DNA from: an uncultured Methanosarcinales archaeon
GTDB taxonomy: Archaea > Nanobdellota > Nanobdellia > Woesearchaeales > B54-G15
Length of the DNA stretch: 41,544 nt
Direction of reading: 5' to 3'
Assembly (NCBI GenBank): GCA_964519225.1
Contig: CAZFJK010000006.1
Location: forward strand, 1 to 41,544
The translations under genes and the position numbers were made by a program. Below are positions 1 through 41,544 of the stretch, in pieces (the stretch's first letter is position 1; every line of letters starts with the position of its first letter). The notes beneath the pieces are model-generated. The model was not told the DNA's origin. It saw nothing but the letters and a program-made list of their open reading frames with translations, and searched no databases.

Positions 1-2
1 TA

Positions 3-536
3 GGAAAAAGATTTTCATTTGTGTGTTCTGCTGCATTTGTTGATAGATGGATTTGCTCAATGCGTGAATATGTTGAAGCAAAGGAAAAAATCATTGATGC
101 GCTCGTAAAATTTACTGGATTCGAAAGAGAAAGTTTTGGGTTAAATGCACTTGATGATTATAGTCAGGAAGAAGATGGAATATACTTGACTGTAACTGGG
201 CTTTCTGCTGAACAAGGAGATGATGGAAATCCTGGTAGAGGAAATAGATTGAATGGTTTAATAACGCCACAGAAAGTTATGAGCTTAGAAAGTGTTGCCG
301 GAAAGAACATATTTCATCCCGGAAGATTGTATCAGTTTGTTGCATGGGAAATTGCAGAGAAGATTGGTTCTCTTAAAGGCGTAAAATATTGTGATGTTGT
401 AATGGCTTCTGAAATTGGAAAGCCGATAAGCGAGCCAAAAGCGGTGTTCGTAAGGTATGACGGAGATATAGAAAAAGCGTGGTTGAAAGAAAAAGTAAGT
501 AAGTTTTTAAAGGAAGCAATGAGTGATTATCTTTGA
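3..536 (+). CDS. mat: Archaeal-type S-adenosylmethionine synthetase, C-terminal part (5' truncated by window edge)
   Basis: YLTVTGLSAEQGDDGNPGRGNRLNGLITP...SLESVAGKN matches the archaeal MAT signature; frame is open from position 3. Confidence 0.85.
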   Translation, partial: GKRFSFVCSAAFVDRWICSMREYVEAKEKIIDALVKFTGFERESFGLNALDDYSQEEDGIYLTVTGLSAEQGDDGNPGRGNRLNGLITPQKVMSLESVAGKNIFHPGRLYQFVAWEIAEKIGSLKGVKYCDVVMASEIGKPISEPKAVFVRYDGDIEKAWLKEKVSKFLKEAMSDYL

Positions 537-1018
537 ATTCCTCGTTCGATGCTAACTATTTCTAAAGTTCCTGAATAAATTATTCGGCGTTTATTTTTGC
601 AAGTTCCATATACTTTTATTTTGATTTCCTTTGGTACTGTTTTGAGAGGAGTATAGAAGTATTGTGTAACAGTTAGGTATGTCTTTTTTCCTTCTTTATT
701 CTTGATTGGAATCTTTATTGTCGCGTAATTTTTAATTGCTACATCCAAAGCATCAAATTCAGAGCTCAATTTTGGAAAATACTCTGGTTTTATTGCAACT
801 CTGATAGCATAGTCCGGCTGCCTTGCAGAGTTAACAACAACAGGATTATCGATAAAAGAGAGCAGGATAGGATTTGATGCGCATTCATTAATTATGTTTT
901 CAAGATTTTGGCTTTGATTAATTTGAGTTGTTGCTTTTTCTTCCTTTTTAATGCTAAGTGAAATTGGAATTAGTGTGATGCCACAAATTGCTAATGCATA
1001 CAATAGGATTTTTTTCAT
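527..1018 (-). CDS. Hypothetical exported or membrane-anchored protein
   Basis: 163-aa ORF, MKK followed by a hydrophobic N-terminal segment; no family recognised. Confidence 0.6.
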   Translation of the reverse strand: MKKILLYALAICGITLIPISLSIKKEEKATTQINQSQNLENIINECASNPILLSFIDNPVVVNSARQPDYAIRVAIKPEYFPKLSSEFDALDVAIKNYATIKIPIKNKEGKKTYLTVTQYFYTPLKTVPKEIKIKVYGTCKNKRRIIYSGTLEIVSIERGIQR

Positions 1019-1050
1019 AATGGATTTATAACAAAAGTATTTTTAAATTT

Positions 1051-1956
1051 TTATGGATGTATGATAAAAAGTATCAAAAATACGATAACGAGAAATACAG
1101 TCGTGGCTATCGCAGTAAGGTTTGATGCGTATTCTGCGTCCCAGTCGAATTCTATTGCTAGTGATGTGTTGATCAATGCTGGGGGTGTTGAAGCAAGTAA
1201 GAGAAAAGTGGCTTTTTCAAGAATGCTGAATTGAGTGAGTTGCAAAAAGAAAAAAGCAATAATAGGTGAAAGCGCAAATTTGAACAGAAGTCCTGTTAAA
1301 AGAGTCCTGTCAAATTTTTTGAATGATAAAGTTAAACCGATAAGGAATACAGCAAGATATACAGCTGTTTCTGAGAATGCTGATAAAGCACTCGGAATGT
1401 GAATTGCTTGTACAAAATGAAGTCTCGATAATAAAAGAGCTATAGAAAATGAATATATTAGCGGTGTTTTTATGACTTTTAGAATGGCAAACTTCTTTGT
1501 ACTCAAAAAGCAGTTTGCAAGAAAAACACCTAGGGAATAATGGATTATTCCGCCGATAACTGCAGTTAGAGAGGCTATTGCCAAACCCTTTGTACCAAAG
1601 AACATGTAAGCAAACGGGATGCCTATATAACCAGTATTCCCAAAAACAGAGCAGATAAAAAGGGATGCGCGGACTTCGTTTTCTGCTTTACGGTTTTTGA
1701 ATAAAATTAATAGGAAAACAATAAAACTGAAAATAATAAAAAAGCAAGCGATGAAAATCGCATAGCCAGTAAGCTTGATTTCTTTGTGTTTCAGCAAAGA
1801 AAGAAATATAAACAAAGGAAGTCCAAAATAGATTAGATATTTCGTGAGAAATTTTTTAAGTTTGTTTTTATGTGCACTATTGGGATAAAACCTTTCTAGT
1901 AGAATCCCAAACAGGATTGCTAAAGCAAGGAAGATAAGCGTTATTGTTTTATCCAT
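1051..1956 (-). CDS. AEC (auxin efflux carrier) family permease
   Basis: About 10 hydrophobic helices, FGNTGYIGIP motif, C-terminal STPPA motif. Confidence 0.85.
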   Translation of the reverse strand: MDKTITLIFLALAILFGILLERFYPNSAHKNKLKKFLTKYLIYFGLPLFIFLSLLKHKEIKLTGYAIFIACFFIIFSFIVFLLILFKNRKAENEVRASLFICSVFGNTGYIGIPFAYMFFGTKGLAIASLTAVIGGIIHYSLGVFLANCFLSTKKFAILKVIKTPLIYSFSIALLLSRLHFVQAIHIPSALSAFSETAVYLAVFLIGLTLSFKKFDRTLLTGLLFKFALSPIIAFFFLQLTQFSILEKATFLLLASTPPALINTSLAIEFDWDAEYASNLTAIATTVFLVIVFLILFIIHP

Positions 1957-2051
1957 TTATTTCTTGTCTCCTTCTTTCTTTAAAAAATGTTGCTGTAGCG
2001 CTGAGAACAAATGAAAATCTTTTTATAAAAAGAATATATACTTTGATTATT

Positions 2052-2717
2052 ATGTTTGAAAATATAGATTTAAAAGATGGCTTAGAAAAAATCATTGAAC
2101 TATTTGGGGTACGTTTGCCAGAACATGTTGATCGGCTAAATGACGAGGATTTTAATGTTGTGCTAGAAGAAAAAGATGGATTGCTCATTGCAAGATTAAA
2201 TTATTTTAGATTTGTTGGACGCGTTTTGCAATGCGGAAATAAAAATAGATATGCGGTTAAAAGAGCAGAAGGACCAAACCTTCGTTATTTTGTAGGCAAA
2301 CAAAAAGGGTTGTTGGTTTGCGTGGCTAATGAAAAAGACGAAGAAGTTGAGACTTTGCTTAGAAAAGGATTATTTTACGATTGTGAAGATTTTATAGCAA
2401 AAATAAGAAAAGCAGTGGGTTTATGCTATAATGGTTCGCTTCATCCACAATCACTTATTTGGATTGTTAACAGATTGGCGCAGGGCAATAACTTTTTTTC
2501 TTTGGAAGAGGAAGGTACAGAATTAAAGCCTGATTCTAGGGTAGGAATTAATTTAAAAGATAAAAGCAGATACGAGCTTGAAGTTCATGTGTCTTACAGC
2601 GCAAATCCACCTTTTTATAAAATTAAATTTTCATTAAATACCGAAAACGGTAGGAAACAAAAAAAAGAATTTTTCTGGCCCTGGTGCTTTATTATGCAGC
2701 AATCAGATGAATATTAA
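2052..2717 (+). CDS. Hypothetical protein
   Basis: Long ORF; ATG 2052 (MFENIDL) preferred over the track start that overlaps the AEC gene; TTTTATAAAA upstream. Confidence 0.55.
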   Translation: MFENIDLKDGLEKIIELFGVRLPEHVDRLNDEDFNVVLEEKDGLLIARLNYFRFVGRVLQCGNKNRYAVKRAEGPNLRYFVGKQKGLLVCVANEKDEEVETLLRKGLFYDCEDFIAKIRKAVGLCYNGSLHPQSLIWIVNRLAQGNNFFSLEEEGTELKPDSRVGINLKDKSRYELEVHVSYSANPPFYKIKFSLNTENGRKQKKEFFWPWCFIMQQSDEY

Positions 2718-3480
2718 TTTTTCTTCTTCTAAAATATGTTCCTTTTATATTCCAATGCTTTTCTTCTTTTTTGTTGATAGGGTGTATTTCTGGTCCTCTT
2801 ACAGCAATGAAAAGCCCTTTTGTGAAATACCTCGATAATGCATTTCGTATTGCTTTTATTAATCTTCTGCACTCGTTTTCCTTCAACCTGATTTCCCTTC
2901 TTCCTGATTCGAAGATTGCAGCAAGTTTTGGAAATTCATTTCTGAAAGATTCCAAGTCAGAAAGCATGACTTCAGCAGAAATTATCCGCTTAATCCGCTT
3001 TGTTTTTTCTATCGCTTCCTTTATCGTTGAAATGATTTTTATTATTAAATCCCTGTATTCGTACAATTCCTTTACCCTTTCCCACGCATTAGATTGTTCT
3101 ATGCTGATCAATTCATCCTGTAAAAGTTTAAAATCTAAAGAATAGATTTTCTTTATTTCTTCAAGAACCGATATAAACTCACGATGTTTTTCCGCCAAAA
3201 GAATTTTTTCTTCTTTCGAAATCGCTTCGGAAAGTTTTCTTGAAATCTTTCTTATTTTTAGTGAAATCCGTTCTATTCCTGAAAGTGCTTTTGATGTCGC
3301 AGAAGAGAGTCTGATTTTTCCCTTTGTGAGCTTTTTAGAATAGCGAAGTATCAGTTGAGGACTAATTGTTTTATATTCTTCTATATATTTATCTGTCAGA
3401 ATTAAAAGTGCTCTGAAGTAATCCAAGAGTTCTGAGAAGTATGTAATAATACTGCCGATCTTGTCAACCTCTTTACGCAT
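2692..3480 (-). CDS. Hypothetical helical/coiled-coil protein
   Basis: 262-aa K/E/I/L-rich ORF divergent from srp54. Confidence 0.6.
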   Translation of the reverse strand: MRKEVDKIGSIITYFSELLDYFRALLILTDKYIEEYKTISPQLILRYSKKLTKGKIRLSSATSKALSGIERISLKIRKISRKLSEAISKEEKILLAEKHREFISVLEEIKKIYSLDFKLLQDELISIEQSNAWERVKELYEYRDLIIKIISTIKEAIEKTKRIKRIISAEVMLSDLESFRNEFPKLAAIFESGRREIRLKENECRRLIKAIRNALSRYFTKGLFIAVRGPEIHPINKKEEKHWNIKGTYFRRRKINIHLIAA

Positions 3481-3531
3481 AGAAACAGAAAATCATAAAC
3501 ATTTTTAAATGTTCTTCAAATAGGCTGGATT

Positions 3532-4884
3532 ATGGTGCTTGATAAGTTAGGTGAAGGACTGAGAGCAACGCTCAGAAAGATCGCTCAAGCATTCAAGGTA
3601 GATGATGCTCTTGTGAATGAGCTAGTGCGTGATATTCAAAGAGCATTGATTCAAGCAGATGTTAATGTCAAGTTGGTTTTTGAATTAAGTGAAAAGATAA
3701 AGCAGAGAGCTTTAAAAGAAAAACCCCCTACCGGTTTAACAAAAAAAGAACATTTGATAAATATTGTATATGAAGAATTAACAAATTTTCTTGGAAAAGA
3801 GCCTAAGGAGATTAAGACTACTGAAAAGCCTTTCAAGATTATGCTTGTTGGTTTGTTTGGTAGCGGTAAAACGACAACCATTGCAAAGCTGTCTCGGTAT
3901 TTTATGAAAAGGGGATATAAAGTTGCAACCCTCGGCTTAGATGTGCATAGACCTGCAGCACCAGAGCAGTTAGAGCAATTGAGCAAGCAAATTAATGTAA
4001 AATGCTTTATTGATAAAATAGAGAAAGACCCGATAAAGATATATAAAAAATTTGAAAAAGAGCTTAATCAGTTTGATATTGTAATTATCGATACTGCGGG
4101 GAGGGATAGGCTTTCTGCTGATTTAATGAAAGAAATAAGAAATCTTTATGATGTTGTAAAGCCGCATGAGGTTTTTCTCGTTATTGCTGCTGATATCGGT
4201 CAAGCAGCTTATGAACAAGCAAAAGCATTTCACGAACAAACGCCTCTGACTGGCATCATTGTAACGAGACTCGACGGCACTGCAAGGGGTGGTGGTGCTT
4301 TAACTGCTTGTGCAGCTACAGGAGCAAAGATTGTTTTTATTGGAACTGGAGAAAAAATCGACGATATCGAATTATTTAATCCAAAAGGTTTTGTTGGCAG
4401 ATTACTCGGAATGGGCGACATTGAAGCGTTGCTTGAAAAAGCAAAGGAAGCAATAAGTGAAGAAAAAGCAAAGAATCTCGGGGAAAGGCTGTTGAGCGGA
4501 GAATTCAGTTTAAAGGATTTGTATGATCAAATGATGGCTCTAAGAAAAATGGGTCCTCTAACAAAGCTAATTCAAATGATTCCTGGTTTCGGGCAATTAC
4601 AGTTACCGGAAGAGCTGATTCAAGTACAGGAAGAGAAATTGAAAAAATGGAAGATTGCGATGGATAGTATGACAAAAGAGGAACTCGAGAATCCCGAGAC
4701 TATCGATCAGAGCAGGATTAAGAGAATAAGCAGAGGAAGCGGAATTGATGAGAAAGATATAAGAGAATTGATTAAACATTACAAACTCGCCAAAAAATTG
4801 ATGAAACGATTTAAAGGAAAGGAAGGAATGAAGAAATTGATGAAGCGTTTCGGTGGAAAACTTCCTCCTGGATTTGGATTTTAA
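3532..4884 (+). CDS. srp54: Signal recognition particle protein SRP54
   Basis: ALIQADVN, GLFGSGKTT, DTAGR, GTGE, and M domain with MDSMTKEEL and RISRGSG. Confidence 0.97.
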   Translation: MVLDKLGEGLRATLRKIAQAFKVDDALVNELVRDIQRALIQADVNVKLVFELSEKIKQRALKEKPPTGLTKKEHLINIVYEELTNFLGKEPKEIKTTEKPFKIMLVGLFGSGKTTTIAKLSRYFMKRGYKVATLGLDVHRPAAPEQLEQLSKQINVKCFIDKIEKDPIKIYKKFEKELNQFDIVIIDTAGRDRLSADLMKEIRNLYDVVKPHEVFLVIAADIGQAAYEQAKAFHEQTPLTGIIVTRLDGTARGGGALTACAATGAKIVFIGTGEKIDDIELFNPKGFVGRLLGMGDIEALLEKAKEAISEEKAKNLGERLLSGEFSLKDLYDQMMALRKMGPLTKLIQMIPGFGQLQLPEELIQVQEEKLKKWKIAMDSMTKEELENPETIDQSRIKRISRGSGIDEKDIRELIKHYKLAKKLMKRFKGKEGMKKLMKRFGGKLPPGFGF

Positions 4885-4889
4885 GCGAA

Positions 4890-5576
4890 CTACTTCTCTT
4901 TGAGAATTATGATGTTTCCTCTTCCTTTCTTGATTTTTTGAATAAGTCCTTTATGTTCCATTTCAGTAATTAACAAACTCGCTTTTGCCTCAGAAAGGAA
5001 AAGATGTTGTCTTATGGCTTTTTGTGTTGTCCTTCCACCTTCTTTTTTGATAAACTCGATGACTTTTTCTATATCGGTTTTTTCAAGTGGTTTTTTCTTT
5101 CTTTTTTTCTTGTAGAAAATAATAAACAAGAGCAATGCTACTAAGACGCACGCTACTATTAGAATAATTGGAGCTATGTTTGTTTTCTTTCCGATAATTT
5201 CGCTAACGTCTATTTCTTCTTCAAGTATTTCTTCTTCTGGAAGAAGGTTAGGAAAAAGGATGAGATCGGTATTGTATGTTCCTGGATGTTTAATTTCAAT
5301 TGTTTCAGTAGTACAGGCCTCAGTTACATTGTATGATAAGATTTTTGCTTCAATTTTGTATGAGCCTAAGGGAAGCTCGAAAGAATATTCGCCATCAACA
5401 GCAACTATTGTTTGTTTAGGTGTTGAATTAACTGTAACTATAGCATTCTTTACTTTATTTAAATCAAGATCATAAATAGTCCCTTTTATAATGGCTGTGC
5501 TTAGTTTGTTTTGTTGAGCATGGCTCAGTAATGGTGTACATGCAATAAGAATTAAGATAAAAGTAAAAATAAGCAT
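4890..5576 (-). CDS. Single-pass membrane protein: extracellular beta-sandwich (carboxypeptidase-regulatory-like) domain, TM helix, cytoplasmic winged HTH
   Basis: Signal peptide; IKGTIYD..VKNAIVTV..DGEYSFELPLGSYKIEA; TM helix followed by KKKRKKK; GGRTTQKAIRQHLFLSEAKASLLITEMEHKGLIQKIKKGRGNII; start moved to ATG 5576. Confidence 0.8.
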   Translation of the reverse strand: MLIFTFILILIACTPLLSHAQQNKLSTAIIKGTIYDLDLNKVKNAIVTVNSTPKQTIVAVDGEYSFELPLGSYKIEAKILSYNVTEACTTETIEIKHPGTYNTDLILFPNLLPEEEILEEEIDVSEIIGKKTNIAPIILIVACVLVALLLFIIFYKKKRKKKPLEKTDIEKVIEFIKKEGGRTTQKAIRQHLFLSEAKASLLITEMEHKGLIQKIKKGRGNIIILKEK

Positions 5577-5643
5577 AAACTTTCCTTTATCAAAATTTAA
5601 GCTTCCTAAAGCTTTACGCTGGAAAATTTTAAGGAAGAGGGTC

Positions 5644-5679
5644 ACTTTCCTAAAGCGTTGGAAAGTATATTTATAAATA
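5644..5679 (+). promoter_or_regulatory. Palindrome ACTTTCC-N9-GGAAAGT next to TATA box TTTATAAATA
   Basis: Perfect 7-bp arms at 5644-5650 and 5660-5666; TATA at 5670-5679; AGGTGA Shine-Dalgarno before ATG 5719. Confidence 0.6.
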
Positions 5680-5718
5680 AATCGTTCTCTTTTGGCTTAA
5701 GAAAAAAGGTGAACAAAA

Positions 5719-6756
5719 ATGAAAAAAATATTTGCTGTGTTTGTTGGGCTTTTGTTTTTGTTTAGTGCGATGAGTGTAGCAGAGGGTAAGAAAGGAGCGG
5801 GTCCTGCTGTAGATGTTGCACAACCAGCAGTGAATGCTGGCGCCTCAAGTGAAGCGCCTGAAGCCCCAGATGTCGGTGTTCCTGAGAAATTGCCAGCAAA
5901 AGCAAGAGTAGAGCGTATGAGAAAGATTGCAAAAAAACAATTAGAAGAGGCAAGAAAAGAATTTTTGGCTGCAAGAAAAAGATACCTGCAAGCGAGATTA
6001 AAATATGAACGAGCTCTGAAAAGATTTAGGGGTCTGAAAAAAGAACTAGCACTGTGCAAGGATGCTGAGAGTGAAGAGTGCAAGCAATTGAGAGAACAGA
6101 TAAGAGAAGAAGCTAAAACTTTCTTGAACAATGTTATTGATAGGCTCGTTGCAACATTAGAAAAGCTGAAAGCACGGGTCGAAGGAAGCGAATTCATAAG
6201 TGAAGAAAGAGCATCTGAGATTTTAGAGGATATTGAAGGAAAATTATCTAAGCTCGAGACATTAAAATCAGAATTAGAAGATGCAACTACGAAAGAAGAA
6301 ATTGTTGAGATTGCAAAAGAACTTCGTGAATTATGGAAAGAACTCAGACCAAAGCTAAAATGGAATGTTGGGAGATTGATCAATGGTCGCGTAAGAGCAA
6401 TTTTAGTACGCATGGAACGACTAAAGACAAGGTTTGAAAGGGCAATAGAACGTTTGGAAAAGAAGGGCTATGATTTAAGTGAGGCTAAAGATTTGGTGGA
6501 ACAGTTTGATGTAAAGTTAAATGAGACAAAGGAATTATATGAAAAAGTAAAAGAAAAATATACAGAAGCGGTTGCTCCTGGAGAGTTCGGTGAAATTGCT
6601 AAGGAAGTGAATGAATACATCAAAGAGATAAACAAAAAACTGAAAGAAGCTCGAACGTTAGTAAGGAATATGATCAAGAAAATAAAAGAGCAGAAAGAAG
6701 GCAAAGAGGAATTAGAAAAAGAAGAGGAAGAAGAAACTGAAGAAAGCGAAGGCTAA
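5719..6756 (+). CDS. Secreted long coiled-coil protein
   Basis: Signal peptide MKKIFAVFVGLLFLFSAMSVA, A/P linker, E/K/R heptads, CKDAESEEC pair, acidic tail. Confidence 0.8.
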   Translation: MKKIFAVFVGLLFLFSAMSVAEGKKGAGPAVDVAQPAVNAGASSEAPEAPDVGVPEKLPAKARVERMRKIAKKQLEEARKEFLAARKRYLQARLKYERALKRFRGLKKELALCKDAESEECKQLREQIREEAKTFLNNVIDRLVATLEKLKARVEGSEFISEERASEILEDIEGKLSKLETLKSELEDATTKEEIVEIAKELRELWKELRPKLKWNVGRLINGRVRAILVRMERLKTRFERAIERLEKKGYDLSEAKDLVEQFDVKLNETKELYEKVKEKYTEAVAPGEFGEIAKEVNEYIKEINKKLKEARTLVRNMIKKIKEQKEGKEELEKEEEEETEESEG

Positions 6757-6800
6757 GCCAAAGCTAAATTTTTTATATTTTTTTTATTTTTTAAGATAAA

Positions 6801-7013
6801 ATGAAACAGACTGCTTTTATATGGGTTTTGATTTTGGTTGCAATAAGCATATTGATTGCGGGGTGCAAAGTAAAAGAGGAAAAGACTGTTTCTGTGGATA
6901 CAGAAATTCAAAATGTTGAGAGCAGCGTCGAGAATATCTCTCAAGTAGAAGAAGAGATTAATGTAAGTGAGTTAGAGGAATTGGATGAAGCCCTTGCTGA
7001 AATCGAATGGTAA
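6801..7013 (+). CDS. Small acidic lipoprotein
   Basis: Hydrophobic signal ending in lipobox LIAG-C, followed by an acidic region. Confidence 0.7.
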   Translation: MKQTAFIWVLILVAISILIAGCKVKEEKTVSVDTEIQNVESSVENISQVEEEINVSELEELDEALAEIEW

Positions 7014-7020
7014 TTTCAGC

Positions 7021-7119
7021 TTAACTTTTTTTGTTTTCTTTTCTGCATCTCTTGCAAAGTCCTGTTAAGTTGACATAGGCTTTTCTTCCGCATAGAATGC
7101 ATCTACCGACTTTTTTCAT
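7021..7119 (-). CDS. 32-aa zinc-finger microprotein (not in ORF track)
   Basis: Translates to MKKVGRCILCGRKAYVNLTGLCKRCRKENKKS* with two CxxC motifs; co-oriented downstream of idi. Confidence 0.65.
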   Translation of the reverse strand: MKKVGRCILCGRKAYVNLTGLCKRCRKENKKS

Positions 7120-7146
7120 CTGAAGATTTTAAAGATTTAGAGATAT

Positions 7147-7689
7147 TTAAGGATTTTTCTTTTTTAGTTTATAATGGCTTTTAAAGTATTTAATTACTCT
7201 TGGAAGTGCAATTTTAAACCAGCAAGTATATCTCTTTTCGTTATGTTTAACATCTTTTGTAAGAATTACGAGATCAACCCATTTGAAATCTTCTACTTCT
7301 TTTGGATTGGGACGTACTTTTCCATTATAAATCCCAAAGAAAACATGGTCTAACTCATGCTCAATCATATTGTTGCCAAGATTTGCTTTGTAAATAAAAG
7401 AAAAAATTTCTTTTAAAGCGCAATCAAAACCCATTTCTTCCTTTAGCCTTCGATGTGCTGCATCTTCTAACTTCTCGTTTGGTTTTGGATGGCTACAACA
7501 TGCATTTGTCCATAGTCCTCCGGAATGGTACTTGTTTCTCGCTCTTTTTTGAATAAGCATTTCTCCTTTTGAATTGAAAATAAAAATTGAGAAAGCTCTG
7601 TGCAGTTTTCCTTGTTTGTGTGCTTTTATTTTTTCTTCAGTTCCTAATTCCTTGTCTTCTTTGTTTACTAAAACAACCACTCCACACAT
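7147..7689 (-). CDS. idi: Isopentenyl-diphosphate delta-isomerase, type 1 (Nudix fold)
   Basis: AH..G.LHRAFSIF, WTNACCSHP, RRLKEEMG, EHELDHVF, NPKEV. Confidence 0.93.
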   Translation of the reverse strand: MCGVVVLVNKEDKELGTEEKIKAHKQGKLHRAFSIFIFNSKGEMLIQKRARNKYHSGGLWTNACCSHPKPNEKLEDAAHRRLKEEMGFDCALKEIFSFIYKANLGNNMIEHELDHVFFGIYNGKVRPNPKEVEDFKWVDLVILTKDVKHNEKRYTCWFKIALPRVIKYFKSHYKLKKKNP

Positions 7690-7697
7690 TTTTTACA

Positions 7698-8234
7698 TTA
7701 GTACTCAATACCTTTTTTTGCTTTAATCACTTTAGGTTGTTTTAATGTTACGAATTCTGTTGCATAGTCGGCTCTGTCGATGAATTCCTTAGGAGCGTAT
7801 CTTCCTGTCATGTAGACTATTGTCTTCGCAGGAATTTCTTTGTCGATTCTTACAATAACTTCTTTTGGATCAAGTAAGCCAATAGCCGCGGCAAGGTTTA
7901 TTTCATCAAGGATTAAGAGATTTGGTTTCTTCTCTTTTGCAATCTTTATAGCAAAATCAAAACCTTCTTTAGCTAGCTTCTTATCCCTCCTGCTTGGATT
8001 TTTCAGATTAACCCATCCTTTTCTTCCGAATTGGTAAATTTCATAGTACGGTTTCAGTCGATCTTTGATGATATACTCGCCGACATCTTTTCTGCCTTTC
8101 ATAAATTGAATAATTATCACTTTTTGCTTGTGTGCTACCTGCCTTAGTGCAACACCTAAAGCAGAAGTCGTTTTTCCTGCACCGATGCCTGTCCAGATGT
8201 AGATTAATGGTTTTTTTGGTTTTGGGTTTTTCAT
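7698..8234 (-). CDS. cobO: Cob(I)alamin adenosyltransferase, CobO/BtuR family
   Basis: TGIGAGKTTSALGVALR, IQFMKG, LILDEINLA, TGRYAP, KGIEY. Confidence 0.92.
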   Translation of the reverse strand: MKNPKPKKPLIYIWTGIGAGKTTSALGVALRQVAHKQKVIIIQFMKGRKDVGEYIIKDRLKPYYEIYQFGRKGWVNLKNPSRRDKKLAKEGFDFAIKIAKEKKPNLLILDEINLAAAIGLLDPKEVIVRIDKEIPAKTIVYMTGRYAPKEFIDRADYATEFVTLKQPKVIKAKKGIEY

Positions 8235-8348
8235 TTTTCGCTTTCTTTTATTTTGAACTTTAAAAGAGTTTTTAGTTTTCTTATCAACCTAACTATGCTT
8301 TTCTCGTTATTTTCAAGTACCAAGAGAATTATTTTTTAAGACACATTT

Positions 8349-9020
8349 TTAGCTTTTAATAATTTCAATTATTTTCCCAACATTTCTTTTTAAAGAGTAC
8401 AATTGTGAAGGTCTATGAGAAACATTTTTCTCTTTCCCACTTTTTTTTAAAATCTTAAGAGAAAGAATTTTCTTCCTAAAATTTCTTTTATCAAATTTTT
8501 TTCCGAGAACAATCTCATAAATTTCTTGAAGTTGTGTTAAAGTGAATTTTTTTGGAAGAAGAGAGAACGCTGTTGTCGTGTATTCAAATTTCCATCTCAA
8601 TCTTTTAAGTGCATATTTAAGTATTTTGGCATGGTCAAATGCTAATTTTGGTAAGTTATTAACTGAAAACCATTTTGCTTCAAAAGCATCTGTAGAGGCC
8701 TTTAAATTTATTTTTTCTGGTTTTATTAAAGCAAAATAAACTACTGTAATCACCCTGCCCCTTGGGTCTCTTTTCACATCACCAAAAGTATAAAGTTGCT
8801 CTAAATAATCTGCCTTCACTCCTGTTTCTTCTTTTAGTTCACGTTCAGCAGCTTCTTCTAAACTTTCATTAATTCTAACAAATCCTCCAGGAATAGCCCA
8901 CATTCCTTTAAAAGGTTCTATCCCTCTTTTAACAAGCAAAACTTTTAACTTTTTTTCTTGAATTGTAAATATAATTATATCTACTGTTACCGAAGGTTGT
9001 GGGTAATCTGTTAGTTTCAT
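8349..9020 (-). CDS. nrtR: NrtR-family regulator (Nudix domain plus C-terminal winged HTH)
   Basis: Intact Nudix box GGFVRINESLEEAAERELKEETGV, EQLYTFG..RDPRGRV, LAFDH, FTLTQLQEIYE, DKRNFRKK, HRPSQLY. Confidence 0.92.
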   Translation of the reverse strand: MKLTDYPQPSVTVDIIIFTIQEKKLKVLLVKRGIEPFKGMWAIPGGFVRINESLEEAAERELKEETGVKADYLEQLYTFGDVKRDPRGRVITVVYFALIKPEKINLKASTDAFEAKWFSVNNLPKLAFDHAKILKYALKRLRWKFEYTTTAFSLLPKKFTLTQLQEIYEIVLGKKFDKRNFRKKILSLKILKKSGKEKNVSHRPSQLYSLKRNVGKIIEIIKS

Positions 9021-9053
9021 ATTATAACTTATACATTTAATTGATTATTTAAT

Positions 9054-9620
9054 TTAAAACTTATTGTTTTTGAGTTTTTGAAAGACGGATAAAACAATCT
9101 TTCTTAGTTTATCATAATACGGGTGGATTTTTTTATCTGTAAACTTCATCCATTCTTCTTTTTTATTTTTCTTAAGTAATTCTCTTATTTTTGTTGCGCT
9201 GATAGGAAGATCTTTTCTTGGTACTTTGATTGGTTTTATTTTCTTCTTTTTGTATAGCCATTCAATTTTAGTATCGTTACCACAATACACTACATTTGGC
9301 CAAGTGCCAGCATAATAATTACAAAAACCCAATATCCAAGCTCCCCATTTTTCATATTCCTTTCTTGTTTTTGGAATGTATGGAAGGTCAGGAAAAAATC
9401 CAACAATGAGATTTTTTTTATTACCATAAATCCTTTTTATTAGATCAATTCTTTCTAAAACAGTGAATGGATCTTTTTCTGTTCTAAGTGCTTGAGAATT
9501 CCCTATTAATAAAACTGATTTTTCACATTCTTTCAACATCTGATCAATTATCTTTTGATGACCTTTGTGAATATGTTGAAATCTTCCATGGAACAATCCA
9601 AGTTTATATTTTTTCCTCAT
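9054..9620 (-). CDS. Nicotinamide-nucleotide adenylyltransferase-like (NadM-type HxGH nucleotidyltransferase)
   Basis: GRFQHIHKGH, IGNSQ, DPFTVLER, ISATKIRE. Confidence 0.8.
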   Translation of the reverse strand: MRKKYKLGLFHGRFQHIHKGHQKIIDQMLKECEKSVLLIGNSQALRTEKDPFTVLERIDLIKRIYGNKKNLIVGFFPDLPYIPKTRKEYEKWGAWILGFCNYYAGTWPNVVYCGNDTKIEWLYKKKKIKPIKVPRKDLPISATKIRELLKKNKKEEWMKFTDKKIHPYYDKLRKIVLSVFQKLKNNKF

Positions 9621-9672
9621 TTGCCAATCAAATTACTTCATATACCTTCCCAACTTTTAAATTTAGAAAGAA

Positions 9673-10368
9673 TCATATTTTATGCAAGTTGTACCAGTAG
9701 CATTGCCTTCTTATATTTCCATCTGGCCAGAGGTATCTTGCGTTTATGTATTTGTTCGCATCTGCAAAATCCCATACAACTATCTTTTTGTCTTTATATA
9801 TGTATTCTTGTTGATTAAAAATTTTCCTTCCTGTTCTTTTTAATTTTTTAATAAACTTTGGAGTTACTGGGTTAAATATGTTCTTTCTTATGGTGAATGA
9901 TATTGCAGGAACCTTATCAAAAAAAGACAGGTCGTCAAGAATCTTTTTATTCCCATTGTGATAAACTGTGCTAATTCTTACTTTGCTTTTGTTTTTTTTA
10001 ATGAAATCTATTGTTTTTTCATCAGGGTACTCATGTAAAGAAATGCATATCCGATAAAATGATTTTGTATTAATATATCTTAATTTATCTTTGGCGCAGG
10101 TATGTAAAGCTATTTTAAAATCTTTTTTGGCAATTTCTACAACTTCTTGAAAATTATCTACAAAAAGAGGGTCGCTTGTTGAGCCAGAGATGGATAAAGA
10201 TCTTGTTCGGTCTTTAAACAATTCTAAAAATATTTTTATTTTTTCCATAGAAGCAAAATGCGGTTTTTCTTTTTTTCTTATAGAATTTCCTACACAAAAT
10301 TTACAACCGATAGGACATACCCCTCCTGCTAATATACTTATATAATCATGATCATATCTTGTTCTCAT
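9673..10368 (-). CDS. Radical SAM protein of unknown function
   Basis: CPIGCKFC (CxxxCxxC); ISGSTSDP at the usual GGEP position; start moved to ATG 10368 because the track extension runs through the promoter into nrdJ. Confidence 0.85.
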   Translation of the reverse strand: MRTRYDHDYISILAGGVCPIGCKFCVGNSIRKKEKPHFASMEKIKIFLELFKDRTRSLSISGSTSDPLFVDNFQEVVEIAKKDFKIALHTCAKDKLRYINTKSFYRICISLHEYPDEKTIDFIKKNKSKVRISTVYHNGNKKILDDLSFFDKVPAISFTIRKNIFNPVTPKFIKKLKRTGRKIFNQQEYIYKDKKIVVWDFADANKYINARYLWPDGNIRRQCYWYNLHKI

Positions 10369-10376
10369 TTTCTGAC

Positions 10377-10397
10377 TTATTGTTATTTTTACTATAA
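10377..10397. promoter_or_regulatory. Candidate NrtR operator TTATTGT-TATTTTT-ACTATAA
   Basis: 21-bp imperfect palindrome with GT-N7-AC core, between TATA box TTTATAAA (10417-10424) and ATG 10368. Confidence 0.8.
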
Positions 10398-10463
10398 GAT
10401 ATTGTAGATTATACACTTTATAAAAATTGTTGTAATGTATAATACAAATAGAAACAAAAACAT

Positions 10464-12557
10464 CTAGTGAGGACAAACTCCTGGGCAGCCGCCGGCATAT
10501 TCTGCTTTTGCAATGACATATTTTTCTTTTGGTGGTTTTGCGAAATATAGAACCTGTTTAGGCTTACTGCCATAGCGATACACAGTAATACCTTTGCATT
10601 TTAGTTTATATGCCAGCTCGTACGCTTTTTGAACATCATCGATAGTTGCTTTAGTTGGCAGATTTATTGTTTTGCTTACAGCATTATCTGTATAACGTTG
10701 AAAAGCTGCTTGTATTCTAACATGCCATTCTGGAGTTATGTCAAAGGCTGTTCTGAAAAGCTGTTTTACATCTCTAGGTATTTTAGCTATGTTTTGCAAT
10801 GAGCCTGTTTTTGCTATTTTATCAAGAAGGTCTGCAGAATAAAATCCGCGTTCTTTTGCTATCCTTTCAAAAAGCGGACTAACTTCAAATAATCTTTTTC
10901 CACCAAGTACTTCACGCATAAAAGATATTGCAAACAAAGGTTCTATACCTGAAGAACAGCCTGCGATTATGCTTATGCTTCCTGTTGGTGCTATTGTTGT
11001 GCATGTTGCATTTCTTAATGCTTTATAGCGATCTGCCCAGATACTTTTGTCAAAATTGGGAAAAGAGCCGCGTTCTTCTGCAAGTTCGATTGATTTTTCT
11101 CTTGCTGTAGTTGAGATGAACCTCATTAATTTTTCTGCAAGTTGAAGTGCTTTTTGACTGTCATATTTGATTCCAAGCATTATTAACATTTCTGCCCAAC
11201 CCATTATGCCGAGACCGATTTTTCTGTTTGCTAAAGTCTTTTCTTTAATTTGTTTTAGAGGGAATTTGTTCACGTCGATTACGTTGTCGAGAAAATGAAC
11301 TGCATTTCTTACAGTTATTCTGAGTTTTTCCCAGTCGATCTTTCCATTTGATACAAACTTTGTAAGATTTATGCTACCGAGATTGCAGCTTTCGTATGGC
11401 AGTAAGGGTTGTTCGCTACAAGGATTCGTCGACTCAATTCTTCCTATTGAAGGAGTTGGATTATGTCTGTTTATTTCGTCGATAAAAATTGCTCCGGGAT
11501 CACCAGTGCGCCAGGCGTTTTCTGTTATTAAATGCCATATTTTTCTTGCATTTAGTTTTCTTACAGGTTTGCCTGTTCTCGGGTTTATTAGTTTGTAATC
11601 AGCGTTTCGCTTTACTGCAGACATGAATTCATCACTTACTGCAACTGAAATGTTAAAGTTATCAAGAATTCCTGGTATGCCTTTTGCTGTGATGAACTCA
11701 ACTATGTCTGGATGATCTACGCGTAAAATACCCATCATCGCTCCTCTACGCTTTCCACCTGCTTTAATGACTTCTGTTGCGATGTTATAGACGCGCATAA
11801 AGCTTACAGGTCCTGATGCAACGCCTTTTGTGCTTTTAACGATATCTCCTCTTGGTCTTAATTTAGTAAAGGTAAAGCCGACACCGCCACCGGTTTGCTC
11901 GATTAGAGCCATGTGCTTTAATGTTGTGAATATGCTTTCGAGCGAGTCCTCTATTGGCAGAACAAAACAGGCAGAAAGCTGTCCCATTGGTGTTCCTGCA
12001 TTGAACAAGGTTGGTGAATTCGGAAGAAATTCCAGTTTTGTCATCATTAAAAAAAATGTTTTTTCTGTTTCACGTGGATTCTTGCCGTAGCGTTTATCAG
12101 CTTTTGCAACTGTAGTTGCTACACGCATAAAAAGCTGCTTTGGTGTTTCTATGATTTTTCCTGTTTCGTCTTTTAGTAAATAGCGAGCTTTAAGAACTTC
12201 AAGAGCGTTTACTGTAAGCTTCGGTTCTAGCGGCAAACCGAGTTCTTGTTTAATTTTTCTTAGTTCTGCTTTCTTTTTTCTGTAAGCAGAGTATTCGTTT
12301 GCTAAACGAATGTATTTTTTCTTTTTTAGAAGCGCAATAACTCTATCCTGAATTTGTTCAATCGATGGAATCTTTTCTCTGTCAAAGAATTCTTTCTGAA
12401 GCTGCTTTGAAATGTCTCGCGTTATTGTTTTAGCAATGCGCTTTGCTTCATCTTTAGAAATGCCCATTGCAATAGCTGCTTTTTGAATTGCATGTTCTAT
12501 CTTTCTTGGCTGAAATGATTCAAGCTCGCCTGTTCTTTTTCTGACAAACCTATGCAT
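10464..12557 (-). CDS. nrdJ: Class II (adenosylcobalamin-dependent) ribonucleotide reductase with N-terminal ATP cone
   Basis: VRKRTG ATP cone, [54 protein letters not shown]-terminal CxxxC. Confidence 0.95.
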
Positions 12558-12595
12558 TAAGTTTAGAATAAAAAGGAAGTATAAAAAAGTTGATG

Positions 12596-12775
12596 CTAAG
12601 ATTTTGATTTAATTAGCTTGCTGTATTGACCTTCTAATAGAATTTTCTGCTGTTCGCTCCAGTCCTTATCTGAATGCGTTTTGATATAGTTTGCCCAGAA
12701 TTTAATGAAGTTTATTCTATCTTCTTTTGATGTTTTTCCTGGAATGAGTTTCATTTTTCTTTCAGCTTTTTGCAT
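12596..12775 (-). CDS. 59-aa hypothetical protein (not in ORF track)
   Basis: MQKAERKMKLIPGKTSKEDRINFIKFWANYIKTHSDKDWSEQQKILLEGQYSKLIKSKS*; fills the lgt-nrdJ gap, co-oriented. Confidence 0.65.
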   Translation of the reverse strand: MQKAERKMKLIPGKTSKEDRINFIKFWANYIKTHSDKDWSEQQKILLEGQYSKLIKSKS

Positions 12776-12795
12776 GGCTTTTTCAGATTTTACTT

Positions 12796-13572
12796 TTACT
12801 TTAATTTTCTAATTTTCCATCTAACAAGAACTGGAATAGCTACTGCGATCATTCCTAGGCAGAGCCACTGACCTTTGCTTAAGCCAAGGAAATAGTAATC
12901 CCAATAGCGGAAGAATTCGATTGAGAAGCGAAGAATGCCGTAAAGCAGAATGAAATGCCAGAACACAATGCCATCTCTAAGCTGCTTTGCGAACTTTCTT
13001 TTGAGAATGAACCTTAAGATAAAGAAGTTAAAAAGGTTTTTTCCTGCTTCGTATAGCTGCGAAGGATGCCTACAACCAGGTGCTGTTGGAAAACGAACAC
13101 ACCAAGGAACCTTGCTTATTTTTCCGTAAAGCTCTGCGTTAATAAAATTTCCAATTCTGCCAAAGAATAAAGCCAGCGATGTTGAAACAGCAAGTACATC
13201 AGCAAGTTGGTAAAATGAGATTTTTCGTTTCTTGCAGAAAATCCAGCCCATTAAAACAGCGCCAAGCAAACCGCCATGAAAACTTAAACCGCCATGCCAG
13301 ATAGCAAAGATTTCTAAGGGATGCGTGAAATAATAGCGTGGTTCGTAGTAAAGAACTTGCATTGCTCTTGAGCCGAGCAAAACGCCAAGAAGCAAATAAA
13401 GTATAAGTTCTGCTAGATGTTCTCGTTTCAGGTTTTTTATTCTGTTTGTTTTGATGGCATTTAGAAGAAAAAGATATGCAAGGAAAAACCCAAATACAAA
13501 GATGATGCCATACCATCTAACCTGAAAAGGACCGACTGAAAAGGCAACTGGATTTATTCGGTGGGTAAACAT
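12796..13572 (-). CDS. lgt: Prolipoprotein diacylglyceryl transferase
   Basis: VRWYG, WHGGLSFHGG, GRIGNFINAELYG, RHPSQLYE, YGILRFSIEFFR, GQWL. Confidence 0.95.
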   Translation of the reverse strand: MFTHRINPVAFSVGPFQVRWYGIIFVFGFFLAYLFLLNAIKTNRIKNLKREHLAELILYLLLGVLLGSRAMQVLYYEPRYYFTHPLEIFAIWHGGLSFHGGLLGAVLMGWIFCKKRKISFYQLADVLAVSTSLALFFGRIGNFINAELYGKISKVPWCVRFPTAPGCRHPSQLYEAGKNLFNFFILRFILKRKFAKQLRDGIVFWHFILLYGILRFSIEFFRYWDYYFLGLSKGQWLCLGMIAVAIPVLVRWKIRKLK

Positions 13573-13618
13573 TTGTTTTCCCTTATTCTTCTAGCAAGAA
13601 CGATTAAAAATTTTCCGA

Positions 13619-13896
13619 TTGATTCCTGATCCAAAGACTGAAGCAGAAGTAGGCAGCATGTGTTCTAGAATGATTGACATTTCGCTTTTTCATAAACTTC
13701 CGATATATATCCAACATAGTGTATTGAGGGATGGAATTGTTTTGTATTTGAAGAAAGAAGATGAAGATTTTTGTAGAAAAGTCGTATTTAAAGTTATAAG
13801 AAACTACCTTGAAATGGAATGGATTTACAGAAAACGACTTAAAGAGGTGTTTGGATGAAGCGAAAGAACAAAAAATTAGAAAAAATAAAAGATTAA
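13619..13896 (+). pseudogene. Remnant of an MNT-HEPN type toxin-antitoxin pair
   Basis: IDISLFHKLPIYIQHSVLRDGIVLY resembles a minimal nucleotidyltransferase C-terminal half; GS/DxD N-terminus absent (in-frame TAG at 13592); GAGGTG plus ATGA overlap opens a 13-aa stub. Confidence 0.55.
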
Positions 13897-15154
13897 CAGG
13901 TTCCGCTCGAAGCAGTTGATTCTGCGCTTAATGTTTTACTACAACCTTTTAAGTTCGAGTTGTATTGACAGAATTGCTGTTTTATTGCCTCAGCTGTTCT
14001 TCTTCCTGTGCTTTCATCGACGCCACTAATTGTATATTTGTTGTTTACTAAGAAAGTTGGACTTGCTCCTATCTTAAGTTGTTGTGCAAGCTTAATATCT
14101 TCACTCAATAGTTTTTTTCCTTCATCGCCTTCGGCGCATTTCTTGATTTTATCCACATCCATGCCTGCTTTCTTTGCACAGCTTTCCCAATCCTTGCTTT
14201 GAATGTCTTTGTTTCTACACCAAATATAGTCAAGATATTTGTTGCCTTTTTTGTAGTATTTCTTTGCACAAAGCTGTCTTATATTTTCTTCTACCTCTGC
14301 TGGTCCGTGTAATGATACAAATGTTCCGTTCGAGATTTCATTTGCTATGTAGTGAATGTCGAATTTTATATCTTTACCAAAGGCATCAAGAACTTCTTTC
14401 ATCAAATTTACTGCCTGTGTCCCAAATGGACATTGGCTCATTATGAATAGGTCAAGTTTTCCTTTTTCTTCTGGTCTNNNNNNNNNNNNNNNNNNNNNNN
14501 NNNNNNNNNNNNNNNNNNNNNNNNNNNNNNNNNNNNNNNNNNNNNNNNNNNNNNNNNNNNNNNNNNNNNNNNNNNNNCAATACGCAAAGAATAGTAATCT
14601 CCAACCTGATCAAGATATGGTTGTAATTGGGCATATGCTGCTTGATTTTCAACGTCTTTATTGAATAAAACTGCTGGTAGATATTGAAGATTTAGTTCTT
14701 CATAAAGCGCTTTTCCTTCAGGGCTGCTATAGTCAAGTTCTTCGAATTCTATGCCCGGCAGAATCATTGAAAGCTGTGCTTTTAGCTGAGTAACGTCGCA
14801 TTCCTTACAGCGCTGATCGTTTAGTACAATTGCCTTAAAGCTAGTCACTGCTTTTCCTGTAGGACCAAATCTAAAGCCGTGTGTTAAAATCGATAAGATC
14901 AGCAGAATACCAAGAATAAACGTTAGGATTTTCCATATTCTTCCTGGCTTTGCTTCTTTCTTGATTGGTTCAGGAGAAACAGCAGTTACTTCCTTATTGT
15001 TTGTAATTTCTTCAACTTCTTTAACAGCTTCGGCTTCAACTTCTTTTACTTCCTCTTTTTTCTCTGGTTCTTGAACGTTTGATTCTGTGTTTTCAGGTTG
15101 AATGTCTTCCTGTTTTGGTTGAATGTCTTCTGGTTTTGGTTCATCGTCTGACAT
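13893..15154 (-). CDS. Membrane-anchored thioredoxin-fold (DsbA-like) protein interrupted by the assembly gap
   Basis: Acidic N-tail, TM helix, RCKEC, then after the gap LFIMSQCPFG and IGASPTFLVN; the two track ORFs probably form one gene; AGGTGG before ATG 15154. Confidence 0.7.
14478..14577. other. Scaffold gap (100 N)
   Basis: Run of 100 n. Confidence 1.
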
Positions 15155-15268
15155 TAAAACCACCTTTAAAAAAAAACAATTTCAATTCGAAAATAATGAT
15201 GTTTTTAAAGTTTTTTGTGATGGAGAAGGCAAAACTTTATTAATGTTCTTTTAAAAGACAGATAAAAA

Positions 15269-18200
15269 ATGCCAGAAGAAAGGTATGATCCGCTGCAGGT
15301 TGAGAAGGAAGTACTTGATTTTTGGCAAAAGAACGAAATATATAGAAAGGTAAAGGAAAAGAACAGAGGAAAAGAAAAATTCTATTTTTTAGATGGTCCT
15401 CCGTATACAAGCGGAAGGGTTCATATAGGTACTGCCTGGAATAAGGCATTCAAGGATATGTTTCTTCGATATAAAAGGATGAAAGGCTTCGATGTTTGGG
15501 ACAGAGCTGGTTATGATATGCATGGTTTGCCTGTTGAACATGCTGTTGAAGAAAAGCTCGGAATAAAACACAAGGATGAAATTCCAAAGTTCGGTGTTGC
15601 GCGGTTTATTGAAGAATGCAGAAATTTTGCTTTAACGAATGCTAAACTGATGAGTGAAGATTTTAAGCGACTCGGCGTATGGATGGATTTTGATAATGCT
15701 TACATGAGTATTAAGAATGAATTTATTGAAGGTGTTTGGTTCCTTGTTAAAAAAGCATATGAAAAAGGAAGGTTGTATCTTGGAGAAAAGGTTATGCACT
15801 GGTGTCCAAAGTGTGCTACTGCTCTGGCAAAGCATGAATTGGAGTATAAGAAGATAAAGGATACCAGCGTATTTCTGAAGTTTAAGATAAAAGGAAAAGA
15901 AAATGAATACTTGGTCATTTGGACAACAACGCCGTGGACAATTCCATTTAATCTTGGAGTTATGGTCCATCCTGAATTTGATTATGTTAAAGCTAAAGTG
16001 GATGATGAATACTGGATTGTTGCAAAAGGCTTGGCAGGAGCTTTTATTCAAGGTGTTGTTGGAAAAAAGCTTGAAATAGTTGATGAGTTTAAAGGCAGGG
16101 AACTTGAAGGCCTTGAATACGAACATCCGCTATACGAAGAACTCAAAGAGATTTATGACAAATTGAAAAAAGAACATCCTAATGTTCATACTGTTGTTCT
16201 TTCAGAAGAGTATGTTGATCTTTCTGCTGGCACTGGTTTAGTGCATATGGCTCCTGGTTGTGGGCCAGAAGACTATGAAGTAGGTCATAGATATAAGATT
16301 CCGCCGTTTAACAATCTTGATGAAGAAGGAAGATTTCCAGCTGAGATGGGAAGGTTTGCTGGATTTGTTGCAAGAAAGGATGATGAAAGATTCATCGAAG
16401 AATTTGAGAAAGTTGGTTGTTTGATAGCAAAAAGTGATGTCGAGCACGAATATGCACATTGTTGGCGATGCAAGCAACCTGTTATTTTTAGAACAACACA
16501 GCAATGGTTTTTCAAGATTGAAGATTTGATTGAGATGATGAGGGAACTGAATAAAAAAGTAAAGTGGGTTCCTGAATGGGCAGGAAGCAAACAGTTTGAC
16601 AATTGGTTGGCAAACTTAAGGGATAATAGCATAACAAGACAACGCTACTGGGGAACGCCTGTGCCGATATGGAAATGCGATAAGTGCGGTGCGTTTATTG
16701 TTATTGGTTCTGTTAAAGAGCTTAAAGAGCATGCTGCTGTTCCTGAAGACTTGCACAGACCATGGATAGACGATGTTACATTCAGATGCAAGCATTGCGA
16801 TGGCACTATGCACAGAATCGCTGATGTTCTTGATGTTTGGATTGATGCAGGAACTACAAGCTGGACATGCCTTGATTATCCGCAGAGAGAAGATTTATTC
16901 AAGCAATTGTGGCCTGCTGATTTCATACTTGAAGGCAAGGATCAGATCAGGGGATGGTTTAATTTATTGCTGATAGCTTCGATGATTGCTTTTGAAAAAC
17001 ATAGCTACAAAGCAGTTTATATGCATGGTTTTGTTAACGATGCTCTCGGCAGAAAGATGAGTAAAAGCTTAGGCAATGTTATCTCACCTTATGAAGTTAT
17101 CGATAAGTACGGTGCTGATGTTCTCAGGTATTATATGGTTGGCGGTGCCGAACCTGGAGTTGATATAAATTATAATTTTGAAGACATGAGGGTTAAAGCC
17201 AGAAATTTAAGCGTTCTTTGGAACACTTACAGATTCGTGCTTGATCTTGCAAAGCAGGTTCAGTTAAAGGAGTTCGATGCTAATGCTTTTGGAACAGAAG
17301 AGAAATATATCTTTTCGAGATTGAATAGTACAATAAGAAGAGTAACTGAATTGTTTGATAACTATGTTTTGAATGAAGTTCCAATAGAGATTGAAAAGTT
17401 GTTCCTTGATTTGAGCAGGGTTTACATAAAACTTGTTAGAGAGAAATTGATTGATGAGAAAAACAAAGAGCTTGTTCTGTATACGTGCTTTAAAGTACTG
17501 CTTGAATGCTTGAAGCTTTTTGCACCTGTTGCTCCATTTATCTGCGAAAGGATCTATCAGGGCTTAAGAAAGGTGTTTGATCTTAAGATAGAAAGTATTC
17601 ACCTATTTGATTGGCCTTGTTTTGATAGCAAATTAATCAATATAGAACTTGAAGAAAAATTCGATTTGATGAATAGAATAATTAGCGCTATTCTTGCTGT
17701 GAGGGATAAAATCAAGAGAGGTGTAAGATGGCCTTTAAGTAAGGTCGTTGTTGTTGGTAGTGAGAAAATAAGAAATGTTGCTGAAGATTTTGCAGAACTG
17801 ATTAAGCGTCAAGCAAATGTTAAAGAGCTTATTGCTGAAGAAAGCTTTGGCAGGCTTGAAAAGGTTAAGGCAGATTTCTTAAAAATTGAGAGCGAATTTG
17901 ACGAAAAAACTGCTGCAAAGGTTATAGCTGCAATTGCCACAACGTCAGCTGAAACCATAGCTGAGCATATCAGCAAAGAAGGCAAGTTCGAAGTTGAGGC
18001 TGATGGAAAGAAAGTCGCTATCAAGAAAGAACACCTGATATTTGAGCATAGCATACCTAAAAATTACGAGTCTGAAGAATTTTATGGTGGAAAGGTTTAT
18101 GTAGATGTTGAGCTTACTCCTGAGCTTGAGGCAGAAGGTTATGCAAGAGAACTTGCAAGAAGAATTCAAATCTTGCGGAAAAAGGCAGGACTTGAAAAAA

Positions 18201-18400
18201 GGCAGAAAATAGTATTGCACGTAAAAGCCGATGAAGATATTGTAAATATGCTAAGGAATTTTGAAGAACAGATTATGTTAAAGGTTGGTGCAGAACATAT
18301 GAAAATTACAACGATGAAACCTGCCAGAAAATATGAATGGGTTTCAATCGAAAAGATTAAAAATAAAGAATTACAAATTGCATTCGACCTTTCCAGCTAA
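15269..18400 (+). CDS. ileS: Isoleucine--tRNA ligase (archaeal type)
   Basis: DGPPY, HIGT (HIGH-type), WTTTPWT, GTGLVH, EGKDQIRGWF, KMSKS. Confidence 0.97.
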   Translation: MPEERYDPLQVEKEVLDFWQKNEIYRKVKEKNRGKEKFYFLDGPPYTSGRVHIGTAWNKAFKDMFLRYKRMKGFDVWDRAGYDMHGLPVEHAVEEKLGIKHKDEIPKFGVARFIEECRNFALTNAKLMSEDFKRLGVWMDFDNAYMSIKNEFIEGVWFLVKKAYEKGRLYLGEKVMHWCPKCATALAKHELEYKKIKDTSVFLKFKIKGKENEYLVIWTTTPWTIPFNLGVMVHPEFDYVKAKVDDEYWIVAKGLAGAFIQGVVGKKLEIVDEFKGRELEGLEYEHPLYEELKEIYDKLKKEHPNVHTVVLSEEYVDLSAGTGLVHMAPGCGPEDYEVGHRYKIPPFNNLDEEGRFPAEMGRFAGFVARKDDERFIEEFEKVGCLIAKSDVEHEYAHCWRCKQPVIFRTTQQWFFKIEDLIEMMRELNKKVKWVPEWAGSKQFDNWLANLRDNSITRQRYWGTPVPIWKCDKCGAFIVIGSVKELKEHAAVPEDLHRPWIDDVTFRCKHCDGTMHRIADVLDVWIDAGTTSWTCLDYPQREDLFKQLWPADFILEGKDQIRGWFNLLLIASMIAFEKHSYKAVYMHGFVNDALGRKMSKSLGNVISPYEVIDKYGADVLRYYMVGGAEPGVDINYNFEDMRVKARNLSVLWNTYRFVLDLAKQVQLKEFDANAFGTEEKYIFSRLNSTIRRVTELFDNYVLNEVPIEIEKLFLDLSRVYIKLVREKLIDEKNKELVLYTCFKVLLECLKLFAPVAPFICERIYQGLRKVFDLKIESIHLFDWPCFDSKLINIELEEKFDLMNRIISAILAVRDKIKRGVRWPLSKVVVVGSEKIRNVAEDFAELIKRQANVKELIAEESFGRLEKVKADFLKIESEFDEKTAAKVIAAIATTSAETIAEHISKEGKFEVEADGKKVAIKKEHLIFEHSIPKNYESEEFYGGKVYVDVELTPELEAEGYARELARRIQILRKKAGLEKRQKIVLHVKADEDIVNMLRNFEEQIMLKVGAEHMKITTMKPARKYEWVSIEKIKNKELQIAFDLSS

Positions 18401-18426
18401 TAACTAAAATATTTGGGGTGGTACTT

Positions 18427-18612
18427 ATGAGCGAGCTTTGCAAGAATTGCGACAATTGGAAAAGATTTGGTGAGAACTGTTGGTTCTATTGGAAGGGAAA
18501 GAGAAGATGCACGCAGTTTGTTGATCCAAATAATTTTAAGCAAAAATTTATTGATTTAGATGAAGAAATAAGTATGTTGATAGAAAAAGCAAGGGCGGTG
18601 TTAAACAAATGA
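18427..18612 (+). CDS. Small Cys-rich hypothetical protein
   Basis: CKNC...CWFYW...C; GGGGTGG before ATG 18427. Confidence 0.65.
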   Translation: MSELCKNCDNWKRFGENCWFYWKGKRRCTQFVDPNNFKQKFIDLDEEISMLIEKARAVLNK

Positions 18613-18869
18613 TAAAGGATGTATGTAAGCTAAGGGAATGCCCTGAATGTGGAAGCAGAAATGTGATTTGCAGCGAAACAAGAGAACAATTAATATGCAA
18701 AGACTGCGGATGCATCTTTGAACCTCTGCTTGAAGAAGAGGAGAAAAAGCTTGAAAAGGTTGCTGGAATCGAGGTTGAGGAAAAGGAAAAGAAAGTTAAG
18801 AGAAAAGGTACGGGCACGAAAGCAAGGAGAGTAAAGAAAACAAAAAAGGTAAAAAGAAAAAAGAGGTGA
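18609..18869 (+). CDS. Stand-alone TFIIB-type zinc-ribbon protein with basic tail
   Basis: CPECGS...LICKDCG; ATGA overlap with previous ORF; K/R-rich C-terminus. Confidence 0.8.
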   Translation: MIKDVCKLRECPECGSRNVICSETREQLICKDCGCIFEPLLEEEEKKLEKVAGIEVEEKEKKVKRKGTGTKARRVKKTKKVKRKKR

Positions 18870-18920
18870 AGTAGAGCAATTTCTGATTCTTATAGGGGGA
18901 AGTGTTCTCCTTGGTTTTGA

Positions 18921-19916
18921 TTATCGCCAAATCACTTCAACCTGATCTGTTCTCCAGTAAGGCTTTATATCTATGGCTTCAGGGTCATCGGATTTACCTG
19001 CTTTATGCTCGAGGATTCCTTGCCATGCAATCATTGCTGCATTATCTACAAGCAAAGAATTTGGAGGAATAAAACATTTCGCTTTTCTTGCTTTGCACAT
19101 TTTTATTGCCATTTCCTGCAGGCGTTTATTGCAACAGACACCGCCGCCGAGGAGAAGTTCATCTTTATCGCAATGAGCCATAGCCCTTTCTGCTGTTTCT
19201 ATAAGCATGGCAAAGACTGTTTCCTGTGCTGAATAGGCAAGATCTTCTTTACTGTATTTTCCTGATGCGATTTTTTGCTTGAGGTTTGTTAAGATTCCGC
19301 CGAGGGTTATGTCCATTCCTTTAACGCAGTAAGGCAAGGGAATGTATTGCTTTCCTTTTTTCGCAAGCTCTTCTATTTTCGGCCCTCCAGGAAATCCTAT
19401 GCCAAGAGCCCTTGCAAACTGGTCAAGAAAGTTTCCCACGCCGATGTCAAGGGTTTCTCCAAAAATTCTATACTTGCCGCCTTCATAAGCAATGACTTGA
19501 GTGTTGACTCCTGAAACATAAAGTAACACAGGATCTGTTGATGCAGTAACAAGGTTTCCTATCTCTAGGTGGGCTATGCAATGATTTACGCCAACTAAAG
19601 GAACAGAAAGTTTTTTTGCGAGTTCTTTTGCATAGCGCATTCCAACAAGTAAGGCCGGAGCTAAGCCAGGACCTTGGCTAACGCTGATGAGGTTTATCTG
19701 ATTTAGATGGATGCTTGCTTTTTCAAGCGCTGATTTAAGAACTTGATCTTTCCATTGTTCATGATGTTTTGCTACTTCATTTGGAATCATACCGCCTTTT
19801 TCTGTTGTAAAGACATGTTTTTCGTTTGAGAGAATTTCTCCTGAAAAGCTCACTACTGAAATGCCGAAAGTATGGGCTGTTGTTTCTATGCCTAGACAAA
19901 ATTTCTGCTCTCGCAT
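18921..19916 (-). CDS. kae1: tRNA t6A37 threonylcarbamoyltransferase Kae1 (not fused to Bud32)
   Basis: LGIETTAHTFG, GPGL, VNHCIAH, GETLDIG, PGGP, DNAAMIA, RTDQVEVIWR. Confidence 0.96.
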   Translation of the reverse strand: MREQKFCLGIETTAHTFGISVVSFSGEILSNEKHVFTTEKGGMIPNEVAKHHEQWKDQVLKSALEKASIHLNQINLISVSQGPGLAPALLVGMRYAKELAKKLSVPLVGVNHCIAHLEIGNLVTASTDPVLLYVSGVNTQVIAYEGGKYRIFGETLDIGVGNFLDQFARALGIGFPGGPKIEELAKKGKQYIPLPYCVKGMDITLGGILTNLKQKIASGKYSKEDLAYSAQETVFAMLIETAERAMAHCDKDELLLGGGVCCNKRLQEMAIKMCKARKAKCFIPPNSLLVDNAAMIAWQGILEHKAGKSDDPEAIDIKPYWRTDQVEVIWR

Positions 19917-19939
19917 AGGTTTTTGTTTCTACTTTTCTA

Positions 19940-20272
19940 TTAAAGCTTTTCGACGAAATATCTTAAGAAATATCCATTACGTTCACTGGGTGAGAAGTAG
20001 GTTCTGTAAGTTGTTCCTGGAATAAAATCTTTGAATAGGACTCTGCCTAGTTTTTGTTCTTGCATTGCATTTGTAAGTGCTGGATTATCGCCTTTAAAAT
20101 GGTTATGCAGCACTTCATCATAGCTTACGAGTTCAAAAGCTCCTTGCTCGATTAATCTTTCAAGTTCTGTTTCTGGAATTCTTGAACGATAACCCATTAA
20201 TTTCAAATCAAAAGATGTTACATAAGAAAAGCCTCTTTCAGAGAGAATTTGAATAGCTTTTGAAATCGTCAT
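19940..20272 (-). CDS. Hypothetical protein
   Basis: ATG 20272 (MTISKA) preferred; the track extension overlaps the 23S 3' end. Confidence 0.5.
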   Translation of the reverse strand: MTISKAIQILSERGFSYVTSFDLKLMGYRSRIPETELERLIEQGAFELVSYDEVLHNHFKGDNPALTNAMQEQKLGRVLFKDFIPGTTYRTYFSPSERNGYFLRYFVEKL

Positions 20273-20322
20273 GTATTTTTGTTTGGTTTTCCATTTTCTG
20301 AAATTTTTTAAGAAAAAGAAAA

Positions 20323-23289
<2,967 letters not shown>

Positions 23290-23370
23290 CTCATCAACAT
23301 AATGTCTTGGCCCTTTGTCCAGGATTGTAAAATCCTGAACTGCACCTAAAGTGAAAGACTGATATGAATA

Positions 23371-23488
23371 TGGACCCGTCGGGATTTTCGTAGAGCTTTC
23401 GAACCCGAGGCCTCCGCCTGTCCTGTCTAGGCGAGCAAAGGCTCGCAAATTGCAAGGGCGACGCTCTACCAGGCTGAGCTACGGGCCC
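23371..23488 (-). tRNA. tRNA-Ala(UGC) in the 16S-23S spacer, with introns at 37/38 (23420-23450) and 59/60 (23385-23397)
   Basis: Removing 31 and 13 nt gives GGGCCCGTAGCTCAGCCTGGTAGAGCGTCGCCCTTGCAAGGCGGAGGCCTCGGGTTCGAATCCCGACGGGTCCA with a G3-U70 pair. Confidence 0.92.
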
Positions 23489-23503
23489 ATATTTGAGTAT
23501 GAA

Positions 23504-25084
<1,581 letters not shown>

Positions 25085-25210
25085 CTTGTCTAACCTTGTG
25101 GTTAGACAAACACTAAACATTAGAGATTTGGAGGCGATTTTTTAAGAATTCGAAGCAAACGCTTCTACTATATCATAACGATATAGTATTCCTGCGTGAA
25201 AACGAACTCA

Positions 25211-25225
25211 TATTTAAACTTTACG
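25211..25225 (-). promoter_or_regulatory. Probable rRNA operon promoter (BRE plus TATA)
   Basis: Minus strand reads CGTAAAG-TTTAAATA upstream of the 16S leader. Confidence 0.55.
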
Positions 25226-25382
25226 TTAATTTTTGATTAATTTTTAGTCGAGAAATCTACGGAAATTGAGAGAAAATTTAAATTTTATTTGAAAAACCAA
25301 AAACAAGCAACAGATGGCAAAAAAGGATTTTACTTCAGAAAATATTGTTCTCTACTTCATCTTTATCTTTAGAAAACTTTTT

Positions 25383-25406
25383 AAAATTTAACGATTGTTA
25401 AATTTT
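25383..25406. promoter_or_regulatory. Perfect palindrome AAAATTTAAC-GATT-GTTAAATTTT, candidate operator of the HTH-iscSU operon
   Basis: 10-bp arms overlapping the end of TTTTTAAA (25378-25385) and ending 2 nt before ATG 25409. Confidence 0.65.
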
Positions 25407-25408
25407 TC

Positions 25409-25789
25409 ATGATAAAACTGCCTTGTGAAGTGATGATCTGGGAATTCCTGCCTGCATTGAGACGGGAATTAGTTAGGGCTCTGCTTAAAGAAGGCGTTTC
25501 GCGAAAGGAAATTGCTTCAATGCTTGGAATAACTGATTCTGCAATCAGCCAATACTTGAAGAGAAAAAGAGGAATGCATTTTAGATTTGATGCTGACATA
25601 AAGCAAAAAATTCAACAGATTGCGAGATGCCTGAAAAATACATCTGCAAGGGATAGGAGTGCTAGGCTTATAGCTGAAATCTGCAAGTTTTGTTTGATGT
25701 TGAAGCGGAAAAAAGTGTTATGTTCTTTATGCTTAAAACAAAATCCTGAACTTAATAAAAATTGTAATGCGGCGAGGTATATAAAATGA
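25409..25789 (+). CDS. Archaeal HTH transcriptional regulator (COG2522-like) with Cys-rich C-terminus
   Basis: LPCE..LPALR..L, SRKEIASMLGITDSAISQYLKRKRG, CKFC and CSLC. Confidence 0.85.
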   Translation: MIKLPCEVMIWEFLPALRRELVRALLKEGVSRKEIASMLGITDSAISQYLKRKRGMHFRFDADIKQKIQQIARCLKNTSARDRSARLIAEICKFCLMLKRKKVLCSLCLKQNPELNKNCNAARYIK

Positions 25790-26937
25790 AAAGAATCTAT
25801 TTAGATAATGCTGCAACCACGCCTGTTGCAAAAGAAGTTCTTGAAGCAATGATGCCTTATTTTAGGGAAAGGTTTGGAAATGCATCGAGCTTGCATAGCT
25901 TTGGCAGAGAAGCAAGAGATGCTGTTGAAAATAGCAGGGAAAAGATTTGTAAAAAGCTGAATGCAAAAGAGCATAAAATAATCTTTACAAGCAGCGGAAC
26001 AGAAGCAAACAATCTTGCATTGAAAGGTGTTGCTTTTGCAAACAGAGAAAGAGGAAAGCATATCATAACTACGAAGATCGAACATGACTGTGTTTTGAAT
26101 GCATGCAAATGGCTTGAAAAAAATGGATTTGAGGTTACATATCTTAATGTTGACAAAGAAGGTTTTGTAGATTTGAATGAACTTGAAAACGCAATAAGGG
26201 ATGATACGATTATTGTTTCTATCATGCATGGGAATAATGAGATTGGAACAATAGCTGATTTGAAAGTAGTAGGAGAGATTTGCAGGGCAAAAGGAGTTTA
26301 TTTTCATAGCGATGCTTGTCAAAGTTTTTGCAAGGTTCCTATTGATTTAAAGCAACTGCCGGTGGATTTATTGACGATAAATGCGCATAAGATTTATGGT
26401 CCAAAAGGTGTTGGTGCATTGGTTATCAGGGAAGGAGTAAAAATTGATCCTTTGCTTCATGGTGGTGGTCATGAACTTGGATTAAGAAGCGGAACTGAAA
26501 ATGTTCCTAGTATAGTAGGATTTGCAAAAGCAATTGATGTTATAAAAGAAAAGGATGTTGAGCATATGAAAAGATTAAGGGATATGCTAATAGAAGGATT
26601 TTCAATAATAGAGGAAAGCTGGTTGAACGGTCCTAGAGGAGAAAAAAGACTGTGCAACAATGTTAATTTCACTTTTAGGTTTATCGAAGGAGAATCCCTG
26701 TTGCTTTATCTTGATTCAAAAGGTATAGCAGCATCGACTGGATCTGCTTGTTCAACTCGAGCTATTGAGCCGAGTCATGTATTAACAGCAATTGGTTTAA
26801 GTCCTGCTGATGCCCATGGAAGCCTTAGATTTTCAGTAGGAAAGGATAATACTGAAGAGGAAATTAAATACGTAATAGATGTTGTTAAAGAAGGTGTTGA
26901 AAGTTTAAGAAAGATCAGTCCTTTGGCTAAAAAATGA
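25786..26937 (+). CDS. iscS: Cysteine desulfurase, NifS/IscS type
   Basis: YLDNAATTP, NNEIGT, HSDACQ, AHKIYGPKG, RSGTENV, STGSAC. Confidence 0.95.
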   Translation: MKRIYLDNAATTPVAKEVLEAMMPYFRERFGNASSLHSFGREARDAVENSREKICKKLNAKEHKIIFTSSGTEANNLALKGVAFANRERGKHIITTKIEHDCVLNACKWLEKNGFEVTYLNVDKEGFVDLNELENAIRDDTIIVSIMHGNNEIGTIADLKVVGEICRAKGVYFHSDACQSFCKVPIDLKQLPVDLLTINAHKIYGPKGVGALVIREGVKIDPLLHGGGHELGLRSGTENVPSIVGFAKAIDVIKEKDVEHMKRLRDMLIEGFSIIEESWLNGPRGEKRLCNNVNFTFRFIEGESLLLYLDSKGIAASTGSACSTRAIEPSHVLTAIGLSPADAHGSLRFSVGKDNTEEEIKYVIDVVKEGVESLRKISPLAKK

Positions 26938-27341
26938 ATGAAGGAATAAAGTATTCAAAAAAGACGATGGATTTATTTTTGCATCCAAAGAATGTAGGCG
27001 AGCTAAAGAATGCTGATGGCGTTGGAAAAGTTGGTAGTGCTGTTTGCGGAGATATAATGGTTATTTACATAAAAGTTTCCGAACAAGCAGGGAAGAGGAT
27101 TATAGAAGATACAAAGTTTAAAACGTTTGGTTGCGCTGCAGCTATTGCTTCGAGTTCGATGCTGACAGAGATGGTAAAAGGAAAAACACTTGAGGAAGCT
27201 GAGAAATTAACATGGAAAGATATTGAAAAAGCTCTTGATGGCTTGCCTTTAGTAAAAACACACTGTGCTGTGCTTGCTATTGATGCTTTAAAAGCCGCGA
27301 TAAAAGATTACAAGCAAAAGTTGAAAGGTGGAAGAGAATGA
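26934..27341 (+). CDS. iscU: Fe-S cluster scaffold IscU/NifU
   Basis: HPKNVG, VCGD, FKTFGCAAAIAS, KTHC. Confidence 0.95.
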   Translation: MNEGIKYSKKTMDLFLHPKNVGELKNADGVGKVGSAVCGDIMVIYIKVSEQAGKRIIEDTKFKTFGCAAAIASSSMLTEMVKGKTLEEAEKLTWKDIEKALDGLPLVKTHCAVLAIDALKAAIKDYKQKLKGGRE

Positions 27342-27700
27342 TTTTTTGCCTGCCCTGTCTTGCTTTGCTTATTTACTTTGGTATTGTAGGGATCTTTGTT
27401 CCGAGATATAGAAGTTATATTAAGGAAGGTTGGAAATGTTTTTGGGACAAGCTGAGAGGAAAGATCTGTTCTGTTTCTTTTGATAATAGAATGCGGATTG
27501 CGCTTAGTATGTGGTTAGCTAGGAGAGGGTTTGTAAGACTTGGAAGATTTTTTCACAATGAAAAAAATTTCAACATTGTTTTGACTGTAACAGTTATTGT
27601 ATTTACAATCGCGTCGATTTATCTTTTAGTTTTAATGATAAAATTCTTAATAGCTCCGCCATGTGCAGAAGAAGTCGGAAAATGCGTGCTTAAAATTTAG
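27338..27700 (+). CDS. Hypothetical Cys-containing membrane protein coupled to iscU
   Basis: ATGA overlap with iscU; N-terminal CLPC; two hydrophobic segments. Confidence 0.65.
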   Translation: MIFCLPCLALLIYFGIVGIFVPRYRSYIKEGWKCFWDKLRGKICSVSFDNRMRIALSMWLARRGFVRLGRFFHNEKNFNIVLTVTVIVFTIASIYLLVLMIKFLIAPPCAEEVGKCVLKI

Positions 27701-27702
27701 TT

Positions 27703-27819
27703 TTACTTAGCTCTTTGTCTTTGTTGCTTTCTTCTTCTCTTTTCTTTTTTCATCCTCTTTCTTTGCCACTTCCAGCGCATTTGCCAGCGTTTTTTCCATC
27801 GACGTGATGAGCGTTTCAT
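27703..27819 (-). CDS. rpl41e: Ribosomal protein eL41 (eS32), long archaeal form (not in ORF track)
   Basis: MKRSSRRWKKRWQMRWKWQRKRMKKEKRRRKQQRQRAK*, with the MRWKW-x-x-KR core. Confidence 0.85.
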   Translation of the reverse strand: MKRSSRRWKKRWQMRWKWQRKRMKKEKRRRKQQRQRAK

Positions 27820-27862
27820 TGTTTCTGGCTTTTTTGGGGGAAGTATAAAAATTTTTTGAAAT

Positions 27863-27952
27863 TGTAAAGTAAACTTATTAAGTAAACAGTTGATAAGGGA
27901 TTGCTTTTATACCTTGGTGGAATCTTTCTTTATTAAACCATTCTTGAAACTC
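27863..27952 (-). mobile_element. Remnant right end of an IS481/IS3-like element
   Basis: Minus-strand peptide EFQEWFNKERFHQGIKAIPYQLFT* resembles the integrase-core C-terminal motif (Y/F)N-x2-R-x-H, followed by a terminus ending ACA (TGT at 27863 on plus). Confidence 0.5.
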
Positions 27953-28042
27953 TCATATCAAGAAGGAGATTCAATGTCTTAATGCGCTAATCAAATCACA
28001 GAATCAAAAATAATTTCATTCAATTTTATCCTTCCTTAATCC

Positions 28043-28273
28043 TCACAAAAATTTGGAAAACTCTTCTTCGTCAACTTTAGCTAGTTTTAGAATTCCCTTT
28101 AATGTACCTATTTTGAGTTCTTTATGAAGAGGAACAACAGTCCCAACTTTACCTTCTTTTGTCGTTCTAACAAGCCTAACATGAGAACCCCTTCGTCCGC
28201 TTATCTCAAACCCTAATTTGTTGCATGATATTTTCACAACGGCCTCTCCAGAGATTTTTCTAAGTCTTGGCAC
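28043..28273 (-). CDS. hicA: HicA family toxin
   Basis: GFEISGRRGSHVRL, VPLHKELKIGTLKGILK; GTG start after GAGGTGG. Confidence 0.88.
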   Translation of the reverse strand: MPRLRKISGEAVVKISCNKLGFEISGRRGSHVRLVRTTKEGKVGTVVPLHKELKIGTLKGILKLAKVDEEEFSKFL

Positions 28274-28472
28274 TAATAGCCACCTCAAACGTGGTTAACC
28301 AAGTTCTTCTCTTTTCTTCCAGAGGAAATTCTTCTAAATAAAGTTCAGTTGCTTCTTTTAAGTTTCCTATTGCTTCTTCAATAGTCCGTCCTTGACTAAC
28401 TGTTCCCACCTCAGGACATTCTGCTACATACATATCTTCTTCTTTATGAATAACAGCGGTGAATGTTCCCAT
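28260..28472 (-). CDS. hicB: HicB family antitoxin (short form, no DNA-binding domain)
   Basis: YVAECPEVGTVSQGRTIEEAIGNLKEATELYLE; AGGTGG before ATG 28472. Confidence 0.9.
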   Translation of the reverse strand: MGTFTAVIHKEEDMYVAECPEVGTVSQGRTIEEAIGNLKEATELYLEEFPLEEKRRTWLTTFEVAISAKT

Positions 28473-28534
28473 CAATACCACCTAAACAATCGGAATACTT
28501 TTAGGTATTTAAAATTTCGCTCATTTAATTTTAA

Positions 28535-28658
28535 TGCCCCGGGCGGGACTTTCATAACCTTTTCCGTTAACGCTTTGCGCGTAACGGAAAGGGTTAATTT
28601 GAACCCGCGTCCCAGCCTCGAAAGGGCTGGATGATTGTCCGGGCTACACCACCGGGGC
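28535..28658 (-). tRNA. tRNA-Glu(UUC) with a 49-nt T-loop intron at 59/60 (28549-28597)
   Basis: Anticodon arm CAGCC-CTTTCGA-GGCTG; intron removal restores TTCAAAT and a 75-nt cloverleaf; strict BHB. Confidence 0.92.
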
Positions 28659-28726
28659 TTTTCAAAGAAACAATACGCTGGATTTTAAAAATTATCGGTT
28701 GGTTTAAAGTCAAAGAAGAAAAATGA

Positions 28727-28879
28727 TGGGCCCGCGGGGATTTGAACCCCGGACCTCCGGTTAGCCTAGAGTTCTTGGATTTTTGTTGATTGTATCCAAG
28801 AACCTCATATAAGACTTGCGCGCCTGAAAGATATCATCTCCACAGGCACGGCGCTCTAACCGGACTAAGCTACGGGCCC
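28727..28879 (-). tRNA. tRNA-Ile(UAU) with introns at 29/30 (28816-28848) and 37/38 (28763-28807)
   Basis: Spliced 75-nt sequence GGGCCCGTAGCTTAGTCCGGTTAGAGCGCCGGTCTTATAAACCGGAGGTCCGGGGTTCAAATCCCCGCGGGCCCA; anticodon at 28809-28811. Confidence 0.88.
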
Positions 28880-28950
28880 GGCTGGATTTTTTCATCATTT
28901 TAAGCAAAGTGAATATTTTTGATTTAAATTTTTATCTTTAACTGCTGGAA

Positions 28951-29021
28951 TGCGGCGGCCGGGATTCGAACCCGGGTCTCAGCCGTGGCAGGGCTGAATT
29001 ATACCACTAAACCACCGCCGC
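28951..29021 (-). tRNA. tRNA-Gly(GCC), no intron
   Basis: GCGGCGG acceptor stem, CAGCC-CTGCCAC-GGCTG, GGTTCGAATCC. Confidence 0.95.
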
Positions 29022-29044
29022 ATTTGCTTGAGCTGATGTGCTGA

Positions 29045-29117
29045 TGGGCCCGGCCGGAATCGAACCGGCGACCTCCGCCTTGTAAGGGCGACGTCATAGC
29101 CACTAGACTACGGGCCC
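29045..29117 (-). tRNA. tRNA-Val(UAC), no intron
   Basis: GGGCCCG acceptor stem, TCGCC-CTTACAA-GGCGG, GGTTCGATTCC. Confidence 0.95.
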
Positions 29118-29199
29118 AGTCTGGTGAGAGAATTCTAATGTTTTTATTTAAACTTTTTCATAGGAACATTTTTATTCTCTTTTTGTTTTGTTAAGGTGT

Positions 29200-29958
29200 A
29201 TGAGTAAAGCGCAGCAAGAACTGATCAACCTAATCTTTGATAGAGATGATATAAGTTGGCAAAGCATGCTGTATGAGCTTGTCAGAACAGAGAAGATGAA
29301 TCCTTGGGATATAGATATAGCTATTCTTACAAACAGATTTTTTGAACTAATTAAAACATTAAAAGAAATGGATTTCAGGATAAGTGGAAAAGTATTGCTT
29401 GCTGCTGCTATTCTGCTCAAGCTAAAATCTGTTTATTTGATAAAAAAAGATATAGAGGAGTTTGATAGTCTATTCGCTGAGCCAGAAGAAGAGGCATTAT
29501 TCGAAGATGATTATAATGCTGTTTCAGCAGAAAGAGAACGCTACAAAGGATTACCTCTACCACCAAGATTGCCACAGCTAAGAAAAAGAAAAGTAAGTAT
29601 TTATGAGCTGATTGATGCATTGCAAAAAGCAATGGAAGTAAAGCGAAGAAGAATTCTTAGGGAGCTGCCTCCTGCAGAAATGCCGGTTCCAAAGAAAAGC
29701 TTTAATGTTACTGATGCAATAAAAAAACTATACGAAAAGATTGTTTCATTTTTTAGACTTGGAAGAAAAATAACGTTCTCGGTTCTTTGCCCGTCAAAAG
29801 AAAAAGAAGACAAAGTATATACATTTATTCCATTGCTTCATTTAGCTAATCAAAGGAAGATTGACATTGAGCAGAAAGAGCATTTTGGCGAAATTGAAAT
29901 CTATCTCAGATCTGCAAAAGCGCTTGGCGAAAGGGCGCTAAAGGAACAAACTTTTTAA
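29200..29958 (+). CDS. scpA: Segregation/condensation protein A (kleisin)
   Basis: MNPWDIDI, SGKVLLAAAILLKLKS, VSIYELIDAL, FIPLLHL, QKEHFGEI; AAGGTG before ATG 29200. Confidence 0.9.
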   Translation: MSKAQQELINLIFDRDDISWQSMLYELVRTEKMNPWDIDIAILTNRFFELIKTLKEMDFRISGKVLLAAAILLKLKSVYLIKKDIEEFDSLFAEPEEEALFEDDYNAVSAERERYKGLPLPPRLPQLRKRKVSIYELIDALQKAMEVKRRRILRELPPAEMPVPKKSFNVTDAIKKLYEKIVSFFRLGRKITFSVLCPSKEKEDKVYTFIPLLHLANQRKIDIEQKEHFGEIEIYLRSAKALGERALKEQTF

Positions 29959-29982
29959 ACAAACAGGTTGTTGTCTTGGAAT

Positions 29983-30411
29983 ATGGCAAGAGAAAAAGAA
30001 AAAGCAAAGAAAGAACTTCAGGAGAAATACATAGAATTGCAATTATTAAATCAGCATGCTCAGGAAATCCAAAAACAAATGCAAGTAGTTGAAATGCAGC
30101 TTACAAAACTGCTTTCAGCAAAAGAAGCTGTTAGCGGACTCGGGAATACAAAGATAGGAAGCGAGCTATATGTTCAACTTGCTCCTGGAATTTTTGTTAA
30201 AGGTGAGTTGAAGGAAAATAAAGAAGTTCAGGTAAGTGTCGGCGGCAATGTCGTTGTGCCAAAATCCATAAGCGAAGCAAAAGAACTTATTGATAGACAA
30301 ATAAGGGAATTAGAAAAATTTCAGGAACAGCTAAATGCAGAATTGCAAGCAACGGCACAGAAAGCAGTTGAAGTTGAAAAAGCTGTGGAAGCTCTTTCTA
30401 AAAATGTTTAG
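29983..30411 (+). CDS. pfdA: Prefoldin subunit alpha
   Basis: Coiled coils flanking ELYVQLAPGIFVKG..VQVSVGGNVVVPK. Confidence 0.88.
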   Translation: MAREKEKAKKELQEKYIELQLLNQHAQEIQKQMQVVEMQLTKLLSAKEAVSGLGNTKIGSELYVQLAPGIFVKGELKENKEVQVSVGGNVVVPKSISEAKELIDRQIRELEKFQEQLNAELQATAQKAVEVEKAVEALSKNV

Positions 30412-31384
30412 GTTTTTCAAAGAAAAACTCAGGAAAGCGCTTGGCAGGATAAGTGAAAAGGTTGAAGAGCCGAGCGAAGAAGAGAGAAAGGAAAAAGAAG
30501 CAAAGCGAGGAATAATAGAAAAGATAAAAGCAAAGATTACAAAGAAAAAAATAAGTGAAGAATTATTTGAACGCTTATTTTGGGATTTAGAACTTTCTCT
30601 TCTTGAAAACAATACGGCTGTTGAAGTTATTCAAGAGCTTAAGGAAAAGCTGCGAAAGGAATTGGTTGGGCGTGAAGTAAGCAGGAGTGAACTAAAAAAC
30701 ATAATTCTTAGCACACTGAAGGATGAAATAAGTTCTGTTATAAAAGGTATTGACTTGGTTGAACTAGTAAAAGAAAAGCTAAGGAAGAAAAAACCATGCG
30801 TGGTTTGTTTCTTTGGCGTTAATGGCAGTGGAAAAACAACAACGATAGCTAAAATAGCGCACTTGCTAAAGAAAAACGGATTAAGTGTTGTTCTTGCAGC
30901 TTCTGATACTTTTAGAGCTGCTGCTATCGATCAATTAGAGGAACATGCAAAGCGACTTGGCATTAAACTTATAAAACATCGTTATGGTGCTGATGCTGCT
31001 GCTGTGGCTTTTGATGCAATAAAACATGCTGAAGCAAAAGGCATAGATGTTGTGCTAATTGACACGGCAGGAAGAATGCACAGCGATGTAAATTTAATGG
31101 ATGAAATGAAAAAGATTGTTAGGGTTGCAAAACCTGATCTGAAAGTGTTTGTCGGTGAAAGCATAGTTGGAAATGATTGTGTTGAACAAGCAAGAAGATT
31201 CGATCAAGCTGTTGGTATTGACGCTGTTATCTTAACAAAAGCCGATGTGGATGAAAAAGGTGGTGCTATTGTTTCGATAAGCAAAGTTGTTGGAAAACCA
31301 ATAGCTTTTCTCGGTATTGGACAAGGTTATGATGATTTAGTGAAAGTTAATAAAGAATCTATACTTCGTTCTGTTGGGATTTAA
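30404..31384 (+). CDS. ftsY: SRP receptor FtsY
   Basis: GVNGSGKTTTIAK, DTFRAAA, DTAGR, TKAD, GIGQGYDDL; start moved to MFRFFKEKL. Confidence 0.95.
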   Translation: MFRFFKEKLRKALGRISEKVEEPSEEERKEKEAKRGIIEKIKAKITKKKISEELFERLFWDLELSLLENNTAVEVIQELKEKLRKELVGREVSRSELKNIILSTLKDEISSVIKGIDLVELVKEKLRKKKPCVVCFFGVNGSGKTTTIAKIAHLLKKNGLSVVLAASDTFRAAAIDQLEEHAKRLGIKLIKHRYGADAAAVAFDAIKHAEAKGIDVVLIDTAGRMHSDVNLMDEMKKIVRVAKPDLKVFVGESIVGNDCVEQARRFDQAVGIDAVILTKADVDEKGGAIVSISKVVGKPIAFLGIGQGYDDLVKVNKESILRSVGI

Positions 31385-31432
31385 TGACTAGTCTAAGAAA
31401 AATTTATTAAGAAAGAAAAGTGTCGATCTAAA

Positions 31433-31643
31433 ATGAATATAATCTTTACGCGGCATGCAGAGTAAGGCTCAAAAAGAGGGGCTTCTTAAACATGAAATTG
31501 TTGACGCTATTAAATATCCCGATAAAATCATAAAGAAACGTGGTAAATATCTCTTTAGAAAAAGATTAGAAAAAGGAACCATTGAAGTTTGTTGCGAGAA
31601 AACAGAAAGAAATATAATGATAATTACAGTTTATTGGATATAA
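31433..31643 (+). pseudogene. DUF4258-like putative toxin, frameshifted near codon 10
   Basis: MNIIFTRHAE* (31433-31465) continues in another frame as SKAQKEGLLKHEIVDAIKYPD...IITVYWI. Confidence 0.65.
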
Positions 31644-31644
31644 A

Positions 31645-31860
31645 ATGGAAATTAGCTATGATAAAGAAGCGGATGCGATGTATATAGAATTTCGTAAAGG
31701 TAAATTCGCTAAAAACAAAAAGATAGGTGACTTTACAATCATAGATCTGGATGCTGAGGGGAATATTTTGGGTATTGAACTTCTTGAAGTAAGCAAAAGA
31801 ATACCAATCGAATCTCTTACAGAAATACATGTAAAAAATTTGCTTGCAGTTGCACGATAA
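31645..31860 (+). CDS. DUF2283 family protein (putative antitoxin)
   Basis: YDKEADAMYI..IIDLDAEGNILGIELL. Confidence 0.85.
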   Translation: MEISYDKEADAMYIEFRKGKFAKNKKIGDFTIIDLDAEGNILGIELLEVSKRIPIESLTEIHVKNLLAVAR

Positions 31861-31932
31861 AACAGATCTTTTATAAATGGGAAAGTTTTTTAAACAAAGA
31901 TTGCTTTTCTGGTGTAAAAGAGGTGAAATAGA

Positions 31933-32529
31933 ATGAAATTGATAACACAGCCTGGCGATGCGCTCAAGGCGATGAAGAAAGAAAAGAACTTGAATAAGTC
32001 GATAGGAATTCTTGCCATAGCAGGAATCTTGTTTGGGATTTCTGTGCTAATAAGTGGAACAAGTTTAGCGAATTTAGTGCCGCAAATACAAGCCTGGATG
32101 ACAGGAACATACTGGGCTGCATTGATTACATTCTTGTTTGTGTTTGTTGGAGGTCTTTTCCTCGGATGGTTAGTAAAAGTAGTAATGACAACACTCGGCT
32201 GCAAAGGAACTTATTTTGGAGGGTTAACAGCTGTTGCATATCCAGCATTTATTCTTTCGGTTGCGGGGATTATTTCAGCTTTAGTGAATTATATTCCATA
32301 CATCGGTAGCATACTGGCTTTCTTGGTAACAGTAATCTTAGCTTGTGTTGCTTTTGCATTGACTTACAGGACAATAAAAGAATTGTTTGCTACTGACGTC
32401 GTAACAGCATTTATTGGATTATTGGTAGTATGGTCTGCAGTTGCTGCTGCTGGTGCTGCAACAGTTCCAGGAATAATGCTAGCAGTAGGAAAGATTCCGT
32501 TCATAGCAAAGGTTCCTGGTTTGCTTTAA
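31933..32529 (+). CDS. Yip1-like multi-pass membrane protein
   Basis: LITQPGDAL N-terminus, about 5 TM helices, GGLTAVAY; GAGGTGA Shine-Dalgarno. Confidence 0.7.
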   Translation: MKLITQPGDALKAMKKEKNLNKSIGILAIAGILFGISVLISGTSLANLVPQIQAWMTGTYWAALITFLFVFVGGLFLGWLVKVVMTTLGCKGTYFGGLTAVAYPAFILSVAGIISALVNYIPYIGSILAFLVTVILACVAFALTYRTIKELFATDVVTAFIGLLVVWSAVAAAGAATVPGIMLAVGKIPFIAKVPGLL

Positions 32530-32555
32530 ACCATTTCTTTTTTTATTTTTTAAAA

Positions 32556-32876
32556 ATGAAAGAAATTGGTTATTATGTTGGTGTTGTTGGGTGTGTTGTA
32601 GTTCTTCTTTTTGGCATAGCAAGTATAATCTACGGCGTTTTGCAACCAGCCGAATTCAAGCAATTAGGAGCATACTACGGCATTTGGGGAATTGGCTGTG
32701 CTATTTTTGGATTTATTGGTTTACGAATGACAAAAAGAAAAGCAAGAGGTTACAAAGTTGCAGGAAATCTATTACTGTTAATTTTTGGAATTGGTAGTGC
32801 AATAACAATGATCAGTATGTTCATTGGTCCTGCTTTAATGATTATCAGTGCGATAATTGGCTTTAAGCATAGTTAA
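32556..32876 (+). CDS. Small Gly-rich membrane protein
   Basis: Start moved to ATG 32556 (MKEIG); 3-4 hydrophobic segments. Confidence 0.65.
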   Translation: MKEIGYYVGVVGCVVVLLFGIASIIYGVLQPAEFKQLGAYYGIWGIGCAIFGFIGLRMTKRKARGYKVAGNLLLLIFGIGSAITMISMFIGPALMIISAIIGFKHS

Positions 32877-32884
32877 AAGCAGGC

Positions 32885-33550
32885 TTAGGGAAATATAATT
32901 TTGTTATTGTAGAAAACTCCCTTTTTCAGCTTAACTGGTCGCCATTCATCTAGGATTAATTCTGCTTTCAGCCATGATGCGAGCTTTTTTGGATTTCCTA
33001 TTGTTGCGCTTAGTGCTATTAAATGCAGGTTTGGCAGTAAACGTTGAAGGATTGTTATCAGAATTTCAAGTGTTGGTCCTCTGCCGACATCATTCAAAAG
33101 GTGGATTTCATCTATTATTGCAACGCCTATTTTTCTTAGCCATGGAGCATGATGCCTGATGAGCGAATCAAATTTTTCTGCTGTGCAGACAATCAGGTCA
33201 TATTTATCAAGATATGGATCTGCTGAATCGAGATTTCCAATTGACAGAGTGATCTTACAAAGATGAGCATATCTATGCGTGAATAAATCGTATTTCTCGT
33301 TTGCTAATGCTTTTAATGGCACAAGGTAAATTGCTTTTTTTCTATGCTCTAAGATTTCTTTTAGCATTGCTAGTTCAGCGACAAGTGTTTTTCCACTTGC
33401 TGTAGGTGTGCATACGAGAAGATTTTTTCTTTTAAGCAAACCAGATTTGATTGATTTTTCCTGGCATGGAGTAAGCTTTTCGATGCCTTCTTTTTCAAGA
33501 ACTGCAAAAAGTTCTTCTGGAATTTCTTTTCTTATGTCTTTTAGGAGCAT
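32885..33550 (-). CDS. Ski2/Hel308-like DEAH helicase, first RecA domain only
   Basis: Q motif LTPCQ, PTASGKT, PLKALANEK, TAEKFD, DEIH, ALSAT, WRPV, then stop at 221 aa. Confidence 0.85.
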   Translation of the reverse strand: MLLKDIRKEIPEELFAVLEKEGIEKLTPCQEKSIKSGLLKRKNLLVCTPTASGKTLVAELAMLKEILEHRKKAIYLVPLKALANEKYDLFTHRYAHLCKITLSIGNLDSADPYLDKYDLIVCTAEKFDSLIRHHAPWLRKIGVAIIDEIHLLNDVGRGPTLEILITILQRLLPNLHLIALSATIGNPKKLASWLKAELILDEWRPVKLKKGVFYNNKIIFP

Positions 33551-33670
33551 GTGCTGTTAATTTTTTTCTGTTTATTTAAATTTTATATATCTCTGCGGCA
33601 TTCTAAAATCAAAAAAATAAGGCGACTAGGAGAGAAATATTTAAAAGCGGGGTATGTTTGAATTATAAAC

Positions 33671-34183
33671 ATGAAACAAAAACTGTATGAAAAAGGAAAA
33701 GAAAAATATTCTTTGGCAAGTGCTGTTGGGCAGAACTTATTTTTTGTGATTTATTTTGCAATCGCTTTTATTGGGATGTCTTTCTTACAAATCAACAACG
33801 TTCCTATAGCTTCAATCGCTTACGTCGCTTTTATAGGAATAATGTTGATTTTTGTTTTGAGAAAGCATCTATGCACACATTGTTTTTACTATGGGAAAAT
33901 TTGCAATACTGGATGGGGAAAATTAGCAGCATGTTTATTCAAGAAAAATTCCGGCAACTACGAACTTGGTGGAAAACTTGCAAGTATAACCTGGATGTTA
34001 GCGATGTTTCTTCCCATTATTGGAATGGTTATTGCTTTGATATTAAACTGGTTTTCAATAACTATTGCTCTGCTATTAGGCGTATTCATTATTCTTAGTG
34101 TTGTAAATTTCTCTATTCATAAAAAATCATGTGTAAAATGTAAGATGAGGTTTGTATGTCCTGGAAGTATAGCAAAGCAATAG
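33671..34183 (+). CDS. Four-TM membrane protein with two Cys clusters
   Basis: LCTHCFYYGKIC and SCVKCKMRFVCP. Confidence 0.7.
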   Translation: MKQKLYEKGKEKYSLASAVGQNLFFVIYFAIAFIGMSFLQINNVPIASIAYVAFIGIMLIFVLRKHLCTHCFYYGKICNTGWGKLAACLFKKNSGNYELGGKLASITWMLAMFLPIIGMVIALILNWFSITIALLLGVFIILSVVNFSIHKKSCVKCKMRFVCPGSIAKQ

Positions 34184-34184
34184 T

Positions 34185-34700
34185 ATGCAACCGAAGTTGA
34201 AAATTATGCAAAAGAAAAGTATTGGTCACTTAATTGGTCACATAGTATATATTTTTTTATACGGAGTATTGGTAATATCTACAGTTTTTCTTTACAATTC
34301 CGCTAATTTAATGAAATTACTATACGCGGGATGGGTGATCTTGACACTTGGAATTATCTTTCTATTGTGGTCAAGCAAATCACGAAAGAAAGGGTGTGCA
34401 GAACGCGATGTTGGAAAGGGATATCTTGTTGAAAGTGGCATGTATGCTTTTGTCCGCCATCCAGAATTCTTGGGGCATATATTGATAATTTTTGCGCTTG
34501 TTATTATTTCACAACACTCGATTAGCTTGATTACTGGAACAATCTTAATTGTTTTACTATGTCTTGAAATGATAGAAGAGGAAAAGAGAAACATAAAAAA
34601 GTTTGGCAATGCATACAGAGATTATATGAAAAGAGTCCCGAGAATAAATTTAATCGTAGGGATTATTAAACATAGCAAGAGCAAGAGAAAAAAGAAGTGA
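34185..34700 (+). CDS. ICMT/PEMT-family membrane methyltransferase
   Basis: LVESGMYAFVRHP, EEKRNIKKFGNAYRDYMKRVPR. Confidence 0.85.
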   Translation: MQPKLKIMQKKSIGHLIGHIVYIFLYGVLVISTVFLYNSANLMKLLYAGWVILTLGIIFLLWSSKSRKKGCAERDVGKGYLVESGMYAFVRHPEFLGHILIIFALVIISQHSISLITGTILIVLLCLEMIEEEKRNIKKFGNAYRDYMKRVPRINLIVGIIKHSKSKRKKK

Positions 34701-34765
34701 TGCTTGCTTTAACCCCAAAATTTAAATATAAAAACAGTTCTTGAGGGAAAATAAAAGGTGACAAA

Positions 34766-40499
<5,734 letters not shown>

Positions 40500-40657
40500 C
40501 TTTCTAATGAAATAAGGCACGTTCTGTCGTTTTACCCGAACAGAAGATATCGATGGGTGACTTGGGTTCTGCTCAAGAATGATGCCCCCACTGAGACTTC
40601 AAAAAGTCTAATATTCACACCAAAAAATATAAAAAACATTTCTCGTGTTGATCTATC

Positions 40658-41544
40658 ATGGAACAAACGGAGAATGCAAGCGCAATCAGATCTCAGGAAC
40701 CAAACATAGAATATTCTACGTCCATTTCGGTAATAGTTCATCAAATTCTGGAAGAAAATGTTAAAAAGTTGAGAGCTAAAAAAACAAAAAAGGTAATCAA
40801 AGCATATCAAGGAACAAAAGAAGGTTCCAATGTTGTAAGGGCCCTTTGGGAAACGGCTAATCATACAAAAGATTCTAAAGCTGTTAGGAAAGTTGCAGAG
40901 TTGTTTGAGCAAAGGAAGTTAAAAAACAACTTGGAGGATACTCTTATAGTGGCAGAAGCTATTGCATACGTAGCCCACCATACAGGAGATTCTGGAGCTG
41001 TTATAGAGGTTGCAGAGATGTTTAAGGAATTAGATGGGATTAAAGTAGCTGGAGCTATTATGGCGGCGGCTCGCAAAGGTCGTGAGACTGTAACAAAAGT
41101 TGCGAAGGAGCTTAAAAAGTATAGATTAAAAGAGATCGCTGAGGTAGTGGCAAATGTTATTTACAAGATAATTGATCAAACACAAAATACTGAAACTGCC
41201 GTAGAGGTTGCAAAGAAATTGAGGAATAGAGAAGCGCTTGAGGCGATAATGAAATATCAAAGATTAGACAAAAGTGATACTATAGCTAAGATGCTTGGAA
41301 ACGTGGCTCTGTTTACAATGAGTTCTAAAGCTGTTTCGGCGGTTGCAAAAGAGTTCAGAGAATGTGAAGAATTTCTTCGAGCTATGAGCAAAAGAAAGCA
41401 ATATGTTATAGAAGATTTAAGTTTAAAAATAATATACATAGCCGAATATACAAGAAATCCTGCAGCTATTGGGGAGACTGTAAAGACGCTTAAGGAGTAT
41501 AGATCAAAGAAAGATGAAGCATTCGATAAGATACTGACCGAGCT
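40658..41544 (+). CDS. Helical-repeat protein, 3' truncated by window edge (not in ORF track)
   Basis: Frame open from ATG 40658 (MEQTENASA) to the window end with no stop; degenerate repeats. Confidence 0.75.
   Translation, partial: MEQTENASAIRSQEPNIEYSTSISVIVHQILEENVKKLRAKKTKKVIKAYQGTKEGSNVVRALWETANHTKDSKAVRKVAELFEQRKLKNNLEDTLIVAEAIAYVAHHTGDSGAVIEVAEMFKELDGIKVAGAIMAAARKGRETVTKVAKELKKYRLKEIAEVVANVIYKIIDQTQNTETAVEVAKKLRNREALEAIMKYQRLDKSDTIAKMLGNVALFTMSSKAVSAVAKEFRECEEFLRAMSKRKQYVIEDLSLKIIYIAEYTRNPAAIGETVKTLKEYRSKKDEAFDKILTE

Follow-up and report, generated by a model that had tools for sequence, protein, structure and literature searches.

The tRNA-Ile(UAU) gene of Nanoarchaeum equitans is interrupted by an intron. 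The tRNA-Ile3(UAU) of this species and that of Korarchaeum cryptofilum are the textbook cases of a genomic UAU anticodon standing in place of tRNA-Ile2(CAU), and the Korarchaeum gene is likewise intron-bearing and resembles the tRNA-Ile(GAU) of its own genome (PMC8450103, PMC6000648). In 2011 Fujishima et al. reported tRNA-Ile(UAU) from ARMAN-2, ARMAN-4 and ARMAN-5, which are without TiaS and without tRNA-Ile(CAU) (PMC3239211). The pre-tRNA-Ile(UAU) of Candidatus Micrarchaeum acidiphilum ARMAN-2, which has one intron of 25 nt at position 37/38 in a strict hBHBh' motif, was cleaved in vitro by the archaeon's own endonuclease, an enzyme of the epsilon2 three-unit type (PMC3239211). DPANN genomes with alpha4 endonucleases carrying an L3 loop are also on record, and one Woesearchaeota genome has already been surveyed (PMC5829648). 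In Thermoproteales, multiple-intron tRNA genes occur and similar introns have spread among genes (PMC4033280), and in Cyanidioschyzon multiple motifs are removed sequentially, the one at 37/38 always being the last (PMC3978253). On yeast tRNA-Ile(UAU), Pus1 acts solely at the precursor stage, where it makes pseudouridine at positions 34 and 36, and Elp is kept from U34 by the intron (PMC11408192, PMC4090602). Mycoplasma mobile, a bacterium with a reduced genome and without the cytidine-modifying enzyme, reads AUA with an intron-less tRNA-Ile2(UAU) whose U34 was shown to be unmodified (PMC3575796).

Here we describe a tRNA-Ile(UAU) gene of a Woesearchaeota archaeon, located in a stretch of 41,544 nucleotides which was analysed as a whole and is called the window hereafter. 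We consider it very probable that this is a functional gene, encoding the AUA decoder of an archaeon devoid of TiaS, and that the tRNA is matured from a precursor of 153 nt with two protein-spliced introns. The locus resembles that of ARMAN-2 in its DPANN host, its UAU anticodon, the absence of TiaS and the 37/38 intron in a strict motif; cleavage was seen in ARMAN-2, whereas here it is predicted from sequence (PMC3239211). It differs from ARMAN-2 in an extra intron at 29/30, which leaves the anticodon on an exon of 8 nt, and in its endonuclease, which is a single alpha-type subunit of 174 aa. The genomic UAU anticodon is shared with N. equitans and K. cryptofilum, and the intron and the resemblance to the genome's own tRNA-Ile(GAU) with the latter (PMC8450103, PMC6000648). 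However, those two are single species in other phyla, whereas here the trait spans an order. Similar introns are spread among genes as in Thermoproteales (PMC4033280). With yeast and metazoan tRNA-Ile(UAU) the gene has in common a conserved 37/38 intron that pairs with the UAU anticodon (PMC4090602, PMC11408192, PMC12530127). On the other hand, yeast employs Pus1, whereas no Pus1/TruA was found in the host genome, and archaeal cells have no nucleus that could impose an order on the steps. As in M. mobile, UAU would read AUA in a reduced genome without a cytidine-modifying enzyme; U34 is known there from the tRNA itself and here from the gene alone (PMC3575796). The known picture is extended by this gene, not changed.

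The tRNA gene and its two introns

A search with Rfam RF00005 placed a tRNA gene of 153 nt on the minus strand of the window, from 28879 to 28727. The match scored 46.8 bits against a gathering score of 29 (E 4.8e-07) and ran through the model end to end (positions 1-71 of 71), with 89 extra bases, all of them inside the anticodon arm. The gene is divided into three exons and two introns as listed in Table 1. When the exons were joined in silico, we obtained a 75-nt cloverleaf with a 7-nt anticodon loop, which ARAGORN called as tRNA-Ile(tat). The preliminary description of this DNA had proposed exactly such a two-intron tRNA-Ile(UAU) with the anticodon on a micro-exon, and sequence reading, Rfam and ARAGORN bore out all of its coordinates as well as the lengths, positions and helices that it gave for the introns; the strand, which it left unstated, is the minus strand. 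CCA is not encoded at the 3' end and the discriminator is A73. The last 30 bases of exon 3 are identical to the tRNA-Ile(GAU) of the same genome, with which the spliced product shares 60 of 75 positions, including the whole of the acceptor stem, the variable loop and the T arm. The body had also been described as Ile-type with A73. Of this, A73 and the acceptor and T arms of Ile(GAU) stand, but among the 31 intron-less tRNAs compared tRNA-Arg(CCU) is equally close, likewise with 60 matches.

Plain ARAGORN gave no call at the locus, and a whole-genome tRNA search skipped it too. With introns allowed, ARAGORN returned a tRNA-His(gtg), a miscall in which one single intron was forced onto the locus. 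In the same mode it also called a tRNA-Lys(ctt) at 26601-26771 on the plus strand, a false positive lying inside the ORF of a class-V aminotransferase (IscS-like; 25786-26937).

Table 1. Positions of the tRNA-Ile(UAU) gene parts and of other features discussed in the text. Coordinates without a contig label are those of the window; G000 is the host's own genome and G026 a relative.
Feature	Position	Strand	Description	Evidence
Exon 1	28849-28879	-	31 nt; tRNA positions 1-29: acceptor 5' strand, D arm, anticodon stem bases 1-3	Rfam alignment and sequence
Intron 1	28816-28848	-	33 nt; position 29/30	Bulge-helix-bulge; MFE fold; absent from genus mate G001; compensatory changes in inner helix among ten other genomes
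Exon 2 (micro-exon)	28808-28815	-	GTCTTATA, 8 nt; positions 30-37 including the anticodon	Invariant in relatives
Anticodon UAU	28809-28811	-	ATA on the plus strand	
Intron 2	28763-28807	-	45 nt; canonical position 37/38	Bulge-helix-bulge; 73-80% identical to the second intron in 7 of 10 other double-intron genes
Exon 3	28727-28762	-	36 nt; positions 38-73: anticodon stem 3' strand, variable loop, T arm, acceptor 3' strand, A73	
IleRS	15269-18400	+	1043 aa; expected charging enzyme	Pfam tRNA-synt_1 2.1e-126, Anticodon_1 2.4e-28
Scaffold gap	about 14478-14577		100 N, upstream of the IleRS gene	
tRNA-Ala(UGC)	23371-23488	-	In the 16S-23S spacer; two introns	
tRNA-Glu(UUC)	28535-28658	-	T-loop intron	ARAGORN after in-silico intron removal
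CDC48-type AAA ATPase	35250-40499	+	1749 aa	Intein_splicing and LAGLIDADG_3, two stretches each
EndA	G000:C3:49027-49287		174 aa	PF02778 and PF01974 (N and C domains)
RtcB	G000:C1:43142-45922	-	979 aa	Pfam match in two distant pieces
tRNA-Ile(GAU)	G000:C22:4538-4612			
tRNA 3' half	G000:C27:8230-8267	-	At contig end	
Elongator-like tRNA(CAU)	G026:C1:444638-444729		15-nt intron at 37/38	
L132	G077:C50		Three introns (29/30, 37/38, T loop); another family	45-nt second intron 73-76% identical to the window's
L137	G173:C7		Three introns (29/30, 37/38, T loop); another family	45-nt second intron 73-76% identical to the window's

Both introns present a 4-bp helix between two 3-nt bulges, and the predicted cut after the second base of each bulge gives the exon ends of Table 1. 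In intron 1 the central helix is GCGC/GCGC, with bulges CG|U and AA|G and an inner helix GCCUG/CAGGC of 5 bp, and the outer helix h has 3 bp (A23-U31, G22-C32 and A21-U33). In intron 2 the central helix CUUA/UAGG (one G-U) takes in C32 to A35, so that U34 and A35 are paired, the bulges are UA|U and CU|A, and the inner helix has 3+9 bp; its outer helix is the anticodon stem, which is interrupted by intron 1 and becomes complete only once intron 1 is removed. C32 and U33 are needed twice, in motif 1 for the outer and in motif 2 for the central helix, an overlap which by itself gives no direction. By their predicted structure both are strict archaeal bulge-helix-bulge tRNA introns. The MFE fold of the 153-nt precursor recovered motif 1 base for base (z -6.1), and 0 of 200 shuffles folded as well. 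In the computed ensemble, central-helix probabilities were low (about 0.2 and 0.09), with a competing alternative D-loop pairing. The same low probabilities and dominant D-loop pairing were noticed for the precursor and two in-silico intermediates, and the splicing order is not settled by these values.

Reliability of the sequence and the host genome

The gene is spanned with 0 differences by two assembled contigs, 387 and 359 nt long, which come from two samples of a single study; one of these samples may be the source. As regards a sequence error, with CAT at 28809-28811, no variant was listed at these positions in contigs of 4 runs, in which, being contigs, rare variants would be invisible, and the anticodon is taken as UAU. 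A run from another study yielded a form that skips 78 bases and has 31 other letters in their place, which is the single-intron form of the genus mate described below.

The host genome is a MAG of Woesearchaeota (DPANN) of 869 kb in 53 contigs with N gaps, 36.5% G+C and 97% complete. The IleRS encoded in the window is 92% identical to that of a Candidatus Woesearchaeota MAG, and nearly all its other full-length relatives are from Woesearchaeota or Nanoarchaeota MAGs, some of which were labelled otherwise by their depositors. The window also carries an rRNA operon and a minus-strand tRNA cluster of Val(UAC), Gly(GCC), Ile(UAU) and Glu(UUC). A scaffold gap lies upstream of the IleRS gene (Table 1).

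The 29/30 intron in the genus mate and across the order

The genus mate G001 has an IleRS 92% identical to that of the window, and its tRNA-Ile(UAU) locus is collinear with window positions 27227-30379, with flanks 87-93% identical. The last 44 bases of the gene, exon 3 within them, are 100% identical between the two, and exon 1 is identical at 29 of 31 positions. The stretch from intron 2 through intron 1 is the sole part of the locus that does not align. The G001 gene is uninterrupted at 29/30 and has a different intron, of 31 nt, at 37/38. Because the G001 exons are uninterrupted there, the 33 bases are an insertion precisely at the predicted 29/30 site, and at the level of sequence comparison the 29/30 exon junction is proved. 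The introns have turned over between these two congeneric genomes.

We searched further genomes for a split pattern, defined as 12-42 extra bases between the D stem and GTCTTATA, which gave no control hits. It was present in 2 of 151 genomes and, in a wider set, in 12 of 401, and 11 of these 12 are tRNA genes, namely our own and ten others; the match in G339 was not a tRNA by eye. The ten others (that of G209 being unpublished) are real double- or triple-intron tRNA genes, scattered over nine other families. Their first introns, of 22-31 nt, occupy the same 29/30 position, and in the eight genes whose motif was parsed by script the intron contributes GCG(C/T) to the central helix, with the bulge AA coming after it. 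RNAalifold on the 11 double-intron genes, including that of G209, recovered motif 1 and both inner helices, with compensatory changes at 15 of 24 pairs. The double-intron form appears to be under selection. In 7 of the ten other genes the second intron is 45-46 nt long and closely resembles intron 2 of the window (Table 1), whereas in 25 parsed single-intron genes identity to it reached at most 56%. The inner helix of the second intron also seems much longer in the double-intron genes, which is an impression gained by eye. Two genes of another family, L132 and L137, have three introns (Table 1).

In a quick single-gene tree of IleRS with 30 rows, for which the single-intron rows were chosen by convenience, the double-intron label required 8 changes, of which well-supported branches force 5 or more. 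When the labels were shuffled, the count on this tree was no worse (mean 8.6; 211 of 500 shuffles were as low). A blastn-short search of the host's own genome for paralogues of either intron gave chance matches of 11-16 nt only. The combination of the genus mate's exons with introns like those of distant relatives speaks for lateral spread of the intron-bearing segment, or its conversion, or else for an old polymorphism with many losses, for which the quick tree is weak ground. The presence and absence of the 29/30 intron in congeners, together with look-alike pairs in unrelated families, offer a clean case for the study of bulge-helix-bulge intron gain.

The fresh element of this gene is the 29/30 intron with its scattered look-alike relatives only; the rest is ordinary for the lineage. 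In the literature searched, which left the primary Thermoproteales papers and supplements outside, we found no description of an 8-nt anticodon exon or of the pairing of 29/30 with 37/38 introns. Multiple-intron tRNA genes of Thermoproteales were reportedly treated by Sugahara in 2007 and 2008. Genes of this kind may already be listed in the supplementary tRNA tables of PMC5829648 and PMC3239211.

AUA decoding in the Woesearchaeales

The preliminary description argued for TiaS-independent decoding of AUA. A search of the genome for tiaS was run with the profile of the TiaS domain PF08489 (TiaS_FLD), and gave 0 matches in the 97%-complete genome of the host and 0 in 151 genomes of the order, whereas 4 of 4 archaeal controls were positive; PF08489 models one TiaS domain only. 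The 151 genomes are an even sampling of the order, 115 of them of high quality. An uninterrupted UAU anticodon-arm pattern, running from the D stem through A37 with one mismatch allowed, had exactly one match in 116 of the 150 other genomes (including the unpublished G113 and G132), and a reversed control pattern gave 5 hits. Stem-based scans of the host genome detected UAU in no other tRNA-like anticodon arm. AUA is a major codon there, accounting for 6420 of 16867 Ile codons (38%) in 465 long ORFs, that is 32.8 per 1000 against 17.7 for AUG. In the window itself ATA, which had been described as common, makes up 243 of 642 Ile codons in 17 ORFs. Since no TiaS was found in the order, the UAU arm is conserved and AUA amounts to 38% of the Ile codons, decoding of AUA without TiaS is supported as a lineage-wide trait of the order, one that is already known from ARMAN, Nanoarchaeum and Korarchaeum. 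On the other hand, the notion that UAU is a rare exception, confined to Nanoarchaeum and Korarchaeum, did not hold, for it is the norm of a whole order here and the ARMAN-2, -4 and -5 cases have been known since 2011 (PMC3239211). Our literature search brought up no statement that TiaS is lacking from the Woesearchaeota as a group.

All 30 tRNA-Ile(UAU) loci that were fetched from relatives contain a 37/38 intron, with lengths of 24-43 nt and a sequence that turns over, and its central helix with C32 to A35 is fully paired (4 of 4) in 25 of them and has 3 of 4 pairs in the other 5. In many of these genes the D or T loop is interrupted by introns too. For annotation this means that Woesearchaeota genomes seem to be without an AUA decoder unless introns are modelled.

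Furthermore, we took a census of tRNA genes, with particular regard to those with a CAU anticodon. ARAGORN and stem-based scans together gave about 45 tRNA genes in the host genome, about ten of them with a T-loop intron and missed by both standard tools. A scan of GC islands for hidden tRNAs was given up in favour of the stem-based scans, as its 190 islands were too unspecific. The only intact CAU tRNA found was the initiator, which has an A1:U72 pair. Neither an elongator tRNA-Met nor a tRNA-Thr(UGU) turned up in the 53 contigs of the assembly, whether uninterrupted or with an intron at 37/38. A tRNA 3' half stands at a contig end (Table 1), and its last anticodon-loop bases would be compatible with a U as the final anticodon base (Met, Thr or Ile); compared with the DNA of G001, G022 and G004, it matched only tRNA-Val genes of G022. 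Because the assembly is incomplete for tRNAs, we do not claim the absence of a third CAU tRNA for this genome, and a CAU-type tRNA-Ile2 is formally still conceivable in it. The census was accordingly extended to the relative G026, which is a whole single contig of 774 kb and 99% complete. G026 has the initiator CAU, one elongator-like CAU, Ile(GAU), and an Ile(UAU) in the same Val-Gly-Ile-Glu cluster. No third CAU tRNA and no further tRNA-like CAU arm were detected on its single contig. The elongator-like tRNA(CAU) of G026, which ARAGORN miscalled as tRNA-Ala(agc), has an intron of 15 nt at 37/38, so that in this order the elongator tRNA-Met, too, would seem to carry an intron. If read as proposed here, the tRNA-Ile(UAU) gene would show how finely a tRNA gene may be cut and yet remain the only one to serve a codon with a share of 3% among all codons.

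Processing of the precursor and the wobble uridine

The host genome encodes the two enzymes that our model of maturation employs, a splicing endonuclease EndA of a single subunit with N and C domains and an RNA ligase RtcB (Table 1). Its 174-aa EndA fits the alpha4 type of DPANN with often disrupted tRNA genes (PMC5829648). As both motifs are strict, both should be substrates of the endonuclease. Enzymes of the alpha4 type are classically narrow in their specificity. In the proposed pathway, the single alpha-type endonuclease would cut the two 3-nt bulges of each motif and RtcB would join the three exons, with the 8-nt anticodon exon in the middle. The 75-nt tRNA would then be charged by IleRS, and U34 would pair with the A of AUA. 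For the order of events, we infer from the motifs that intron 1 may be excised first, a guess suggested by its four G-C pairs and G+C-rich inner helix. Its removal would restore the 5-bp anticodon stem, which is the outer helix of the 37/38 motif, and thereby a canonical substrate. Alternatively, the long inner helix of intron 2 might permit cleavage without the anticodon stem.

As regards the treatment of U34, the Pus1/TruA family PF01416 had 0 matches in the host genome and was matched in 1 of 151 genomes of the order, against 13 of 14 controls, while TruD/Pus7 and Elp3 (620 bits) are present in the host. Since PF01416 is unmatched here and in 150 of the 151 genomes, a route of the yeast type through Pus1 for the intron-dependent modification that had been considered for this tRNA is not supported. 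U34 could receive an xm5-type modification by way of Elp3, which would favour misreading of AUG. An intron-dependent step by another enzyme and an unmodified U34 as in Mycoplasma mobile (PMC3575796) are both conceivable; we think it most likely that the 37/38 intron, paired with U34 and A35, would govern the treatment of U34 before splicing through an enzyme other than Pus1. The reading of UAU throughout an order without TiaS, combined with the constant 37/38 intron, makes this a natural system for the role of the intron at U34.

Several other explanations of the locus have to be weighed against a functional two-intron gene. That the interruption at 29/30 is an artefact of assembly or sequencing might be thought of for a MAG in 53 contigs with N gaps, but the two contigs of 387 and 359 nt agree with it at 0 differences (two samples of one study, one maybe the source), the insert has the exact geometry of a motif, and introns at this site occur in ten other genomes, and we regard the chance of such an artefact as negligible. 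It is also very improbable, though a shade less so, that we are dealing with a decaying or inactive copy which the extra intron has disabled, AUA being read by some other tRNA missed in the assembly. The fragmentation of the assembly, from which at least 2 expected tRNAs are missing, and the failure of ARAGORN and the whole-genome tRNA search to give a correct call could be cited for it. Yet both motifs are perfect, the same architecture recurs with compensatory changes in ten other genomes, and the exons are identical or nearly so to those of the genus mate. Moreover, a genome in which AUA holds 38% of the Ile codons, in an order where TiaS was not found, speaks against the loss of its UAU reader.

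The functional gene being preferred, the part that its introns play in decoding is the more debatable matter. We see as possible, albeit doubtful, that U34 is unmodified and that AUA and AUG are told apart by the tRNA body and the ribosome, in the style of M. mobile tRNA-Ile2(UAU), the introns being neutral passengers without any decoding role. The wobble U of the M. mobile tRNA is indeed unmodified (PMC3575796), and the scarcity of Pus1/TruA, with 0 matches in the host and 1 in 151 genomes, would agree with this. Canonical introns are found also in Tyr, Leu and the elongator-like Met of G026, and their retention need not imply a role in decoding. What argues against passenger introns is that the 37/38 intron is kept in 30 of 30 sampled genes in spite of its sequence turnover and that its central helix always pairs U34 and A35; against an unmodified U34 stand the presence of Elp3 and the precedent of yeast, in which the intron keeps Elp off U34 (PMC11408192). 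An intron-dependent treatment of U34 by a non-Pus1 enzyme is what we favour, and it may be carried into a more far-reaching proposal, which as a whole we deem unlikely. According to this, the 29/30 intron and the distinctive 45-nt intron at 37/38 would be a linked pair moving between Woesearchaeales lineages at the DNA level, for example by conversion of the central segment with the conserved exons as homology arms, and the order-wide retention of the 37/38 intron would reflect an intron-dependent step at U34 which sets AUA apart from AUG without Pus1, convergent with eukaryotes.

Other introns and inteins

Besides the tRNA-Ile(UAU) gene, several genes of the window and of the host genome are interrupted. 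The neighbouring tRNA-Glu(UUC) has a T-loop intron of ~49 nt (about 59/60) and was missed by Rfam at the gathering score and by ARAGORN, which calls it after in-silico removal of the intron. About ten more tRNA genes with T-loop introns, of about 29-112 nt, were located on contigs C2, C8, C9, C12, C18 and C25 of the host genome; T-loop introns were assigned there to Glu CUC, Gln CUG and UUG, Asp, Lys UUU, Ser GCU, Leu GAG and UAG, and Pro UGG. The motifs of the T-loop introns of this genome are not strict, unlike those of both introns of tRNA-Ile(UAU). The T-loop introns of Glu(UUC) and Leu(GAG) have a long stretch of sequence in common, and those in the Ile(UAU) genes of relatives end in GAAAG. 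Taken together, the T-loop introns look like one intron family spreading among genes. The tRNA-Ala(UGC) in the 16S-23S spacer has a canonical intron of 31 nt and a short T-loop intron.

Two apparent inteins, with two stretches each of Intein_splicing and LAGLIDADG_3 domains, were noticed in the CDC48-type AAA ATPase of the window. The RtcB frame, whose Pfam match falls into two distant pieces (Table 1), probably contains an intein as well, and a second, partial RtcB match is located on contig C36.
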